Shown here: positions 1 to 64,000 of the stretch, piece after piece
Numbering within the stretch: position 1 is the first letter of the stretch
Layout of the letters: the number at the start of each line of letters is the position of its first letter
Origin: Escherichia coli
Lineage (GTDB): Bacteria; Pseudomonadota; Gammaproteobacteria; Enterobacterales; Enterobacteriaceae
Assembly (NCBI RefSeq): GCF_003334765.1
Contig: NZ_QOWT01000007.1
Length of the DNA stretch: 64,000 bases
Reading direction: 5' to 3' (one strand)
The notes under the pieces: generated by a model
What the model was told of the DNA's origin: nothing
Databases searched by the model: none
What the model saw: only the letters and a program-made list of their open reading frames with translations
Made by a program: the position numbers and the translations under genes

Positions 1-273
<273 letters not shown>

Positions 274-294
274 TGGCGCTAACCATGCGAGCGT

Positions 295-392
295 GCCTGA
301 TGCGCTACGCTTATCAGGCCTACGAAAATCTTGCAATGTATTGAATTTTCATGATTTTGTAGGCCGGATAAGGCGTTCACGCCGCATCCGGC
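295..392. repeat. REP/RIP (BIME-like) intergenic element: two inverted REP units flanking an AT-rich core
   Basis: GCCTGATGCGCTACGCTTATCAGGCCTAC ... TTGAATTT ... GTAGGCCGGATAAGGCGTTCACGCCGCATCCGGC; a near-identical architecture recurs at 50402-50480. Confidence 0.55.
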
Positions 393-407
393 AAGAAGCT
401 ATAAGAA

Positions 408-438
408 AAGGGCGGAGATCATCTCCGCCCTTTTTATT
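408..438 (+). terminator. Rho-independent terminator downstream of gyrB
   Basis: GC-rich hairpin GGGCGGAGAT/ATCTCCGCCC followed by TTTTTATTT. Confidence 0.6.
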
Positions 439-512
439 TCTGCAATCCGCAATTATCATCCCGCAAATCTATACTTTTTGGGTCAACACGTAACGCTTTA
501 CAGGTGATTATC

Positions 513-911
513 ATGGGGCTTTTTGATGAAGTTGTCGGTGCCTTTCTGAAAGGCGATGCGGGGAAATATCAGGCTATTTTAAGTTGGGTTGAGGAGCAGG
601 GCGGCATTCAGGTGCTGCTGGAAAAACTGCAAAGTGGCGGCTTAGGGGCCATTCTCTCAACCTGGCTGAGTAATCAACAGGGCAATCAATCGGTTAGTGG
701 CGAGCAACTGGAATCGGCGCTCGGCACAAATGCGGTGTCCGATCTCGGGCAAAAACTTGGCGTGGATACCAGTACAGCTTCCATTTTACTGGCAGAACAA
801 TTGCCGAAGATTATTGATGCGCTCTCACCGCAAGGTGAAGTGTCACCACAAGCCAATAACGATCTGCTTTCCGCAGGCATGGAACTGCTGAAAGGGAAAC
901 TCTTCCGCTAA
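513..911 (+). CDS. yidB: DUF937 family protein YidB
   Basis: ORF 504..911; internal ATG at 513 gives 132 aa starting MGLFDEVVGAF, matching remembered YidB; the track start at 504 is GTG. Confidence 0.85.
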   Translation: MGLFDEVVGAFLKGDAGKYQAILSWVEEQGGIQVLLEKLQSGGLGAILSTWLSNQQGNQSVSGEQLESALGTNAVSDLGQKLGVDTSTASILLAEQLPKIIDALSPQGEVSPQANNDLLSAGMELLKGKLFR

Positions 912-1025
912 GCAAAAAGGGAGCACGCAACGCGCGTTGCATCCCCCTTTTCCCTCGGGTGTTGTACTGATTTTTGAGCGGAATCGCGTTAGCATGGGTC
1001 AGGAACCAATCTACCTGGGGAACTC

Positions 1026-1838
1026 ATGGCTATTAAACTCATTGCTATCGATATGGATGGCACCCTTCTGCTGCCCGATCACACCATTTCACCCGCCGTT
1101 AAAAATGCGATTGCCGCAGCTCGCGCCCGTGGCGTGAATGTCGTGCTAACGACGGGTCGCCCGTATGCAGGTGTGCACAACTACCTGAAAGAGCTGCATA
1201 TGGAACAGCCGGGCGACTACTGCATTACTTATAACGGCGCGCTGGTACAGAAGGCCGCTGATGGTAGCACCGTGGCGCAAACTGCTCTCAGCTATGACGA
1301 CTATCGTTTCCTGGAAAAACTCTCTCGCGAAGTCGGTTCTCATTTCCACGCCCTGGACCGCACCACGCTGTACACCGCCAACCGTGATATCAGCTACTAC
1401 ACGGTGCATGAATCCTTCGTTGCCACCATTCCGCTGGTGTTCTGCGAAGCGGAGAAAATGGACCCCAATACCCAGTTCCTGAAAGTGATGATGATTGATG
1501 AACCCGCCATCCTCGACCAGGCTATCGCGCGTATTCCGCAGGAAGTGAAAGAGAAATATACCGTGCTGAAAAGTGCGCCGTACTTCCTCGAAATCCTCGA
1601 TAAACGCGTTAACAAAGGTACGGGGGTGAAATCACTGGCCGACGTGTTAGGTATTAAACCGGAAGAAATCATGGCGATTGGCGATCAGGAAAACGATATC
1701 GCAATGATTGAATATGCAGGCGTCGGTGTGGCGATGGATAACGCTATTCCTTCAGTGAAAGAAGTGGCGAACTTTGTCACCAAATCTAACCTTGAAGATG
1801 GCGTGGCGTTTGCTATTGAGAAGTATGTGCTGAATTAA
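1026..1838 (+). CDS. yidA: HAD-superfamily (Cof-type) sugar phosphatase YidA
   Basis: 270-aa ORF with HAD motif I DMDGTLL near the N-terminus and a Cof-like C-terminal motif GDQENDIAM. Confidence 0.9.
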   Translation: MAIKLIAIDMDGTLLLPDHTISPAVKNAIAAARARGVNVVLTTGRPYAGVHNYLKELHMEQPGDYCITYNGALVQKAADGSTVAQTALSYDDYRFLEKLSREVGSHFHALDRTTLYTANRDISYYTVHESFVATIPLVFCEAEKMDPNTQFLKVMMIDEPAILDQAIARIPQEVKEKYTVLKSAPYFLEILDKRVNKGTGVKSLADVLGIKPEEIMAIGDQENDIAMIEYAGVGVAMDNAIPSVKEVANFVTKSNLEDGVAFAIEKYVLN

Positions 1839-1844
1839 TCTGTG

Positions 1845-1876
1845 GGCGGGCAAACAGCATAAACGCGTTTGCCCGC
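1845..1876. terminator. Bidirectional hairpin between convergent yidA and yidX
   Basis: GGGCGGGCAAAC ... GTTTGCCCGC inverted repeat in the 45-bp gap between the two stop codons. Confidence 0.5.
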
Positions 1877-1883
1877 TTACTGA

Positions 1884-2540
1884 TTATTGGTTTACTGCAT
1901 ATACAACCAGAAATTGCAGCGGTGCAGTAATGATGTCCAGCGTAACAGTCACTGGCAGTAATGCTGCGGAAACACCATCCGGAATGCCTCTGGGTGAATA
2001 GTATTCATAAAATCGCACTTTAAATGGATGGTAGAACGCCATCACCTTTGAGTAATCCATGTTTTTATTTTTCTCATGGATTGTGCCTTTTAGGTTTTCC
2101 AGTGACCTGGTACAGTGTTGAACACCACAGGCAAAACCATAATGCGTTGCCAGTGCCTTTTCTTCTTCGTTATTCCAGTAGTAGTAAAGCGATATTGTGC
2201 CGGTAAATTTCTTTTTCCCCGCATTTAAAACAAATCTTGCGTCATCGGCAACCTGAATATTGTGCCGGTTAAGTGCTGGATCATTGAGCATCTTAACGAT
2301 GTCATCGGCACCATCAGTGATAAGGTAATCCAGCGATTCCCCTACAAAAACATAGCCTTTTGTTCCATTACTATCTTTTGCCTGCGATAGCCCAGTGATG
2401 GTGTCTGACTGCGATTGATACTTTCCTGAACTACCCTTTGCGGTATGGGAAACCAGAGCATACGAGATACAGCCTGAAAGCATCAGCGCCAGTGGGAATA
2501 AACCGGCAGCCTTAAAAAATCCCTTAAAATTCAACTTCAT
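1884..2540 (-). CDS. yidX: Lipoprotein YidX
   Basis: Start moved to the internal ATG giving [24 protein letters not shown] (signal peptide plus lipobox LSGC); 218 aa. Confidence 0.75.
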
Positions 2541-2677
2541 GATTAATCCTTTAAACGAGTAGCTAAGCCGTTGAAAGCATACTCTTCTTTCCCTCCTGTT
2601 TAGCGCCTGATATCCCTTTTCAGATTTCTGCCCGACGCATGTCATTTTTTTATGCATTGTTCTTTTTGTGATCTAAA

Positions 2678-2753
2678 TTGTAGTACAACAATATAAGTTT
2701 GTACTACATTACACGCACGGCAAACGCGAACGTCATCACGCTGGTACTACAAA
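2678..2753. promoter_or_regulatory. Three GTA(G/C)TACA palindromic repeats in the dgo promoter region; candidate DgoR (GntR-family) operators
   Basis: TTGTAGTACAACA (2678-2690), TTTGTACTACATT (2698-2710) and CTGGTACTACAAA (2741-2753), 65-140 bp upstream of the dgoR start. Confidence 0.5.
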
Positions 2754-2817
2754 GTTGCCGCGTTATGCATCGATCGGGGTAAAGTAGAGAAGAACATACA
2801 GAGCACAAGGACTCTCC

Positions 2818-3507
2818 ATGACTCTCAATAAAACCGATCGCATTGTCATTACGCTGGGTAAACAGATCGTTCACGGCAAATACGTGCCAGGCTCGCCGCT
2901 TCCGGCTGAGGCGGAACTCTGTGAGGAGTTTGCAACCTCGCGCAACATCATCCGTGAGGTGTTCCGTTCGCTGATGGCGAAGCGGCTGATTGAAATGAAA
3001 CGTTATCGCGGGGCGTTTGTGGCACCGCGTAACCAGTGGAATTACCTCGACACTGACGTACTGCAATGGGTGCTGGAAAATGACTACGACCCACGGCTTA
3101 TCAGTGCCATGAGCGAAGTGCGAAATCTGGTGGAACCGGCGATTGCCCGTTGGGCAGCAGAGCGCGCGACTTCCAGCGATCTGGCGCAGATTGAATCGGC
3201 GCTGAACGAGATGATTGCCAACAATCAGGACCGCGAAGCGTTTAACGAAGCGGATATTCGCTACCACGAGGCGGTGCTGCAGTCGGTGCATAACCCGGTG
3301 TTACAGCAACTTAGCATTGCGATCAGTTCGCTGCAGCGGGCGGTTTTTGAACGAACCTGGATGGGCGATGAGGCCAACATGCCGCAAACGCTCCAGGAAC
3401 ATAAGGCGCTGTTCGATGCGATACGACATCAGGACGGCGATGCGGCAGAGCAGGCGGCGCTTACCATGATCGCCAGCTCGACACGAAGGTTAAAGGAAAT
3501 CACATGA
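2818..3507 (+). CDS. dgoR: GntR/FadR-family transcriptional repressor of the D-galactonate operon
   Basis: 229-aa ORF with an N-terminal winged-HTH and FadR-like C-domain; first gene of the dgoRKADT cluster. Confidence 0.9.
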   Translation: MTLNKTDRIVITLGKQIVHGKYVPGSPLPAEAELCEEFATSRNIIREVFRSLMAKRLIEMKRYRGAFVAPRNQWNYLDTDVLQWVLENDYDPRLISAMSEVRNLVEPAIARWAAERATSSDLAQIESALNEMIANNQDREAFNEADIRYHEAVLQSVHNPVLQQLSIAISSLQRAVFERTWMGDEANMPQTLQEHKALFDAIRHQDGDAAEQAALTMIASSTRRLKEIT

Positions 3508-4382
3508 CAGCTCGCTACATCGCAATTGACTGGGGATCGACCAATCTGCGCGCCTGGCTTTATCAGGGCGACCACTGCCTGGAGAGCAGGCAATCAGAAG
3601 CAGGCGTCACGCGCCTGAACGGAAAATCTCCGGCTGCGGTGTTAGCAGAAGTCACGACCGACTGGCGTGAAGAGAAAACGCCAGTGGTAATGGCAGGAAT
3701 GGTTGGCAGCAACGTCGGCTGGAAAGTTGCACCGTATTTATCTGTTCCTGCCTGTTTTTCGTCTATTGGCGAACAATTAACGTCAGTTGGCGACAATATC
3801 TGGATTATTCCCGGATTATGTGTCTCTCATGACGATAACCACAATGTGATGCGCGGCGAAGAAACACAATTGATCGGCGCGCGAGCTCTGGCTCCTTCCT
3901 CTCTTTATGTCATGCCCGGAACCCATTGCAAATGGGTGCAGGCCGATAGCCAGCAAATCAACGATTTTCGCACCGTGATGACCGGTGAATTACATCATTT
4001 ACTGTTAAATCACTCATTGATTGGCGCAGGTTTGCCGCCGCAGGAAAACTCTGCCGATGCCTTCACAGCTGGCCTTGAGCGTGGTCTTAATACGCCCGCC
4101 ATATTGCCGCAGCTTTTTGAAGTTCGCGCCTCGCATGTGCTGGGAACACTTCCCCGCGAACAGGTCAGCGAATTTCTCTCTGGTTTGTTGATTGGCGCAG
4201 AGGTCGCCAGTATGCGCGACTATGTGGCCCATCAACACGCCATCACCCTTGTCGCCGGAACATCGCTGACCGCGCGCTACCAGCAAGCCTTTCAGGCGAT
4301 GGGTTGCGACGTGACGGCGGTGGCGGGCGACACGGCATTTCAGGCTGGTATAAGGAGCATCGCTCATGCAGTGGCAAACTAA
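3504..4382 (+). CDS. dgoK: 2-dehydro-3-deoxygalactonokinase
   Basis: 292-aa ORF; start overlaps the dgoR stop (ATGA); position and sequence match DgoK. Confidence 0.9.
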   Translation: MTARYIAIDWGSTNLRAWLYQGDHCLESRQSEAGVTRLNGKSPAAVLAEVTTDWREEKTPVVMAGMVGSNVGWKVAPYLSVPACFSSIGEQLTSVGDNIWIIPGLCVSHDDNHNVMRGEETQLIGARALAPSSLYVMPGTHCKWVQADSQQINDFRTVMTGELHHLLLNHSLIGAGLPPQENSADAFTAGLERGLNTPAILPQLFEVRASHVLGTLPREQVSEFLSGLLIGAEVASMRDYVAHQHAITLVAGTSLTARYQQAFQAMGCDVTAVAGDTAFQAGIRSIAHAVAN

Positions 4383-4983
4383 ACTCCCGCTGATCGCCAT
4401 TTTGCGCGGTATTACGCCCGACGAGGCGCTGGCGCATGTTGGCGCGGTGATTGACGCCGGGTTCGACGCGGTTGAAATCCCGCTGAATTCCCCACAATGG
4501 GAGCAAAGCATTCCCGCCATCGTTGATGCGTACGGCGACAAGGCGTTGATTGGCGCAGGTACGGTACTGAAACCTGAACAGGTCGATGCGCTCGCCAGGA
4601 TGAGCTGTCAGCTCATCGTTACGCCCAATATCCATAGTGAAGTGATCCGCCGTGCGGTGGGCTACGGCATGACCGTCTGCCCCGGCTGCGCGACGGCGAC
4701 CGAAGCCTTTACCGCGCTCGAAGCGGGCGCGCAGGCGCTGAAAATATTTCCGTCATCGGCTTTTGGTCCGCAATACATCAAAGCGTTAAAAGCGGTATTG
4801 CCATCGGACATCGCAGTCTTTGCCGTTGGCGGCGTGACGCCAGAAAACCTGGCGCAGTGGATAGACGCAGGTTGTGCAGGGGCGGGCTTAGGCAGCGATC
4901 TCTATCGCGCCGGGCAATCCGTAGAGCGCACCGCGCAGCAGGCAGCAGCATTTGTTAAGGCGTATCGAGAGGCAGTGCAATGA
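4366..4983 (+). CDS. dgoA: 2-dehydro-3-deoxy-6-phosphogalactonate aldolase
   Basis: 205-aa ORF of the KDPG-aldolase family; overlaps the dgoK 3' end by 17 nt. Confidence 0.9.
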
Positions 4984-6128
4984 AAATCACCAAAATTACC
5001 ACGTATCGTTTACCTCCCCGCTGGATGTTCCTGAAAATTGAAACCGATGAAGGCGTGGTCGGTTGGGGCGAGCCCGTGATCGAAGGCCGCGCCCGTACGG
5101 TGGAAGCGGCAGTTCACGAGCTGGGTGACTATTTGATTGGTCAGGATCCATCGCGCATCAATGACTTATGGCAAGTGATGTATCGCGCCGGATTCTATCG
5201 CGGCGGTCCGATCCTGATGAGCGCCATCGCCGGGATTGACCAGGCGTTATGGGATATCAAAGGTAAAGTGCTGAATGCGCCGGTCTGGCAACTGATGGGC
5301 GGCCTGGTTCGCGACAAAATTAAAGCCTACAGTTGGGTTGGCGGCGATCGTCCGGCGGATGTTATCGACGGCATTAAAACGCTACGCGAAATCGGCTTCG
5401 ATACCTTCAAACTGAACGGTTGTGAAGAACTGGGGCTAATTGATAACTCCCGCGCGGTAGATGCGGCGGTTAACACCGTGGCACAAATTCGTGAAGCTTT
5501 TGGCAATCAGATTGAGTTTGGTCTTGATTTCCACGGTCGCGTCAGCGCGCCGATGGCGAAAGTGCTGATTAAAGAACTGGAGCCGTATCGCCCGCTGTTT
5601 ATTGAGGAGCCGGTGCTGGCGGAACAAGCCGAATACTACCCGAAACTGGCGGCACAAACGCATATTCCACTGGCGGCGGGTGAACGCATGTTCTCACGCT
5701 TCGATTTTAAACGCGTGCTGGAGGCAGGTGGTATTTCGATTCTGCAACCGGATCTCTCCCACGCGGGCGGTATTACCGAATGCTACAAAATCGCCGGAAT
5801 GGCAGAAGCCTATGACGTGACCCTTGCGCCGCACTGTCCGCTCGGACCGATTGCACTGGCGGCTTGCCTGCATATCGACTTTGTTTCCTATAACGCCGTA
5901 CTTCAGGAACAAAGTATGGGAATTCATTACAACAAAGGCGCGGAGTTACTCGACTTTGTGAAAAACAAAGAAGACTTCAGCATGGTCGGCGGCTTCTTTA
6001 AACCGTTAACGAAACCGGGCTTAGGCGTGGAAATCGACGAAGCTAAAGTGATTGAGTTCAGTAAAAATGCCCCGGACTGGCGTAATCCGCTCTGGCGTCA
6101 TGAAGATAACAGCGTAGCAGAGTGGTAA
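4980..6128 (+). CDS. dgoD: D-galactonate dehydratase (enolase superfamily)
   Basis: 382-aa ORF starting [31 protein letters not shown]; ATGA overlap with dgoA. Confidence 0.9.
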
Positions 6129-6247
6129 TTCCTGCCACGTAAGCCCCTCATCGGGCACTAAAACAGCAATACAAAAATATAACCCTCTGTAAATTACAGG
6201 GCATGGTGAGCGGCTTCGCTATGCCCAAAATCTGGAGAAAGCTCGCT

Positions 6248-7540
6248 ATGGATATTCCCGTTAATGCAGCAAAGCCGGGGCGTCGGCGTTATCTGACGCT
6301 GGTGATGATCTTTATTACGGTAGTCATTTGTTATGTCGACCGCGCCAACCTGGCCGTGGCTTCCGCCCATATTCAGGAAGAGTTCGGCATTACCAAAGCG
6401 GAAATGGGCTATGTATTTTCGGCCTTCGCCTGGCTTTATACGCTATGTCAGATCCCCGGCGGTTGGTTTTTAGATCGCGTAGGTTCTCGCGTGACTTATT
6501 TTATTGCGATATTTGGCTGGTCAGTGGCGACTTTATTCCAGGGCTTTGCCACGGGCTTAATGTCATTAATTGGTCTGCGCGCGATAACCGGTATTTTCGA
6601 AGCGCCTGCTTTCCCGACCAATAACCGGATGGTGACCAGCTGGTTCCCGGAACATGAACGCGCTTCTGCCGTTGGTTTTTATACGTCTGGTCAGTTTGTC
6701 GGTCTGGCGTTTCTGACGCCGCTGCTGATCTGGATTCAGGAGATGTTGAGCTGGCACTGGGTGTTCATTGTCACTGGTGGTATCGGCATTATCTGGTCGC
6801 TGATTTGGTTTAAGGTTTATCAGCCGCCGCGCCTGACCAAAGGTATCAGCAAAGCTGAACTGGATTACATTCGTGATGGCGGCGGTCTGGTGGATGGTGA
6901 TGCGCCGGTGAAGAAAGAGGCGCGTCAGCCGTTAACAGCCAAAGACTGGAAACTGGTGTTCCATCGTAAACTGATCGGCGTTTATCTTGGGCAATTTGCG
7001 GTGGCTTCTACACTGTGGTTTTTCTTAACCTGGTTCCCGAACTATTTAACCCAGGAAAAAGGAATCACGGCGCTGAAAGCAGGCTTTATGACCACGGTGC
7101 CATTCCTCGCGGCGTTTGTCGGCGTCCTGCTCTCTGGCTGGGTAGCGGATCTGCTGGTACGTAAGGGCTTTTCACTGGGCTTTGCGCGTAAAACGCCGAT
7201 TATCTGCGGCTTGCTGATCTCCACCTGCATTATGGGCGCTAACTACACTAACGATCCGATGATGATTATGTGCCTGATGGCGCTGGCATTCTTCGGTAAC
7301 GGTTTTGCTTCGATTACCTGGTCGCTGGTTTCTTCTCTGGCACCGATGCGCCTGATTGGTTTAACCGGCGGCGTGTTTAACTTCGCCGGTGGTCTGGGCG
7401 GCATCACCGTTCCGCTGGTGGTGGGGTACCTGGCGCAGGGTTACGGTTTCGCACCTGCACTGGTTTATATCTCCGCCGTCGCGTTGATTGGCGCGCTCTC
7501 TTATATCCTGCTGGTGGGCGATGTGAAGCGCGTTGGCTAA
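6248..7540 (+). CDS. dgoT: D-galactonate:H+ symporter (MFS)
   Basis: ORF 6203..7540; ATG at 6248 gives 430 aa ([15 protein letters not shown]...), matching remembered DgoT length. Confidence 0.85.
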
Positions 7541-8601
7541 TCCTTCAACTGTGGAATATGTGCCACACCACTGCGCATAATCCACTTTCTTAAAGCCGGT
7601 GCGGTCAGGCATCGGCTTTTTACTATCTTGCCGAAGAGTTTTAAACGCAGTTTGCGGGTGGCGCGCCAGTAAGCGGTATTGAGCTTCTCTGGCTGCTTCA
7701 GTAACACCGAACGCAGAATGTCTGTGCTATCCAGCGCATAGCTAATCCCCTCCAGCGAGCTGGCGCTGATAAATCCCGCCGCTTCACCAATCAGAAAGGC
7801 GTTGTCCTTACCGCAGACAAAATCCTGCCAGCGCGAGGGAAACAGCACCGTGCATTTTTCGCTTTTCACCGTCTTACCAAACTGGAACTGAAAGGCGCTC
7901 ATTTTCTCTTTCAGCGTCGTGAAACGCGTCTGACCGTCTTTCATTGGATAGGCACCGCCAAAGATAAAATAACCGTCTTTGCTGATACTCCATGAATAAC
8001 AGTTAGTTATCGAATTATCAAAGATGCAGGAGTAGAACGGCACCGGATGTTTCTCCGCGAACCACTGCTGGATAGCGACATATTTACGGATTTGATGATC
8101 CGGGTAGAGATGTCGCCGCACCATCGAGTTTGCGCCATCGGCACCGACCAGATAGCGGGCGGTAATATGTTGCTCCCAGCCGTCTGCACGAAAAATGACA
8201 TGCCATTTATCATCCTCACGCCAGATTTTTCGGCACAGGCTGTCGTGATAAACCTCAACGCTGGCGGGGATCAGCGATTTCATCCACAAGTCGAAAGCAT
8301 GGCGATTAATATTGATATAGCTTCGCTGGTAGTTACGCGTGAGCGATGCGGCGACGTCGACGGTTTTGACGCTGAAAATCTGCGGATTAGCGATCACATC
8401 GACAGGAAGCGTCAGCCCATCGCGAATAAAAGATCGCTGCGCGTCCGGTGCCAGCAGACCGCCGCAGGGTTTGCTGAAACCTTCAGTACCACACTGGTGC
8501 TTTTTATCCAGCGCGATCACCTGCATTTTGCCTGCTAACTTTCGTGCCAACGCCGATCCTGCCGGGCCGAGGCCAATAATCGCCACGTCGAAATGTTCCA
8601 T
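7537..8601 (-). CDS. cbrA: FAD-dependent oxidoreductase CbrA (colicin E2 tolerance protein, formerly YidS)
   Basis: Start [22 protein letters not shown] (Rossmann GxGxxG), 354 aa; the upstream in-frame GTG/ATG are probably not used. Confidence 0.8.
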
Positions 8602-8668
8602 CTTTTCACTCACATTCATCACGATGGCAAAAGACTATTGTCTGAAAGTGAAGTCCTTGTGAAGTATG

Positions 8669-9916
8669 ATGGCGGGACCCGTTTTGTATCAGGACCGCGC
8701 CATGAAACAGATAACCTTTGCTCCCCGTAATCACCTGCTCACCAATACCAATACCTGGACGCCCGACAGCCAGTGGCTGGTATTTGACGTGCGTCCTTCT
8801 GGCGCGTCGTTTACCGGCGAGACCATTGAGCGTGTGAATATCCATACCGGCGAGGTCGAGGTTATCTATCGCGCGTCACAGGGCGCACACGTCGGCGTGG
8901 TGACCGTTCATCCGAAGTCAGAGAAATATGTTTTCATCCACGGCCCGGAAAATCCTGATGAAACATGGCATTACGACTTCCATCATCGGCGCGGAGTGAT
9001 TGTTGAAGGCGGCAAGATGAGTAACCTTGATGCGATGGATATTACCGCGCCGTATACGCCAGGAGTGCTGCGCGGCGGCAGCCATGTGCATGTCTTTAGC
9101 CCGAACGGTGAAAGGGTGAGCTTTACCTATAACGATCATGTAATGCATGAACTCGATCCGGCGCTGGATTTGCGAAACGTCGGTGTTGCTGCGCCGTTTG
9201 GCCCGGTCAACGTACAAAAGCAGCATCCGCGTGAATACAGCGGTAGCCACTGGTGCGTGCTGGTGAGCAAAACCACGCCCACGCCACAGCCTGGCAGTGA
9301 TGAAATCAATCGTGCTTATGAAGAAGGATGGGTAGGAAATCACGCGCTGGCATTTATTGGCGACACACTTTCGCCAAAGGGCGAGAAAGTGCCGGAGCTG
9401 TTTATCGTTGAGTTACCGCAAGATGAAGCTGGCTGGAAAGCGGCAGGTGATGCGCCGTTAAGCGGAACGGAAACAACCCTGCCCGCGCCACCGCGTGGCG
9501 TCGTGCAGCGACGTTTAACCTTTACCCACCATCGGGCTTATCCGGGGTTAGTCAACGTCCCGCGCCACTGGGTGCGCTGTAATCCGCAGGGTACACAAAT
9601 CGCGTTTTTAATGCGAGATGATAACGGCATTGTGCAACTGTGGCTTATCTCGCCACAGGGCGGCGAGCCGCGCCAGTTAACCCATAACAAAACGGATATT
9701 CAGTCTGCATTTAACTGGCATCCGTCAGGAGAATGGTTGGGCTTTGTGCTGGATAATCGAATTGCTTGTGCCCATGCGCAAAGCGGCGAGGTTGAGTATT
9801 TAACCGAACACCACGCCAATTCACCTTCTGCGGACGCCGTGGTCTTCTCGCCGGATGGTCAGTGGCTGGCGTGGATGGAAGGCGGCCAGCTGTGGATCAC
9901 CGAAACTGATCGCTAA
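8669..9916 (+). CDS. yidR: Uncharacterized protein YidR (DUF3748, beta-propeller-like)
   Basis: 415 aa from the second ATG; sequence recognised as YidR. Confidence 0.75.
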   Translation: MAGPVLYQDRAMKQITFAPRNHLLTNTNTWTPDSQWLVFDVRPSGASFTGETIERVNIHTGEVEVIYRASQGAHVGVVTVHPKSEKYVFIHGPENPDETWHYDFHHRRGVIVEGGKMSNLDAMDITAPYTPGVLRGGSHVHVFSPNGERVSFTYNDHVMHELDPALDLRNVGVAAPFGPVNVQKQHPREYSGSHWCVLVSKTTPTPQPGSDEINRAYEEGWVGNHALAFIGDTLSPKGEKVPELFIVELPQDEAGWKAAGDAPLSGTETTLPAPPRGVVQRRLTFTHHRAYPGLVNVPRHWVRCNPQGTQIAFLMRDDNGIVQLWLISPQGGEPRQLTHNKTDIQSAFNWHPSGEWLGFVLDNRIACAHAQSGEVEYLTEHHANSPSADAVVFSPDGQWLAWMEGGQLWITETDR

Positions 9917-9917
9917 A

Positions 9918-10250
9918 TCAGTTATCAGGCATTCTGGCCGGTGGAATAACCGCATTGGTGGCTTGCGCGTTGGCTTCGCTTTTTTCAACGCGCGAGCGCA
10001 CCGAGCTGTCTTTGCGGAACACATCCCACGGCAGTAAAAGCGTGTCCATCACAGCGGTAAACGGCATATCGAGAATCGCCAGCGACTTAGTGCCCCAGTT
10101 GGTTTCATCGTCGCCAATCATGGTTGCGCTGGCGCGGGTGCCGGGATACGTTCCTTCTTTCCCTCCGGTATGGGACATCACGCTGGAGCATCCTCCGAGT
10201 AATGTCATTCCGCTGCATATCATGAACGCTAACAACACATTTCTTATCAT
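9918..10250 (-). CDS. yidQ: Putative lipoprotein YidQ (DUF1375)
   Basis: Start MIRNVLLAFMICSGMTLLGGCSS (signal peptide plus lipobox), 110 aa; the track ORF is extended upstream. Confidence 0.7.
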   Translation of the reverse strand: MIRNVLLAFMICSGMTLLGGCSSVMSHTGGKEGTYPGTRASATMIGDDETNWGTKSLAILDMPFTAVMDTLLLPWDVFRKDSSVRSRVEKSEANAQATNAVIPPARMPDN

Positions 10251-10423
10251 AATAAATTCATCTGTTGATCGTGGGTGTTGGCCTGATGAGTTATAGCGAT
10301 CCCTTGCTGAAAATAACATCATCATTACGTCGCACTGTGGCGGCTATCGCACTTTAACGTTTCGTGCTGCCCCCTCAGTCTATGCAATAGACCATAAACT
10401 GCAAAAAAAAGTCCGCTGATAAG

Positions 10424-10453
10424 GCTTGAAAAGTTCATTTCCAGACCCATTTT
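10424..10453 (+). promoter_or_regulatory. Sigma-32 heat-shock promoter of ibpAB
   Basis: CTTGAAA (10424-10430) and CCCATTTT (10446-10453) match the sigma-32 consensus CTTGAAA / CCCCATNT. Confidence 0.5.
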
Positions 10454-10459
10454 TACATC

Positions 10460-10555
10460 GTAGCCGATGAGGACGCGCCTGATGGGTGTTCTGGCTACCT
10501 GACCTGTCCATTGTGGAAGGTCTTACATTCTCGCTGATTTCAGGAGCTATTGATT
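10460..10555 (+). promoter_or_regulatory. ibpA 5' UTR (ROSE-like RNA thermometer region)
   Basis: About 95-nt leader between the sigma-32 promoter and the ibpA ATG, ending in SD AGGAGC; ibpA is a described RNA-thermometer-controlled gene. Confidence 0.45.
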
Positions 10556-10969
10556 ATGCGTAACTTTGATTTATCCCCGCTTTACCGTTCTGCTATTGGA
10601 TTTGACCGTTTGTTTAACCACTTAGAAAACAACCAGAGCCAGAGTAATGGCGGCTACCCTCCGTATAACGTTGAACTGGTAGACGAAAACCATTACCGCA
10701 TTGCTATCGCTGTGGCTGGTTTTGCTGAGAGCGAACTGGAAATTACCGCCCAGGATAATCTGCTGGTGGTGAAAGGTGCTCACGCCGACGAACAAAAAGA
10801 GCGCACCTATCTGTACCAGGGCATCGCTGAACGCAACTTTGAACGCAAATTCCAGTTAGCTGAGAACATTCATGTTCGTGGTGCTAACCTGGTAAATGGT
10901 TTGCTGTATATCGATCTCGAACGCGTGATTCCGGAAGCGAAAAAACCGCGCCGTATCGAAATCAACTAA
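10556..10969 (+). CDS. ibpA: Small heat shock protein IbpA
   Basis: 137 aa starting [24 protein letters not shown]; alpha-crystallin domain; the track start at 10550 is TTG. Confidence 0.95.
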
Positions 10970-11080
10970 TTCCCTAAGGCCGCCTGGCGCGGCCTGACAT
11001 CTCCATGCTCGCCGTCAGGGAGCATATGCGAATCTTCGGATTTGCAGGTACTTACTCGCTTCTTAGAAGGAGAAATGACT

Positions 11081-11509
11081 ATGCGTAACTTCGATTTATC
11101 CCCACTGATGCGTCAATGGATCGGTTTTGACAAACTGGCCAACGCACTGCAAAACGCCGGTGAAAGCCAGAGCTTCCCGCCGTACAACATTGAGAAAAGC
11201 GACGATAACCACTACCGCATTACCCTTGCGCTGGCAGGTTTCCGTCAGGAAGATTTAGAGATTCAACTGGAAGGTACGCGCCTGAGCGTAAAAGGCACGC
11301 CGGAGCAGCCAAAAGAAGAGAAAAAATGGCTGCATCAAGGGCTTATGAATCAGCCATTTAGCCTGAGCTTTACGCTGGCTGAAAATATGGAAGTCTCTGG
11401 CGCAACCTTCGTAAACGGTTTACTGCATATTGATTTAATTCGTAATGAGCCTGAACCCATCGCAGCGCAGCGTATCGCTATCAGCGAACGTCCCGCGTTA
11501 AATAGCTAA
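11081..11509 (+). CDS. ibpB: Small heat shock protein IbpB
   Basis: 142 aa from the ATG at 11081 ([24 protein letters not shown]); paralog of IbpA. Confidence 0.9.
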
Positions 11510-11523
11510 CTAGCTATTCTCTT

Positions 11524-11552
11524 TGCCCCGCCATTCTGGTGGGGCTTTTTTT
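11524..11552 (+). terminator. Rho-independent terminator of ibpAB
   Basis: GCCCCGCCA ... GGTGGGGC hairpin followed by TTTTTTTTG. Confidence 0.6.
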
Positions 11553-11704
11553 GTCTTACTTACTCAACAATGCGTTAAATTTCGACTGTTTAAGATATTT
11601 CGGCACGTTCTTTCCCGTGATAATGTGCGCTATAAGGCAAATCTGCTTCACCGATTCAGCCATAATCCGTAGCAATTAAAATGTTATCTCAAGAGAAATG
11701 GACG

Positions 11705-13366
11705 ATGAGTGATATAGCATTAACGGTCAGTATTCTGGCTTTGGTGGCAGTCGTCGGTTTGTTTATCGGCAACGTCAAATTTCGCGGCATAGGATTAGGT
11801 ATTGGCGGCGTGCTGTTTGGTGGGATCATCGTCGGCCATTTTGTTTCTCAGGCGGGGATGACATTAAGTAGCGATATGCTGCATGTTATTCAGGAATTTG
11901 GCCTGATCCTGTTCGTTTATACTATCGGGATTCAGGTAGGGCCGGGCTTCTTTGCCTCATTGCGCGTCTCCGGATTACGCCTCAACCTGTTTGCTGTTCT
12001 GATCGTCATCATCGGTGGTCTGGTTACCGCCATCCTGCATAAACTGTTTGATATTCCACTGCCGGTAGTGCTGGGGATTTTCTCCGGTGCGGTTACCAAT
12101 ACGCCAGCGCTGGGGGCAGGGCAGCAGATTTTGCGCGACCTGGGTACACCAATGGAAATGGTCGATCAGATGGGGATGAGTTACGCGATGGCGTATCCAT
12201 TCGGCATTTGCGGGATTTTGTTCACCATGTGGATGTTGCGGGTTATTTTCCGCGTCAATGTCGAGACAGAAGCTCAGCAGCACGAGTCTTCACGCACCAA
12301 TGGCGGCGCGCTGATCAAGACTATCAATATTCGCGTTGAGAACCCTAACCTGCATGATTTAGCCATTAAAGATGTACCGATTCTCAACGGCGACAAAATT
12401 ATCTGCTCGCGTCTGAAACGCGAAGAAACCCTAAAAGTTCCTTCGCCAGATACCATTATCCAACTGGGCGATTTGCTGCATCTGGTGGGTCAGCCAGCGG
12501 ATTTACATAATGCGCAACTGGTGATTGGTCAGGAGGTCGATACTTCGCTGTCCACGAAAGGCACTGATTTGCGCGTCGAGCGTGTGGTGGTCACCAATGA
12601 AAACGTGCTCGGAAAACGTATTCGCGACCTGCACTTTAAAGAACGCTATGACGTTGTTATCTCGCGCCTGAACCGTGCCGGGGTCGAACTGGTCGCCAGT
12701 GGCGATATCAGCCTGCAGTTCGGCGATATCCTCAATCTGGTGGGGCGTCCGTCCGCAATTGATGCCGTTGCCAATGTGCTGGGGAATGCGCAGCAAAAAC
12801 TGCAACAGGTTCAGATGCTGCCAGTGTTTATTGGCATCGGGCTAGGCGTATTGTTAGGTTCTATTCCCGTCTTTGTGCCAGGATTCCCGGCCGCGTTGAA
12901 ACTGGGGCTGGCGGGCGGACCGCTGATTATGGCGTTGATCCTCGGGCGTATCGGCAGTATCGGCAAGCTGTACTGGTTTATGCCGCCAAGCGCCAACCTC
13001 GCGCTGCGGGAGCTGGGGATCGTGCTGTTCCTCTCGGTCGTTGGTCTGAAATCTGGTGGGGATTTTGTGAATACCCTGGTCAATGGCGAAGGGCTAAGCT
13101 GGATTGGTTATGGTGCCCTGATCACCGCCGTTCCGCTGATTACTGTTGGCATTCTGGCGCGGATGTTAGCCAAAATGAATTACCTGACCATGTGCGGGAT
13201 GCTGGCAGGTTCCATGACCGATCCTCCGGCGCTGGCGTTTGCTAATAATCTTCATCCAACCAGCGGTGCGGCGGCGCTCTCTTACGCCACTGTCTATCCG
13301 TTGGTAATGTTCCTGCGCATTATCACCCCCCAATTACTGGCGGTGCTCTTCTGGAGTATCGGTTAA
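11705..13366 (+). CDS. yidE: Putative transporter YidE (AAE family, two TrkA-C domains)
   Basis: 553 aa from the ATG at 11705 ([20 protein letters not shown]...). Confidence 0.85.
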
Positions 13367-14079
13367 CTCTTTTCCGGGTGGAGTCGCCGTAAATGGTACT
13401 CCACCTGGTATTCGCTGGCATTTCTGAACATCACTGAATAATTCAAAAACTCCCCGCTCTCGCTATATGACAACGAGGTGATCCGCAGCAGTGGCGTGTG
13501 TTCCGCTACCTTCATTTGCCGCGCCAGCAGTCTATCGGCGAGCACTGGCGTCAGGCTTTCATAATTACCGCCAATCAAAATCCCGCACTCTTGTTCAATA
13601 TATTCAAACTTCGACCCTTCCAGATGTTGCAGCGAAAGATTACGGAACAGTTTTACCGGCATATAGCTGTCTTCCAGCATCAGCGGTTTCCCTTCCACAA
13701 AACGAACGCGACGGGAGAAGTAGATCTGCTCGTTGATTTGAATCCGTAACTGGCTGGCAATGGCCGGAGGCGCAGGCATGATTTCAAAAATCAGCACCTG
13801 GCTGGTGACCGTTTTTCCCTGCCGTTTTAACACCTCCACCAGCCCGGTCAGACTGGCGGTTTGATGCAGTACATCTTTGCGCACCAGGTAAGTGCCACTA
13901 CCGTGGCGGCGGACCACCAGCCCCCACGCTACCAGCAGGTCAATGGCTTTACGGATGGTCATCCGCGATACCGCAAACTCTTCCGCCAGCTTTTTTTCAC
14001 CGGGAAGAAGGCTGTTTAGCGTGAAATCTGCGGAGTTAAGTCGAATTCTTAACCGCTCCGCAATGCTTTTGTAGATCAT
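13363..14079 (-). CDS. yidP: GntR/HutC-family transcriptional regulator YidP
   Basis: 238 aa from [45 protein letters not shown] (HTH) with a UTRA-like C-domain; the track ORF is extended upstream. Confidence 0.8.
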
Positions 14080-14374
14080 CTCTAGATCTCTTTTTTGCCT
14101 GCAAGCCCGGGTAATGCGCACACAAGTTCTGCTTAATCGATTGAAAAAACATCTTTTTTTTAAAGATGTGTTCGATGCTGTGTACCTGTGCTCACAGAGG
14201 TCTACTTTTTCGCGAAAACGTAGATCTCTACCGCCCAACGAAAAGCATGAAAGCGATCACGAATCCCATTGGGTCGTCATGTTCTGCCGATCGCATCTTC
14301 CTATCCTCGCTCCAGGCCTGCCGCATAACCAATCAGGCTTCCTACTTACAGAATTGAGAAAAGAGGATGTGGAA

Positions 14375-17695
<3,321 letters not shown>

Positions 17696-17861
17696 TTTAA
17701 TATCCCTCCGGCGAATTATGCTCACAACCTGAACTTAACAGAAAACAATCCGTTCAGGGATACGACGTTTGTATTTTAAGAATCTGACTGCCTGACCCGA
17801 CGCATTTTACCTCTCCCTATATTCATGCGTCCGGGACATAAACATAAATAAGGGCTATGAG

Positions 17862-19814
17862 ATGAATTCGTTACAAATCTTGAGTTTTGTCGGTTTTACG
17901 CTGCTGGTGGCGGTGATCACCTGGTGGAAGGTCCGCAAAACAGATACCGGATCGCAACAAGGCTATTTTCTTGCCGGACGTTCACTAAAAGCGCCGGTTA
18001 TTGCCGCTTCGTTAATGCTAACCAACCTTTCCACGGAACAACTGGTCGGCCTTTCCGGGCAGGCCTACAAAAGCGGCATGTCGGTGATGGGCTGGGAAGT
18101 GACTTCAGCGGTGACGCTGATCTTCCTCGCGCTAATCTTTTTACCGCGCTATCTGAAGCGCGGCATTGCCACCATCCCCGATTTTCTGGAGGAACGTTAT
18201 GATAAAACGACGCGTATTATCATCGACTTCTGCTTCCTAATTGCCACCGGCGTCTGCTTTCTGCCGATTGTTCTCTACTCCGGCGCGTTGGCGCTCAACA
18301 GCCTGTTTCACGTCGGGGAATCGCTACAGATTTCTCACGGTGCGGCTATCTGGCTACTGGTAATTTTGCTTGGTCTGGCGGGAATTTTGTATGCGGTGAT
18401 CGGCGGACTGCGCGCAATGGCAGTGGCGGACTCCATCAACGGTATTGGGCTGGTTATCGGCGGGTTGATGGTGCCGGTATTTGGCCTGATCGCGATGGGC
18501 AAGGGCAGCTTTATGCAGGGCATTGAGCAACTCACCACCGTTCACGCCGAGAAATTAAACTCAATCGGTGGCCCGACCGATCCCTTGCCGATTGGCGCGG
18601 CATTTACCGGTTTGATTCTGGTGAACACCTTTTACTGGTGTACAAATCAGGGCATCGTGCAACGCACGCTGGCGTCAAAAAGCCTGGCGGAAGGGCAAAA
18701 GGGGGCGCTGTTAACGGCGGTGCTGAAAATGCTCGACCCGCTGGTACTGGTGCTGCCAGGGTTGATTGCGTTTCATCTGTATCAGGATTTACCGAAAGCC
18801 GACATGGCCTACCCGACGCTGGTCAATAACGTTCTGCCAGTGCCAATGGTGGGTTTCTTCGGCGCGGTGTTATTTGGTGCGGTGATCAGTACCTTCAACG
18901 GCTTTCTGAATAGCGCCAGTACGTTATTCAGTATGGGTATTTACCGTCGCATCATTAACCAGAATGCCGAGCCGCAGCAGCTGGTCACCGTCGGGCGCAA
19001 ATTTGGTTTCTTTATCGCTATCGTTTCGGTGCTGGTCGCGCCGTGGATCGCCAACGCGCCGCAGGGGCTGTATAGCTGGATGAAACAGCTCAACGGCATT
19101 TACAACGTGCCGCTGGTTACCATCATCATTATGGGCTTTTTCTTCCCGCGCATCCCGGCGCTGGCGGCAAAAGTAGCGATGGGGATTGGCATAATCAGCT
19201 ACATCACCATCAACTATCTGGTGAAGTTCGACTTCCATTTCCTCTATGTGCTGGCCTGTACGTTCTGCATCAACGTGGTCGTGATGCTGGTGATCGGTTT
19301 TATCAAACCGCGCGCCACGCCGTTCACCTTCAAAGATGCGTTTGCGGTGGACATGAAACCGTGGAAAAACGTCAAGATCGCGTCAATTGGCATCCTGTTC
19401 GCGATGATTGGCGTCTATGCCGGGCTGGCTGAATTCGGCGGCTACGGTACGCGCTGGTTAGCGATGATCAGTTATTTCATTGCCGCCGTAGTGATTGTCT
19501 ACCTGATTTTTGACAGCTGGCGGCGGAAGGTATTCGCTTTAATTCCGCCTACACCTGTTCACCGGTTTGTACGCCTGCACGGGCCGGACTATTTACCGGT
19601 ATCTACGCTAACCAGTCCGGCCCGTGGACCAACAACGTCGCGCCAGGCAAAAACATCTCCACTATGGGGCGCTACTTTAAGGATGCCGGCTATCACACCT
19701 GTTACATCGGCAAATGGCATCTCGACGGTCATGACTATTTCGGCACTGGCGAGTGTCCGCCGGAGTGGGACGCTGATTACTGGTTCGATGGGGCGAACTA
19801 TCTTAGCGAACTGA
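17862..19814 (+). CDS. yidK: SSS-family Na+/solute symporter YidK with an aberrant 3' end (reads out of frame into sulfatase DNA)
   Basis: Multi-TM transporter sequence to about codon 550 (...AAVVIVYLIFDSW), then about 100 codons of Pro/Arg/Ser/Thr-rich sequence overlapping the sulfatase gene in another frame; native end probably lost. Confidence 0.7.
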   Translation: MNSLQILSFVGFTLLVAVITWWKVRKTDTGSQQGYFLAGRSLKAPVIAASLMLTNLSTEQLVGLSGQAYKSGMSVMGWEVTSAVTLIFLALIFLPRYLKRGIATIPDFLEERYDKTTRIIIDFCFLIATGVCFLPIVLYSGALALNSLFHVGESLQISHGAAIWLLVILLGLAGILYAVIGGLRAMAVADSINGIGLVIGGLMVPVFGLIAMGKGSFMQGIEQLTTVHAEKLNSIGGPTDPLPIGAAFTGLILVNTFYWCTNQGIVQRTLASKSLAEGQKGALLTAVLKMLDPLVLVLPGLIAFHLYQDLPKADMAYPTLVNNVLPVPMVGFFGAVLFGAVISTFNGFLNSASTLFSMGIYRRIINQNAEPQQLVTVGRKFGFFIAIVSVLVAPWIANAPQGLYSWMKQLNGIYNVPLVTIIIMGFFFPRIPALAAKVAMGIGIISYITINYLVKFDFHFLYVLACTFCINVVVMLVIGFIKPRATPFTFKDAFAVDMKPWKNVKIASIGILFAMIGVYAGLAEFGGYGTRWLAMISYFIAAVVIVYLIFDSWRRKVFALIPPTPVHRFVRLHGPDYLPVSTLTSPARGPTTSRQAKTSPLWGATLRMPAITPVTSANGISTVMTISALASVRRSGTLITGSMGRTILAN

Positions 19815-20908
19815 CGGAAAAAGAGATTAGCCTGTGGCGCAATGGCCTAAACAGCGTCGAAGATTTACAGGCGAACCATATCGACGAAACCTTCACCTGG
19901 GCGCATCGTATCAGCAATCGGGCGGTGGATTTTCTGCAACAGCCTGCGCGCGCAGACGAGCCTTTCCTGATGGTGGTTTCGTATGATGAGCCGCATCACC
20001 CGTTCACCTGTCCGGTGGAGTATTTAGAGAAATACGCTGATTTTTACTACGAGCTGGGCGAGAAAGCACAGGATGACCTGGCTAACAAACCGGAACATCA
20101 CCGCTTATGGGCGCAGGCGATGCCATCGCCAGTCGGTGATGACGGGCTTTATCACCATCCGCTCTATTTTGCCTGTAATGACTTTGTTGATGACCAAATC
20201 GGACGGGTCATCAATGCCTTAACGCCAGAGCAACGTGAAAATACGTGGGTTATTTATACCTCCGATCACGGCGAAATGATGGGCGCACATAAGCTGATCA
20301 GTAAAGGGGCGGCGATGTATGACGACATCACCCGCATTCCGCTGATCATCCGTTCGCCGCAAGGGGAGCGGCGACAGGTCGATACGCCAGTCAGTCATAT
20401 CGATTTACTGCCGACAATGATGGCGCTGGCAGATATTGAAAAACCAGAGATTCTGCCGGGGGAAAATATCCTTGCCGTGAAAGAGCCACGCGGCGTGATG
20501 GTGGAATTTAACCGCTACGAGATTGAGCATGACAGCTTTGGCGGTTTTATTCCGGTGCGTTGCTGGGTGACGGATGACTTTAAACTGGTACTCAACCTCT
20601 TCACCAGTGATGAACTTTACGATCGCCGTAATGACCCAAATGAAATGCATAACCTGATCGATGATATCCGTTTTGCAGACGTTCGCAGCAAAATGCATGA
20701 CGCCTTATTGGATTACATGGACAAAATTCGCGATCCGTTCCGCAGTTACCAATGGAGTCTGCGTCCGTGGCGTAAAGATGCACGGCCGCGCTGGATGGGG
20801 GCGTTTCGTCCACGTCCACAAGATGGCTATTCGCCAGTTGTACGCGACTATGACACCGGCCTACCGACACAAGGGGTGAAGGTGGAGGAGAAAAAACAGA
20901 AGTTCTGA
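19514..20908 (+). pseudogene. yidJ: Cys-type sulfatase YidJ, 5'-truncated (no start codon ahead of the catalytic motif)
   Basis: Sulfatase frame is open only from 19514 (TGA at 19511-13) and begins QLAAEGIRFNSAYTCSPVCTPARAGLFTG (C-x-P-x-R FGly motif); first in-frame ATG is at 19664, downstream of the motif. Confidence 0.7.
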
Positions 20909-20954
20909 CGATAATGCCCGCTGATGATCACCCGGCGGGCATTATTCAGGCTGC

Positions 20955-21404
20955 TTAAACCAGTGAACCGCCGGTCAGGAAGGAAAAGATAAGGAATATC
21001 AGCAAAATGCTGCACACGATGCCGATACCAAAAAGCAAGGTATGGAAAGCCAGCGTCCCGCCGCCAAAAACCAGCGCGCCGCGAATGCCCCAGCGATTTT
21101 CCTTACGCATACCGCCAATAAATGCGCAAAGTAGCGCAGCAATGGCCAGTGCGATACCGCTTTGATTGAGGATTTTATCGACATCTACGTCCTCTTTTTT
21201 CTCCACGGTGGTAATTTTTTCGCCTTTTATTCCGGCGAGAAGACCTCTTTTAATTTCAGCCGTTTTGTCCGCCACGATGCTTTCAAACGTTGGCGGTGGT
21301 GCGGAGAAAGGGCCGAATGAAAAGTGGATAATCCCCATCATTAAAGCGATGGCACCGAACAGCATGCCCAATGAACTGATTTTATTTTGAGCTATGATAC
21401 CCAT
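20955..21404 (-). CDS. yidI: Inner membrane protein YidI
   Basis: 149 aa from MGIIAQNKISSLGMLFGAIALMMGIIHF; several TM segments. Confidence 0.75.
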   Translation of the reverse strand: MGIIAQNKISSLGMLFGAIALMMGIIHFSFGPFSAPPPTFESIVADKTAEIKRGLLAGIKGEKITTVEKKEDVDVDKILNQSGIALAIAALLCAFIGGMRKENRWGIRGALVFGGGTLAFHTLLFGIGIVCSILLIFLIFSFLTGGSLV

Positions 21405-21511
21405 CTGACCTCCTTGTAGCGGATGGCAAAAGCATATCAGGAAACGGGCGGACGAAATTCTTAAAAAAACCGCTAAAGGTAGAGCGTTAGTGAAATTGCA
21501 AAGGAGCAACA

Positions 21512-21859
21512 ATGAAAATTTCCCGCCTCGGAGAAGCGCCTGATTACCGCTTCTCGCTGGCTAATGAGCGTACTTTTCTGGCGTGGATCCGTACTGCACT
21601 AGGATTTCTGGCGGCGGGGGTTGGGCTTGATCAACTTGCGCCAGATTTCGCCACGCCCGTCATTCGCGAACTGCTGGCGTTGTTGTTGTGTCTGTTTTCC
21701 GGCGGGTTAGCGATGTATGGCTACTTGCGCTGGTTACGCAATGAAAAAGCGATGCGTCTGAAAGAGGACCTGCCCTACACCAACAGCTTATTAATCATTA
21801 GCTTAATATTGATGGTCGTGGCGGTGATCGTTATGGGACTGGTGTTGTATGCCGGATAG
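21512..21859 (+). CDS. yidH: Inner membrane protein YidH (DUF202)
   Basis: 115-aa ORF with hydrophobic segments. Confidence 0.8.
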   Translation: MKISRLGEAPDYRFSLANERTFLAWIRTALGFLAAGVGLDQLAPDFATPVIRELLALLLCLFSGGLAMYGYLRWLRNEKAMRLKEDLPYTNSLLIISLILMVVAVIVMGLVLYAG

Positions 21860-22211
21860 CCGCAAAGCCAGACGCATTGCCGACCCAGGACTGCAGCCGG
21901 AGCGCACATCACTGGCGTGGTTTCGTACCATGCTGGGCTACGGCGCGTTGATGGCGTTGGCTATCAAACACAACTGGCACCAGGCGGGCATGTTATTCTG
22001 GATTTCGATTGGCATTCTCGCCATCGTGGCGCTGATCCTCTGGCACTACACCCGTAATCGCAATTTAATGGATGTCACGAATAGCGATTTTTCCCAATTT
22101 CACGTAGTCCGTGACAAATTTTTGATCTCCCTCGCGGTGTTATCTCTCGCAATACTGTTTGCTGTAACGCATATACATCAACTTATCGTATTTATTGAGA
22201 GAGTCGCATGA
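21849..22211 (+). CDS. yidG: Inner membrane protein YidG
   Basis: 120-aa ORF; overlaps the yidH 3' end by 11 nt; membrane segments. Confidence 0.8.
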   Translation: MPDSRKARRIADPGLQPERTSLAWFRTMLGYGALMALAIKHNWHQAGMLFWISIGILAIVALILWHYTRNRNLMDVTNSDFSQFHVVRDKFLISLAVLSLAILFAVTHIHQLIVFIERVA

Positions 22212-22705
22212 CAGGAAGTCAGGTCATTGATGCTGAAGAGGACAGGCATAAACTGGTTGTAGAGTACAAGGATGCTCTGCAACCTGCCGATTTTTATCAC
22301 AATTTCAAACAGCGGGGCATCCGCTCCGTACAGCTCATTCCCTATCTTGAATTTGATGACCGGGGCGATCTGACGGCCGCTTCGGTGACAGCAGAGCTGT
22401 GGGGGAAATTTTTAATTGCCCTGTTCGAGTGTTGGGTGCGGGCAGATATCAGTCGTATCTCGATTGAGCTTTTTGACGCCACCTTACAAAAATGGTGTGG
22501 CAGCGAAAACCCGCAACCGCGCTGTGACTGCCAGGCGTGCGACTGGCATCGCCTGTGCCCGCACGCTCGGCAGGAGACGCCAGACAGCGTGCTTTGTGCG
22601 GGCTATCAGGCGTTTTATTCTTACTCCGCACCGCATATGCGGGTGATGCGTGATCTGATAAAGCAGCATCGTTCTCCCATGGAGCTGATGACGATGCTGC
22701 GGTGA
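22208..22705 (+). CDS. yidF: YidF, Cys-rich protein resembling the C-terminal (SPASM-like) part of an anaerobic sulfatase maturase
   Basis: 165 aa; Cys cluster CDCQACDWHRLCP; no N-terminal radical-SAM CxxxCxxC motif; ATGA overlap with yidG. Confidence 0.75.
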   Translation: MTGSQVIDAEEDRHKLVVEYKDALQPADFYHNFKQRGIRSVQLIPYLEFDDRGDLTAASVTAELWGKFLIALFECWVRADISRISIELFDATLQKWCGSENPQPRCDCQACDWHRLCPHARQETPDSVLCAGYQAFYSYSAPHMRVMRDLIKQHRSPMELMTMLR

Positions 22706-22712
22706 CGTGCGC

Positions 22713-23897
22713 TTAAACGGGCTGCCCCTGATGCGACATCCGCGTCGCCAGCGGCAGCCAGCACAGCACGATCAACAATCCCATTAAGGTCATCAACAAC
22801 CCCAGGCTGCCCTGACCGGTTTGCGGCAACATCGCAGAGAGCGACGCCAGCACGCCGGAACCAATGTTTTGCAGACCGCCGACCAGCGCGCCAGCCGTGC
22901 CCGCCAGGAAGGGGAACGGCTCCATCGCGCCGCTGGTCGCCAGCGGAAACAGCATCCCGGCACCGAAAAAGAACAGCGCGGCGGGAACGAGCAGCGTCCA
23001 GACATTCATCACGCCAAACCAGTCGGGGATCCACATCAGCAAGCCAGCCAGCAGGCAGCAGATAACCGACTGCCACATTAACGTGGAGAAGCGTTTATTG
23101 GGACGTCCGGCAAACCATGCGCCAAAAAACGCTGCCGGAATCGGCAGAATAAACAAAATACTGACCGTCATACTGCTCAGCCCTAACACCGCGCCCATCA
23201 GCACGCCGGAGCAGGCTTCAAAGGCGGCAATCCCGGCCAGACCGCCAATCAGCATCAGCAAATAACAGTTAAAACCGCTGTTACCGAAAAGCGTTTTATA
23301 ACTGGTAAGCAGGCGCGTGCGCGGTGCATCGACCGGACGCGTTTCCGGCATCCAGCGGGCCATACTGAAGGTCACACCAGCACAAAGAACCAACAAAAAG
23401 AGATAACAGGCGCGCCAGTTCCACATCGTATCCAGCAGACCGCCGATTAGCGGTGCGAGCAACGGACTGACGAGAATCCCCATGTTTAACAGGCTGTTAG
23501 CATGGCGCAACTGTGTCCGTTCATATAAGTCTCGCGGTAAAGTACGCGCCATTACGCCGCCAACGCCGGTGCCCATCCCCTGCATCGCGCTGGCGGCAAT
23601 CAACACCGTCAAACTGGAGGTCGTGACCGCGACCAGCGTTGCCAGCATAAAAATGGACATTCCGACGAGGATCACCGGTCGGCGGCCCACGCGGTCGGAA
23701 ATCGGGCCATAAAACAGCTGTGAGACACCGTAAGTCAGCAGATAAGCGCCCATTACGCTCTGCACCGCCCCTTCACGGACGTTGAGATCGCGCGCCATAT
23801 CGGCAATAGCTGGAATATAAATGGTTTGCGCCATCTGACCGACGGCCACGAGTAATACCAACATCAATAACAAATTGACGTTTCTTTGCCTTTTCAT
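22713..23897 (-). CDS. emrD: Multidrug efflux MFS transporter EmrD
   Basis: 394 aa from MKRQRNVNLLLMLVLLVAVGQMAQTIYIPAIADMARDLNV; the track start is an upstream GTG. Confidence 0.9.
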   Translation of the reverse strand: MKRQRNVNLLLMLVLLVAVGQMAQTIYIPAIADMARDLNVREGAVQSVMGAYLLTYGVSQLFYGPISDRVGRRPVILVGMSIFMLATLVAVTTSSLTVLIAASAMQGMGTGVGGVMARTLPRDLYERTQLRHANSLLNMGILVSPLLAPLIGGLLDTMWNWRACYLFLLVLCAGVTFSMARWMPETRPVDAPRTRLLTSYKTLFGNSGFNCYLLMLIGGLAGIAAFEACSGVLMGAVLGLSSMTVSILFILPIPAAFFGAWFAGRPNKRFSTLMWQSVICCLLAGLLMWIPDWFGVMNVWTLLVPAALFFFGAGMLFPLATSGAMEPFPFLAGTAGALVGGLQNIGSGVLASLSAMLPQTGQGSLGLLMTLMGLLIVLCWLPLATRMSHQGQPV

Positions 23898-24063
23898 TAT
23901 CACGGATGCTTTTATAAAAATAATTAGAATAAGTCACTACGCATTCCCATAAATGCGGGAGAGGAATCTATCACATTGATGAATGTTAGCCAGATATACG
24001 CCAGGAATGGGGAATTGTTTAGCGGCAGAATATGTAAACAAAAGCGGCAATAAATGTTGCCGG

Positions 24064-24101
24064 GAGAGATGGTAGGGCGGATAAGATGCGTCAGCATCGC
24101 A
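24064..24101. repeat. REP element
   Basis: GTAGGGCGGATAAGATGCGTCAGCATCGCATCCGACAC, a REP-type imperfect palindrome. Confidence 0.4.
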
Positions 24102-24127
24102 TCCGACACCAACCCGCACGCTAAATA

Positions 24128-24157
24128 TAAAAGGGGAGCGGTTTCCCGCTCCCCTTT
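24128..24157 (-). terminator. Rho-independent terminator downstream of tisB
   Basis: On the minus strand, GGGGAGCGG ... CCGCTCCCC hairpin followed by TTTTATATTT. Confidence 0.55.
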
Positions 24158-24176
24158 GGTGCGACTTGAATCTGAA

Positions 24177-24266
24177 TTACTTCAGGTATTTCAGAACAGC
24201 ATCAAGCAGTTGCAGTGCTGCAACAATGAGTTTGAGGATAAGAATGGCGATATCCACCAGGTTCAT
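24177..24266 (-). CDS. tisB: Type I toxin TisB (29-aa membrane peptide, SOS-induced)
   Basis: Reverse-strand translation gives MNLVDIAILILKLIVAALQLLDAVLKYLK, the TisB sequence; below the 60-aa track cutoff. Confidence 0.9.
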   Translation of the reverse strand: MNLVDIAILILKLIVAALQLLDAVLKYLK

Positions 24267-24502
24267 ACGCGTCTCCTGTGGTTCAGGAGCACTGCCAGCT
24301 GACGTACCTTTCCGCTGCCTGTTGCCAGCTGTTGTGCACGCGGTATCTCAAGGAGAAACGTTGTGCTTGTTGACATAACACAGTGTGCTCACGCGGGGTT
24401 AAGGCGCTGACGGCACCACCCGTTTCAGCCAGGACTTAGTGCGCCGGGTAACGATGCGGCCCCCGCATAACACATTGCGTACAGTGATATTATAGAAGTT
24501 TA

Positions 24503-24518
24503 CTGTATAAATAAACAG
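24503..24518. promoter_or_regulatory. LexA box (SOS operator) for the tisAB / istR-2 divergent promoters
   Basis: CTGTATAAATAAACAG, a perfect CTGT-N8-ACAG match, about 240 bp upstream of tisB. Confidence 0.7.
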
Positions 24519-24591
24519 TAATATTTGGACAAAACGCAAACTGTGATCGATACTCAACTATGCACTAAATACGTCAAAATTCGTGCCGAAA

Positions 24592-24620
24592 TTGCGCGTT
24601 CTGCGCGGAACACGTATACT
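24592..24620 (+). promoter_or_regulatory. Candidate sigma-70 promoter of IstR-1
   Basis: TTGCGC (24592-97), 17-bp spacer, TATACT (24615-20), placing the start near 24627. Confidence 0.4.
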
Positions 24621-24626
24621 TTCAGT

Positions 24627-24701
24627 GTTGACATAATACAGTGTGCTTTGCGGTTACCAGCCGCAGGCGACTGACGAAACCTCGCTCCGGCGGGGTTTTT
24701 T
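24627..24701 (+). ncRNA. istR: IstR-1 antitoxin sRNA (about 75 nt)
   Basis: Starts GTTGACATAATACAGTGTGCT, a 20/21 direct-repeat copy of 24369-24389 in the tisAB leader (so antisense to the divergent transcript); ends in hairpin CCTCGCTCCGGCGGGG plus TTTTTT. Confidence 0.55.
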
Positions 24702-24830
24702 GTTATCTGCAATTCAGTACAAAACGTGATCAACCCCTCAATTTTCCCTTGCTGAAAAATTTTCCATTGTCTCCCCTGTAAAGCTGTGCTTGTATAAATA
24801 TTGTTAAACACAAAACCAACAAGGTCCCCA

Positions 24831-24929
24831 ATGACTACTTCCATGCTCAACGCAAAACTACTACCAACTGCGCCATCCGCCGCAGTGGTCGTCGTGCGTG
24901 TGGTGGTGGTCGTCGGCAATGCGCCGTAG
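24831..24929 (+). CDS. ivbL: ilvB operon leader peptide
   Basis: MTTSMLNAKLLPTAPSAAVVVVRVVVVVGNAP, a 32-aa Val/Leu-rich leader, 100 bp upstream of ilvB. Confidence 0.9.
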   Translation: MTTSMLNAKLLPTAPSAAVVVVRVVVVVGNAP

Positions 24930-24952
24930 GGACTGGAACAACACACGATTCC

Positions 24953-24987
24953 AAAACCCCGCCGGCGCAAACCGGGCGGGGTTTTTC
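24953..24987 (+). terminator. ilvBN attenuator terminator
   Basis: AAAACCCCGCCGGCGCAAACCGGGCGGGGTTTTTCG, hairpin plus T-run immediately after ivbL. Confidence 0.7.
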
Positions 24988-25034
24988 GTTTAAGCACCTC
25001 CCGGAAAGTCGGCCCAGAAGAAAAGGACTGGAGC

Positions 25035-26723
25035 ATGGCAAGTTCGGGCACAACATCGACGCGTAAGCGCTTTACCGGCGCAGAATTTATCGTTCATTTC
25101 CTGGAACAGCAGGGCATTAAGATTGTGACAGGCATTCCGGGCGGTTCTATCCTGCCTGTTTACGATGCCTTAAGCCAAAGCACGCAAATCCGCCATATTC
25201 TGGCCCGTCATGAACAGGGCGCGGGCTTTATCGCTCAGGGAATGGCGCGCACCGACGGTAAACCGGCGGTCTGTATGGCCTGTAGCGGACCGGGTGCGAC
25301 TAACCTGGTGACCGCCATTGCCGATGCGCGGCTGGACTCCATCCCGCTGATTTGCATCACTGGTCAGGTTCCCGCCTCGATGATCGGCACCGACGCCTTC
25401 CAGGAAGTGGACACCTACGGCATCTCTATCCCCATCACCAAACACAACTATCTGGTCAGACATATCGAAGAACTCCCGCAGGTCATGAGCGATGCCTTCC
25501 GCATTGCGCAATCAGGCCGCCCAGGCCCGGTGTGGATAGACATTCCTAAGGATGTGCAAACGGCAGTTTTTGAGATTGAAACACAGCCCGCTATGGCAGA
25601 AAAAGCCGCCGCCCCCGCCTTTAGCGAAGAAAGCATTCGTGACGCAGCGGCGATGATTAACGCTGCCAAACGCCCGGTGCTTTATCTGGGCGGCGGTGTG
25701 ATCAATGCGCCCGCACGGGTGCGTGAACTGGCGGAGAAAGCGCAACTGCCTACCACCATGACTTTAATGGCGCTGGGCATGTTGCCAAAAGCGCATCCGT
25801 TGTCGCTGGGTATGCTGGGGATGCACGGCGTGCGCAGCACCAACTATATTTTGCAGGAGGCGGATTTGTTGATAGTGCTCGGTGCGCGTTTTGATGACCG
25901 GGCGATTGGCAAAACCGAGCAGTTCTGTCCGAATGCCAAAATCATTCATGTCGATATCGACCGTGCAGAGCTGGGTAAAATCAAGCAGCCGCACGTGGCG
26001 ATTCAGGCGGATGTTGATGACGTGCTGGCGCAGTTGATCCCGCTGGTGGAAGCGCAACCGCGTGCAGAGTGGCACCAGTTGGTAGCGGATTTGCAGCGTG
26101 AGTTTCCGTGTCCAATCCCGAAAGCGTGCGATCCGTTAAGCCATTACGGCCTGATCAACGCCGTTGCCGCCTGTGTCGATGACAATGCAATTATCACCAC
26201 CGACGTTGGTCAGCATCAGATGTGGACCGCGCAAGCTTATCCGCTCAATCGCCCACGCCAGTGGCTGACCTCCGGTGGGCTGGGCACGATGGGTTTTGGC
26301 CTGCCTGCGGCGATTGGCGCTGCGCTGGCGAACCCGGATCGCAAAGTGTTGTGTTTCTCCGGCGACGGCAGCCTGATGATGAATATTCAGGAGATGGCGA
26401 CCGCCAGTGAAAATCAGCTGGATGTCAAAATCATTCTGATGAACAACGAAGCGCTGGGGCTGGTGCATCAGCAACAGAGTCTGTTCTACGAGCAAGGCGT
26501 TTTTGCCGCCACCTATCCGGGCAAAATCAACTTTATGCAGATTGCCGCCGGATTCGGCCTCGAAACCTGTGATTTGAATAACGAAGCCGATCCGCAGGCT
26601 TCATTGCAGGAAATCATCAATCGCCCTGGCCCGGCGCTGATCCATGTGCGCATTGATGCCGAAGAAAAAGTTTACCCGATGGTGCCGCCAGGTGCGGCGA
26701 ATACTGAAATGGTGGGGGAATAA
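25035..26723 (+). CDS. ilvB: Acetolactate synthase I, large (catalytic) subunit
   Basis: 562-aa ThDP-dependent enzyme; sequence recognised as IlvB. Confidence 0.95.
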   Translation: MASSGTTSTRKRFTGAEFIVHFLEQQGIKIVTGIPGGSILPVYDALSQSTQIRHILARHEQGAGFIAQGMARTDGKPAVCMACSGPGATNLVTAIADARLDSIPLICITGQVPASMIGTDAFQEVDTYGISIPITKHNYLVRHIEELPQVMSDAFRIAQSGRPGPVWIDIPKDVQTAVFEIETQPAMAEKAAAPAFSEESIRDAAAMINAAKRPVLYLGGGVINAPARVRELAEKAQLPTTMTLMALGMLPKAHPLSLGMLGMHGVRSTNYILQEADLLIVLGARFDDRAIGKTEQFCPNAKIIHVDIDRAELGKIKQPHVAIQADVDDVLAQLIPLVEAQPRAEWHQLVADLQREFPCPIPKACDPLSHYGLINAVAACVDDNAIITTDVGQHQMWTAQAYPLNRPRQWLTSGGLGTMGFGLPAAIGAALANPDRKVLCFSGDGSLMMNIQEMATASENQLDVKIILMNNEALGLVHQQQSLFYEQGVFAATYPGKINFMQIAAGFGLETCDLNNEADPQASLQEIINRPGPALIHVRIDAEEKVYPMVPPGAANTEMVGE

Positions 26724-26726
26724 GCC

Positions 26727-27017
26727 ATGCAAAACACAACTCATGACAACGTAATTCTGGAGCTCACCGTTCGCAACCATCCGGGCGTAATGACCCACGT
26801 TTGTGGCCTTTTTGCCCGCCGCGCTTTTAACGTTGAAGGCATTCTTTGTCTGCCGATTCAGGACAGCGACAAAAGCCATATCTGGCTACTGGTCAATGAC
26901 GACCAGCGTCTGGAGCAGATGATAAGCCAAATCGATAAGCTGGAAGATGTCGTGAAAGTGCAGCGTAATCAGTCCGATCCGACGATGTTTAACAAGATCG
27001 CGGTGTTTTTTCAGTAA
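26727..27017 (+). CDS. ilvN: Acetolactate synthase I, small (regulatory) subunit
   Basis: 96 aa with an ACT domain, directly after ilvB. Confidence 0.95.
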
Positions 27018-27092
27018 CCGCTCAAGGCTTGAACAACATCGCGCTTATCGTTAAGGTAAGCGCGTATTTTTTTTACCCGCCAGGACAAGACC

Positions 27093-27683
27093 ATGATCAC
27101 CGTTGCCCTTATAGACGATCACCTCATCGTCCGCTCCGGCTTTGCGCAGCTGCTGGGGCTGGAACCTGATTTGCAGGTAGTTGCCGAGTTTGGTTCGGGG
27201 CGCGAGGCGCTGGCGGGGCTGCCGGGGCGCGGTGTGCAGGTGTGTATTTGCGATATCTCCATGCCCGATATCTCCGGTCTGGAGCTGCTAAGCCAGCTGC
27301 CGAAAGGTATGGCGACGATTATGCTCTCCGTTCACGACAGTCCTGCGCTGGTTGAGCAGGCGCTTAACGCGGGGGCACGCGGCTTTCTTTCCAAACGCTG
27401 TAGCCCGGATGAACTCATTGCTGCGGTGCATACGGTTGCCACGGGCGGCTGTTATCTGACGCCGGATATTGCCATTAAACTGGCATCCGGTCGTCAGGAC
27501 CCGCTAACCAAACGTGAACGCCAGGTGGCGGAAAAACTGGCGCAAGGAATGGCGGTGAAAGAGATTGCCGCCGAACTGGGCTTGTCACCGAAAACGGTAC
27601 ACGTCCATCGCGCCAATCTGATGGAAAAACTGGGCGTCAGTAACGACGTAGAGCTGGCGCGCCGCATGTTTGATGGCTGGTGA
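27093..27683 (+). CDS. uhpA: Response regulator UhpA (NarL/FixJ family)
   Basis: 196 aa with receiver domain and C-terminal LuxR-type HTH. Confidence 0.95.
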
Positions 27684-29185
27684 TGAAGACGTTGTTCTCC
27701 CGCTTAATTACCGTTATTGCCTGCTTTTTTATCTTCTCTGCCGCATGGTTTTGCCTGTGGAGTATCAGCCTGCATCTGGTTGAGCGCCCTGATATGGCGG
27801 TGCTGTTATTTCCGTTTGGTCTGCGTCTGGGGCTAATGCTGCAATGCCCGCGCGGATACTGGCCCGTATTGCTGGGCGCGGAGTGGCTGCTGATTTACTG
27901 GCTAACGCAGGCGGTCGGTTTAACCCATTTTCCGTTATTGATGATCGGTAGTTTACTGACGTTACTGCCCGTAGCGCTGATCTCGCGCTATCGCCATCAG
28001 CGTGACTGGCGCACCTTGCTGTTACAGGGGGCGGCGTTAACGGCGGCGGCGTTGTTGCAGTCGCTGCCCTGGCTTTGGCACGGCAAAGAGTCGTGGAATG
28101 CGCTGTTGCTGACTTTAACTGGCGGCCTGACGCTGGCCCCGATATGTCTGGTGTTCTGGCACTATCTCGCCAATAACACCTGGCTGCCGCTCGGTCCGTC
28201 ACTGGTTTCTCAGCCAATCAACTGGCGCGGGCGACATCTGGTCTGGTACTTGCTGCTGTTTGTTATCAGTCTCTGGCTCCAGTTGGGATTGCCGGACGAA
28301 CTGTCGCGCTTTACGCCATTCTGTCTGGCGCTGCCGATTATCGCGCTGGCCTGGCACTATGGTTGGCAAGGGGCGCTGATTGCGACGTTGATGAACGCCA
28401 TCGCGCTGATCGCCAGTCAAACCTGGCGCGATCATCCGGTGGATTTATTGCTCTCGCTGCTGGTGCAAAGTCTGACAGGGTTGTTGCTTGGCGCTGGCAT
28501 CCAGCGGTTGCGTGAACTTAACCAGTCGCTGCAAAAGGAACTGGCGCGCAATCAGCATCTGGCTGAACGGTTGCTGGAAACCGAAGAGAGCGTGCGCCGT
28601 GATGTGGCGCGTGAGCTGCATGATGATATCGGTCAGACCATCACTGCTATTCGTACTCAGGCGGGCATTGTTCAGCGGCTGGCGGCAGATAACGCCAGCG
28701 TGAAGCAGAGCGGGCAGCTCATCGAACAACTATCGCTGGGCGTTTACGACGCGGTGCGCCGTTTGTTGGGTCGGTTACGTCCGCGCCAGTTGGATGATCT
28801 CACCCTGGAGCAGGCCATCCGCTCACTGATGCGGGAAATGGAGCTGGAAGGGCGCGGTATTGTCAGCCATCTCGAATGGCGAATCGATGAATCAGCGTTA
28901 AGCGAAAACCAGCGCGTGACGCTGTTTCGTGTCTGCCAGGAAGGGCTGAACAACATTGTGAAACATGCTGATGCCAGCGCGGTCACCCTGCAAGGCTGGC
29001 AGCAGGATGAACGGTTGATGCTGGTTATTGAAGACGATGGCAGCGGTTTGCCGCCGGGTTCCGGGCAACAAGGTTTTGGCCTCACCGGAATGCGCGAGCG
29101 CGTAACGGCGCTGGGTGGCACATTACACATTTCCTGTCTGCACGGCACGCGTGTCAGCGTTTCTCTACCTCAACGCTATGTCTAA
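27683..29185 (+). CDS. uhpB: Sensor histidine kinase UhpB
   Basis: 500 aa from the ATG at 27683, overlapping the uhpA stop TGA (TGATG); N-terminal TM segments, H-box ELHDDIGQ, HATPase_c domain. Confidence 0.9.
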
Positions 29186-29194
29186 GGTTTGATG

Positions 29195-30514
29195 ATGTTG
29201 CCGTTTCTGAAAGCGCCTGCCGATGCGCCATTAATGACTGATAAATATGAAATTGATGCCCGCTATCGCTACTGGCGTCGGCATATTCTGCTGACCATCT
29301 GGCTGGGTTACGCGCTGTTTTACTTCACGCGGAAAAGTTTTAACGCCGCCGTACCAGAAATCCTTGCTAACGGCGTGCTCAGCCGTAGCGATATCGGCCT
29401 GTTAGCGACCCTGTTTTACATTACCTATGGCGTGTCGAAGTTTGTCTCCGGCATTGTCAGCGATCGCTCAAATGCCCGTTATTTTATGGGGATAGGGCTT
29501 ATCGCCACGGGCATTATCAACATTCTGTTTGGCTTCTCGACGTCGCTATGGGCGTTTGCCGTGCTCTGGGTGCTGAACGCCTTTTTCCAGGGCTGGGGTT
29601 CACCGGTGTGTGCGCGTCTGTTAACGGCCTGGTATTCACGTACCGAGCGCGGCGGTTGGTGGGCATTATGGAACACGGCGCATAACGTCGGCGGCGCACT
29701 CATTCCCATTGTGATGGCAGCGGCTGCGCTGCATTACGGCTGGCGTGCCGGGATGATGATTGCTGGTTGTATGGCGATAGTCGTGGGGATTTTTCTCTGC
29801 TGGCGGCTACGCGATCGCCCGCAGGCGTTAGGTTTACCGGCGGTCGGTGAATGGCGACACGACGCGCTGGAAATTGCTCAACAACAAGAAGGGGCAGGGT
29901 TGACGCGTAAAGAGATCCTCACCAAATATGTGTTGCTGAATCCGTATATCTGGCTGCTTTCGTTTTGCTATGTGCTGGTCTATGTGGTCCGGGCGGCGAT
30001 CAACGACTGGGGCAATTTGTATATGTCCGAGACACTGGGCGTCGATCTGGTCACGGCGAATACGGCAGTGACGATGTTTGAACTGGGCGGATTTATCGGT
30101 GCGCTGGTAGCCGGTTGGGGCTCGGACAAATTGTTTAACGGCAACCGAGGGCCGATGAATTTGATTTTCGCCGCCGGAATTTTGCTTTCAGTCGGCTCCC
30201 TGTGGCTGATGCCATTTGCCAGCTACGTGATGCAGGCAACCTGCTTCTTCACCATTGGTTTTTTTGTCTTTGGCCCACAGATGTTAATCGGTATGGCGGC
30301 GGCAGAGTGTTCCCACAAAGAGGCGGCAGGGGCGGCGACGGGGTTTGTCGGCTTGTTTGCTTATCTGGGGGCGTCGCTTGCTGGTTGGCCGCTGGCGAAA
30401 GTACTCGATACCTGGCACTGGAGCGGATTTTTTGTGGTTATCTCTATCGCCGCCGGGATTTCCGCACTGCTGTTACTGCCCTTTTTGAACGCCCAGACAC
30501 CGCGCGAAGCGTGA
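29195..30514 (+). CDS. uhpC: Membrane glucose-6-phosphate sensor UhpC (MFS, UhpT paralog)
   Basis: 439 aa from MLPFLKAPADAP; two in-frame starts upstream (TTG, ATG). Confidence 0.9.
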   Translation: MLPFLKAPADAPLMTDKYEIDARYRYWRRHILLTIWLGYALFYFTRKSFNAAVPEILANGVLSRSDIGLLATLFYITYGVSKFVSGIVSDRSNARYFMGIGLIATGIINILFGFSTSLWAFAVLWVLNAFFQGWGSPVCARLLTAWYSRTERGGWWALWNTAHNVGGALIPIVMAAAALHYGWRAGMMIAGCMAIVVGIFLCWRLRDRPQALGLPAVGEWRHDALEIAQQQEGAGLTRKEILTKYVLLNPYIWLLSFCYVLVYVVRAAINDWGNLYMSETLGVDLVTANTAVTMFELGGFIGALVAGWGSDKLFNGNRGPMNLIFAAGILLSVGSLWLMPFASYVMQATCFFTIGFFVFGPQMLIGMAAAECSHKEAAGAATGFVGLFAYLGASLAGWPLAKVLDTWHWSGFFVVISIAAGISALLLLPFLNAQTPREA

Positions 30515-30541
30515 TGCATCTCACCTTTTCACTTCATATCC

Positions 30542-30572
30542 GGCAAAACTAAGAAATTTTCCAGGTTTTGCC
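30542..30572. promoter_or_regulatory. UhpA binding site in the uhpT promoter
   Basis: Inverted repeat GGCAAAAC-N15-GTTTTGCC centred about 64 bp upstream of the predicted start (-10 TACAAT at 30609-30614). Confidence 0.55.
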
Positions 30573-30651
30573 TGGACGCTATCTCAGGCCTGATTTGCTG
30601 CTGATTTTTACAATGCATGCCTCACGCAGGTATTCATTTCAGGAGTAACCC

Positions 30652-32043
30652 ATGCTGGCTTTCTTAAACCAGGTTCGCAAGCCGACCCTGGACCTTCCGC
30701 TCGAAGTGCGGCGCAAAATGTGGTTCAAACCGTTCATGCAATCCTACCTGGTGGTCTTTATCGGCTACCTGACGATGTACCTGATTCGCAAGAACTTTAA
30801 CATCGCGCAGAACGATATGATTTCGACCTACGGGTTGAGCATGACGCAGCTGGGGATGATCGGCCTGGGTTTCTCCATCACTTATGGCGTGGGTAAAACG
30901 CTGGTTTCCTACTACGCCGACGGCAAAAACACCAAACAATTCCTGCCGTTCATGCTGATCCTCTCTGCTATTTGTATGCTGGGCTTCAGTGCCAGTATGG
31001 GCAGCGGCTCGGTTAGCCTGTTCCTGATGATTGCCTTCTACGCCTTAAGCGGCTTTTTCCAGAGTACCGGCGGTTCGTGCAGTTACTCCACCATCACCAA
31101 ATGGACGCCGCGTCGTAAACGCGGGACATTCCTCGGTTTCTGGAATATTTCTCACAACCTTGGCGGTGCAGGCGCAGCAGGTGTGGCGCTGTTCGGGGCA
31201 AATTACCTGTTCGATGGCCATGTCATCGGCATGTTTATCTTCCCGTCGATTATCGCGCTGATTGTCGGTTTTATCGGCCTGCGTTACGGCAGCGACTCCC
31301 CGGAATCTTATGGCCTCGGCAAAGCTGAAGAACTGTTCGGCGAGGAGATCAGCGAAGAGGACAAAGAGACAGAATCTACCGATATGACCAAGTGGCAGAT
31401 CTTTGTTGAGTATGTGCTGAAAAACAAAGTGATCTGGCTGCTGTGCTTCGCCAACATTTTCCTCTATGTGGTACGTATTGGTATCGACCAGTGGTCAACC
31501 GTATACGCGTTCCAGGAACTGAAACTCTCTAAAGCGGTGGCGATTCAGGGCTTTACGCTGTTTGAAGCTGGTGCGCTGGTCGGTACGCTGCTGTGGGGCT
31601 GGCTCTCTGACCTGGCGAACGGTCGCCGTGGCCTGGTGGCCTGCATCGCGCTGGCGCTGATTATCGCCACGCTCGGTGTGTATCAACATGCCAGTAACGA
31701 ATATATCTATCTGGCTTCTCTCTTTGCGTTGGGTTTCCTGGTCTTTGGCCCGCAATTGTTGATTGGTGTGGCTGCTGTTGGCTTTGTACCTAAAAAAGCG
31801 ATTGGCGCTGCCGATGGTATTAAAGGCACCTTTGCTTACCTGATTGGTGACAGCTTTGCCAAGTTAGGTCTGGGAATGATTGCCGATGGGACGCCGGTAT
31901 TCGGCCTTACCGGCTGGGCAGGCACCTTCGCCGCGCTGGATATCGCCGCGATTGGTTGTATCTGCCTGATGGCGATAGTGGCGGTAATGGAAGAACGCAA
32001 AATCCGCCGCGAGAAAAAAATTCAGCAGTTGACAGTGGCATAA
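30652..32043 (+). CDS. uhpT: Hexose-6-phosphate:phosphate antiporter UhpT
   Basis: 463-aa MFS protein; sequence recognised as UhpT. Confidence 0.95.
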
Positions 32044-32061
32044 ACGTAACTGGTGACTTTT

Positions 32062-32087
32062 GCCCGGCATGACGCCGGGCTTTTTTT
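32062..32087. terminator. Hairpin terminator between convergent uhpT and ade
   Basis: GCCCGGCATGACGCCGGGC followed by TTTTTTT. Confidence 0.65.
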
Positions 32088-32088
32088 A

Positions 32089-33855
32089 TTATTCCGTGAC
32101 TTCCAGCGTAGTGAAGGCAAACTTCTCGCCATCAAATAGCCCCTGACTGGTTAGTTTTAGCGCGGGGATCACTGGCAGAGAAAGAAACGCCATCTGAATA
32201 AACGGCTCATCGGGTAACGGACCGCATTCACGGGCGGCGGCTTTCAAGGCGTCAATTTGTTCCGCCAGCGACTGCGCCGTGTCGGTGCTCATCAGCCCGG
32301 CAATGGGTAACGGCAGATGACTTTGTACCTGGCCGTTACGTACCACGCACAGCCCGCCGCCATCCTGAATCACCTGATTGACCGCCAGCGCCATCTCTTC
32401 GGCACTGCGACCGATCACCACAATATTATGGCTGTCATGGCTGACCGTCGCAGCCAGCGCACCTTCATTCAGTCCAAAGCCGCCAAGCAAACCACAAGCC
32501 GGAGCCAGCCGTTGCCCGTAACGCTCAAGTACGGCAATAAAGCTCACATCATCGCGATCAAAACCATTTTCGCTGTAGACGCTGGAGTGGGAGTGCGTAA
32601 TCAATTCGTTATGGATGACGTCAATGACCCGATAGCGTTTTCCGGGCGTAAATTGCAGGGCAAAGTCGCTGGCGGAAACTGGCTGGCGGGCAATGGTGTT
32701 GCCATATGGCGGAGCGGATTGTGCCAGTCTCGCCGACTCTTCCGCCTGTAAGGTTTGCGCATCAATCGGCTCGCCTTTCACCAGTACCTGCTGCACCGTG
32801 ACCTTACGCGCATCGCTCAACAGGACGATATCGGCCTGCTTGCCGGGTGCCAGTAAGCCGAGGTGATTCAGACCAAAGTGGCGCGCCGTCGACCAGCTGG
32901 CGACGCGATATGCCACATGCAGCGGCACATTGTGTTGTTCGATCAGGCGGCGAATTAAGGCATCGATGTGTCCTTCATGGGCGATCTCCCACGGGTTACG
33001 GTCATCGGTACAGAGCATGCATTGCGGGCTGTTAAATTCGTTGATCAACGGTGCCAGCGCGTTGAGATTGCGGGCAGCGGACCCTTCGCGGATCATCAAC
33101 GACATGCCGAGTTGTAATTTCCGGCGTCCTTCTTCCAGCTGATAACTTTCGTGGCAGTTTTCAATACCCGCAGTAATATAGGCGTTAAGTTCTTTACCAC
33201 CCAAACCCGGGCAGTGACCGTCCAGCGTCAGGTGGCGAAATGCATCCAGTTTATCGAGCAGCGCATTCTGCCCGCTAATTACGCCAGGGTAGTCCATCAT
33301 TTCTGCAAGGCCGGTAACCTGCGGATGGTCCCGCCAGGCGAGCATCTGTTCAAGGGTAAAACTGGCACCGTTAACATCGCAGCCTTCCAGGGCGGGTACG
33401 CAAGAGCTGACCTGTAAGTACTGGTTTTGCCTTGCCTGTTCGGCACAGCGGGCAAACCAGGCGAATCCGGCTTCGCCCATCACGTTGACGATTTCATGAG
33501 GGTCGCAAATAACGGTCGTCAGGCCGCGCGGCAGGGTAGCGGTTTCAAAAGTGACCGGCGTCATCATGCTGGATTCAATATGCAGGTGAGCATCAATAAA
33601 CCCTGGCACCGCCGTTGCGCCGCGAGCATCAATCCGCTGCAAAGCCGGAGCATCAGTGTATTCTGCGCCAACACCGGCAATGTAACGTCCTTTAATCACA
33701 ATTGGGCCGGAAATTTCTCCGCCATTGATCAGGTCGAGAATAGAGACATTATCAATAATATAATCGGCAACAGCGTCGCCACGGGAAACGGCTAACAATT
33801 CCTGGTATTCAGCCCGGCTAATGTGATGAAATTTATGGTTAATAGAATTATTCAT
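32089..33855 (-). CDS. ade: Adenine deaminase
   Basis: 588-aa amidohydrolase-family ORF recognised as Ade (YicP). Confidence 0.9.
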
Positions 33856-34029
33856 ATTTTTCTCATTTTGATTTTATCAATTTGATTATTATTTATCATA
33901 AAGAAACGTCGCGAGATTATTAAAGAATATCCATTAATGTGCAATTGAAATGTGATAATTATCACTGAACCGTTGTTGTCATTTGTTTTACAAAAGCAAG
34001 GGATTAAATCTCCTCCAATGGACAAAAAA

Positions 34030-35364
34030 ATGAATAATGACAATACCGATTACGTGAGTAATGAATCAGGGACGCTTTCGCGATTATTTAAACTACCTCA
34101 GCATGGGACCACCGTCCGCACAGAATTGATTGCGGGGATGACCACTTTTTTAACCATGGTGTACATCGTTTTTGTGAACCCGCAAATCCTCGGCGCGGCA
34201 CAAATGGACCCGAAAGTGGTGTTTGTTACCACCTGTTTGATTGCCGGTATCGGCAGTATTGCGATGGGGATATTTGCTAACTTACCCGTGGCGCTGGCTC
34301 CGGCAATGGGGCTGAACGCCTTCTTTGCCTTCGTGGTCGTGGGGGCGATGGGCATCTCCTGGCAGACCGGGATGGGCGCAATATTCTGGGGCGCAGTTGG
34401 ACTATTTTTGCTCACGCTGTTTCGTATCCGGTACTGGATGATCTCCAACATTCCCTTAAGTTTACGTATTGGTATCACCAGCGGAATTGGATTATTTATC
34501 GCCTTAATGGGATTAAAAAATACTGGCGTTATTGTCGCCAATAAAGACACGCTGGTGATGATTGGCGATTTAAGTTCTCACGGCGTGTTGTTAGGTATTT
34601 TAGGGTTTTTTATTATAACCGTGTTGTCATCACGTCATTTTCATGCCGCGGTGCTGGTTTCTATTGTGGTGACGTCTTGCTGTGGATTATTTTTCGGTGA
34701 TGTTCATTTTAGCGGCGTCTATTCCATTCCGCCTGATATTAGCGGCGTCATTGGTGAAGTAGATTTGAGCGGCGCGTTAACACTTGAACTCGCCGGTATC
34801 ATTTTCTCCTTTATGCTGATCAACCTATTTGATTCATCAGGAACATTAATTGGTGTAACTGATAAAGCGGGCTTAATAGATGGTAACGGTAAATTCCCCA
34901 ATATGAATAAGGCGCTGTATGTTGATAGCGTCAGTTCGGTGGCGGGTGCGTTTATCGGCACCTCGTCTGTTACTGCCTATATTGAAAGTACTTCTGGTGT
35001 GGCAGTCGGTGGCCGCACGGGGCTGACTGCGGTTGTGGTTGGCGTTATGTTCCTGTTGGTTATGTTCTTCTCACCGCTGGTGGCGATAGTTCCTCCTTAC
35101 GCAACCGCCGGAGCGTTAATCTTTGTTGGCGTGCTGATGACTTCGAGCCTGGCGCGCGTTAACTGGGATGATTTTACCGAATCGGTGCCTGCGTTTATTA
35201 CCACGGTGATGATGCCCTTTACTTTCTCGATCACCGAAGGGATTGCACTCGGCTTTATGTCGTACTGCATCATGAAAGTATGCACCGGGCGCTGGCGCGA
35301 TCTGAACCTGTGTGTGGTGGTGGTCGCAGCTCTGTTTGCACTGAAGATTATTCTGGTGGATTAG
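34030..35364 (+). CDS. adeQ: Adenine permease (NCS2/AzgA family), YicO/AdeQ
   Basis: 444 aa from MNNDNTDYVSNESGTLSRLFKLPQHGTTVRTE; divergent from ade. Confidence 0.85.
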   Translation: MNNDNTDYVSNESGTLSRLFKLPQHGTTVRTELIAGMTTFLTMVYIVFVNPQILGAAQMDPKVVFVTTCLIAGIGSIAMGIFANLPVALAPAMGLNAFFAFVVVGAMGISWQTGMGAIFWGAVGLFLLTLFRIRYWMISNIPLSLRIGITSGIGLFIALMGLKNTGVIVANKDTLVMIGDLSSHGVLLGILGFFIITVLSSRHFHAAVLVSIVVTSCCGLFFGDVHFSGVYSIPPDISGVIGEVDLSGALTLELAGIIFSFMLINLFDSSGTLIGVTDKAGLIDGNGKFPNMNKALYVDSVSSVAGAFIGTSSVTAYIESTSGVAVGGRTGLTAVVVGVMFLLVMFFSPLVAIVPPYATAGALIFVGVLMTSSLARVNWDDFTESVPAFITTVMMPFTFSITEGIALGFMSYCIMKVCTGRWRDLNLCVVVVAALFALKIILVD

Positions 35365-35416
35365 TAACTGGCGAGGGTTTCCAGATATCATGAGTTCTGA
35401 TTACGCAGGAGAACTC

Positions 35417-35869
35417 ATGATCTGGATAATGCTCGCCACGCTGGCGGTAGTGTTTGTGGTTGGTTTTCGGGTGCTGACATCCGGGGCCAGAAAAGCGATT
35501 CGCCGTCTCAGCGATCGGCTGAACATCGATGTCGTACCCGTGGAGTCGATGGTCGATCAAATGGGAAAGTCAGCTGGTGACGAATTTTTACGTTATTTGC
35601 ATCGTCCGGATGAGTCGCACCTGCAAAACGCCGCGCAGGTGTTGCTCATCTGGCAAATTGTCATTGTCGATGGTAGCGAACAGAACCTGCTGCAATGGCA
35701 TCGGATTTTACAAAAAGCTCGCCTCGCCGCGCCGATTACCGACGCTCAGGTCAGGCTGGCGCTAGGTTTTCTGCGCGAAACCGAACCTGAAATGCAGGAT
35801 ATTAATGCTTTTCAGATGCGCTATAACGCGTTCTTTCAGCCTGCCGAGGGCGTTCACTGGTTGCATTGA
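35417..35869 (+). CDS. yicN: Uncharacterized protein YicN (DUF1198)
   Basis: 150 aa from the ATG at 35417, preceded by SD AGGAGA; N-terminal TM helix. Confidence 0.75.
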   Translation: MIWIMLATLAVVFVVGFRVLTSGARKAIRRLSDRLNIDVVPVESMVDQMGKSAGDEFLRYLHRPDESHLQNAAQVLLIWQIVIVDGSEQNLLQWHRILQKARLAAPITDAQVRLALGFLRETEPEMQDINAFQMRYNAFFQPAEGVHWLH

Positions 35870-35877
35870 AACCGTTT

Positions 35878-35945
35878 CGTCTTATCAGCCTACAGACCGC
35901 GCCTGACCTGTCGGGTGGATAAGACGTTCACGCCGCATCCGGTAA
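35878..35945. repeat. REP element
   Basis: CTTATCAGCCTACAGACC ... GGATAAGACGTTCACGCCGCATCCGG, imperfect REP-type palindromes. Confidence 0.45.
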
Positions 35946-36079
35946 TCTTTGCCCTGTTCCGTTTCGATCTTAACTCCAGCTCAAGCAACACCGTAAAAGT
36001 TGCAAAAACGTTAAATGCGTCACACATTTCAATGTTAAAGTGGTCGGCTTTTCCCCTGAAACATGCCACGGGTAACACC

Positions 36080-37270
36080 ATGAGTGAATTTATTGCCGAA
36101 AACCGCGGCGCGGATGCCATCACCCGACCGAACTGGTCAGCCGTTTTCTCGGTGGCGTTTTGTGTCGCCTGTCTGATTATCGTTGAGTTTTTGCCCGTCA
36201 GTTTGTTGACGCCAATGGCCCAGGATTTAGGCATTTCGGAAGGGGTTGCCGGGCAATCGGTGACCGTGACCGCCTTTGTGGCAATGTTTGCCAGTTTGTT
36301 TATTACCCAGACAATTCAGGCTACTGACCGCCGCTACGTTGTTATTTTGTTTGCCGTTTTGCTGACGCTCTCCTGCTTGCTGGTTTCCTTTGCTAACTCA
36401 TTCAGTTTGCTTTTAATCGGTCGTGCCTGTCTGGGGCTGGCGCTGGGCGGGTTCTGGGCGATGTCGGCGTCGCTGACCATGCGTCTGGTGCCGCCGCGTA
36501 CGGTGCCGAAGGCGCTGTCGGTGATCTTCGGCGCGGTTTCTATTGCGCTGGTGATTGCCGCGCCGTTGGGCAGTTTTTTAGGCGAGCTTATCGGTTGGCG
36601 CAATGTCTTTAATGCGGCGGCGGTGATGGGCGTGCTGTGTATTTTCTGGATTATCAAATCATTGCCTTCACTGCCAGGCGAACCCTCGCATCAGAAACAA
36701 AATACTTTCCGCTTATTACAACGTCCGGGTGTGATGGCAGGGATGATCGCCATCTTCATGTCTTTCGCCGGGCAGTTTGCTTTCTTCACGTATATTCGCC
36801 CGGTGTATATGAACCTGGCGGGATTCGGCGTGGATGGCTTAACGCTGGTGCTGTTGAGTTTTGGTATCGCCAGCTTTATTGGTACGTCGCTTTCGTCGTT
36901 CATTCTTAAACGTTCGGTAAAACTGGCCTTAGCAGGCGCGCCGTTAATACTGGCTGTGAGTGCGTTGGTACTGACGTTGTGGGGAAGCGATAAAATCGTT
37001 GCTACCGGCGTGGCGATTATCTGGGGGCTAACTTTTGCATTGGTTCCCGTCGGCTGGTCAACGTGGATCACCCGCTCGCTGGCCGATCAGGCAGAAAAAG
37101 CCGGGTCTATTCAGGTGGCGGTTATTCAGCTTGCTAATACCTGTGGCGCGGCAATCGGCGGTTATGCGCTGGATAATATTGGTCTGACTTCGCCGTTGAT
37201 GTTGTCCGGCACATTGATGTTGCTGACTGCATTGTTGGTTACTGCAAAGGTGAAAATGAAGAAATCCTGA
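36080..37270 (+). CDS. nepI: Purine ribonucleoside efflux pump NepI (MFS)
   Basis: 396 aa from [23 protein letters not shown]; the track ORF runs upstream through the REP. Confidence 0.85.
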
Positions 37271-37310
37271 TATCAGGTAAAGAAGCGTTGGTCAGTAGTT
37301 GTTGCTGTTC

Positions 37311-37604
37311 TTACATATCCGGGCATTCTACCTTACCCAACGCTTCCCAATAATTGCTCTGATTATTACGTTCCATCGCCACGATGGCCTCGCGTATATG
37401 TTGTTTATTGTTTTCATCTGACAACATTAACTTTTCCCACGCTTCATCTGATAATGACGCCTGTGGCGTGCAAATTTTACGTAAATCTTGTAATACCGTG
37501 GTTTTCTCTTTTGCGGACTGCAGTGAGCTAAAAGGCGACTCGGCGTATACGATGCCTGGCATAGCGAAAAAAGTGAAAATAAGCAGTAGTGTCGTTGGTT
37601 TCAT
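37311..37604 (-). CDS. yicS: Small secreted protein YicS
   Basis: 97 aa with signal peptide MKPTTLLLIFTFFAMPGIVYA. Confidence 0.75.
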   Translation of the reverse strand: MKPTTLLLIFTFFAMPGIVYAESPFSSLQSAKEKTTVLQDLRKICTPQASLSDEAWEKLMLSDENNKQHIREAIVAMERNNQSNYWEALGKVECPDM

Positions 37605-37825
37605 GGATTCAACCTTTTACAAATGTGTATCGAATGAAGCATAAGTGTAGTTTGCTTTCATCGCTCTCATCATGCTGTACGAAACGCGCTTGCGTGGTCA
37701 GTAAGAAGTGCCAGACTTTATATTCCACTTTTATTCCTTTTTATTCTTATCGATAGCGTTTCGTTTTTTAAACCGCAGCGACCTTACCGCTATAGTCAGG
37801 TAATCATTAATAAAAGGATAAAAAA

Positions 37826-38644
37826 ATGAAACTGACAACACATCATCTACGGACAGGGGCCGCATTATTGCTGGCCGGAATTCTGCTGGCAGGTTGCGAC
37901 CAGAGTAGCAGCGATGCAAAACACATTAAAGTTGGCGTTATAAATGGCGCAGAACAAGATGTCGCGGAAGTCGCTAAAAAGGTGGCAAAAGAGAAATATG
38001 GCCTCGATGTTGAACTGGTAGGATTTAGCGGTTCGTTGCTACCGAACGATGCGACAAATCATGGCGAACTTGATGCGAATGTCTTCCAGCATCGACCCTT
38101 TCTTGAACAAGATAATCAGGCGCATGGTTATAAACTGGTAGCGGTGGGAAATACGTTTGTCTTCCCTATGGCGGGTTATTCCAAAAAAATCAAAACCGTG
38201 GCGCAAATAAAAGAAGGCGCGACAGTGGCGATCCCCAACGACCCGACCAACCTTGGTCGCGCACTTTTACTGTTGCAAAAAGAGAAGCTAATTACTCTGA
38301 AAGAGGGAAAAGGGTTATTACCTACCGCGCTGGATATAACCGATAATCCTCGTCATTTGCAGATTATGGAACTCGAGGGGGCGCAGCTCCCGCGCGTACT
38401 GGATGATCCCAAAGTTGATGTAGCGATTATCAGCACCACTTACATTCAGCAGACCGGGCTTTCTCCGGTGCACGACAGCGTATTTATTGAAGATAAGAAT
38501 TCGCCGTATGTGAATATTTTGGTGGCACGGGAAGATAATAAGAATGCAGAAAACGTGAAGGAATTTCTGCAATCTTATCAATCACCCGAAGTCGCTAAAG
38601 CGGCAGAAACCATTTTTAACGGTGGCGCGGTGCCTGGCTGGTAA
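37826..38644 (+). CDS. nlpA: Lipoprotein 28, methionine-binding (MetQ paralog)
   Basis: 272 aa with lipobox LLAGC; sequence recognised as NlpA. Confidence 0.9.
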   Translation: MKLTTHHLRTGAALLLAGILLAGCDQSSSDAKHIKVGVINGAEQDVAEVAKKVAKEKYGLDVELVGFSGSLLPNDATNHGELDANVFQHRPFLEQDNQAHGYKLVAVGNTFVFPMAGYSKKIKTVAQIKEGATVAIPNDPTNLGRALLLLQKEKLITLKEGKGLLPTALDITDNPRHLQIMELEGAQLPRVLDDPKVDVAIISTTYIQQTGLSPVHDSVFIEDKNSPYVNILVAREDNKNAENVKEFLQSYQSPEVAKAAETIFNGGAVPGW

Positions 38645-38647
38645 TTC

Positions 38648-39571
38648 TCACTTATGCCGCGCCGGACGATTTATTTTTCTGGCGCGGCGACGGGAATCCA
38701 TTGAAATCAAAATCACCGATGACAGAATCAGCAGCGTTCCCAGCCAGTCCGGTAATGTGAACGTGATCCCCAGCAACAGCAAAGAGAGTAGCGCGCTACT
38801 TAATGGTTCTGCACAGCTCAAAATGCTGGCTTTTGGACCGCCAATTAATTGTGCTCCTTTCAGGTACAGACTAAATGTCAGGGACGTACCAATGACCACC
38901 AAATAAAAAAACGCCAGAATCAAACTGCCGTTAACGACAAAGTTTGTTCCTTGTCTGGCATAAAAAGGCAACAGAATCAGACCGCCAATCAGCATACTCC
39001 AGCCGACGACTGGTAACGTGCCATAGCGGGCAATTAGCGTTGAGGGATAGGTGGTATAGAATGCAGCAGCAAATGCCGAGGCAATGCCCCAGAACAACGC
39101 GGCAGGAGAGATCGATAATGACGTCGGATTACCGTGTGTCACCAATAAAAAAGTCCCGACCAGCGATGTCAAAATAGCGCAGAAAACCAGAATGCCCGGG
39201 CGCGATTTACGCACCAGTGAGAACCAGGCGACGATAATCGTCGGTGAGAGGAATTGCAGCACCGTTGCCGTGGCTGCGTTCGATTTTTCGATGGTTAGCA
39301 AAAAAGTGAGCTGTACAGTTAGCGCGCCAACCACGGAAAAAATCAGCAGGCTAATGGCATCTTTATGATTGTTAATAATAGAAAAGATTTTATCGCCATG
39401 AACAAATGACAGCGTCAGTAGAATCAAACCGGCGAATATCAAACGCGTCATAGTCAAAAACTGCGACGACATCTGGCTTTGCTCCATGATGTATTGCGCG
39501 CAGACCCCTGAACTTCCCCACAACACGGCGGCAATCAGAACGTTCAGCATCCCCTTTCTGGTGGAACCCAT
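38648..39571 (-). CDS. yicL: EamA-family (DMT) inner membrane transporter YicL
   Basis: 307-aa 10-TM ORF. Confidence 0.85.
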
Positions 39572-39681
39572 TTTTCCCTCTGCATACTGTTTTGTCGTTT
39601 ATGTATGCAGGCATGATAGCAAAAATGGCGAGGATGGCTCTGTTTGCGCCACGCCGATTTTTCTTAGCCCAGACTGGTGAG

Positions 39682-40866
39682 CTAAATATCTTTAATAAAC
39701 AGCAGGCAAATCATCGCAATACCCAACATCCCTATCGCCAGCCAGAACAACGCATGGTAGCTCCAGATTTCAACCATAATTCCGTCAACAGAGCCGGCGA
39801 TAATCCAGCCGACGCGTGAAGTATTTGCATATAACGTTGTCGCAGAGCCTATTTTTTCAGGCATCAAGTCCTGAAAATAAAGCATGCCGATACCACAGAG
39901 AATACCAAGGAAGATGGCATTAAGAATTTGCAATTCCAGCTCAACCGCCGGAGTCGTCGCCATGAGTACGCTGGCGTAAAAACACATTCCACTCACGATA
40001 GCAATGAGCATTAATAGTCGCTTGCCAATACGTTTCATGTAATAGCCTGCGATTAACATCATCGGAATTTCCAGACCGGCAGCGATACCAATCATTTCTC
40101 CAGCCAGTTTATCGGTTAGATGCAGTTCATCAATAATAAATAGCGGCATATTTATCATGTAGAGATTATTCGCCGCCCACATCATTGAACAGACCACAAA
40201 AAGTAGCCGCGTATCCCGCTTCCTGTGGGTGGAGGGTAAAATTTCTACGGGTTGGGTAACGACAGGAATATTTCTTTGTATTGATGGCAAAAACAACCAG
40301 ACTATCAGTCCGCAAACAACAAATGCGATGGCAGCGGTGAGATACATCACTTTAAAACTAAATCCCATTGCCAGTTCATAAGCGAGCGGTGGCCCGATAA
40401 CCCAGGCAAGCGAGATCTGAGCACGTAAAAATGTACTGAACATGACCGTCTCACGGCCTGTTCTGTCGGCGTGTTCACGGGCGAGGGCGAACATTTGCGG
40501 GTTTGCGGTGGAAGCAAAACTACTCAGAAGTACGCCCGTTGAGAGGAGAATGAAGTAGTTGCGATTCCACGCAAAAAGCGTGCAGGCCAGCACTCCAAAT
40601 AAGCAACATAGCAGAATCAGTAATTTACGGTCGCCTTGTTTATCGGAGTGCCTTGCCAGAAATTGACTGACCAGAATTCCCATAATAGCGCTACCGGTGA
40701 AGAAAAAACCTACCATTATAGGACGGGCTTTCAGTTCATCTGCGAGGAATATACTTAGGGTAGGAGTCTGAAGAGCGCCCGCAATACCCGTCAGAAAGGC
40801 GACAAGTAAAAATGCCGCGGCAGTGAGATCAAGTATTTTTGATGGAGTGGTAGCCGTTTTTTGCAT
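39682..40866 (-). CDS. setC: Sugar efflux transporter SetC (MFS)
   Basis: 394-aa MFS ORF starting MQKTATTPSKILDLTAAAFLLVAF. Confidence 0.85.
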   Translation of the reverse strand: MQKTATTPSKILDLTAAAFLLVAFLTGIAGALQTPTLSIFLADELKARPIMVGFFFTGSAIMGILVSQFLARHSDKQGDRKLLILLCCLFGVLACTLFAWNRNYFILLSTGVLLSSFASTANPQMFALAREHADRTGRETVMFSTFLRAQISLAWVIGPPLAYELAMGFSFKVMYLTAAIAFVVCGLIVWLFLPSIQRNIPVVTQPVEILPSTHRKRDTRLLFVVCSMMWAANNLYMINMPLFIIDELHLTDKLAGEMIGIAAGLEIPMMLIAGYYMKRIGKRLLMLIAIVSGMCFYASVLMATTPAVELELQILNAIFLGILCGIGMLYFQDLMPEKIGSATTLYANTSRVGWIIAGSVDGIMVEIWSYHALFWLAIGMLGIAMICLLFIKDI

Positions 40867-41502
40867 TCTTCTGAATCACCGGGCGAAAAAATATAACTGA
40901 GTTACAAATAAGTACCAGTCGAATGAGTATTGTATTAAGAATTTTTGAGTATCGCTGATACAACCAGAAAGCAATGCTAGCGCAATATTATAGGGCCAGC
41001 AATTGAGATTATTAGTAAAAGCATGTTAAGAATTAATTACCGAATTTATATATTAATTATAGTAAGGCAATGAGCTATTTTTGATAGTAAAAATAAAACA
41101 AGTTGATTTGATATATTAAATGAACAAATTAATCTTGATGGCAGTCTGATTATTGGTGAAGTTTATAGTCAGTTTTTTTCGCCAGCGGTTAAAGAAATAG
41201 AATAGTCGTATAAAAAAGGGTGTTCTGGGGCGAGTAAAACAACATCTTCACCTTAATGGCGATACAGTTGGCTGAGAGTCAGCAGGGGGGCAAATCACCT
41301 GCAAATAAACACGGCGCATACTGGCGTGAATATCGCGGATGCGTTCGAGGACAGAAGAACCGACAGGCGGATTCTTCAGCCGCTCATCGTCCATCACAAA
41401 ACCTTAGACCAGGTATTCCTGAAGCCGATTGAATATTGAGCAGTAGAAAATATCTGGATTGACAGTATTACAAGGGGTTGGAGAACGTCAGGAGAGGCAT
41501 TT

Positions 41503-41597
41503 TGGCGGAAGATCACAGGAGTCGAACCTGCCCGGGACCGCTGGCGGCCCCAACTGGATTTGAAGTCCAGCCGCCTCACCGGAGACGACGATCTTCC
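41503..41597 (-). tRNA. selC: tRNA-Sec (selenocysteine tRNA, UCA anticodon)
   Basis: Reverse complement is GGAAGATCGTCGTCTCCGGTGAGGCGGCTGGACTTCAAATCCAGTTGGGGCCGCCAGCGGTCCCGGGCAGGTTCGACTCCTGTGATCTTCCGCCA, the 95-nt E. coli selC sequence with the long variable arm. Confidence 0.97.
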
Positions 41598-41889
41598 GCG
41601 CCTCGATTGCTACATGGAGGCGGGGCGCATTATAGCTACTTCCTTGAGTTTCTACATCCCCCAGATCAGTTTTTTCCGCCTAATACACGCAGCGTATTAT
41701 CACGAAAGCATTATAGTTCATATAAAATCCATATTTTACAATGATATATGAGCGGAATTAACGCTACCACGATCACATAAAACAAGAATCATAAATTAAT
41801 AACCAGATATCGGAATATTCGCTCTCACAGGGATGGTTTACAAAATGCGTTATCGGTCTCAGCACCCCTATAGCATCAAGGAAAAGTAG

Positions 41890-43272
41890 ATGAAGAGTGA
41901 AGTGTTGTCCGTTAAAGAGAAAATTGGTTATGGCATGGGAGACGCCGCCAGCCACATTATTTTCGATAACGTAATGTTATATATGATGTTCTTTTATACC
42001 GATATTTTTGGCATTCCTGCCGGATTTGTCGGAACCATGTTTTTGGTCGCTCGTGCACTGGATGCGATTTCCGATCCTTGCATGGGGTTGTTGGCCGATC
42101 GAACGCGCTCTCGCTGGGGTAAATTTCGTCCGTGGGTACTGTTTGGCGCACTGCCATTTGGGATCGTCTGTGTACTGGCCTATAGCACGCCAGATCTCAG
42201 TATGAACGGAAAAATGATTTATGCAGCAATTACTTACACCCTACTTACCTTACTTTATACCGTCGTCAATATCCCTTACTGCGCATTGGGTGGTGTAATC
42301 ACCAATGACCCGACTCAGCGTATCTCGCTGCAATCCTGGCGTTTTGTGCTGGCGACCGCGGGAGGCATGCTTTCTACGGTTCTGATGATGCCACTGGTTA
42401 ATTTAATTGGTGGTGATAATAAACCACTCGGTTTCCAGGGTGGTATCGCGGTCCTTTCCGTGGTGGCATTCATGATGCTGGCATTCTGTTTCTTCACCAC
42501 TAAAGAACGCGTTGAAGCACCACCTACAACGACGTCTATGCGGGAAGATTTACGTGATATCTGGCAAAACGACCAGTGGCGGATTGTCGGTTTACTAACC
42601 ATTTTCAATATCCTGGCGGTGTGCGTACGCGGTGGAGCGATGATGTATTACGTCACATGGATTTTGGGTACGCCGGAAGTGTTTGTCGCTTTTCTCACCA
42701 CTTATTGCGTGGGTAACCTGATTGGTTCCGCTCTGGCAAAACCGCTGACCGACTGGAAATGTAAAGTCACTATTTTCTGGTGGACGAACGCCCTGCTGGC
42801 AGTGATTAGCCTCGCGATGTTCTTTGTTCCCATGCAGGCCAGCATCACTATGTTTGTCTTCATCTTCGTGATTGGTGTGTTGCATCAACTGGTGACACCT
42901 ATCCAGTGGGTAATGATGTCCGATACCGTCGACTACGGCGAGTGGTGCAATGGTAAACGCCTGACCGGGATCAGTTTTGCTGGCACGCTGTTTGTGCTCA
43001 AACTGGGGTTGGCCTTCGGCGGCGCTCTTATCGGCTGGATGCTGGCTTATGGCGGATATGATGCGGCAGAAAAAGCGCAGAACAGCGCCACGATTAGCAT
43101 CATTATTGCGCTATTCACGATTGTTCCGGCGATCTGTTATTTGCTGAGCGCGATTATCGCTAAACGCTACTACTCACTCACGACGCACAATCTGAAAACC
43201 GTTATGGAACAGCTGGCCCAGGGCAAACGCCGTTGCCAGCAACAATTCACCTCTCAAGAAGTGCAGAACTAA
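41890..43272 (+). CDS. yicJ: GPH-family sugar (xyloside-type) transporter YicJ
   Basis: 460-aa ORF; upstream of and co-oriented with the GH31 gene. Confidence 0.85.
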   Translation: MKSEVLSVKEKIGYGMGDAASHIIFDNVMLYMMFFYTDIFGIPAGFVGTMFLVARALDAISDPCMGLLADRTRSRWGKFRPWVLFGALPFGIVCVLAYSTPDLSMNGKMIYAAITYTLLTLLYTVVNIPYCALGGVITNDPTQRISLQSWRFVLATAGGMLSTVLMMPLVNLIGGDNKPLGFQGGIAVLSVVAFMMLAFCFFTTKERVEAPPTTTSMREDLRDIWQNDQWRIVGLLTIFNILAVCVRGGAMMYYVTWILGTPEVFVAFLTTYCVGNLIGSALAKPLTDWKCKVTIFWWTNALLAVISLAMFFVPMQASITMFVFIFVIGVLHQLVTPIQWVMMSDTVDYGEWCNGKRLTGISFAGTLFVLKLGLAFGGALIGWMLAYGGYDAAEKAQNSATISIIIALFTIVPAICYLLSAIIAKRYYSLTTHNLKTVMEQLAQGKRRCQQQFTSQEVQN

Positions 43273-43281
43273 GGAACGGCA

Positions 43282-45600
43282 ATGAAAATTAGCGATGGAA
43301 ACTGGTTGATTCAACCTGGCCTCAATTTGATTCACCCGCTTCAGGTGTTCGAGGTTGAACAGCAGGGTAATGAAATGGTGGTCTATGCTGCCCCCCGTGA
43401 TGTGCGTGAACGTACCTGGCAGCTTGATACGCCTTTATTTACGCTGCGCTTTTTCTCCCCACAGGAAGGTATTGTCGGTGTACGGATTGAGCATTTTCAG
43501 GGGGCGCTGAATAACGGTCCTCATTACCCACTCAATATTTTGCAGGACGTGAAGGTCACAATCGAAAACACAGAGCGTTATGCTGAGTTTAAAAGTGGCA
43601 ACTTAAGTGCGCGTGTCAGCAAAGGTGAGTTCTGGTCACTGGATTTTCTGCGCAACGGCGAACGTATTACCGGTAGTCAGGTGAAAAATAATGGCTACGT
43701 GCAGGACACGAATAATCAACGAAATTATATGTTTGAGCGGCTGGATCTTGGCGTTGGCGAAACAGTTTATGGTCTGGGAGAGCGCTTCACTGCCCTGGTG
43801 CGCAATGGTCAAACGGTAGAGACCTGGAACCGGGACGGCGGCACAAGTACTGAACAGGCGTATAAAAATATCCCGTTCTACATGACTAACCGTGGTTATG
43901 GGGTACTGGTCAATCATCCCCAATGCGTCTCTTTTGAAGTGGGATCGGAGAAAGTCTCCAAAGTGCAGTTCAGCGTTGAGAGTGAATATCTCGAATACTT
44001 TGTTATCGACGGTCCGACGCCGAAAGCGGTACTTGATCGTTATACCCGCTTTACTGGTCGTCCGGCGCTGCCGCCCGCGTGGTCCTTCGGTCTGTGGCTA
44101 ACCACTTCATTTACCACCAACTACGACGAGGCGACAGTAAACAGCTTTATCGATGGTATGGCGGAACGCAATCTGCCACTGCATGTTTTCCACTTTGACT
44201 GTTTCTGGATGAAAGCCTTCCAGTGGTGCGATTTTGAGTGGGACCCGCTGACTTTCCCGGACCCGGAAGGGATGATCCGCCGCCTGAAAGCGAAAGGGCT
44301 GAAAATCTGCGTCTGGATTAACCCCTATATCGGGCAAAAATCCCCCGTCTTTAAAGAGTTACAAGAGAAAGGCTATTTACTCAAACGCCCGGACGGTTCG
44401 CTGTGGCAGTGGGATAAATGGCAGCCAGGTCTGGCGATTTATGACTTTACCAATCCGGATGCCTGCACATGGTACGCCGACAAACTGAAAGGTCTGGTCG
44501 CGATGGGCGTTGATTGCTTTAAGACCGACTTTGGCGAACGTATCCCAACCGATGTTCAGTGGTTTGACGGTTCCGATCCGCAGAAAATGCATAACCATTA
44601 TGCGTACATCTACAACGAACTGGTGTGGAACGTGCTCAAGGACACCGTTGGTGAGGAAGAAGCCGTCTTGTTTGCCCGCTCGGCCTCCGTTGGTGCGCAG
44701 AAATTCCCGGTACACTGGGGTGGTGACTGTTACGCTAACTACGAATCAATGGCGGAAAGCCTGCGCGGTGGTTTGTCTATTGGCCTTTCAGGTTTTGGCT
44801 TCTGGAGCCACGATATCGGCGGCTTTGAAAATACCGCTCCGGCACACGTTTACAAACGCTGGTGCGCGTTTGGTTTGCTCTCCAGCCATAGCCGTTTACA
44901 TGGCAGCAAATCTTATCGTGTGCCGTGGGCCTACGATGATGAGTCCTGTGATGTGGTGCGCTTCTTCACGCAACTGAAATGCCGCATGATGCCGTATCTG
45001 TATCGTGAAGCTGCGCGTGCAAACACGCGGGGTACGCCGATGATGCGGGCCATGATGATGGAGTTCCCGGACGATCCGGCTTGTGATTACCTTGACCGTC
45101 AATACATGTTAGGCGACAACGTGATGGTTGCGCCGGTGTTCACTGAAGCGGGCGATGTGCAGTTCTACCTGCCGGAAGGTCGCTGGACACACCTGTGGCA
45201 CAACGATGAACTCGACGGTAGTCGCTGGCATAAACAGCAGCACAGCTTCCTGAGTCTGCCCGTTTATGTGCGTGATAACACTCTACTGGCGCTGGGCAAC
45301 AACGATCAACGTCCCGATTACGCGTGGCACGAAGGCACGGCATTCCACCTCTTTAATCAGCAAGACGGGCATGAAGCCGTCTGTGAAGTGCCCGCTGCTG
45401 ACGGTTCGGTGATCTTTACTCTAAAAGCAACACGTACTGGTAACACGATTACTGTGATTGGTGCGGGCGAGGCGAGGAACTGGACACTGTGCTTGCGCAA
45501 TGTTGTGAAAGTAAATGGTCTGCAAGGCGGTTCGCAGGCTGAAAGTGAGCAGGGGCTGGTGGTGAAGCCTCAAGGGAATGCGCTGACAATTACGTTGTAA
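43282..45600 (+). CDS. yicI: Alpha-xylosidase (GH31)
   Basis: 772-aa ORF with GH31 hallmarks (WIDMNE-like and GGDCY regions). Confidence 0.9.
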
Positions 45601-45652
45601 TCTATTGATGGAATGCCGGGTACGTCTGAGTCGTACCCGACGAGATTGATGT

Positions 45653-47362
45653 TTACTGCACCGGCTCCGTCGATGTAACTTCACCGCTGGAAACGACGCC
45701 CGCATTCATGGTTTGAGTCACTTGCTGCTTTGCGGCGTTCACGGCATGCAATTGCCCGCTAACCGTAGGTTTCAGCGGGGCATTGGCCTGAATATCTCCA
45801 CTGGCGGTAAGCTGAATATTGCCGTCGCCAGTCAACGGTAATTCAGGCCATCCCCATTGTTGCAAAATATTCACCGGCACACCGCGTCCATTCAGGCTGA
45901 TATGGGTCTGACGTTGTGGCGTTTGTGAAACACTGGCGGTGGCTTCCAGAATGCCTTTTTCAGTAAATGCACTCAGTTCGCTGATATTCACCGTGCTGCT
46001 GTTGGCGGTCAGCGCCAGCGACGGGCGACGAACATCAACACGATTGAATGTCGCGGCGGCGGCATTCAGATTCGCCGAGCCACTCCAGACGCCCCATTTA
46101 TGATCGGTAACCAGCGTCAGGTTGGCACCGTAACCATCGAGCGTGGTGAGCTGCCACGGGAAGTCAGGGTCGATATCAATGATCAGATTGCGGCTGGCGC
46201 TAAATCTCTTCAGTTGCAGGCTGTTTAACCAACCGGGTGTCGTTTCCATCCACAACTGTTGCCAGTTTTTCGGCAAGGTATATTCCAGCCCGGCAATTGC
46301 CGCATCATCAAGGATCAACGTTTTCCCGTCACGCAGCCAGTTCCCTGACGTTCTGACCATACCCCCTTCCCAGCGGCTGGTGAACTGGCGCAGCGCTACG
46401 CCCTGCGGGGAAAATTCCGCGTTTATAATCGGGTCAAATAAATGCAGCGAACCATAAATGAACTCGCTAGCGTTCATCGACAGTTTGCCTTCTTGTGTCT
46501 GCCAGTCATCTTTACTGAAGGTCATGTTGCGCAAGCTGAGATCGAGGTCGGTCACCGCCCAGTCCGGACCTTGCAAACGAGCATCGATCACTTCCAGGCG
46601 ACCAATCTGCAACGACGGGACAGAGCGTAATGGCGCAAAGAAGTCGGTTAGCGATTTTTCGCTTTGTAGACGGATATCCGCCATGCGCAGGTTTTCCACT
46701 TGCCAGCTGCCGTCGGCGTTACGCTGCGCGTTTCCGGTTAATGTCCCGCGCGCGATGTCGGCACCCAGGTTAGTCAGCGTAACGCGATCGTTATCAATAC
46801 TGCCTTCAATCAGTACATTGGTGGCAGGAACATCATTGAGCGAAAGCGATCCGGCACTAAACTGAATCTGCGCCTTCGTACCCAGCACTTTACCGGCTTC
46901 TGGTGACCACGGAACCACGCCGCCATTTACCCGCTGCGCGCTCAGTTTCCATTCGCTATTCGGGCTATTAAACGCCATATCACGCAGTTGCAGACGATCG
47001 GCTTTGAACGGTAGCGGCGCGGTCTGGTCGGTGAGATTCAGCGTCCCGTTTTCCAGCAGGATGGTATCGACATGGCGTGGTTCGGTCAGTTGCCGACTAC
47101 TTAGCGCAATGTCGACACTTTTGGCCACCAGGGTCGCGGGCTGGCCATCACGACCAAACGTGACATTCTCCAGCACGATATGAGATGGCGCGGAAAAACG
47201 GTGATCCATCGCCCCGAAGGCCAGATGATAGTCGCTATTCTCGGAAACCCATGCGCTGATATGTTCTGCTCCCCAGCGGGTTTGCAGAAGAAAATAGAGG
47301 CCAGCGATCACCACTAACAGAGCGATGAGAATGTAGAGAAGCAGCTTCCCAATAAATTTCAT
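45653..47362 (-). CDS. yicH: AsmA-family protein YicH
   Basis: 569 aa from MKFIGKLLLYILIALLVVIAGLYF (N-terminal TM anchor). Confidence 0.8.
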   Translation of the reverse strand: MKFIGKLLLYILIALLVVIAGLYFLLQTRWGAEHISAWVSENSDYHLAFGAMDHRFSAPSHIVLENVTFGRDGQPATLVAKSVDIALSSRQLTEPRHVDTILLENGTLNLTDQTAPLPFKADRLQLRDMAFNSPNSEWKLSAQRVNGGVVPWSPEAGKVLGTKAQIQFSAGSLSLNDVPATNVLIEGSIDNDRVTLTNLGADIARGTLTGNAQRNADGSWQVENLRMADIRLQSEKSLTDFFAPLRSVPSLQIGRLEVIDARLQGPDWAVTDLDLSLRNMTFSKDDWQTQEGKLSMNASEFIYGSLHLFDPIINAEFSPQGVALRQFTSRWEGGMVRTSGNWLRDGKTLILDDAAIAGLEYTLPKNWQQLWMETTPGWLNSLQLKRFSASRNLIIDIDPDFPWQLTTLDGYGANLTLVTDHKWGVWSGSANLNAAAATFNRVDVRRPSLALTANSSTVNISELSAFTEKGILEATASVSQTPQRQTHISLNGRGVPVNILQQWGWPELPLTGDGNIQLTASGDIQANAPLKPTVSGQLHAVNAAKQQVTQTMNAGVVSSGEVTSTEPVQ

Positions 47363-47482
47363 GGTCTTCCATCCCGTGAAATGCACATAAGGGAGTTATG
47401 CACGATTTACGCGCAATCCTCAAGGCGGGAATGGTGAAAGAGGTGAGACTGCGGCGGTAATTATCTTACCGCCGCCAGTGAA

Positions 47483-48874
47483 TTACTGTTTTTCTGGTGG
47501 GAAAATCAGATTCAGCACGATGGCAGTAATACCGCCCGCGGCGATCCCGGAGGAGAGCAGGTTTTTCAGCCATTCAGGGGCAAACTGCAAAATCAGCGGC
47601 TGCTGAGACACGCCCAGACCAACCGCCAGCGACAGCGCGATAATCAGAATCGCCCGACGGTTCAGCGGCTCACGAGAAACGATACGCACACCGGAGGCGG
47701 CGATGGTGCCAAACATTACAAGCGTTGCGCCGCCCAGAACCGGTTCTGGAATGTGTTGTACAAAACCGCTCACTGCCGGGAACAGACCCAGCACGATCAA
47801 CATCAGCGCGACGACAAAACCGACATAGCGGCTGGCAACACCAGTCAACTGGATCACTCCGTTGTTTTGCCCGAAGCAGGAGTTCGGGAAGGTGTTAAAC
47901 ACCGCCGAAACAAACGAGTTCAGGCCGTTTGCCAGCACGCCACCTTTCAGGCGTTTCATGTACAGCGGACCGGACACTGGCTGTTCGGAAACGTCAGAGG
48001 TCGCCGTGATATCGCCAATGGTTTCCAGCGAAGTGATCATAAAGACCAGCATCAGCGGCAGCAGCAGACTCCATTCAATGCCAAGACCGTAATAGAGCGG
48101 CGTTGGCACCATAATCAGTTCTTGCGTCATCGGTTCGTTGCTTTCTGGCAACATGCCCATAAACCACGCCAGCGCATATCCGGCCGCCATCGCAATCACC
48201 AGTGAGGCCACGCGTAAGTAAGGGTTACGTTGACGGTTAAGCAGGATAATTAAGGCTAAGACCACGCCTGCCAGCAGCAGATTTTTCGGTGCGCCGAAGG
48301 TGTTATCGCTCATGGCTGCGTAACCGCCGCCAATGGACGTTAACCCAACCTGAATTAGCGACAGGCCGATAATCATCACCACAACGCCAGAAACCAGCGG
48401 CGTAATAATGCGGCGCGCCAGATGCAGAACGCGGGAGATCACCATCTCGGTGCAACTTGCCAGCATCAACGTGCCGAACAAAGCCGCCATCATGGTAGGA
48501 ACATCAGCACCACCGGTTTTCAGCGCGGTACCGCCCATAATCAGCGGGGCAACAAAGTTGAAGCTGGTGCCCTGAATAGACAACAGCCCGGAGCCAACCG
48601 GACCCCAGGCCTTAATTTGAATAATCGATGCCACACCGGAGGCAAACAGCGACATACTAATAATGTGTTGCGTGTCTTGTGCCGGTAAACCCAGCGCCTG
48701 GCAGATTAATAGCGCTGGCGTGATCACCGCAACGAACATCGCCAGCAGATGCTGACAGGCGGCAAACAGGGTTTGAGGAAGCGGCGGACGATCTTCAAGA
48801 CGGTAAATCAGTTCGCTGTTTTGAGTCTGCGCAACCGGTTGCGCATTTTCTGACTCGAGGGTGGAAACAGACAT
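47483..48874 (-). CDS. xanP: Xanthine permease XanP (NCS2 family)
   Basis: 463 aa from [13 protein letters not shown]. Confidence 0.9.
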
Positions 48875-49153
48875 CGAAAACAATCCCGTGGTAGCAAAGC
48901 GGGCATTTTAGCTGACCGAAAGAGAAAAGCAAACGTTTGCCACATCCTCATCTAAATATTTAAATGAGATAAATGCACTTTTTTATATAACTTTTGGTAT
49001 TTTTCTGCTTAAAATCCATGCCATTTGTTCATTAACAGCTGAGAATTTGACCCAGGAAAGCATAACTCGATACCCGTCATAGTTCATGAAGTTGCCACTG
49101 CGCGATGAAGTATGACGAGTATGAAAGAGTGATGCGGATACAAAGGAGTAACT

Positions 49154-50359
49154 ATGTTTCATCTCGATACTTTAGCAACGCTTGTTGCCGCAACGCTGAC
49201 GTTGCTGCTCGGGCGTAAGTTGGTCCATTCCGTCTCCTTTTTGAAGAAATACACCATACCGGAACCTGTTGCGGGTGGTTTGTTGGTGGCGCTGGCGCTA
49301 CTAGTACTGAAAAAAAGCATGGGCTGGGAAGTCAACTTTGATATGTCCCTGCGCGATCCGTTAATGCTGGCTTTCTTCGCCACCATTGGCCTGAACGCCA
49401 ACATTGCCAGTTTGCGTGCCGGTGGGCGTGTGGTTGGCATCTTCTTGATTGTGGTTGTTGGTCTGTTGGTGATGCAAAATGCCATTGGCATTGGTATGGC
49501 TAGCCTGTTAGGGCTTGATCCGCTGATGGGGCTGTTGGCCGGTTCTATTACGCTTTCCGGCGGTCACGGTACGGGCGCTGCGTGGAGTAAATTGTTCATT
49601 GAACGTTATGGCTTCACCAATGCGACGGAAGTGGCGATGGCCTGTGCAACGTTCGGTCTGGTGCTGGGCGGCTTGATTGGCGGTCCGGTGGCGCGCTATC
49701 TGGTGAAACACTCCACCACGCCGAACGGTATTCCGGATGACCAGGAAGTCCCGACGGCGTTTGAAAAGCCGGATGTGGGCCGCATGATCACCTCGTTGGT
49801 GCTGATTGAAACTATCGCGCTGATTGCTATCTGCCTGACGGTGGGGAAAATTGTTGCGCAACTTTTGGCTGGCACTGCTTTTGAACTGCCGACCTTCGTC
49901 TGTGTACTGTTTGTTGGCGTGATTCTGAGCAACGGTCTGTCAATAATGGGCTTTTACCGCGTCTTTGAGCGTGCGGTATCCGTGCTGGGTAACGTAAGCT
50001 TGTCGTTGTTCCTGGCGATGGCGTTGATGGGGCTGAAACTGTGGGAGCTGGCTTCGCTGGCGCTGCCGATGCTGGCGATTCTGGTGGTACAGACCATCTT
50101 CATGGCGTTGTATGCCATCTTCGTTACCTGGCGCATGATGGGCAAAAACTACGATGCGGCAGTGCTGGCTGCGGGTCACTGTGGTTTTGGCCTCGGTGCA
50201 ACGCCAACGGCAATCGCCAACATGCAGGCGATCACTGAACGCTTTGGCCCGTCGCACATGGCGTTTTTGGTGGTGCCGATGGTCGGTGCGTTCTTTATCG
50301 ATATCGTCAATGCGCTGGTAATTAAGTTGTATTTGATGTTGCCGATTTTTGCCGGTTAA
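49154..50359 (+). CDS. gltS: Sodium/glutamate symporter GltS
   Basis: 401-aa ORF recognised as GltS. Confidence 0.9.
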   Translation: MFHLDTLATLVAATLTLLLGRKLVHSVSFLKKYTIPEPVAGGLLVALALLVLKKSMGWEVNFDMSLRDPLMLAFFATIGLNANIASLRAGGRVVGIFLIVVVGLLVMQNAIGIGMASLLGLDPLMGLLAGSITLSGGHGTGAAWSKLFIERYGFTNATEVAMACATFGLVLGGLIGGPVARYLVKHSTTPNGIPDDQEVPTAFEKPDVGRMITSLVLIETIALIAICLTVGKIVAQLLAGTAFELPTFVCVLFVGVILSNGLSIMGFYRVFERAVSVLGNVSLSLFLAMALMGLKLWELASLALPMLAILVVQTIFMALYAIFVTWRMMGKNYDAAVLAAGHCGFGLGATPTAIANMQAITERFGPSHMAFLVVPMVGAFFIDIVNALVIKLYLMLPIFAG

Positions 50360-50401
50360 CCGATGAAGCGGCGGTAGAAGTGCCGCCGCAACAAAGACAA
50401 A

Positions 50402-50480
50402 TGCCTGATACGCTTCGCTTATCAAGCCTGCGTATTGATTCATAATTTATTGAATTTGTAGGGTGAATCGCATCCGGCAG
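50402..50480. repeat. REP/RIP (BIME-like) element
   Basis: TGCCTGATACGCTTCGCTTATCAAGCCTGCG ... TTGAATTT ... GTAGGGTGAATCGCATCCGGCAG; same family as the element at 295-392. Confidence 0.5.
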
Positions 50481-50524
50481 GAAGGTAGGGTAACCTGAAA
50501 TGGCGGTCTTCTCACTGCCGCCTT

Positions 50525-52606
50525 TTACGCATTCGAGTAACGTTCTGTCTCCGGCATCCAGCGTTCTATCAAGGCTTTTGCCTGTTGTGGGTAACGTTCG
50601 TGAATATGTCGCGCCAGGCGCTGAACTTCCGGGATCATCGCCTGATCGCGCAGTAAATCCGCCACTTTAAATTCAGCATTACCCGTCTGACGCGTGCCTA
50701 ACAATTCGCCAGGGCCGCGAATCTCCAGATCTTTTTGCGCAATCACAAAACCGTCGTTACTGTCGCGCAGCACTTGCAGGCGAATTTGCGCCGTTTTAGA
50801 AAGCGGCGTTTTGTAGAGCAGCACGCAGTGAGAAGCCACCGCGCCACGACCTACGCGCCCGCGCAGCTGGTGTAACTGCGCCAGACCCAGACGCTCAGGG
50901 TTTTCGATAATCATCAGGCTGGCGTTAGGCACATCAACACCGACTTCAATAACGGTAGTGGCAACCAGCAGATGTAGCTCACCTTGTTTAAACGACGCCA
51001 TCACCGCCTGTTTCTCGGCTGGTTTCATCCGCCCGTGTACCAGGCCAACATTCAATTCTGGTAGCGCCAGTTTCAACTCTTCCCAGGTAGCTTCCGCCGC
51101 CTGCGCTTCCAGTAACTCTGACTCTTCAATCAACGTACAAACCCAGTACGCCTGACGACCTTCAGTTATGCAGGCGTGGCGCACGCGGTCAATGATGTCG
51201 GTACGGCGGGTATCAGGAATAGCGACCGTAGTCACTGGCGTGCGGCCTGGCGGCAGCTCATCTATCACCGAGGTATCGAGATCGGCATACGCCGTCATTG
51301 CCAGCGTGCGGGGGATCGGCGTGGCGGTCATGATCAACTGATGCGGATGGAAGCCCTGCTGCTGGCCTTTCTCCCACAATGCCAGACGCTGATGCACGCC
51401 AAAACGATGCTGTTCGTCGATAATCACCAGCGCCAGGCCGTTAAACTGCACCTGTTCCTGGAAGATGGCGTGTGTACCGACAATCATCTGCACCTGACCG
51501 CTGGCGATGGCTTCCTGCTGAGACAGTCGCGCTTTGCCTTTCTGCTTACCGGCGAGCCAGCCCACTTTGATACCGAGCGGTGCAAACCAGTTGCGGAAGT
51601 TATTGGCGTGCTGCTCGGCGAGTAATTCGGTTGGTGCCATCAGTGCCACCTGTTTGCCGTGGGCAATCGCACGCAGCGCGGCGAGGGCGGCGACCAGCGT
51701 TTTACCGGAACCTACATCGCCCTGTACCAGGCGCATCATCGGCACATCCAGCGCCATATCATGCTCGATCTCCGCCACTACGCGTGCCTGTGCGCCCGTT
51801 GGCTTGAACGGTAAGGCGGCGAGGAGTTTATTTTTCAGCGTGTCATTGGCGCTCAGCGGCTGGGCATGAAAACGCTGTGCTCCGGCACGTAAGGCTAACA
51901 TGCTGAGGTTGTGCGCCAGCAGTTCTTCCAGAATCAGACGACGTTGCGCCGGATGCTGCCCGGTTTCCAGATCGCTAAGCTGTAGCGTCGGTGGCGGGCG
52001 GTGCAAAGTGCGCAACGCTTCCGGTAGCGTCATCATTCCTTGTGACAGTTCCGGCGGCAGGAGTTCTTCAATGGCGCAGGTGTCGAGCAGATCCAGCGCC
52101 TGGTCGGTTAATTTACGCAGCGTGGCCTGCTTTACGCCTTCCGTTGTTGGATAAACCGGCGTGAGCGTTTCCTGTAATTCTGGCGTGCTGAGATCGCCCT
52201 GCACGCGGTATTCCGGGTGGATCATCTCCGCACCATATTTACCGCGCTTTGCTTCGCCATAAGCCAGTACACGGCGGCCCGTCGCCAGGCTATTTTTCAT
52301 TGCCGCGCTGAAATTGAAAAAGCGCATGGTGAGGATGCCGGAACCGTCGCTGATCTGGCAGGTCATCATCCGCCGACCGCCGAAGGAGATATTGCAGTTC
52401 AGCACTTCGCCTTCCACCGTGGCATAAACGCCCGGCAGTAGTTCTCCGATGGGGTAGAGATGGGTGCGATCTTCGTAGCGCAGGGGAAGGTGTAAGAGTA
52501 AATCCTGCACGGTATGCAGGTTGATTTTCGCCAGTTTGTTACTAAGCGCTGCGCCAACGCCCGTTAGGGAACTGAGCGGGACAGTATCTAACAGGCGGCC
52601 TTTCAT
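50525..52606 (-). CDS. recG: ATP-dependent DNA helicase RecG
   Basis: 693 aa from MKGRLLDTVPLSSL; DEQH helicase motifs. Confidence 0.95.
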   Translation of the reverse strand: MKGRLLDTVPLSSLTGVGAALSNKLAKINLHTVQDLLLHLPLRYEDRTHLYPIGELLPGVYATVEGEVLNCNISFGGRRMMTCQISDGSGILTMRFFNFSAAMKNSLATGRRVLAYGEAKRGKYGAEMIHPEYRVQGDLSTPELQETLTPVYPTTEGVKQATLRKLTDQALDLLDTCAIEELLPPELSQGMMTLPEALRTLHRPPPTLQLSDLETGQHPAQRRLILEELLAHNLSMLALRAGAQRFHAQPLSANDTLKNKLLAALPFKPTGAQARVVAEIEHDMALDVPMMRLVQGDVGSGKTLVAALAALRAIAHGKQVALMAPTELLAEQHANNFRNWFAPLGIKVGWLAGKQKGKARLSQQEAIASGQVQMIVGTHAIFQEQVQFNGLALVIIDEQHRFGVHQRLALWEKGQQQGFHPHQLIMTATPIPRTLAMTAYADLDTSVIDELPPGRTPVTTVAIPDTRRTDIIDRVRHACITEGRQAYWVCTLIEESELLEAQAAEATWEELKLALPELNVGLVHGRMKPAEKQAVMASFKQGELHLLVATTVIEVGVDVPNASLMIIENPERLGLAQLHQLRGRVGRGAVASHCVLLYKTPLSKTAQIRLQVLRDSNDGFVIAQKDLEIRGPGELLGTRQTGNAEFKVADLLRDQAMIPEVQRLARHIHERYPQQAKALIERWMPETERYSNA

Positions 52607-52611
52607 GGCGC

Positions 52612-53301
52612 TTACCCTGCGGCCTGCATGGTGGACCACCAGTCAGCATCAGCTTCGATCTCGCCTTGCTGATTGACGTGGGGGTAAGGCAGGCCTTTGC
52701 GTTTTGCGACTTTCGCCAGCACCGGATAGCCGCCTTCAAACAACAGGCGTTGTTGCTCTGCTTCCGGCAACATGCTGTTTTCACGCAGGTACATGCCTGC
52801 ATTTTGCCGCTGACGCTGGGCTTCGTAAAGAATGAGGGCTGAGGCAACGGAAACATTCAGCGACTGCACCATGCCGATCATCGGAATGATGATGTCCTGA
52901 TCCGCCAGGGCCAATGCTTCCTGCGTGATGCCCGTTTTCTCCTGTCCCATCAAAATGCAGGTCGGGCGAGTGTAATCAATTTCGCGGAAATCGACAGCAT
53001 TATCAGAAAGATGGGTTGCCAGAATCTGCATGCCCTGGCCTTTCAGATGAGCGACGGCATCGCCAATGGTGCGGTGTGTTTTCACCTGTACCCAGCTGTT
53101 ACTACCCGCCGCTGCCGAAGCCATGGTGCGCATCCGGCTACCAGGCCAGACGGCGTGAACTTCATGTACGCCAACGGCATCTGCGGTACGAATAATCGCA
53201 GAAACGTTATGAGGTTTGTGGACCTGCTCCATGCAGACGGTCAGGTCAGGCTGCCGCCTGGCGAGCATTTCGCAGATGCGTGCATAACGTGTTGGGTTCA
53301 T
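52612..53301 (-). CDS. trmH: tRNA (guanosine18-2'-O)-methyltransferase TrmH (SpoU)
   Basis: 229-aa SPOUT-class methyltransferase. Confidence 0.9.
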   Translation of the reverse strand: MNPTRYARICEMLARRQPDLTVCMEQVHKPHNVSAIIRTADAVGVHEVHAVWPGSRMRTMASAAAGSNSWVQVKTHRTIGDAVAHLKGQGMQILATHLSDNAVDFREIDYTRPTCILMGQEKTGITQEALALADQDIIIPMIGMVQSLNVSVASALILYEAQRQRQNAGMYLRENSMLPEAEQQRLLFEGGYPVLAKVAKRKGLPYPHVNQQGEIEADADWWSTMQAAG

Positions 53302-53307
53302 AAAACA

Positions 53308-55416
53308 TTAATTTCGGTTTCGGGTGACTTTAATCACGTCTGGCATCACGCGGATTTTGCGCATGATATTCGCCAGATGCACACGGTCACGAGCGGTCAG
53401 ACGAATAAAGGCGCTGTAGACGCGACCATCTTTCTCTTCCGTATTCAAACTTTGAATATTCGAGGTCGTGGTGTTAATTGCCGCCGTCAGGTTTGCCAGC
53501 GCACCCTGATGATTGAACATCTCCACCTTGATTTCGGTGATGAATTCCTGCGCCGTCTCTTTATCCCATTCCACAGCCATAAACTTCTCTGGCTCTTTCT
53601 GGTAGCCACGGATGTTACGGCAGGATTCATGGTGGATCACCAGACCTTTACCGGGGCTGACGTGGGCGATAATCGGGTCGCCAGGAATAGGGCGGCAGCA
53701 TTTCGCAAAGGTGATCAGCACGCCATCGGCACCTTTAATTGGCAGATGTCCGTGACTTTGGGTTGCCGGTGGAATGGAGGCGTCCCCATGTTGTAGATTT
53801 TTCGCGACCACCACGCTCATTGCGTTACCAAGGCCGATTTCAGCCAGCAGATCGTCAAGCGTTGCCAGCTTCATGCGATCCAGCTCGCGCTGAATATTTT
53901 CCTGCGGGATTTCATTCAGCTTACGGCTACCACCCAAAGCATGGTTGAGCAGACGACGGCCCAGGCTTACAGAATCATCACGCTTGAGGTTTTTCAGCAA
54001 CTGACGAATTTTGGCGCGCGCTTTTGAGCTAACGACAAAGTTCAGCCACGCGGCATTCGGGCGAGCGCCCGGTGCGGTAATGATTTCAACGGTTTGACCG
54101 CTGGTAAGCGGCTGCGACAGCGGGTAAGGCTGGCGGTCAACGCGTGCGCCCACGCAGGCATGACCGATATCGGTATGCACTGCATAAGCGAAGTCGACGG
54201 GCGTTGCACCGGCAGGCAGCTCGACAATGCGCCCTTCCGGTGTGAAAACGTAAATCTCATCCGGGAAGAGATCGGATTTAACGCTCTCGATAAATTCAAA
54301 CGAACTACCGGCGCTCTGTTGCAGCTCCAGCAGGCTTTGCATCCAGCGCTGGGCGCGGATTTGTGCGGTAGTACTGGTTTCGCCGTGCTCTTTATAAGCC
54401 CAGTGCGCGGCAACACCCATCTCCGCCATCTGATCCATATCTTCGGTACGGATCTGGACCTCAACCGGCACGCCGTGCGGGCCAATCATCGAGGTGTGCA
54501 AAGACTGATAGCCGTTCGCTTTTGGAATGGCGATATAGTCTTTCACGCGGCCCGGACGCGGCTTGTACAGGCTGTGCATCTGGCCCAGCACGCGATAACA
54601 GGTGTCAGAATCATTGACGATCACGCGGAAAGCGTAGATGTCCATGATTGAGTGAAAACGCTGCTCTTTGAGCACCATTTTGCAGTAAATCGAATAAAGA
54701 TGCTTTTCGCGACCACTGACGCGGCACGGTATTCCCGCTTCCTGCAAACGCCCTTCGATTTCAGAAAGAATCTTCTGGATCATCTCTTTACGGTTGCCGC
54801 GCGCGGCTTTCACCACTTCTTTGATTACGCGATAACGGTTGGGATACAGCGCCTCAAAACCCAGCTCTTCGAGTTCGGTTTTAATGTGGTGGATACCTAA
54901 ACGGTGCGCCAGCGGGCTGTAAATTTCGAGAGTTTCACGGGCGATGCGGCGACGTTTGTCCGGGCGAAGTGAGCCCAGCGTGCGCATGTTGTGGGTACGG
55001 TCGGCAAGTTTGATGAGGATGACGCGGATATCCTGCACCATCGCCATAATCATCTTGCGAAAGTTTTCGGCCTGCGCCTCTTTCTTATCGCGGAACTTGA
55101 GTTTATCAAGTTTCGACACCCCCTCTACCAGCTCGGCGACGCTTTTACCAAAAAGCTGTTCCATATCCTGGTAGGTGGCGGGAGTATCTTCAATCACGTC
55201 ATGCAGCAGCGCCGCCATCAGCGTTTCATAGTCGAGTTTCATCTCGGCCAGAATGCAGGCAACCGCTACCGGGTGCGTGATATAGGGTTCACCGCTTGAA
55301 CGTGTTTGCCCCTCGTGAGCATCACGTGCAACGAGATACGCCTGCCGCAGACGCTTGATTTGGTCTTCCGGCAGGTAGGTTTGAATCAGTTGATTCAGGC
55401 TTTCAAACAGATACAA
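53308..55416 (-). CDS. spoT: Bifunctional (p)ppGpp synthase/hydrolase SpoT
   Basis: 702-aa ORF with HD, RelA/SpoT synthetase, TGS and ACT regions; the start codon at 55414-55416 is TTG. Confidence 0.95.
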   Translation of the reverse strand: MYLFESLNQLIQTYLPEDQIKRLRQAYLVARDAHEGQTRSSGEPYITHPVAVACILAEMKLDYETLMAALLHDVIEDTPATYQDMEQLFGKSVAELVEGVSKLDKLKFRDKKEAQAENFRKMIMAMVQDIRVILIKLADRTHNMRTLGSLRPDKRRRIARETLEIYSPLAHRLGIHHIKTELEELGFEALYPNRYRVIKEVVKAARGNRKEMIQKILSEIEGRLQEAGIPCRVSGREKHLYSIYCKMVLKEQRFHSIMDIYAFRVIVNDSDTCYRVLGQMHSLYKPRPGRVKDYIAIPKANGYQSLHTSMIGPHGVPVEVQIRTEDMDQMAEMGVAAHWAYKEHGETSTTAQIRAQRWMQSLLELQQSAGSSFEFIESVKSDLFPDEIYVFTPEGRIVELPAGATPVDFAYAVHTDIGHACVGARVDRQPYPLSQPLTSGQTVEIITAPGARPNAAWLNFVVSSKARAKIRQLLKNLKRDDSVSLGRRLLNHALGGSRKLNEIPQENIQRELDRMKLATLDDLLAEIGLGNAMSVVVAKNLQHGDASIPPATQSHGHLPIKGADGVLITFAKCCRPIPGDPIIAHVSPGKGLVIHHESCRNIRGYQKEPEKFMAVEWDKETAQEFITEIKVEMFNHQGALANLTAAINTTTSNIQSLNTEEKDGRVYSAFIRLTARDRVHLANIMRKIRVMPDVIKVTRNRN

Positions 55417-55434
55417 GGGCGACCCGCTTTGTGA

Positions 55435-55710
55435 TTAACGACGACCTTCAGCAATAGCGGTAACGGCTTGTAATTCAGCGGCTTCCTGCTCTTGCTGTTC
55501 CTGGCGTTCGCGAACGTCGAGGATCTGGTTGTTGATCAGACCTTCTTCGATTTCGCGCAGCGCGATTACAGTGGTTTTATCGTTTTCTTCCGGTACCAGC
55601 GGATCCTTTCCGCCTACCTGCATCTGACGAGCGCGACGCGCGGCGACCAGTACCAGGTCAAAACGGTTACCAATTTTCTCTACAGCGTCCTGAACAGTTA
55701 CGCGTGCCAT
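55435..55710 (-). CDS. rpoZ: RNA polymerase omega subunit
   Basis: 91 aa starting [29 protein letters not shown]. Confidence 0.95.
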
Positions 55711-55764
55711 ACTTAAAAAGCTCCACAGGTGAAGAAATGACTGGGCATGATACTGAAATCAGGT

Positions 55765-58942
<3,178 letters not shown>

Positions 58943-59233
58943 GGTTCTCTCCCTAAAAATCTGTCTGGCAGGGTAGCGATTTGTGCGTATTGTCACGATT
59001 GAGATTTTTTAAGGTGAGAGGAAATTGATAACTTGTAGTTATGTGAAATCGCTATTTTCTGTAGCGTAGATGCATTCTTCTGACTTCTTGTCTGAGAAAA
59101 TGCATAAGAAAAAATAGGTTAAAATTGAGGGGTGGAAAAGAAAGGTGCAATGTTTAGCCATTGTGTTCACCGCACCTGGACTTTGGCTTACGCATCGGGT
59201 ATCTCAATCAACAAAAAGAGTTTTTAGTTTCTG

Positions 59234-60058
59234 CTATTTCTTCTCTGTAATTTTTACACTGTTTTCCAACTGCTTGATGCTGACCTGCGGGGTCGGCAAC
59301 TCCTCAGGCATGGTTCCGCCAAGTTCCTGAATGGTTTGCATCACCTTGCTACCCACGTCAAAGTGTGTGGTATTAGCTTGCTGTTTTGAATTCACGCCAT
59401 CCCGCTTGAGTTTTTCTTCTGTTTGGGTAGCTCGAAAGAGATTAGCCGCCAGTTCTGTTGAACCCATATGATCCAGGATCTTCTGATTCTTTTTCAGCCC
59501 CTTCCGCTGATGAATAGCTTTCTGATCTAATCCACCATACAGCCCCTGGTAACCATGATTCTGAAATATGGCGAAATCAGTAGCTGTCGCTACCCCAGCT
59601 TGCTGTGCTGCCTCAACCAATTGTTTGTTATGTTCTTTCAACTCATTTCTCAGAAACAGACGCTTTTCGTCTTCACGAAGTTGCTTAAATGCTTCATCGT
59701 CAGCAAGCTCCTGCCGTCGGGTCTGGATAGCAAAATAAGTCTGCCCTGCCGCAATGACCGGTTTCGCAGGGTCGCCGTTTTGTACTACCAGGTAACAGGC
59801 ATAGCGGGAGAGTACGATGTCTTTTAATGCTCTTTTGGCATTTGAGCCAATTTTGACCATATCGAGGATCTCCTCGAAATGGTCATCAATTGTGTGACCA
59901 CTGTTCTCACAGGCTTCTTTGGCGCGCGTTAATACAGGTATAAAGTGACGATACTCTGAATAACCCAGTAGTTTCCCAAGTTGTCTTGCTGACCATTGTT
60001 CTGCTCCGTTTGCATTAATCAGTTTTATCTCTTCAAAAGGTTGATGATGTTCGTTCAT
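59234..60058 (-). CDS. dinD: DNA damage-inducible protein D
   Basis: 274 aa from MNEHHQPFEEIKL; LexA box 46 bp upstream. Confidence 0.85.
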   Translation of the reverse strand: MNEHHQPFEEIKLINANGAEQWSARQLGKLLGYSEYRHFIPVLTRAKEACENSGHTIDDHFEEILDMVKIGSNAKRALKDIVLSRYACYLVVQNGDPAKPVIAAGQTYFAIQTRRQELADDEAFKQLREDEKRLFLRNELKEHNKQLVEAAQQAGVATATDFAIFQNHGYQGLYGGLDQKAIHQRKGLKKNQKILDHMGSTELAANLFRATQTEEKLKRDGVNSKQQANTTHFDVGSKVMQTIQELGGTMPEELPTPQVSIKQLENSVKITEKK

Positions 60059-60103
60059 TGCCCACTCCATGTGATATCAATTGCAAAGAAAGTAAATCTG
60101 TAA

Positions 60104-60119
60104 CTGTATTTATATACAG
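60104..60119. promoter_or_regulatory. LexA box of dinD
   Basis: CTGTATTTATATACAG, a perfect CTGT-N8-ACAG match. Confidence 0.7.
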
Positions 60120-60206
60120 TTGTGAGTATCTCACGTTCTCAGTGTGCTGGGCAAAAAAACATCGCAAAATCTGGAGCAGGCACGAAAAACAGAATTGAAA
60201 GTTGCG

Positions 60207-60244
60207 GGGAAGAAAAATGCCGCTCTGTTTGAGTGGGCGGCATT
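60207..60244 (-). terminator. Candidate terminator downstream of yicC
   Basis: AATGCCGC ... GCGGCATT inverted repeat with a T-run on the minus strand. Confidence 0.45.
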
Positions 60245-60279
60245 TGTGAAGGCTGAAAAGTAAGAATTGGCGTTACGAG

Positions 60280-61143
60280 TTATTCAATATTCTGAATCTG
60301 CTCGCGCATCTGCTCAATCAACACTTTCAGCTCAATCGCGGAGTTTGTCACTTCGGCATTGATAGACTTCGACGCAAGAGTGTTCGACTCGCGGTTGAAC
60401 TCCTGCATCATAAAGTCCAGACGACGACCAACGGCTTCTTTTTTCTTCAGAATGTTGTAGGTCTCTTTGACATGCGCTTCGAGGCGGTCCAGTTCTTCGG
60501 CAACGTCAATTCGTTGTGCCAGCAGAACCAACTCCTGCTCCAGACGGTTGTTTTCCAACTGAACCTGAGCATCTTCCAGCTTCGCGACCAAGCGTTCACG
60601 CTGCCATTGCAGGATTTCCGGCATATGGGAGCGGACTTTGACCACTTCGGCGGTGACGCCTTCCAGACGCTGCTCGATCAATGCTTTCAGTGCCTGACCT
60701 TCGGTTTCGCGCGCGACAATAAAGTCGTCCAGCGTACCATCCAGCGCCGCGAGAATTTCAGCGGCAATGGCGTCAAGATCCTGCTCCTGGGCTGCCATCA
60801 CGCCCGGCCAGCGTAGAATATCAACCGGGTTGATTTCCCCTTCGTCACTCTGCATTTTTACCCAGTTCGCGGCAGTTACCAGCTGTTTAGCCAGTTTTTC
60901 GTTGAGGATCAGCTCACCTTGCGCGCTAACATCTGGCTCATAGCGCAGGGTACATTCCACTTTACCGCGCGTCAGGCGAGAACGAATACGCTCGCGAACG
61001 ACAGGTTCAAGGCTACGGAACTGCTCCGGCAGACGAAAGTAAGTTTCCAGATAACGCTGGTTTACCGAGCGCATTTCCCAGGTTGCGCTCCCCCATTCAC
61101 CCTTGATTTCACGCCGGGCGTAGGCGGTCATACTGCGGATCAT
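60280..61143 (-). CDS. yicC: YicC-family stress-induced protein (UPF0701)
   Basis: 287-aa ORF starting MIRSMTAYARREIKGEWGSATWEMRSVNQRYLE. Confidence 0.9.
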   Translation of the reverse strand: MIRSMTAYARREIKGEWGSATWEMRSVNQRYLETYFRLPEQFRSLEPVVRERIRSRLTRGKVECTLRYEPDVSAQGELILNEKLAKQLVTAANWVKMQSDEGEINPVDILRWPGVMAAQEQDLDAIAAEILAALDGTLDDFIVARETEGQALKALIEQRLEGVTAEVVKVRSHMPEILQWQRERLVAKLEDAQVQLENNRLEQELVLLAQRIDVAEELDRLEAHVKETYNILKKKEAVGRRLDFMMQEFNRESNTLASKSINAEVTNSAIELKVLIEQMREQIQNIE

Positions 61144-61269
61144 AGACGTTCCTGTTTATAAAAGGAGAGGTGGAAGGATTATAGCCATCGATGCCTTGTC
61201 AGGATAGGAATAACCGCCGGAAGTCCGTATAATGCGCAGCCACATTTGTTTCAAGCCGGAGATTTCAAT

Positions 61270-61986
61270 ATGCGTCCAGCAGGCCGTAGCAATAATCAGG
61301 TGCGTCCCGTTACCCTGACTCGTAACTATACAAAACATGCAGAAGGCTCGGTGCTGGTCGAATTTGGCGATACCAAAGTGTTGTGTACCGCCTCTATTGA
61401 AGAAGGCGTGCCGCGCTTCCTGAAAGGTCAGGGCCAGGGCTGGATCACCGCAGAGTACGGCATGCTGCCACGTTCTACCCACACCCGTAACGCTCGTGAA
61501 GCGGCGAAAGGTAAGCAGGGTGGACGCACAATGGAAATCCAGCGTCTGATCGCCCGTGCGCTTCGCGCGGCAGTAGATTTGAAAGCGCTGGGTGAGTTCA
61601 CCATTACGCTGGACTGCGACGTGCTTCAGGCTGATGGTGGCACGCGTACCGCTTCGATTACGGGTGCCTGTGTGGCGCTGGCAGATGCGCTACAGAAGCT
61701 GGTGGAAAACGGCAAGCTGAAAACCAACCCGATGAAAGGGATGGTAGCCGCGGTTTCTGTCGGGATTGTGAACGGCGAAGCGGTTTGCGATCTGGAATAC
61801 GTTGAAGACTCTGCCGCAGAGACCGACATGAACGTAGTGATGACCGAAGACGGGCGCATCATTGAAGTGCAGGGGACGGCAGAAGGCGAGCCGTTCACCC
61901 ATGAAGAGCTACTCACCTTGTTGGCGCTGGCCCGAGGGGGAATCGAATCCATTGTAGCGACGCAGAAGGCGGCGCTGGCAAACTGA
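61270..61986 (+). CDS. rph: Ribonuclease PH, full-length (238 aa)
   Basis: 238 aa from [14 protein letters not shown] to ...[18 protein letters not shown]; no frameshift near the 3' end. Confidence 0.9.
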
Positions 61987-61993
61987 TTTTTAA

Positions 61994-62019
61994 GGCGACT
62001 GATGAGTCGCTTTTTTTTG
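61994..62019 (+). terminator. pyrE attenuator hairpin
   Basis: GGCGACTGATGAGTCGC followed by TTTTTTTT, between rph and pyrE. Confidence 0.6.
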
Positions 62020-62050
62020 TCTGTAGAAAAGTAAGATGAGGAGCGAAGGC

Positions 62051-62692
62051 ATGAAACCATATCAGCGCCAGTTTATTGAATTTGCGCTTAGCAAGCAGGT
62101 GTTAAAGTTTGGCGAGTTTACGCTGAAATCCGGGCGTAAAAGCCCCTATTTCTTCAACGCCGGGCTGTTTAATACCGGGCGCGACCTGGCACTGTTAGGC
62201 CGTTTTTACGCTGAAGCATTGGTGGACTCCGGCATTGAGTTCGATCTGCTGTTTGGCCCTGCTTACAAAGGGATCCCGATTGCCACCACAACCGCCGTGG
62301 CGTTGGCGGAGCATCATGACCTGGACCTGCCGTACTGCTTTAACCGCAAAGAGGCAAAAGACCACGGTGAAGGCGGCAATCTGGTTGGTAGCGCGTTACA
62401 AGGACGCGTAATGCTGGTAGATGATGTGATCACCGCCGGAACGGCGATTCGTGAGTCGATGGAAATTATTCAGGCCAATGGCGCGACGCTTGCTGGCGTG
62501 TTGATTTCGCTCGATCGTCAGGAACGGGGGCGCGGCGAGATTTCGGCGATTCAGGAAGTTGAGCGTGATTACAACTGCAAAGTGATCTCTATCATCACCC
62601 TGAAAGATCTGATTGCTTACCTGGAAGAGAAGCCGGAAATGGCGGAACATCTGGCGGCGGTTAAGGCCTATCGCGAAGAGTTTGGCGTTTAA
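62051..62692 (+). CDS. pyrE: Orotate phosphoribosyltransferase
   Basis: 213 aa from [23 protein letters not shown]. Confidence 0.95.
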
Positions 62693-62728
62693 AGAAACTC
62701 GCCGGATGAAAATTCATCCGGCGTCATA

Positions 62729-63325
62729 TTACTGCAACTGCGCGGCAATTAGCGGCCAGCGGGCGTCAAAATCATCCGTCGGGCGGTATTTAAATTCGCT
62801 GCGGACAAAACGTGACAGCATACCTTCACAGAAGGCCAGGATCTGGCTTGCCAGCAGGGTTTCATCGGTGGTGTAACCTTCACCCTCACGCATTCTCTTT
62901 TCACGCAATACCTGGCGCAGCTGCGCTTCAATACGCTCGAACAGCTGGTTGATGCGCCCTTGCAGGCGATCCTGTTCAAACATTAGCGCATGACCAGTGA
63001 GGATGCGGGTCAGGCCAGGATTACGCTCACCAAAACCGAGAAGCAGCAACACAATCAGACGCAGGCGCGCTGTGGTGTCTTTCTCATCTTTCAGAATCAG
63101 ATTGATGCGAGTAATCAGGCTATCTTCGATAAACTCAATCAGGCTATCGAACATGCGGGTCTTACTGGGGAAGTGGCGATACAGTGCCGCTTCGGAAACG
63201 CCGACAGAGGCGGCCAGTTTTGCCGTCGTGATACGTTGGCTTCCATCGCTGGATTCCAGCATCAGCGCCAGAGACTGAAGTATTTCCTCGCGACGGTTCC
63301 TTTTCGCAGTTTGTTTTTCTGCCAT
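62729..63325 (-). CDS. slmA: Nucleoid occlusion factor SlmA (TetR family)
   Basis: 198 aa from [24 protein letters not shown]. Confidence 0.9.
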
Positions 63326-63431
63326 GTTACAAAATACCCCTGAAAATAAGCACTTGCCAGGCGGCACCCACGCTATGACCGCAAACGAAATGTTTGCGGC
63401 TATGTTATGACGTTATTCGGATGCGTATGTG

Positions 63432-63890
63432 TTACTGACGACCAGAGTGACCAAAGCCGCCTTCACCGCGGTCGGTGGCGTCGAAATCTTCCACCAGATT
63501 AAATTCAGCCTGTACTACCGGAACAAAAATCATCTGGGCGATGCGTTCGCCAGGTTGAATGGTGAAGCTGTCCTGACCACGGTTCCACACGGAAATCATC
63601 AACTGGCCCTGATAGTCGGAATCGATCAATCCTACCAGGTTACCAAGCACGATACCGTGCTTATGTCCCAATCCGGAGCGCGGCAGCATCATTGCCGCCA
63701 GTGAAGGATCGGCAATATGAATCGCCAGCCCGGTCGGAACCAGCGTAGTGTCACCCGGAGCCAGTTCTACGGCGTCGTCGAGACAGGCACGCAGGTCAAG
63801 TCCGGCAGAGCCAGAGGTGGCATAAGTCGGGAGCGGAAATTCCTTCCCAACGCGCGGGTCCAGAATCTTAACGTCGATTTTTTTCATCAT
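63432..63890 (-). CDS. dut: dUTP diphosphatase
   Basis: 152 aa starting [15 protein letters not shown]; ends ...GGFGHSGRQ. Confidence 0.9.
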
Positions 63891-64000
63891 AACGGGTCAC
63901 GATCTCGTCGAGTAATAATTGGCCAAGGAGCTCTTTGCGCTCAAGCGGTAAGACTTTATCTCCGTCCTGCCAGAAAAGGTGTAATGCGTTGTTGTCGCTG
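63868..64000 (-). CDS. coaBC: Phosphopantothenoylcysteine decarboxylase / phosphopantothenate-cysteine ligase CoaBC (Dfp), C-terminal fragment
   Basis: Minus-strand frame ...[25 protein letters not shown] then stop at 63868-63870; overlaps the dut start by about 23 nt; 5' end outside the window. Confidence 0.85.

Follow-up and report, generated by a model that had tools for sequence, protein, structure and literature searches.

A recent deletion across yidK and yidJ and an older in-frame reduction of the maturase-derived gene yidF in an Escherichia coli sulfatase locus

Type I (formylglycine) sulfatases carry the signature C/S-x-P-x-R, whose C or S becomes formylglycine and which in YidJ of Escherichia coli K-12 (b3678) reads C52-T-P-A-R. 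The anaerobic sulfatase maturases (anSMEs; TIGR03942), which include C. perfringens anSMEcpe (4K36), K. pneumoniae AtsB and E. coli AslB, are sulfatase-linked proteins of ~370 amino acids with a CX3CX2C cluster, a SAM-binding core and two sets of auxiliary cluster ligands. In anSMEcpe the Aux I ligands are C255, C261, C276 and C330, and the Aux II ligands are C317, C320, C326 and C348 (PMC5715301). The Twitch domains of other radical SAM proteins are shortened SPASM modules that bind one auxiliary cluster; they have the Aux I-like site but not the CX2CX5CX3C motif (PMC5715301).

The window analyzed here is a 64,000-nucleotide stretch of E. coli chromosome; over 4.5 kb it shows 100% identity with ML35, H3 and other strains. 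The gene order is yidL(-) yidK(+) yidJ(+) yidI(-) yidH(+) yidG(+) yidF(+) emrD(-), and the features discussed below are as follows.

17862..19814, + strand: yidK', Na+/solute symporter gene; 650-aa ORF, pseudogene according to PGAP
19509..19524, + strand: deletion junction, from the K-12 alignment and the count of the exact junction in genomes
19517..20908, + strand: 'yidJ, remnant of a Cys-type sulfatase gene, codons 35-497, from frame analysis and PGAP
20958..21404, - strand: yidI, small inner-membrane protein gene, from the gene annotation
21512..21859, + strand: yidH, encoding a DUF202 membrane protein; the conserved yidH-yidG-yidF module begins here
21849..22211, + strand: yidG, encoding a DUF202 membrane protein; stop codon in an ATGA overlap with the yidF start
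22208..22705, + strand: yidF, 165 aa, internally deleted anSME, from profile, PDB and fold matches

The yidI gene lies outside the conserved module and is found only in Escherichia and a few Citrobacter and Salmonella loci. PADLOC defence models did not match YidF, YidG, YidH or YidI; a full-length YidF orthologue showed only generic radical-SAM/viperin similarity in PADLOC.

Alignment with K-12 revealed that 159 bp (6804-6962 of the K-12 record, L002) are absent between window positions 19516 and 19517. In K-12 this segment is flanked by an 8-bp direct repeat, CTGGCGGC, and the remaining copy occupies 19517-19524 of the window. The deletion took the final 17 codons of yidK and the initial 34 codons of yidJ. 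YidK is identical to the K-12 protein through residue 554 of 571 and then runs through 96 out-of-frame codons inside yidJ, which accounts for the 650-aa ORF. The yidJ frame is closed by a TGA two codons upstream of Leu35, and its earliest in-frame start is Met84 (window position 19664). The CTPAR codons are still present in the DNA; they precede this first usable start, and no translatable yidJ frame includes Cys52-TPAR. The N-terminal sulfatase domain is incomplete, residues 1-34 being gone together with the metal-binding Asp12 of the first β-strand. The original prediction of a 5'-truncated Cys-type sulfatase gene is borne out by these data. Intact YidJ orthologues contain the Pfam Sulfatase domain, and K-12 YidJ matches arylsulfatase and choline-sulfatase models with scores below their cut-offs.

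Among 5426 complete E. coli genomes, 45 carry the exact junction and 5070 retain the 159-bp segment. The rarity of the junction and the absence of any amino-acid difference from K-12 in the surviving 463 yidJ codons, CTPAR included, indicate that the deletion is recent. With a broken frame in one gene and a missing start in the other, yidK and yidJ are genuine young pseudogenes in this strain, and PGAP classifies both as pseudogenes in identical strains. The lesion is a deletion between the two 8-bp repeats in the lineage of this strain. It inactivates YidJ, a cytoplasmic Cys-type sulfatase, through loss of the start codon, the Asp12 strand and a translatable formylglycine motif, and alters the C-terminus of the YidK symporter.

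The YidF protein of the window does not differ from K-12 YidF (b3674), and its 165-codon frame is intact. It contains the predicted cysteine cluster, CDCQACDWHRLCP, and lacks an N-terminal CX3CX2C. The original prediction also held that YidF resembles the C-terminal part of a maturase, and proposed a profile search. The Pfam scan of YidF yielded no match, neither to Radical_SAM (PF04055) nor to SPASM (PF13186); the similarity is visible only with the NCBIfam full-length anSME models, a phmmer search of the PDB and a fold search. TIGR03942 matches YidF with an E value of 5e-21, aligning residues 17-101 with profile positions 160-245, at 75.1 bits and thus below the equivalog cut-off of 349.45. 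In PDB entry 4K36, YidF residues 27-95 and 105-152 correspond to 175-246 and 314-370, respectively. The AlphaFold2 model of YidF (pLDDT 82.8) retrieved anSMEcpe as the sole fold match (E 8e-6, TM 0.62). To judge from these alignments and from the sulfatase-cluster location, yidF shares common descent with the C-terminal half of an anSME. The significant similarity to maturase C-terminal domains whose absence would have refuted the original prediction is present.

Block mapping to the 370-aa orthologue of C. werkmanii, which matches both Radical_SAM and SPASM in Pfam, placed YidF on residues 1-9, 152-241, 301-318 and 323-370. The missing segments comprise 142 residues (10-151, the radical-SAM core including CX3CX2C), 59 residues, which carry three Aux I cysteines, and 4 residues, which carry the fourth. 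The first half of the SPASM domain is thus also gone, which had escaped the earlier reading. Because the original start codon and the first 9 residues are kept, yidF is internally deleted and not N-terminally truncated. Assignment of the cysteines, based on the ligand identities of PMC5715301 and the YidF/4K36 alignment, indicates that all four Aux I ligands are deleted and that the four Aux II cysteines are retained as C108, C111, C117 and C130. YidF has in common with anSMEs the terminal units of the barrel, the CX2CX5C...C Aux II motif and a conserved helix at the C-terminus (residues ~131-165). Loss of the radical-SAM core and the Aux I half leaves YidF, on the evidence of its sequence, unable to bind S-adenosylmethionine, to generate formylglycine or to carry out radical-SAM chemistry. 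Compared with Twitch proteins YidF shows the opposite reduction, with the Aux II part kept, Aux I lost and no radical-SAM domain whatever. RefSeq lists K-12 YidF as 'uncharacterized protein YidF', and PGAP calls it a 'radical SAM protein', a misleading name because the domain is absent. A literature search found no link between yidF and sulfatases, the name 'yidF' occurring in incidental mentions only, and no experimental or expression data for YidF.

Full-length anSMEs occupy the same yidG-overlapping position in ~27 species of Citrobacter, Kluyvera, Trabulsiella, Kosakonia and other genera. They are 367-376 residues long, contain CX3CX2C and Pfam Radical_SAM and SPASM domains, and reach 458-484 bits with TIGR03942, above its cut-off of 349. 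The synteny comparison suggested with the original prediction thus recovered full-length maturases next to yidJ in other genera. In-frame shortened yidF genes occur in at least 36 other species. The reduced form is fixed in every Escherichia lineage sampled and is also found in Citrobacter, Salmonella arizonae/diarizonae, Klebsiella, Raoultella, Leclercia, Silvania, Superficieibacter and others. All 36 short forms examined carry three of the Aux II cysteines, and none carries an Aux I cysteine; the fourth Aux II cysteine occurs in 28 of the 36 and has been substituted in the C. freundii group.

At this one syntenic position the proteins form a size series from full-length through degenerate forms of ~310-360 residues, including open ~310-aa intermediates, to 165-178 residues, and every deletion measurable at the DNA level is in frame. 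Within a genus, the flanks of short and long loci are 85-94% identical in DNA, whereas the middle segment is only 70-79% identical. In a bootstrapped neighbor-joining tree the Leclercia/Silvania short forms cluster with full-length Leclercia sequences (82%), and partial deletions fall inside Kosakonia (100%) and beside Enterobacter CC120223 (95%). A single ancient short allele common to all genera was rejected as the sole explanation because the short forms are no closer to one another than to full-length forms and because of the Leclercia/Silvania grouping. Shortening of yidF arose more than once; the short forms of Escherichia, Salmonella, Klebsiella and the C. freundii group may stem from one event or from several.

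Short yidF and yidJ occur together in Escherichia, S. arizonae, K. oxytoca and Superficieibacter. Elsewhere, as in the C. freundii complex, Leclercia, Silvania and K. michiganensis, the locus has no sulfatase and short yidF accompanies yidH-yidG. The 4 kb yidE-yidH interval of Kosakonia and Klebsiella was considered as an alternative sulfatase and proved to hold yidP-glvCB and a glycosidase. DUF202 genes are not general anSME companions, as two more distant anSMEs adjoin sulfatases without DUF202.

The original prediction regarded the entire locus as decaying, which would make yidF a non-functional pseudogene fragment whose frame is open by chance. Such decay would agree with the loss of all catalytic elements of YidF, with its faster evolution relative to its neighbors (the E. 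coli and Citrobacter proteins share ~50% of their amino acids, where YidH, YidG, YidJ and EmrD share 80-97%), with deletion sizes that vary by lineage and degenerate intermediates, with frameshifted alleles in the type strain of E. albertii and in several E. coli variants of 145 aa, and with the true breakage of yidK and yidJ in this strain. It is largely refuted by the substitution pattern. Ten independent within-clade comparisons of short yidF gave dN/dS of 0.11-0.34, with no upper 95% bound exceeding 0.58 and with dS partly saturated in the Citrobacter and Superficieibacter comparisons; the ratio is not near 1, as expected of a pseudogene, nor is the frame disrupted. The C-terminal 34 codons, which encode a nearly invariant tail, have dN/dS of 0.05-0.12 despite high synonymous divergence, which indicates constraint at the protein level. 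The frame is open in at least 36 shortened orthologues across saturated synonymous divergence, three cysteines are invariant and the measurable deletions keep the frame. A DNA-level peptide scan found an open frame in 59 of 63 yidF loci, a proportion subject to ascertainment bias since the scan demanded the conserved tail motif and fully decayed copies would escape it. Constraint on the short forms is relaxed relative to full-length genes (group medians of dN/dS 0.12-0.18 and 0.08-0.14, respectively), and dN/dS reaches 0.33 in the Cys region of Escherichia yidF; the lower DNA identity of the middle segment points the same way. Nonetheless, yidF lost its enzymatic function long ago and is not decaying now, and purifying selection maintains the remnant. 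We therefore consider decay of the whole locus improbable. The prediction of a locus in decay stands for yidK and yidJ, which are broken in this strain, and fails for yidF, which is selected and kept even without yidJ. Nor do the yidJ and yidF lesions belong to one ongoing process, for their ages and selective regimes are wholly different: a rare junction versus a reduction fixed throughout the sampled Escherichia lineages.

Selection on YidF could instead reflect service as a non-catalytic accessory of YidJ (scaffold, chaperone or electron transfer protein) that aids another maturase, for example AslB, in converting Cys52 to formylglycine. Its derivation from the anSME of this sulfatase cluster would suit such a role, as would the surface-exposed Aux II motif, a proposed electron relay (PMC5715301), the full-length paralogue AslB kept by E. 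coli (46% identical to full-length YidF orthologues) and the four taxa in which yidJ and short yidF are retained together. Short yidF is, however, equally conserved in many species whose locus has no yidJ, and the substrate-peptide contacts of anSMEs lie, as the 4K36-4K39 architecture suggests, largely in the deleted regions; an accessory role is unlikely, if marginally less so than decay. Far less probable than either is that the protein is dispensable and that conservation reflects a nucleic-acid element in 3' yidF (terminator, sRNA or the 3' end of the convergent gene) or translational coupling with yidG. The yidF end does lie 7 nt from the convergent emrD stop, and the overlapping yidG stop would permit coupling. 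But the tail varies freely at synonymous sites (pS 0.34-0.49) and hardly at all in its amino acids (pN 0.02-0.09), the tail is the same whether emrD or dsdA is the convergent neighbor, an Rfam search of yidK-yidF found no family (the sole match, istR, lies downstream), and coupling by itself places no constraint on amino acids.

We favor, with a probability of roughly 60%, the superposition of two unrelated events: the recent yidK/yidJ deletion and an old reduction of yidF to a selectively kept, non-catalytic remnant. The gene derives from the anSME of an ancestral enterobacterial cluster, yidL-yidK-yidJ-yidH-yidG-yidF. Before Escherichia diversified, it lost the radical-SAM core (142 aa) and the Aux I portion of SPASM (59 + 4 aa) through in-frame deletions, which left the final β/α units of the barrel, the Aux II motif and the helix at the C-terminus, presumably still translated from the original start codon. 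The product would be a small protein that possibly still binds one [4Fe-4S] cluster, an idea weakened by the replacement of one Aux II cysteine in the C. freundii group. Its retained role may be tied to the co-transcribed DUF202 proteins YidH and YidG, as gene order and the overlapping stop and start codons suggest, or may involve a partner, for redox or docking, that the C-terminal helix engages; it probably does not include YidJ maturation. A more speculative extension, which we hold to be possible but doubtful, is that short YidFs represent repeated, convergent reduction of a maturase to a stand-alone ~165-aa module with an Aux II-type Cys motif and the C-terminal helix. The enzyme would then have shed its catalytic body and retained the part that docks or relays electrons, for a function of its own with YidH/YidG unrelated to formylglycine formation.

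For annotation, yidK and yidJ of this strain are young pseudogenes and 'radical SAM protein' is the wrong name for YidF. Strains of E. coli with yidJ lack a cognate maturase at the locus. Formylglycine formation in intact-yidJ strains such as K-12 would have to use another system, for example AslB or a separate E. coli Cys-type system. This fits the maturation of Cys-type sulfatases in E. coli, reportedly a long-standing puzzle to go by the title of Benjdia et al. 2007, which PMC6189696 cites. The yidF series is unusually complete, with a radical-SAM/SPASM enzyme whittled down in frame while one sub-module is still selected, and it may offer a practical way into the role of the DUF202 proteins YidH and YidG.

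The window is E. coli chromosome, and a 4.5-kb query around the yidJ-yidF locus finds matches in 5421 of 5426 complete E. coli genomes, with 100% identity to strains ML35, H3 and others. The gene order, taken from the annotation of the identical strain and of K-12 and concordant with the ORFs of the window, is yidL (minus strand), yidK, yidJ, yidI (minus strand), yidH, yidG, yidF and emrD (minus strand). The features discussed here are as follows.

17862-19814: yidK ORF running out of frame into yidJ, 650 aa
19517-19524: single remaining copy of the repeat CTGGCGGC
19664: Met84, the first in-frame yidJ start
20958-21404, minus strand: yidI
22208-22705: yidF, 165 aa, product identical to K-12 YidF
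24572-24701: istR small RNA (Rfam RF01400, 150 bits)

Together with the adjacent tisB, istR belongs to the known tisB/istR-1 toxin-antitoxin locus, which has no relation to yidJ or yidF. Apart from Escherichia and a few Citrobacter and Salmonella loci, no yidI separates yidJ from yidH; most syntenic loci do not have the gene, which therefore seems to have been inserted into the cluster later.

Two separate things are combined at this locus, a recent strain-level lesion in yidK and yidJ and, in yidF, an old loss of domains that selection has maintained. The original prediction, which read the locus as decaying with neither component complete, is partly supported: the yidJ 5' truncation and the missing radical-SAM motif of YidF are both confirmed and yidK and yidJ are pseudogenes, but yidF is kept, and the young lesion had been merged with the old domain loss.

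Alignment with K-12 shows that exactly 159 bp are missing from the window. In K-12 the 159-bp stretch is flanked by two copies of CTGGCGGC, and a gap bounded in this way is the hallmark of a deletion between short direct repeats. Up to residue 554 of 571, YidK matches the K-12 protein exactly; it then continues into 96 wrong-frame yidJ codons. The ATG and residues 1-34 of yidJ are gone, including the first strand with Asp12, and a TGA is positioned two codons upstream of Leu35. Since the first usable start, Met84, is downstream of the Cys52-Thr-Pro-Ala-Arg signature, no translatable yidJ product has the prospective formylglycine residue. PGAP marks both genes as incomplete pseudogenes in the identical strain. 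The 463 retained yidJ codons show no amino-acid difference from K-12, and a 48-nt probe spanning the junction matches only 45 of the 5426 genomes; the lesion is recent and uncommon. Of these genomes, 5070 contain the 159-bp segment. About 350 are without it, ~300 of them for reasons other than the exact deletion of the window, which indicates that loss of the sulfatase module has occurred repeatedly and by different routes. For example, yidL, yidK and yidJ are all absent from E. coli SCPM-O-B-8794 and E. albertii NBRC 107761, both of which keep yidI, yidH, yidG and yidF. The sulfatase lesion in the window is an ordinary one.

YidF was predicted to resemble the C-terminal part of anaerobic sulfatase-maturating enzymes (anSMEs), and this homology is borne out. 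A Pfam scan of YidF gave no match, but the search against the NCBIfam anSME profile TIGR03942 is significant, aligning YidF residues 17-101 to profile positions 160-245 of 363 (E 5e-21), although the score of 75 bits is below the cut-off of 349. A phmmer search against the PDB aligns YidF residues 27-95 and 105-152 to residues 175-246 and 314-370, respectively, of the C. perfringens enzyme anSMEcpe. The AlphaFold2 model, built from 63 orthologues, has a pLDDT of 82.8 and a pTM of 0.80, with low confidence only at the cysteine region 101-130, and a fold search with this model matched only the anSMEcpe structures 4K36-4K39 (E 8e-6, TM 0.62). E. coli YidF corresponds to residues 1-9, 152-241, 301-318 and 323-370 of the 370-aa Citrobacter werkmanii orthologue.

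In-frame deletions in E. coli YidF
Deletion 1: 142 aa, the whole radical-SAM core including CX3CX2C and the GGE motif
Deletion 2: 59 aa, the first half of SPASM including three Aux I cysteines
Deletion 3: 4 aa, the fourth Aux I cysteine

The reduction is therefore greater than predicted, as the first half of SPASM is gone in addition to the radical-SAM core. The published anSMEcpe ligands are C255, C261, C276 and C330 for Aux I and C317, C320, C326 and C348 for Aux II (PMC5715301). Combining this assignment with the phmmer PDB alignment identifies YidF C108, C111, C117 and C130 as the four Aux II ligand equivalents. Judged from its sequence, YidF cannot be a maturase, because every radical-SAM and Aux I ligand is gone. 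In thousands of E. coli genomes PGAP labels the yidF product 'radical SAM protein', a misleading name because YidF is without CX3CX2C and without a Pfam Radical_SAM or SPASM match.

A peptide pattern made from the conserved YidF tail was used to scan one genome per bacterial species and yielded 63 loci, all in Enterobacteriaceae; as the tail motif was obligatory, fully decayed copies are invisible to this count. The common layout is yidE-[yidL yidK yidJ (yidI)]-yidH-yidG-yidF-[dsdA dsdX]-emrD. The intact sulfatase-maturase arrangement does exist. A full-length gene (367-376 aa, N-terminus MTGCQVMAKPASSRCNLxCRYCFY) occupies the yidF position in ~27 species, including C. werkmanii, C. braakii, C. 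sedlakii, C. amalonaticus, Kluyvera, Trabulsiella, Pseudocitrobacter, Atlantibacter, Kosakonia, Yokenella and one Leclercia. These orthologues contain Pfam Radical_SAM and SPASM and score 458-484 bits, above the TIGR03942 cut-off. Shortened forms occur in at least 36 further species.

Shortened yidF forms
Every Escherichia lineage sampled: 165 aa
C. freundii complex and Salmonella arizonae/diarizonae: 176-178 aa
Klebsiella and Raoultella: 166-176 aa
Leclercia and Silvania: 167-174 aa
Superficieibacter and relatives: 166-169 aa
Single species each: 192, 220 and 249 aa

None of the short forms has the radical-SAM core or the Aux I half of SPASM. Except in Superficieibacter/UBA5654, they start with MTG at an ATG overlapping the yidG stop or immediately after it. 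Intermediates include Kosakonia oryziphila yidF (350 aa, with a 23-aa SPASM deletion) and that of strain RIT691 (360 aa, with CX3CX2C broken). Metagenomic proteins of ~310 aa, in which the N-terminal domain is still open and the CX3CX2C cluster and GGE motifs are mutated, also look intermediate between the enzyme and its remnant. Among the forms of this length, P0119, P0120, P0127 and the gene at 6001-6936 of locus L075 have in addition lost the SPASM half; P0119 follows yidH-yidG, with no sulfatase nearby.

The yidH-yidG-yidF genes form the constant unit, and yidLKJ is accessory. Full-length yidF follows yidH-yidG without an adjacent sulfatase at seven loci (L040, L058, L060, L063 and L066 of Kosakonia, L069 of Yokenella, and L050). 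In Yokenella yidH directly follows yidE, and in two examined loci, L040 and L033 (Klebsiella), yidP-glvCB and a glycosidase are upstream of yidH. In Atlantibacter (L054, L055) and the metagenome-assembled DCOG01000032 (L003), the entire cluster from yidL to full-length yidF adjoins ridA-pyrBI rather than lying between yidE and emrD, and therefore moved as a unit in that lineage.

Five observations speak against ongoing decay of yidF. Of the 63 loci, 59 have an open frame; the others are the E. albertii type strain, a MAG containing Ns and two assemblies whose neighbouring genes are fragmented too. Nei-Gojobori dN/dS by group is 0.12-0.18 for short forms versus 0.08-0.14 for full-length forms and 0.01-0.14 for neighbouring genes; ten within-clade pairs yield 0.11-0.34 with bootstrap upper bounds of at most 0.58, dS being saturated in deeper comparisons. 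The final 34 codons (GYQAF..APHMRVMRDLIKQHRSPMELM..) exhibit a dN/dS of 0.05-0.12 despite synonymous differences of up to 0.34-0.49 per site, and the constraint is therefore on the protein, not the DNA. All 36 short forms keep three Aux II cysteines and 28 keep the fourth, versus only 22 that keep the now-orphan Aux I cysteine. Finally, short yidF remains with yidH-yidG in many species without yidJ at the locus, where in some cases the glv operon is the adjacent DNA. Constraint on the short form is nonetheless relaxed relative to the enzyme. In Escherichia, dN/dS reaches 0.33 in the cysteine region; when short loci are compared with long ones from their own genus, the middle retained segment has 70-79% DNA identity versus 85-94% in the flanks; and E. 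coli and Citrobacter YidF share ~50% of residues versus 80-97% for neighbours. Among Escherichia lineages yidF dS is ~0.7, above that of yidH, yidG, emrD and yidJ (0.36-0.52), which suggests that its codon usage is less constrained or its expression low.

In a simple NJ tree of 157 shared columns, in which the long short-form branches may attract one another, the Leclercia and Silvania short forms cluster with full-length Leclercia (82% bootstrap), the Kosakonia partial deletion falls inside the Kosakonia clade (100%) and RIT691 pairs with full-length Enterobacter (95%). Genus-specific tail extensions are common to short and long forms, and the resemblance between short forms from different clades is no greater than that between short and long forms. 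Taken together, these results indicate that yidF was reduced in full at least twice and in part several more times. Every deletion that could be sized in the DNA preserves the frame: in Leclercia they are 450 nt and a net 162 nt, and in E. coli 142, 59 and 4 codons.

The favoured explanation is that YidF represents a non-catalytic remnant of the locus-specific anSME, kept for some continuing activity of its C-terminal module. YidH and YidG, both DUF202 membrane proteins, are its constant partners, and yidF is co-oriented and stop/start-overlapped with their genes. More distant anSMEs adjoin sulfatases without DUF202 genes, and the yidHG-yidF association is therefore peculiar to this enterobacterial cluster. 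The most economical guess is a role with YidH/YidG, or with a docking partner of the C-terminal helix in the full-length enzyme, which may involve one [4Fe-4S] cluster. Where yidJ is intact, a candidate for its maturation is AslB, the full-length E. coli paralogue (46% identical to full-length YidF orthologues, with a similar tail), together with the Cys-type system mentioned in the literature. A literature search found no expression or biochemical data on YidF and no description of this maturase remnant. It offers a moderately interesting example of a radical-SAM/SPASM enzyme evolving by reduction.

Follow-up and report, generated by a model that had tools for sequence, protein, structure and literature searches.

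We found, at positions 24128–24701 of the window (the whole stretch of Escherichia coli DNA that was analysed, 64 kb in length), the gene of the small toxin TisB with its leader ORF tisA, a LexA box and, in divergent orientation, the small RNAs IstR-1 and IstR-2. Since Rfam, NCBIfam and BLAST, three independent tests, agree on the identity of the locus, there can be hardly any doubt that it represents the K-12 sequence form of tisAB/istR, a chromosomal type I toxin-antitoxin locus of E. coli, and no feature of the sequence speaks against this. A BLAST search with positions 24000–24850 gave 100% identity to E. coli K-12 MG1655 over all 851 nt, and the same identity to C600 and many other strains, with tisB, ysdE and ivbL annotated beneath the match. 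The K-12 system has reportedly been studied by Vogel et al. 2004, Darfeuille et al. 2007 and Romilly et al. 2019 and 2020. Likeness to K-12 tisB/istR-1 is complete and extends to Asn2 of the peptide, the promoter hexamers, the LexA box, the 21-nt block, the pseudoknot nucleotides and the terminators; there is no difference inside the locus, although the surrounding genome is not strictly that of MG1655.

A preliminary description of this DNA, made from the letters alone, had already regarded the tisB/IstR-1 module as a known system and not a novel one, and had proposed a BLASTN comparison with the K-12 tisB/istR locus as a check. The identity over 851 nt bears this out: the system at 24128–24701 is already known, is identical to that of K-12 and adds nothing new, and its interest is low because a known system is found here with the reference sequence. 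RefSeq annotates tisB in K-12 at coordinates that correspond to those of the preliminary description; an istR feature was not found in the RefSeq records fetched, though tisB is listed there. All five sequence claims of that description stood, but IstR-2, tisA, the +42 processing and the standby mechanism had been left out of it. The sequence elements, the K-12 identity, the family membership, the pairing and the conservation across genera were established directly in the present analysis.

TisB is encoded on the minus strand at 24177–24266, stop codon included (translation, NCBIfam, RefSeq). This stretch translates to MNLVDIAILILKLIVAALQLLDAVLKYLK*, 29 aa in length, exactly the peptide that had been quoted before, and the stop codon follows it. 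A failure of the peptide to match TisB had been named beforehand as the refuting test; in fact it matches both NCBIfam equivalog models above their cut-offs, NF011340 with 69.6 bits (cut-off 53) and TIGR04459 with 59.9 bits (cut-off 38), over residues 1–29 of 29. As judged from its sequence, the product is the hydrophobic inner-membrane toxin TisB, 29 aa long, in the K-12-type Asn2 variant, and its putative toxicity follows from published work on a peptide of the same sequence. That peptide has been described as toxic, depolarising the membrane and leading to persister formation, and as being neutralised by IstR-1 (PMC2826370, PMC8145889, PMC11264685).

The statement that an ORF track had missed tisB is plausible, as 29 aa is below the usual length cut-offs and spurious plus-strand ORFs overlap the gene. 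Two such antisense ORFs cover tisB and tisA, one of 82 aa at 24054–24302 and one of 70 aa at 24166–24378. They are mechanical, spurious frames that are unannotated in K-12, and an ORF track would display them instead of the toxin gene. On the minus strand, the ORF list also contains the 37-aa leader ORF tisA (24263–24376), which overlaps the tisB start as ATGA. Its peptide has no NCBIfam match, and its start codon (+107, window position 24376) sits within the IstR-1 duplex described below.

The tisAB transcript and its SOS promoter

The tisAB mRNA ends in an intrinsic terminator at 24130–24157 (minus strand) with a 12-bp stem, a GAAA loop and a T-rich tail, found by inverted-repeat and terminator scans. 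Its arms, 24130–24141 and 24146–24157, form a perfect inverted repeat (100% complementary, 8 G-C pairs of 12). The earlier claim that tisB has its own terminator is thus correct, the terminator-like hairpin 24157–24130 lying directly 3' of the ORF.

At the other end, the transcription start was placed by means of the published nucleotide numbering. With +1 at 24482, nt 54–57 read GCUG and nt 74–77 read CAGC, exactly as published (PMC7708055); the arms of pseudoknot stem 2 were mutated in that study as G54, C55, U56, G57 and C74, A75, G76, C77 (Romilly et al. 2020, PMC7708055). Because this numbering is reproduced, we take 24482 as the start of the primary (+1) transcript, which would cover 24128–24482 on the minus strand (about 355 nt). 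A -10 hexamer TATAAT lies upstream at 24489–24494 (minus strand), and the same hexamer is given for tisAB in PMC11264685. By the published numbering, the active isoform's 5' end (+42) corresponds to window position 24441, that of the RNase III product (+106) to 24377 and the tisB AUG (+217) to 24266, all on the minus strand. The 5' end of the +42 mRNA is followed by a stem-loop and pseudoknot element at 24406–24441 (minus strand, numbering of PMC7708055), in which the loop nucleotides G54–G57 (24429–24426) face the partner C74–C77 (24409–24406). The tisB Shine-Dalgarno (SD) sequence AGGAGA is found at 24272–24277 (minus strand, mRNA nt 206–211) and is the RBS hexamer reported in PMC11264685.

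A motif scan and comparison with the consensus placed a LexA (SOS) box, TACTGTATAAATAAACAGTA, at 24501–24520, a feature without strand assignment. Its core at 24503–24518, CTGTATAAATAAACAG, has the form CTGT-N8-ACAG, of which the 64 kb contain two copies against 0.69 expected by chance. The description of this box as perfect holds for the core motif, but not for the full 20-mer, which agrees with the palindromic consensus TACTGTATATATATACAGTA at 18 of 20 positions. The box is situated between the tisAB -10 and the istR-2 -35 hexamers; the core motif stops 9 bp upstream of the former, and the latter follows directly downstream. The second CTGT-N8-ACAG copy of the window, at 60104–60119, belongs to the 20-mer AACTGTATTTATATACAGTT (17 of 20 positions), some 45 bp upstream from where dinD starts, a classic SOS gene whose known SOS box this is.

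Secondary structure prediction placed the region from the SD to the AUG in paired conformation in the +1, +42 and +106 isoforms alike, with a probability of being unpaired of about 0.2. In the minimum-energy fold of the +1 mRNA, nt 3–13 are paired with nt 94–105, which buries part of the standby site. The mean unpaired probability of the IstR-1 target was 0.38 in the +1 and 0.47 in the +42 form (McCaskill), a modest difference; the accessibility switch between these two forms is only weakly reproduced by the thermodynamic prediction, which we do not count as separate evidence for it.

IstR-1, IstR-2 and their pairing with the tisAB leader

Two promoters direct transcription towards the other side. 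The istR-2 promoter consists of TGGACA, a 17-nt spacer and GATACT at 24526–24554 (plus strand, promoter scan; hexamers in PMC11264685), and IstR-2 would extend over about 140 nt from 24562 to 24701 (plus strand, RF01400), its 5' end following from the position of the -10 hexamer. For istR-1, the sequence reads TATACT as -10 hexamer at 24615–24620 (plus strand), as in PMC11264685. Since the -10 hexamer has this position, the 5' end of IstR-1 should be near 24627, and together with the published size this gives a putative RNA of about 75 nt at 24627–24701 (plus strand).

In the Rfam scan, which had been suggested as a check, istR (RF01400) matched 24572–24701 on the plus strand with 150.1 bits (gathering score 45, E = 5e-32) over model positions 1–130 of 130. 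The match recurred when the whole window was scanned, and what it represents is IstR-2, the long form induced by SOS, within which IstR-1 is contained. The proposed identity of the small RNA as IstR-1 is well founded, as the score is more than three times the gathering score and the TATACT hexamer fits a start at 24627. The expectation of a divergent small RNA of about 75 nt with a terminator at about 24701 agrees as well with what was found, namely a hairpin at 24676–24699 with a T-run and an Rfam match that ends at 24701. IstR-1 accordingly reads as an antisense block (24627–24647), an internal stem-loop and the terminator (24676–24699) with its U-run; in the predicted fold, the first 12 nt are unpaired and are followed by two hairpins.

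The antisense block is one copy of a direct repeat of 22 nt (24368–24389 and 24626–24647, 95% identical) with a single C/T difference. The other copy lies in the tisAB leader (24368–24389, minus strand, mRNA nt 94–115), where it constitutes both the IstR-1 target and the single-stranded standby ribosome site. With tisAB and istR running in divergent directions, two direct copies at the DNA level amount to RNA complementarity in trans. The 21-nt repeat described before (24369–24389 and 24627–24647) is real and is contained in the 22-nt one, but its one mismatch becomes a wobble in RNA: the C/T difference places a U of IstR-1 opposite a G of the mRNA, which leaves 21–22 contiguous pairs with one G·U. 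The repeat had been named as the source of the antisense complementarity, and these uninterrupted pairs are in line with the 21 nt given in the literature (PMC4147584).

For the duplex that IstR-1 forms with the tisAB mRNA, the calculated energy corresponds to z = -6 relative to dinucleotide shuffles. When the antisense strand of istR itself is set aside, the best partner of IstR-1 nt 1–30 in the entire window is the tisAB leader, with -45.2 kcal/mol as compared with -29.1 kcal/mol for the next best. A 70-nt duplex of full-length IstR-1 with the mRNA, calculated by duplexfold at -78 kcal/mol, was discarded, for it ignores intramolecular structure and shuffled sequences reach -54 kcal/mol. Within the predicted IstR-1 duplex, we treat only the 5' block of 21–22 nt as real pairing.

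Some 100 nt of mRNA separate this block from the tisB SD downstream (nt 94–115 as against 206–211), a distance that bears on how the antitoxin acts. Direct occlusion of the tisB RBS or start codon by IstR-1, in the manner of Sok on mok/hok, is the commonest mode of type I antitoxins and would be a reasonable default without tools. Yet the SD at 206–211 and the AUG at 217 are some 100 nt downstream of the block, and because of this distance simple occlusion is disfavoured. The sole start codon beneath the duplex is that of tisA (+107), which is unconserved in the Citrobacter and Salmonella loci, and competition at the standby site has been demonstrated experimentally (PMC7708055, PMC6690012). 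We consider direct occlusion very improbable and adhere to the standby mechanism.

Conservation, distribution and surroundings of the locus

When 100,044 species genomes were scanned with an exact pattern that combined both repeat cores at E. coli-like spacing, 15 loci came out, four of them from Escherichia, nine from Citrobacter and two from Salmonella enterica subspecies. Every one of these loci has a full-length Rfam istR match (114–150 bits) and a LexA box at a constant offset of 132–135 nt from the leader copy. Both repeat copies are kept in 15 of 15 loci from the three genera, conservation of the cores being partly built in, as the scan demanded both 14-nt cores intact. The stem-loop/CAGC pseudoknot element is invariant in all 16 leaders, in all of which the 5' closing helix is predicted as well. 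A search for two-sided covariation in the intramolecular helices of IstR gave 0 pairs (RNAalifold, 15 sequences); as these sequences are too similar to one another, the outcome speaks neither in favour of the structure nor against it.

The 29-aa TisB ORF is present in all 14 loci with an untruncated toxin side. These 14 ORFs from related species genomes all encode Ser2, and the Asn2 of the window represents the minority form found in K-12. Ser2 has been described as the TisB consensus, present in about 85% of loci and somewhat more toxic at low induction (PMC11264685). The leader ORF tisA behaves differently from one locus to the next. The window and three of the four Escherichia loci have it intact, and E. 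coli E69 has it with a frameshift; most Citrobacter leaders, shorter by about 34 nt, lack the ORF, and it differs in C. sedlakii and S. diarizonae. Outside Escherichia, it shows no conservation in the Citrobacter and Salmonella loci, where it is absent, shortened or frameshifted. That the ORF is missing, frameshifted or different among related loci agrees with the idea that tisA does not function as a coding gene.

Apart from one position, the substitutions seen within the pairing block leave the duplex intact. Citrobacter sp. Res13 carries a two-sided compensatory change, T to C in both copies, which converts a U-A into a C-G pair, and several C-to-T changes in IstR produce U·G pairs in the part of the block that the search pattern did not fix. 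One position in Res13 does not pair; it is 2 nt from the end of the 22-nt block and leaves 20 contiguous pairs. In the other loci, breaks in the pairing always occur at one common boundary. Compensatory mutagenesis that restores repression has reportedly been published already for K-12.

Short two-copy repeats often arise by chance, and both 22-nt copies contain TTGACA, the sigma-70 -35 consensus, so that one could regard them as a chance repeat or a promoter-like pair and look for the targets of the small RNA elsewhere. The copies lie, however, within both transcripts and not upstream of them. They are also kept in the 15 loci of three genera with changes that preserve pairing save for the one Res13 position, the duplex stands out against shuffles (z = -6) with no comparable partner elsewhere in the window, and the pairing is backed by published genetics and RNase III data (PMC4147584). 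We regard such a coincidence as scarcely conceivable, and read the two copies as antisense block and target.

A repeat search further revealed a 12-nt motif, CATAAYACAKTG, in three copies (24374–24385, 24466–24477 and 24632–24643), which fall into the IstR-1 target, nt 6–17 of the +1 tisAB mRNA and IstR-1 itself, respectively. According to the predicted fold, the 5' copy is part of the stretch that would sequester the standby site. A hand count gave 11 of 12 possible pairs between IstR-1 and nt 6–17 of the +1 mRNA. A second similarity block links 24387–24400 to the 3' half of the IstR terminator, 24684–24697 (12 of 14 positions); most Escherichia and Citrobacter loci have 10–12 of 14, and against shuffles the similarity reached significance in Escherichia and in part of the Citrobacter loci, whereas in Salmonella it did not. 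It is conceivable, but on balance rather unlikely, that one locally duplicated sequence gave rise to antitoxin, target and the 5' element by which the mRNA inhibits itself, and that IstR-1 could also pair with nt 6–17 of the +1 mRNA. If this were true, the pairing at nt 6–17 would add an undescribed second contact. The 12-nt sequence is, however, quasi-palindromic (ACAC...GUGU), and stems rich in G+C easily come to resemble each other, which weakens the reading of a common origin.

Within E. coli, 4151 of 5426 complete genomes carry at least 80% of the 574 nt of the locus, 208 further genomes have partial matches and 1067 have none. This distribution agrees with the report that the tisB/istR locus is widespread across E. 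coli with variable copy number (PMC11264685). The locus is therefore dispensable, and the window does not derive from MG1655, its second half being 99.25% identical and a 159-nt deletion lying elsewhere; both points could be taken to mean that the source strain retains only a decayed, non-functional remnant. The promoters, the LexA box, the ORF, the leader and istR are nevertheless all 100% identical to the characterised K-12 sequence over the 851 nt, and the probability of a remnant is so small as to be negligible.

The differences from MG1655 lie elsewhere in the window. At a junction at 19517–19525, between yidK and yidJ, the window lacks 159 nt of MG1655 (19366–19524 of the K-12 region that was fetched), flanked there by the direct repeat CTGGCGGC. 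With it, yidK has lost its 3' end and yidJ its 5' end, and the reading frame is not kept across the junction. When eight complete E. coli genomes were sampled down the ranking of matches, the yidK/yidJ query aligned in two pieces spanning about 610 nt in all seven full-length matches. The loss looks like a microhomology-mediated deletion or an artefact of assembly or editing. Positions 1–32000 of the window are 99.97% identical to MG1655, but positions 32001–64000 only 99.25% (231 mismatches). Because of this difference between the two halves, the source is not MG1655; compared with K-12 it has a mosaic look, for which a recombination tract may be responsible.

Some smaller elements were noticed near the locus. 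The 24-aa ORF ysdE, MNVSQIYARNGELFSGRICKQKRQ (23979–24053, plus strand), situated between emrD and the terminator of tisB, is intact; protein YsdE is listed in RefSeq, and the gene is too short for a length-thresholded ORF track. The adjacent sequence at about 24070–24112, GCGGATAAGATGCGTCAGCATCGCATCCGAC, looks like a REP-type palindromic element. A BLAST query that included this flank matched 12042 places in 5425 genomes, as compared with 4566 places in 4359 genomes without it. On the other side lie the ilvB leader peptide ivbL, MTTSMLNAKLLPTAPSAAVVVVRVVVVVGNAP (24831–24929, plus strand), and its attenuator terminator (24955–25000). A candidate Pseudomonas sRNA P6 at 24955–25140 was rejected as a chance match, since its score of 22 bits stays below the gathering score of 50 and only the ilvB attenuator hairpin was aligned. 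Matches at gathering level elsewhere in the window comprised a ROSE_2 thermosensor in the ibpA 5' UTR (10490–10562, plus strand, 100 bits), the tRNA-Sec gene selC (41507–41597, minus strand, 84 bits), which adjoins a rhuM pseudogene fragment in K-12, and the small RNA ES036/CssrF between gyrB and yidB (316–358, minus strand, 45 bits). The Rfam gathering scan and the RefSeq genes of the collinear K-12 region revealed no further toxin-antitoxin module in the 64-kb window, in agreement with the earlier impression that tisB/istR-1 is the only one.

Mode of regulation and relation to other type I systems

The transcription pattern, the mRNA processing, ribosome loading at the standby site, the cut by RNase III, toxicity and persistence are taken from the literature on the same sequence. 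Previous work has described SOS-induced tisAB and istR-2, constitutive IstR-1, processing to +42 and an RNase III cut to +106 (PMC4147584, PMC7708055, PMC11264685), as well as an antisense site that is located some 100 nt upstream from the RBS of tisB and acts by competition for the standby site and RNase III cleavage (PMC4147584, PMC7708055). The in-silico folds are consistent with this published standby model.

In the uninduced cell, LexA bound to 24501–24520 would repress the divergent promoters of tisAB (minus strand) and istR-2 (plus strand), while IstR-1 (24627–24701) would be made constitutively from its own promoter. DNA damage should lead to cleavage of LexA and to synthesis of the +1 tisAB mRNA of about 355 nt, from 24482 to about 24128. 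This primary mRNA would be inert, with the RBS buried and the 5' end paired around nt 94–105. Removal of 41 nt would give the +42 mRNA, in which the 5' pseudoknot and the single-stranded stretch at about nt 94–115 may serve as standby site. There a 30S subunit could load via protein S1 and then reach the sequestered RBS about 100 nt downstream. The 5' 21 nt of IstR-1 would pair with the standby stretch and exclude the standby ribosome, and the resulting duplex would be a substrate for RNase III, yielding the inactive +106 form. Once tisAB mRNA exceeds IstR-1, TisB (29 aa) would insert into the inner membrane, and the collapse of proton-motive force and ATP could bring the cell into a drug-tolerant persister state.

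Several features recur in other divergent type I loci of E. coli. Like tisB/istR-1, the dinQ/agrB, shoB/ohsC and zor/orz systems encode a small hydrophobic inner-membrane toxin, possess a long structured 5' UTR that needs 5' processing for translation and employ a divergent trans-acting sRNA that pairs far upstream of the RBS; dinQ shares LexA control with tisAB (PMC4147584, PMC7708055, PMC3567139). Their toxins and RNAs, however, are not homologous to TisB and IstR, and none of these systems was found in the window by the Rfam scan or among the collinear K-12 RefSeq genes. The hok/sok system likewise combines an antisense RNA antitoxin and a small membrane-depolarising toxin with an activating processing of the mRNA and a duplex that is cut by RNase III (PMC4147584). 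It differs in that Sok is cis-encoded, overlaps its target and blocks translation of the coupled leader ORF mok, in that the hok mRNA is activated by 3' processing and the tisAB mRNA by 5' processing, and in that LexA control is absent.

For annotation, the locus illustrates that a 29-aa toxin gene and a small RNA escape length-thresholded ORF tracks. In general, tisB/istR-1 is a model for antibiotic persistence driven by an SOS-induced toxin and for translation control by standby ribosomes.

Follow-up and report, generated by a model that had tools for sequence, protein, structure and literature searches.

The 137-bp gap between uhpC and uhpT of Escherichia coli holds a perfect inverted repeat, GGCAAAAC-N15-GTTTTGCC, which raises the question of whether it is the DNA through which the response regulator UhpA activates uhpT. 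A preliminary description of the sequence had claimed this, relying on the distance between the repeat and the start predicted from a -10 element TACAAT. Here the window, meaning the whole stretch of 64,000 nucleotides that was analysed (contig NZ_QOWT01000007.1), was compared with E. coli K-12, with other complete E. coli genomes and with uhpT promoters of other species. The product of uhpT is a glucose-6-phosphate-inducible transporter that also carries fosfomycin inward, and its promoter is relevant to fosfomycin susceptibility and to glucose-6-phosphate biosensors. External glucose-6-phosphate is sensed by UhpC, upon which UhpB phosphorylates UhpA, and phospho-UhpA binds the promoter.

The uhp locus and the geometry of the uhpT promoter

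The uhp genes were identified by NCBIfam equivalog or subfamily models together with the RefSeq annotation (Table 1), and the locus also includes ilvBN. The UhpA protein joins a receiver domain to a helix-turn-helix output domain of the LuxR/GerE type, and it scores with the models for NarL, FixJ and UvrY. From uhpA to uhpT, the window shows no mismatch over 4951 nt to K-12 MG1655 (NC_000913.3), intergenic DNA included, and the 152 nt before the uhpT ATG are likewise free of differences. The region is present in 5417 of the 5426 complete E. coli genomes, and the 59 nt spanning both UhpA regions (strong and weak, see below) are identical in 5115 of these 5417 (94%). K-12 is presumably the strain background in which the uhpT promoter was dissected; its UhpA regions were reportedly worked out by the Kadner laboratory, in papers by Merkel (1992 and 1995), Dahl (1997), Olekhnovich (1999 and 2002) and Chen (2000). 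The sequence does not differ from the K-12 uhpT promoter; comparing 80 species does no more than sharpen the picture of the bases under constraint. The gain over a promoter that has been dissected since the 1990s is modest, namely an 80-species footprint of constrained bases. The RefSeq annotation marks no feature over the repeat itself.

The repeat is present exactly as had been described, and its symmetry about position 30557 continues into longer arms of 15 nt with 80% complementarity. Allowing at most two mismatches, its pattern is unique in the window, with one match against 0.02 expected in what was a post hoc test. Inverted repeats with perfect arms of 8 nt and at most 20 nt between them are common in the window, numbering 74 compared to about 23 in Markov-1 random sequences; seven of the 74 have a spacer of exactly 15, and a single one starts within the uhpC-uhpT gap. 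Because such repeats are so common, the repeat taken alone is suggestive. It is more than a chance occurrence, and this follows from its position, its conservation and the literature, not from its rarity.

The position of the repeat can be read against a CAP (CRP) site further upstream, cGTGAtgcatcTCACc, besides which the promoter has no other CAP-like sequence. Matches to the CAP motif were not above chance (18 found against 25.7 expected), and the assignment is therefore based on the conservation of the half-sites and on the literature, in which CRP acts at one inverted repeat centred at -103, some 30 bp upstream of the UhpA-binding DNA, and uhpT expression requires UhpA (PMC5352689). UhpA was found to bind two adjacent regions of the uhpT promoter, a strong one upstream and a weak one downstream, with phosphorylation stimulating the binding and a single cAMP-CRP site lying upstream of both (PMC4790336). 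The window carries the same DNA as the UhpA regions of E. coli K-12 uhpT, and its order of CAP site, strong region and weak region matches this layout (PMC4790336, PMC5352689). The stop codon of uhpC, TGA (30512-30514), falls within GTGA, the upstream half of the CAP site, and this overlap is retained in nearly all of the 80 promoters compared, including those encoding a longer UhpC C-terminus.

Setting the CAP centre at -103.5 would place the start of transcription near 30621, so that TACAAT would span -12 to -7 and the repeat -79 to -49. TACAAT was found where it had been reported, and a start at 30621, 7 nt past this hexamer, puts the repeat centre 30557 at -64, in agreement with the distance of about 64 bp claimed earlier. 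The CAP site, the dyad and the -10 element all agree on a start at 30621. A dyad at -64 is said to have been described already by Merkel et al. in 1992. The hexamer TACAAT is invariant in all 80 uhpT promoters (2.00 bits). A sigma-70 scan yielded no -35/-10 pair and no usable -35 element in the uhpT promoter, and AGGCCT stands 17 bp ahead of TACAAT, inside or beside the weak region. Directly before the -10 element, GCTGATTTT (-21 to -13) comes close to the UhpA regions in conservation and is not an extended -10 TG motif. A second copy of CTGATTT, at 30590-30596, lies in a variable stretch and is specific to E. coli.

Table 1. Features of the uhp locus and of the uhpT promoter in the window (positions relative to the start refer to 30621; conservation is across 80 uhpT promoters)
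Feature	Window position	Strand	Relative to start	Conservation	Basis or remark
uhpA	27093-27683	+			NCBIfam NF007685/NF008649/NF008661 set (uhpABC) above cut-offs, RefSeq; regulator
uhpB	27680-29185	+			NCBIfam model above cut-off, RefSeq; kinase
uhpC	29195-30514	+			NCBIfam model above cut-off, RefSeq; glucose-6-phosphate sensor
CAP/CRP site cGTGAtgcatcTCACc	30510-30525 (centre 30517.5)		-103.5	half-sites GTGA/TCAC 1.88 bits, mean majority frequency 0.94; inner 6 nt 0.90 bits	half-site conservation, PMC5352689
Stretch from CAP site to repeat				1.00 bits
Inverted repeat, very probably the strong UhpA-binding region	30542-30572		-79 to -49, centre -64		sequence, CAP-relative position, PMC4790336
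Left arm GGCAAAAC	30542-30549
N15 spacer	30550-30564
Right arm GTTTTGCC	30565-30572
Conserved core AAAACTAAGAAATTTTCCnGGTT / AAAACTAAGAAATTTTCCaGGTT	30545-30567		-76 to -54	1.77 bits, 18/23 columns at least 95%
Gap between blocks			-53 to -51	weak
Block CCTGGACGCTGTCTCAGGC / CCTGGACGCTATCTCAGGC, fitting the weak UhpA region	30571-30589		-50 to -32	1.66 bits, 11/19 columns at least 95%
Variable stretch			-31 to -22	0.49 bits, 0/10 columns at least 95%
GCTGATTTT	30600-30608		-21 to -13	1.63 bits
GCTGATTTT followed by -10 TACAAT	30600-30614 (hexamer 30609-30614)	+			conservation
uhpT transcription start, inferred	30621 (K-12 3,847,198)	+	+1		from CAP -103/-103.5 and -10 spacing
uhpT	30652-32043	+			NF007107 equivalog, 832 bits, RefSeq; hexose-6-phosphate:phosphate antiporter, regulated gene

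Conservation and symmetry of the two UhpA regions

A scan with the UhpT protein, taking one genome per species, retrieved 80 loci from Escherichia, Salmonella, Citrobacter, Klebsiella, Enterobacter, Kluyvera, Pantoea, Buttiauxella, Dickeya, Brenneria and one Aeromonas. In 77 of 81 loci (the 80 retrieved plus the E. coli locus), uhpC lies directly upstream of uhpT. Alignment of the window with 79 of the retrieved loci gave 80 sequences, from Enterobacterales and the one Aeromonas, which align without gaps from about -85 to -7. Two blocks stand out in this alignment, a core inside the repeat and a second block at -50 to -32, and the contrast between the core and the variable stretch at -31 to -22 (Table 1) is that of a sequence under purifying selection. 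In position, the two blocks agree with the strong and the weak region, reportedly footprinted at -80 to -50 (30541-30571) and -50 to -32 (30571-30589), respectively; the limits of the strong region reportedly go back to Dahl (1997) and to Olekhnovich and Kadner (2002). Together with the -10 element and the CAP site at -103.5, the strong region and the neighbouring block at -50 to -32 are conserved as a single module without gaps, in which a -35 hexamer is missing.

All of these parts (CAP site, the two UhpA blocks, -10 element) are present in the Aeromonas locus, even though uhpC does not precede uhpT there. As the module is retained here despite the different placement of uhpC and uhpB, the promoter module travels with uhpT. 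In this genome (Aeromonas sp. RU39B, locus L079), UhpT is 91% identical to that of E. coli, and uhpC and uhpB are found downstream in inverted orientation, which suggests either that the locus was acquired horizontally or that the genome is mislabelled.

Further analysis of the dyad revealed that its most constrained bases are not those of the 8-nt arms. The exact arms occur in 6 of the 80 sequences, two to three mismatches being typical, and the N15 "spacer" is more conserved (1.73 bits) than the arms (1.45 bits). The core of the dyad consists of two blocks, AAAC/GTTT (pairs 5-8) and GAAA/TTTC (pairs 12-15), which are complementary in 74-99% and 80-100% of the sequences, respectively. By contrast, pairs 9-11 are complementary in 1-17%, with pair 9 being a T·G wobble in most sequences, and the outer pairs 1, 3 and 4 in 61%, 51% and 19%. 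In the true register of the dyad 72% of the cells pair, compared to at most 57% when the partner is slid. The dyad that had been described thus stands, whereas its best-conserved bases had been taken for a spacer, and its perfect arms belong to the Escherichia/Salmonella lineage only.

The block at 30571-30589 possesses a dyad of its own, CCTG-N10-CAGG, in which pairs 2-5 are 90-96% complementary. It is adjacent to the strong region and reaches the -35 position of a promoter without a -35 hexamer; it fits the known weak UhpA region, overlapping the -35 position and replacing the missing element. Two Dcm sites (CCWGG) lie inside the UhpA regions, CCAGG at 30561-30565 and CCTGG at 30571-30575; the first of them reads CCCGG in 76% of the other species and is therefore not a Dcm site there.

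Sequence identity with K-12, the literature and the conservation, taken together, make it highly probable that the repeat is the core of the high-affinity UhpA region. The claim that the repeat has the geometry of UhpA-dependent uhpT activation is borne out by the gene context, the K-12 identity, the published layout (PMC4790336, PMC5352689) and the conservation. The site and its placement hold, whereas the weak region (30571-30589) and the CAP site had been left out of the preliminary description. A literature search for high-throughput UhpA binding data gave nothing usable. Overall, the UhpA site is real, correctly placed and conserved across enterics, and it is already known textbook biology.

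On this arrangement, UhpA would begin at the strong region and then bind cooperatively to the weak one, which stands at the -35 position and from which UhpA would recruit RNA polymerase. CAP-cAMP bound upstream would boost the promoter and could not replace UhpA. Dependence on the C-terminal domains of RpoA and RpoD, together with strict spacing, was reportedly described by Olekhnovich and Kadner in 1999 and by Chen and Kadner in 2000. Similar to other promoters with a distant CAP site (beyond about -90), the uhpT promoter has CAP centred at -103.5 as an enhancer only, UhpA being essential; it differs from them in that the co-activator is a response regulator, located at about -80 to -32, which replaces the -35 element. 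Sites of the NarL/FixJ family likewise show dyad symmetry and multiple adjacent copies. Compared to the 7-2-7 site of NarL, however, the uhpT dyad has the form AAAC-N3-GAAA-N-TTTC-N3-GTTT, with half-site centres about 11-12 bp apart.

Alternative readings of the repeat

The distribution of conserved bases admits another description of what UhpA recognizes. Instead of an 8-N15-8 repeat, UhpA may read four alternately oriented CYNRGA-like hexamers spaced by about one helical turn, a possibility that we entertain while leaning against it. The hexamers would be CTAAGA (-72 to -67), TCCAGG (-61 to -56, reverse complement CCTGGA), CCTGGA (-50 to -45) and CTCAGG (-38 to -33, reverse complement CCTGAG), with centres at about -69.5, -58.5, -47.5 and -35.5, that is, 11-12 bp apart. 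Such an array would let two UhpA dimers bind head to head along the same face of the helix, and the perfection of the outer GGC/GCC arms in Escherichia and Salmonella would be an accident of that lineage. All four hexamers fall on conservation peaks, and both the excess of conservation in the spacer over the arms and the poor complementarity of outer pairs 1, 3 and 4 speak for such an organization, as do the near-perfect long palindromes that run through the spacer in Aeromonas and Dickeya, e.g. GAACTAGGAA-AAA-TTCCTAGTTC. A CCTGRR-type consensus is said to have been proposed by Olekhnovich and Kadner in 2002. However, the blocks AAAC/GTTT lie inside the arms, and their high complementarity argues that part of the arms is functional; moreover, CTAAGA, in the left half of the strong region, is the poorest match to the other hexamers. 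Equally tentative is the picture of the functional and ancestral UhpA element as a longer two-tier palindrome, with a half-site of approximately AAACYNGGAAA, accompanied by a second dyad at -50 to -32, the four hexamers arising from both.

The symmetry of the repeat might also act in RNA, as a hairpin in uhpC read-through transcripts that serves as a terminator or stabilises the uhpABC 3' end. The plus-strand RNA does fold through the repeat (z = -2.37), and uhpC ends 28 nt upstream of it. However, the stem is not followed by a U-tract on the plus strand, no terminator was called there, the loop is more conserved than the stem, and two to three of the eight stem pairs are broken in most genera. 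Covariation over the 15 dyad pairs in the 80 sequences is no higher than in shuffled alignments (0.032 against 0.031, with 197 of 500 shuffles as high). An intrinsic terminator, with a G+C-rich stem, a U-tract and compensatory changes, was thus not found at the repeat. The symmetry is held by the conservation of each column, not by compensatory changes, which argues for a protein site; judged from the sequences, the dyad resembles DNA bound by a protein rather than a hairpin, and we reject the RNA reading as extremely improbable.

An operator of another regulator, namely FNR, a second CRP or a NarL-type 7-2-7 protein, is dismissed with the same firmness: FNR has a modest positive effect on uhpT expression and causes a weak shift of the promoter in gel assays, but neither an FNR footprint nor an FNR consensus was found at uhpT (PMC5352689), the FNR pattern with at most three mismatches gives background matches only (at 30511, which is the CAP site, and at 30533), and the NarL pattern TACYYMT-N2-AKRRGTA with at most three mismatches has no match in 21708-33928.

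A second dyad at the inferred uhpT start and features of the transcript

Apart from the UhpA regions, another dyad spans the -10 element of uhpT and the inferred start, at 30612-30638 in the window. In most genera (loci L005-L080) it takes the form ATGCCTGC-CATTC-GCAGGTAT, occupying -8 to -1 and +6 to +13. Among its 45 distinct sequences, 92.4% of the cells pair, compared to 89.1% after shuffling (none of 500 shuffles as high). Both sides are changed in nine cells, a count reached in none of 500 shuffles, and these compensatory changes come mostly from one clade (L065 and L071-73) and represent few independent events. At one position G·U, A-U and G-C pairs all occur, and pairing amounts to 16-47% of the cells in slid registers. 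In Escherichia the dyad is shifted, with all 11 bp formed in E. albertii; in the window, 9 of 11 positions pair (30612-30622 with 30628-30638), and the RNA fold is unremarkable (-7.4 kcal/mol, z = -1.06). As its left arm precedes the inferred start, this dyad would fold only in uhpC read-through RNA. Its role may be to shield uhpT from transcription coming through from uhpABC, or to make the 3' end of the uhpABC mRNA more stable. A search for literature on this dyad found none.

Escherichia sp. E1V33, E. whittamii, Raoultella terrigena and Enterobacter sp. 10-1 have a uhpT leader extended by about 60-75 nt, with the long leaders at about 2400-2500 in loci L002 and L003 and about 2390-2500 in L035 and L036. 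Rfam gave no match in two loci with long leaders. The inserted sequence (…AAGTTGCAGGAAGGCGGCA…GCCTGAAGTATGAAGGGAAA) may represent a short ERIC-type intergenic repeat, to judge from its appearance. At the other end of the transcript, the small RNA UhpU (annotated as b4829 in K-12) corresponds to 31824-32089 on the plus strand, where it covers the 3' portion of uhpT together with the 3' UTR. A FliA-dependent internal promoter in uhpT codons 379-392 and processing by RNase E have been described (PMC12704781).

Follow-up and report, generated by a model that had tools for sequence, protein, structure and literature searches.

The selC locus in this 64,000-nucleotide stretch of Escherichia coli DNA (the window) is very probably a K-12-type attachment site that is currently empty, and its selC-setC spacer a mosaic of an attachment (att) core, a rhuM relic, and the AT-rich block of setC. 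We document the anatomy of the locus, its homologies, its distribution in the E. coli population, and where the relic lies, namely outside present-day islands. For K-12, each of these elements (selC, yicT, the promoter island, and setC) has been annotated or published previously. The locus comprises the following features:

41503 to 41597, minus strand: selC, the gene for tRNA-Sec (anticodon TCA/UCA), intact by ARAGORN, Rfam, and identity to K-12
41488 to 41526, minus strand: att core for selC-targeting islands, present in a single copy within the window
41425 to 41487, no strand assigned: short flank separating the att core from the rhuM relic, with no recognisable feature and no Rfam match
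41263 to 41424, minus strand: relic of a RhuM-family (PF13310) gene, the K-12 pseudogene yicT (162 bp; BLASTP, tblastn, annotation)
40880 to 41210, no strand assigned: AT-rich promoter island upstream of setC (GC trough; PMC3661553 Table 1; PMC5493296 SELEX)
39682 to 40866, minus strand: setC, encoding a sugar-efflux MFS transporter of 394 aa (open reading frame [ORF] and annotation)

The selC-setC spacer

selC and setC are separated by exactly 636 bp (40867-41502), the distance given in the initial annotation, and this spacer has 0 mismatches in 636 positions to that of K-12 MG1655; data obtained with K-12 therefore carry over directly. MG1655 also has an identical tRNA gene and the same gene order, yicI-yicJ-selC-yicT-setC-yicL-nlpA, and differs only outside 40867-41597, by ~1.6% on the yicJ/yicI side from position 41728. 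The two halves of the spacer are unlike: its setC side is AT-rich, while the 252 bp beside the tRNA gene (41251-41502) have a GC content of 48.8%. The initial description of a very AT-rich spacer is thus accurate for 40900-41250, where GC content is 30.2% and reaches its window minimum, but not for the half next to selC. A repeat search of 39000-43000 returned only short repeats at chance level. One inverted pair (40869-40898 and 41167-41196; 30 nt, 70% complementary) brackets the AT-rich block and was judged insignificant.

An intact tRNA gene and a single att core

selC is identical to its K-12 counterpart, is recognized by ARAGORN, and matches Rfam family RF01852 over its full length (model positions 1 to 91 of 91; score, 83.8 bits; gathering score, 47), in agreement with its earlier annotation as intact. 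Even at a permissive E-value, this tRNA-Sec was the sole Rfam match in 40700-41900. The att core of ~39 nt consists of the last 24 nt of the tRNA gene (41503-41526) and ~15 nt downstream (41488-41502). The 24-nt part is duplicated where the spacer meets island DNA in strains Rosetta2-DE3, whose duplicate has a 3-nt gap, and GF153. The 15-nt extension is common to the selC-proximal junctions of LF82 and O157 and to the distal copy in LF82, and the left ends of islands also share 41488-41502.

No second copy of the last 16 to 25 nt of selC was found on either strand of the 64-kb window with up to three mismatches, and two selC-island integrases used as tblastn queries gave only noise (E ≥ 1), none of it within the spacer; these searches bear out the earlier report of neither a direct repeat of the tRNA 3' end nor an integrase. 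The spacer (40867-41502) also lacks any ORF longer than 61 aa. The site is therefore unoccupied, as first proposed, in the operational sense: the tRNA gene is intact, the att core is single, no integrase adjoins it, and the flank is contiguous and is the same flank found beyond the island in Rosetta2-DE3 and GF153. Judged by its sequence, the att core would be a free target of selC-specific integrases, functional-looking because it is identical to the sequence used in occupied strains; as an intact, single copy, it should be available to P4-type island integrases. Next to the tRNA gene, 41446-41502 matches Escherichia sp. E1V33 at 94% identity, and the selC site of E1V33 has neither setC nor a rhuM match.

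The rhuM relic

The spacer had been described as free of cargo genes, but it contains a fragment of a RhuM-family gene, annotated in K-12 as the pseudogene yicT (b4653), whose annotated extent equals 41263-41394 in the window. RefSeq treats it as a rhuM (RhuM family protein) pseudogene that is interrupted by a stop and lacks its N and C termini, and carries this annotation here in thousands of E. coli genomes. Translation of 41424-41263 on the minus strand gives LQEYLV*GFVMDDERLKNPPVGSSVLERIRDIHASMRRVYLQVICPPADSQPTV. The BLASTP alignment of the relic to the intact LF82 RhuM (345 aa) covers residues 121-185 of that protein (E = 5e-23; 42 of 65 residues identical). The relic has two in-frame deletions relative to it, of 8 and 3 codons, and an in-frame TAA stop at 41404-41406. 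Eight intact RhuMs used as tblastn queries, namely that of LF82 and seven others from several genera and two MAG contigs, all matched the relic (E = 2e-18 to 2e-20); they detected no further RhuM fragment in other frames or in the rest of the spacer. At the DNA level, the relic is only ~75% identical to LF82 rhuM. It lies on the same strand as the tRNA gene, as does intact rhuM.

The relic retains ~54 codons, <20% of the 345-aa protein and approximately one-quarter of its domain; it is similar to the PF13310 family but has no complete PF13310 domain in an open reading frame. Because only residues ~121-185 of 345 remain, and these with a TAA stop and two deletions, it is a pseudogene and not a functional RhuM member: a nonfunctional, inert internal fragment of a rhuM gene. 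We found no relevant report in the literature on yicT. With this fragment in the spacer, the locus is an empty attB beside an old remnant rather than a pristine site. A cargo-gene fragment, atypical composition, and variable presence all speak for an island remnant; an integrase remnant and a distal att repeat or island-end motif are lacking in the window, unlike at LF82 and two further rhuM loci (L053 and L105), where the distal repeat or motif is present. The initial annotation had held that an integrase fragment or att duplication in the spacer would indicate a degraded island rather than an empty site; neither is there, and the cargo-gene fragment points in the same direction, more weakly.

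Intact rhuM genes beside selC in other genomes

The intact RhuM of LF82 is a full PF13310 Virulence_RhuM protein (E = 6e-118) and matches the PADLOC phage-defence candidate PDC-S05 (E = 3e-173); no NCBIfam model matched either this protein or its 165-aa neighbour. RhuM-family genes have been found enriched near invertible type I R-M loci, with an odds ratio of 14.4 (PMC9881135). At the LF82 locus, selC is followed by 52 bp, intact rhuM, ~110 bp, a degenerate copy of the selC 3' end, an AT-rich gene for the 165-aa hypothetical protein, and yicL; setC is missing. This arrangement, with intact rhuM by selC, is found in 844 of 5,426 complete E. coli genomes.

For other species, we collected loci with an exact match to the selC 3' 26-mer, of which at least 120 were listed, and searched them by tblastn; no Salmonella locus was among the matches listed. 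Within this set, Morganella psychrotolerans, Pseudescherichia vulneris, an Enterobacter sp., an Erwinia MAG, and one further MAG contig have a RhuM homologue immediately 3' of selC, 150 to 520 bp away on the same strand; partial RhuM matches occupy the same position at Hafnia, Erwinia, Xenorhabdus, Photorhabdus, and Atlantibacter loci. In Escherichia albertii, selC is followed by an integrase fragment and then RhuM. At ~35 to 45 of the 120 loci listed, the slot 3' of selC holds a P4-type integrase.

In LF82, P. vulneris, and the Erwinia MAG, the rhuM islet terminates in a degenerate tRNA-end copy; ahead of that copy stands the A[A/G/C]ATCAA...TTAA... motif with which large islands also end. 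Because of this shared end motif, the islets resemble collapsed members of the large-island family. Single-gene rhuM islets (LF82, L002 5250-6480; P. vulneris, L053; the Erwinia MAG, L105; and E. albertii, L016) end ~110 bp past the rhuM stop and have no integrase, except that the E. albertii locus (L016) retains an integrase fragment. Such att-bounded, single-gene islets in several genera are the sole mildly new observation of this study; although absent from the window, they could interest researchers working on the mobility of defence genes. A further idea is that the relic is what is left of a recurrent mini-island made up of rhuM alone, with no integrase of its own, and delimited by the 3' end of selC and a degenerate distal copy bearing the end motif of the large P4-integrase islands. 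selC-specific integrases could then mobilise such islets in trans, and K-12-type strains would have lost a small defence cassette. We consider this idea unlikely, if conceivable.

Salmonella SPI-3 is also located at selC; rhuM, of the same PF13310 family as the relic, is its selC-end gene and is prone to deletion in Salmonella too. In both SPI-3, as described for Salmonella, and LF82, rhuM lies directly 3' of selC in the orientation of the tRNA gene. None of the other SPI-3 genes (sugR, misL, marT, and mgtCB) is found here: the selC-yicL interval holds only setC and the rhuM fragment, so the window lacks the complete set of genes that SPI-3 has at this place.

The AT-rich block upstream of setC

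The AT-rich block, 14 to 344 bp upstream of the setC ATG, coincides with the GC trough. Windowed GC content falls to 25% over 200 bp at 41001-41200, the lowest value among all 200-bp and 350-bp windows of the 64 kb and ~4.9 standard deviations (sd) below the window mean (0.518; sd, 0.055). The second-lowest value in the window, 25.5% at 33831-34030, belongs to the divergent intergenic region of K-12 adeQ/adeD, an ordinary shared promoter region. In MG1655 coordinates (U00096.3), the block corresponds to 3836609-3836939, given an offset from U00096.2 of 1977 bp, which we cross-checked against the istR/tisB SELEX peak.

The alternative first offered for this AT-rich part, that it is bound by H-NS, agrees with published K-12 data. 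The identical K-12 sequence is promoter island 3834632_331, listed as selC(+)/setC(+) by Panyukov & Ozoline 2013 (PMC3661553 Table 1), where its H column reads "A," that is, H-NS binding in all of the ChIP studies compiled, and its C column records one neighbouring gene as predicted foreign. Genomic SELEX placed in vitro peaks of the RpoS and RpoH holoenzymes within the selC>setC spacer (PMC5493296); they map to ~40986 and ~40888. From these reports, the block appears to be a documented, H-NS-bound regulatory region of setC.

Promoter islands are defined by a very high density of predicted start points, together with H-NS and RNA polymerase occupancy in vivo and little productive transcription. 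With its published entry, our block shares coordinates, AT-richness, a high density of −10-like hexamers, a putatively acquired neighbouring gene, and the reported H-NS binding. It contains 16 −10-like hexamers, compared with 2.15 ± 2.35 in 331-bp stretches of the rest of the window, but composition-matched shuffles contain 14.7 ± 4.2. Since composition fully accounts for the surplus, the label "promoter island" may simply mean AT-rich. A simple scan for the σ70 consensus found one promoter-like site in 1.2 kb where 2.7 were expected, hence no surplus of full promoters, and a terminator scan found one weak terminator-like site, no more than in shuffled sequence. H-NS-motif-like 10-mers number 9 in the block against 2.5 ± 1.8.

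The block matched no Rfam family, and distant BLASTN searches of the AT-rich part against plasmid and phage collections revealed no genuine mobile-element relatives: full-length matches there were E. coli chromosomal DNA, and the sole other match was 47 nt from Fusobacterium. On the other side of selC, the divergent selC-yicJ spacer (41598-41889) is also AT-rich (35 to 38% GC), and yicJ<HNS>selC has been listed as an H-NS-associated spacer with an RpoD constitutive promoter (PMC3946193). Together with the promoter island, this entry gives selC reported H-NS-associated regions on both sides.

setC and the variable interval

setC has a GC content of 46.2%, compared with 51.8% for the window. Of 5,426 E. 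coli genomes, 3,722 carry it at ≥80% coverage, and it is absent from the selC loci of LF82, Escherichia sp. E1V33, and all 120 other-species loci listed; it is thus a variable gene and was probably acquired. Toward yicL, homology to both LF82 and E1V33 ends at ~39600-39636, and toward selC it ends at 41446-41488; therefore the interval holding setC, the AT-rich block, and the relic is a variable segment. It is replaced in the 844 LF82-type genomes and absent in other genera, among the loci listed.

IS1 recurs in this interval, lying within the spacer in some strains and splitting setC in several; in E. coli Z142-6 (L003 6110-8317), the spacer contains an integrase fragment with an IS1 copy on either side. 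Compared with K-12 MG1655, 37000-41727 has a single mismatch (at 40104) and 41728-44727 has 48 (~1.6%). Such an abrupt change in divergence at ~41728, in the selC/yicJ promoter region, suggests a homologous-recombination breakpoint beside the hotspot.

Occupied and empty selC sites in E. coli

We searched 5,426 complete E. coli genomes with a 301-bp probe spanning the junction (41350-41650). The contiguous K-12-type empty junction is present in 2,490 (~46%). At occupied sites, the probe matches the spacer plus only 21 to 30 nt of the tRNA 3' end, and the tRNA gene itself is found at a second place. Rosetta2-DE3 (BL21-derived) and GF153 both have the order setC, AT-rich block, relic, tRNA-end copy, CP4-like island, and selC; the copied last ~24 nt of the tRNA gene reads TGGCGGAAGATCACAGGAGTCGAA on the plus strand. 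Cargo of the CP4-like islands includes a CbtA toxin-antitoxin system and Ag43 or another autotransporter. In Rosetta2-DE3, an integrase lies at the selC-side edge of the examined stretch.

In BL21-type strains and GF153, the identical relic-bearing spacer flanks the island; their islands and the integrase-bearing element at selC in O157:H7 have used the same att core. The relic lies outside the islands of Rosetta2-DE3 and GF153 and therefore predates them. The window differs from occupied sites in having no tyrosine integrase beside selC, as is found in Rosetta2-DE3 and O157:H7, and in having neither their tens of kb of cargo nor their 21- to 30-nt duplicate of the tRNA 3' end. For typing of selC occupancy (LEE and other islands), the useful points are the att core at 41488-41526, the yicT relic outside it, and the ~46% of genomes with an empty site. 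More generally, "empty" tRNA hotspots can retain fossils of past occupants. The locus is ordinary and known, and the finding matters little beyond correct annotation.

Origin of the spacer

In our preferred reading of the locus, an empty attB with a mosaic spacer, the relic is what survives of an older rhuM module that formerly adjoined the 3' end of selC, where LF82-type E. coli, E. albertii, and several other Enterobacterales still carry rhuM. Deletions would then have taken both ends of rhuM, along with any integrase or distal att copy; this order of events is our reconstruction. Because no att remnant or integrase fragment lies beside the relic, we infer its island origin from genome comparison. 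The 331-bp AT-rich block would be the regulatory region of setC, with RNA polymerase bound to it and an H-NS coat that silences it (the binding is taken from the literature), as would be typical of horizontally acquired AT-rich DNA; most likely, it keeps setC transcription low. Counting against our reading, the ~60 bp between the tRNA gene and the relic are common to E1V33, which has no rhuM match.

It is possible, although we lean against it, that the selC-yicL interval (~39600-41445: setC, AT-rich block, and relic) is instead one old, degraded island gained in a single acquisition, such that the site is fossilised rather than empty. The homology to LF82 and E1V33 that ends at 39600-39636 and 41446-41488, the occurrence of setC in 0 of the 120 other-species selC loci listed, the low GC content (46% in setC and 30% in the block, compared with 52% in the window), the neighbouring gene predicted to be foreign (PMC3661553), and a relic of island-type cargo are all consistent with such an origin. 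Yet an integrase fragment, an att duplicate, and an island-end motif are all absent, the 57 bp beside the tRNA gene are common to a lineage without setC or a rhuM match, and the relic has 49% GC where the adjoining block has 30%, a contrast that suggests separate origins. The opposite proposal, that the selC site has always been a pristine attB free of foreign DNA and that the spacer is native intergenic sequence with an AT-rich promoter region, could draw on the missing integrase and att duplication and on the ordinary adeQ/adeD intergenic region (~33831), which is nearly as AT-rich (25.5% GC). We rejected it as highly improbable: it is contradicted by the relic, which matches eight RhuMs with E-values (~1e-20) that exclude an artefactual similarity and which has the position and orientation of intact rhuM elsewhere, and the interval is variable in E. 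coli and absent in other genera, among the loci listed.

Two further proposals concern single parts of the spacer, and we give very little credence to either. The AT-rich block, which lies near an island hotspot and has an atypical composition, might be the physical scar of an imprecise island excision. Site-specific excision, however, restores attB precisely; moreover, the block is 277 to 607 bp from the att core, on the far side of the relic and abutting setC, resembles neither phage or plasmid DNA nor island ends, and persists unchanged outside the island in occupied strains. Its position and its presence outside those islands led us to reject the scar, so that the initial interpretation stands as to an unoccupied site and an H-NS-bound spacer but falls as to a scar and a lack of cargo. 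Similarly, the yicT fragment might have been kept for a product, either a regulatory RNA or the protein of a 49-aa ORF (41248-41397), given that this GTG-initiated, 49-codon frame covers most of the relic past its stop and that the fragment is 95 to 100% identical across thousands of genomes. That seems very improbable, however, because the fragment is no more conserved than neighbouring noncoding DNA in the same matches, matches no Rfam family, and amounts to <20% of a 345-aa protein and to about a quarter of the domain; no evidence of its expression was found.

Anomalies in database records

Several records matched in our searches appear to be mislabelled. In the Campylobacter phage records MG065686.1 (A18a) and MG065691.1 (A11a), part of the sequence matches the E. 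coli selC-setC spacer at 100% identity, suggesting contamination or a chimeric assembly. In PLSDB, three "plasmids" of 1 to 4.9 Mb (CP061233.1, NZ_OL790696.1, and NZ_CP141089.1) appear to be E. coli chromosomal DNA. Five short contigs from MAGs or uncultured isolates (L011, L033, L051, L098, and L122) are labelled Bacillota, Sphingobacterium, Clostridiales, Wohlfahrtiimonas, and Collinsella. Each includes an exact copy of the enterobacterial selC 3' 26-mer and encodes a RhuM or P4-type integrase that is 70 to 98% identical to E. coli proteins; these are probably mis-binned contigs of enterobacterial islands.

Follow-up and report, generated by a model that had tools for sequence, protein, structure and literature searches.

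The window analysed here, a stretch of 64,000 nt of Escherichia coli DNA, carries the rph-pyrE operon close to its end. The operon comprises an intact gene for RNase PH, a phosphorolytic 3'-5' exoribonuclease that trims the 3' ends of tRNAs, the pyrE attenuator and the gene for orotate phosphoribosyltransferase. The features of the locus, with the evidence for each in brackets, are the following.

61228..61233, + strand: perfect TATAAT hexamer, 37 nt 5' of the rph ATG, possible -10 element of an rph-pyrE promoter (read from the sequence, by inference only)
61258..61261, + strand: GGAG, Shine-Dalgarno sequence of rph, 8 nt 5' of the ATG (sequence)
61270..61986, + strand: rph, intact RNase PH gene, 238 codons and TGA (ORF, TIGR01966, 1R6L alignment, NCTC9087 annotation)
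61936..61940, + strand: GGGGG run, the rph-1 site, GGGG in MG1655 (alignments; 53-mer with five Gs in 5,170 of 5,426 genomes, 52-mer with four Gs in 168)
61955..61957, + strand: TAG, out of frame in the window, the premature stop of rph-1 after loss of one G (MG1655 translation, frame arithmetic)
61984..61986, + strand: TGA stop codon of rph, first base 10 nt 5' of the G+C stem of the attenuator (sequence)
61992..62018, + strand: pyrE attenuator, an intrinsic terminator, AAGGCGACU-GAUG-AGUCGCUUU followed by a U tract (terminator scan, RNA fold)
62010..62011, + strand: site of a C that is missing relative to MG1655 and most E. coli (alignments; 69-mer counts)
62038..62043, + strand: GAGGAG, Shine-Dalgarno sequence of pyrE (sequence)
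62051..62692, + strand: pyrE, orotate phosphoribosyltransferase, 213 aa (TIGR00336, E=8e-72; WP_000806177.1 at the same position in NCTC9087)
62700..62723, no strand assigned: G+C-rich hairpin between the convergent pyrE and slmA, likely an operon-end terminator (terminator scan: 10 pairs, 7 of them G-C)

The rph reading frame extends from the ATG at 61270 to the TGA at 61984-61986 (714 nt, 238 codons) and its translation ends in ...ATQKAALAN, in agreement with the original prediction of a full-length gene. The NCBIfam equivalog model for RNase PH, TIGR01966, matches the product with 380.8 bits against a cutoff of 141.5 (E=1.9e-114) over model positions 1-235 of 236, and the solved RNase PH of P. 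aeruginosa (1R6L) aligns with it end to end (E=3.7e-104; query 2-237 on chain residues 3-238 of 239); rph is therefore a real gene and not a chance open reading frame. Further solved structures matching the product are 1OYP, 3B4T, 3DD6 and 1UDN. The protein is identical to WP_001247093.1, which is annotated as 'ribonuclease PH' at the same coordinates in NCTC9087 and also occurs in UTI89, O157:H7 and NCTC86, and we infer its activity from this shared, annotated RefSeq protein. Codons 138 and 216 (window 61682 and 61916) specify A138 and T216 in the window, UTI89, O157:H7 and NCTC86, and V138 and I216 in K-12, including the rph+ strains of K-12, whose Rph is WP_001247096.1. The comparison indicates that the RNase PH of K-12 has two lineage-specific substitutions besides rph-1. 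The list of open reading frames prolongs rph to a TTG at 61246; the near-identical NCTC9087 record annotates the ATG start. Upstream of rph, a consensus promoter scan found no full sigma-70 -35/-10 pair; the lone TATAAT is visible there, and could possibly serve as the -10 element of the rph-pyrE promoter.

Downstream of rph, 7 nt (61987-61993, TTTTTAA) separate the TGA from the G+C stem that begins with GGCGAC at 61994, or 10 nt when the stop codon is included; the spacing of 7 bp between the rph stop and the hairpin had been described correctly before. The hairpin GGCGAC-TGATGA-GTCGC occupies 61994-62010, with GGCGAC at 61994-61999, and is followed by a run of eight Ts (62011-62018) and a G at 62019. 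Both the terminator scan and RNA folding extend the stem by flanking A-U pairs to 61992-62013, with 9 pairs and a loop of 4. The predicted minimum free energy is -13.8 kcal/mol (z=-4.9), a stability reached by none of 200 shuffled sequences. The locus thus shows the hallmarks of the pyrE attenuator, namely an intergenic G+C hairpin with a U tract and the end of the upstream open reading frame within about 10 nt of the hairpin. From the end of the U tract to pyrE there are 33 nt. The list of open reading frames prolongs pyrE to an in-frame ATG at 62036 (218 aa), which lies inside the Shine-Dalgarno region; the annotation and the family model support the start at 62051. Beyond pyrE, the hairpin at 62700-62723 likely terminates the operon, judging from its predicted structure. 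The Rfam scan of 60000-64000 returned a chance-level match alone (E=0.62), and Rfam has no curated family for the pyrE leader.

Pairwise and multiple alignment with MG1655 (NC_000913.3) as the reference revealed five Gs at window 61936-61940 where MG1655 has four, which is the single-base difference near the 3' end of rph that such an alignment had been expected to reveal. The run covers codons 223-224, and with one G fewer the reading frame changes from codon 224 onwards. The translated MG1655 allele ends in ...LALARGESNPL followed by a stop; it is 228 aa long, with the last 15 codons altered and 10 residues fewer, covers only positions 1-221 of 236 in TIGR01966, and is labelled 'truncated RNase PH' in RefSeq. 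The truncation of Rph by the rph-1 frameshift, as originally stated, is thus seen in both the alignment and the translation, and its polarity on pyrE is reported in PMC9997739. The window shows none of the marks of the rph-1 allele (four Gs in place of five, the premature TAG, a product of 228 aa), as it has five Gs and reads through to codon 238. Over the 1,423 nt of rph-pyrE, the window and MG1655 differ at 24 positions, including the two Rph residues and a second 1-bp indel in the attenuator hairpin; identity to MG1655 across this segment, the outcome named in advance as speaking against the prediction, is false. The K-12 rph+ strains NEB10-beta and MC4100 differ from MG1655 at rph-pyrE by the single G as the sole difference, and from the window at 23 positions in the same 1.42 kb.

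To place the two alleles in the species, probes centred on the G run were matched exactly against 5,426 complete E. coli genomes. The rph+ probe (five Gs, 53-mer) occurs in 5,170 of them and the rph-1 probe (four Gs, 52-mer) in 168, and intact rph is the norm of the species, at about 95% of sequenced E. coli. Among the 60 rph-1 genomes listed of the 168, all but one are MG1655, W3110, BW25113, J53, HMS174, ME8067 and other laboratory genomes of about 4.6 Mb; nearly all of these sampled rph-1 genomes are K-12 derivatives. The exception among the 60 is the 5.3-Mb genome of a clinical, non-K-12 strain, 2015C-3101 (NZ_CP027221.1), in which rph (at 244-959 of the extracted locus) is annotated as 'frameshifted'. 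Its four Gs reflect either a separate slippage event in this run or a homopolymer error in the assembly.

Within K-12, the five-G run is found in NEB10-beta (a DH10B-type strain), MC1061, XL10-Gold and MC4100, and a probe combining K-12 flanks with five Gs matches about 180 genomes within one difference, among them C600, DH5alpha, DH1, RR1 and NCM3722. Roughly half of the complete RefSeq genomes with the K-12 haplotype are therefore rph+ (about 180, against 168 with four Gs). The rph-1 allele has been reported in EMG2, MG1655 and W3110 and as absent from WG1 (PMC9997739). Thus, the rph status marks a branch inside K-12 and not K-12 as a whole, which corrects the shortcut that an intact rph means a strain other than K-12. 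The original prediction had taken the intact gene as a pointer to a wild-type or non-K-12 background. Its conclusion on the background holds, but because many K-12 laboratory strains are rph+ (C600, DH5alpha, DH1, MC4100, MC1061, NEB10-beta and NCM3722), intact rph alone does not exclude K-12; it is the surrounding substitutions that do.

The window is colinear with the reverse strand of MG1655 (3877977..3813819), so that the gene order is K-12-like, as had been noted. The first 41.6 kb of the window contain about 8 substitutions relative to MG1655, and from about 41.7 kb the divergence is 1-2%, with 233 mismatches between 42 and 64 kb; rph-pyrE sits in this divergent block. The switch occurs at selC (tRNA-Sec, 41503-41597, - strand; coordinates from the NCTC9087 annotation). 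The boundary, at about 41500-41900, is a recombination breakpoint at the classic selC island-insertion site. The window is not near-identical to the K-12 references; its best match is NCTC9087 (NZ_LR134231.1, 5753-69752), with 3 mismatches and 0 gaps in 64,000 nt (99.995% identity). The divergent 25 kb are 100% identical in many natural isolates (NCTC9087, P13-6 and SHP24), and ML35 has about 1 mismatch there. These comparisons indicate that the Rph allele is one widespread in the species, carried on a non-K-12 haplotype that is close to K-12 over part of the window.

Two further loci in the K-12-like part separate the window from MG1655, and had been suggested to be strain-specific, as they indeed are. 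At glvC, the window has CAG at 15479-15481 (C at 15479) where the MG1655 gene ends in TAG, and the open reading frame (about 14375-15991) runs on into glvB to encode one PTS EIICB protein of 538 aa; NCTC9087 has a PTS gene of 1,617 nt. The split of glvC and glvB is thus a K-12 nonsense mutation. At yidK/yidJ, the window lacks 159 bp relative to MG1655, deleted between two 8-bp CTGGCGGC direct repeats, with the junction repeat at 19518-19525. The deletion removes the 3' end of yidK and the 5' end of yidJ, and is shared by NCTC9087, whose record lists both genes as partial pseudogenes. Of the 5,426 genomes, 5,070 retain the deleted segment, and one of these is M217, which has the rph-pyrE haplotype of the window. 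By sequence comparison, the defect lies on the K-12 side for glvC and on the side of the window for yidK/yidJ.

Taken together, the results make it almost certain that the locus is a normal rph-pyrE operon in its wild-type form, from a natural E. coli outside K-12. A source within K-12, either from the branch that lacks rph-1 (C600, DH5alpha, DH1, MC4100, DH10B, NCM3722) or as a revertant, could draw on the abundance of rph+ K-12 genomes, on the single G that alone distinguishes NEB10-beta and MC4100 from MG1655, and on the few substitutions in the first 41.6 kb. It is nevertheless highly improbable, and we reject it, because K-12 is excluded by the 23 positions at which the window departs from K-12 rph+ strains over the 1.42 kb of rph-pyrE and by the 233 mismatches in the last 22 kb. 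Moreover, the K-12-like part itself has 8 SNPs, the 159-bp deletion and CAG in place of the glvC TAG, the Rph is the non-K-12 variant, and NCTC9087 matches with only 3 mismatches in 64 kb. These differences, together with the near-identity to NCTC9087, bear out the earlier view of the background.

The sharp change in divergence at about 41.6-41.7 kb, at selC, would also fit a laboratory hybrid, in which K-12 was crossed or transduced with another strain as in HB101 or RR1 and the first 41.6 kb are K-12-like while the last 22 kb diverge by 1-2%; such hybrid laboratory strains are documented (PMC5379014). This origin, too, is very unlikely and was rejected, as the K-12-like part departs from K-12 itself by 8 SNPs, by the yidK/yidJ deletion and by its intact glvC, and the full mosaic occurs in natural and culture-collection strains (NCTC9087, P13-6, SHP24, ML35 and others). 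RR1, moreover, has the K-12 haplotype at rph-pyrE, and natural recombination would give such mosaic similarity among phylogroup A strains. Lastly, the fifth G could be a homopolymer error of sequencing or assembly that masks a frameshifted gene, since runs of five Gs and eight Ts are error-prone on some platforms and the four Gs of 2015C-3101 may have arisen in this way, if not by a genuine separate slip. We consider this the least probable of the explanations and have discarded it on the basis of the population frequency and the full-length model match: five Gs are present in 5,170 of the 5,426 genomes and in all of the non-K-12 genomes that were aligned, the resulting protein agrees with the family model and with a solved structure up to its C-terminal residues, and dozens of independent assemblies are 100% identical over the locus.

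According to the literature, the intergenic terminator between rph and pyrE is the pyrE attenuator, and read-through is set by the distance at which a ribosome translating the end of rph trails RNA polymerase, a distance governed in turn by UTP-sensitive pausing of the polymerase (PMC2784333 and the supplement of PMC5933015, citing Bonekamp et al. 1984 and Jensen 1993). The distance from the end of translation to the terminator is given as 10 bp in rph+ strains and 36 bp in K-12 rph-1 (PMC5933015, supplement), and rph-1 leads to polarity on pyrE and partial pyrimidine starvation (PMC9997739; PMC5933015, supplement). In the window, the last codons of rph would double as the pyrE leader, and a ribosome that reaches the rph stop, 7 nt before the stem, would cover the 5' arm of the hairpin. 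When UTP is low, RNA polymerase would be slowed with the ribosome close behind, the terminator would be blocked and pyrE would be transcribed; when UTP is high, the polymerase would run ahead of the ribosome and terminate. In rph-1, the loss of one G from the run of five would place the stop about 29 nt further upstream, so that the ribosome would fall short of the hairpin, termination would be high and pyrE under-expressed. With its five Gs and the wild-type geometry of stop and hairpin, the window would be expected to retain normal coupling. The set-point of attenuation may differ from that of K-12, given the 1-bp difference in the hairpin.

This difference, which was absent from the original prediction, is one C fewer in the 3' arm of the hairpin: the window has GTCGC followed by eight Ts, and MG1655, the K-12 rph+ strains, UTI89 and O157:H7 have GTCGCC followed by eight Ts. 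An exact 69-mer of the window version occurs in 488 of the 5,426 genomes and the version with two Cs in 4,581. The missing C turns one G-C pair of the stem into G-U and leaves one U fewer after the stem, and the predicted stability falls from -15.8 kcal/mol in MG1655 to -13.8 kcal/mol in the window, about 2 kcal/mol weaker. NCTC9087 and NCTC86 carry the allele on the same rph-pyrE haplotype as the window. A chimeric probe (K-12 flanks, five Gs, missing C) had no exact match in the genome collection, its best matches being K-12 rph+ strains with the C. A recurrent origin of the allele on the K-12 haplotype was provisionally rejected on this ground, and because the aligned carriers (the window, NCTC9087 and NCTC86) share one haplotype.

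The same change is known from experimental evolution. According to the supplement of PMC5933015 (Knoppel et al. 2018), pyrE(G-41delG), marked 'terminator', was selected in at least 3 lineages of MG1655 evolved in Mueller-Hinton (MH) medium, and G-42C and a poly-U A-33delA were selected alongside it; in that supplement, the authors regard these terminator mutations as 'putatively' raising read-through. Checking the numbering against the sequence, positions -41 and -42 are the two Cs of GTCGCC and positions -33 to -40 are the run of eight Ts. The suppressor pyrE G-41delG, recurrent in the laboratory, is thus also found in nature as a minority polymorphism, which we consider a mildly new point. 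The G-U pair in place of G-C, the U tract shorter by one, the lower predicted stability and the selection of the same change in MG1655 raise the possibility that the natural allele is a functionally weakened pyrE attenuator; we put this forward tentatively, with slightly more doubt than belief. If true, about 9% of sequenced E. coli, including NCTC86, would have a pyrimidine attenuation set-point different from that of textbook K-12.

The intact rph-pyrE of the window is a textbook operon in its common wild-type form; the natural allele of the attenuator is the only remaining novelty. As a marker of provenance, the locus indicates that the window does not come from K-12 of the MG1655, W3110 or BW25113 type, so that it is free of the pyrimidine-limitation artefact of those strains.

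Compared with the rph-1 operon of K-12 MG1655 and W3110, the window has the same locus, gene order and attenuator architecture, but in rph-1 the stop lies about 36-39 nt before the hairpin, and in the window 7-10 nt. Another 23 positions separate the K-12 haplotype from that of the window, among them A138V and T216I in Rph and the extra C in the hairpin. The wild-type operons of NCTC9087 and NCTC86 resemble the window in Rph, PyrE, the spacing between stop and hairpin, and the attenuator allele; NCTC86, which is Escherich's strain, differs from the window at 1 position in 1.42 kb, as it has seven Ts instead of eight after the hairpin. The pyrE(G-41delG) mutation of evolved MG1655 has an identical outcome in the 3' arm, where GTCGCC before the eight Ts becomes GTCGC. 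However, it arose in the laboratory in rph-1 cells, as a suppressor of their pyrimidine limitation, whereas the window carries a natural allele in an rph+ background. Leader attenuation of pyrBI is likewise a UTP-sensitive coupling of transcription and translation. By analogy, the logic of rph-pyrE would be the same, with a ribosome at the terminator hairpin suppressing termination when low UTP slows the polymerase; but pyrBI uses a dedicated short leader peptide, whereas in rph-pyrE the final part of a gene for a genuine enzyme would act as the leader.
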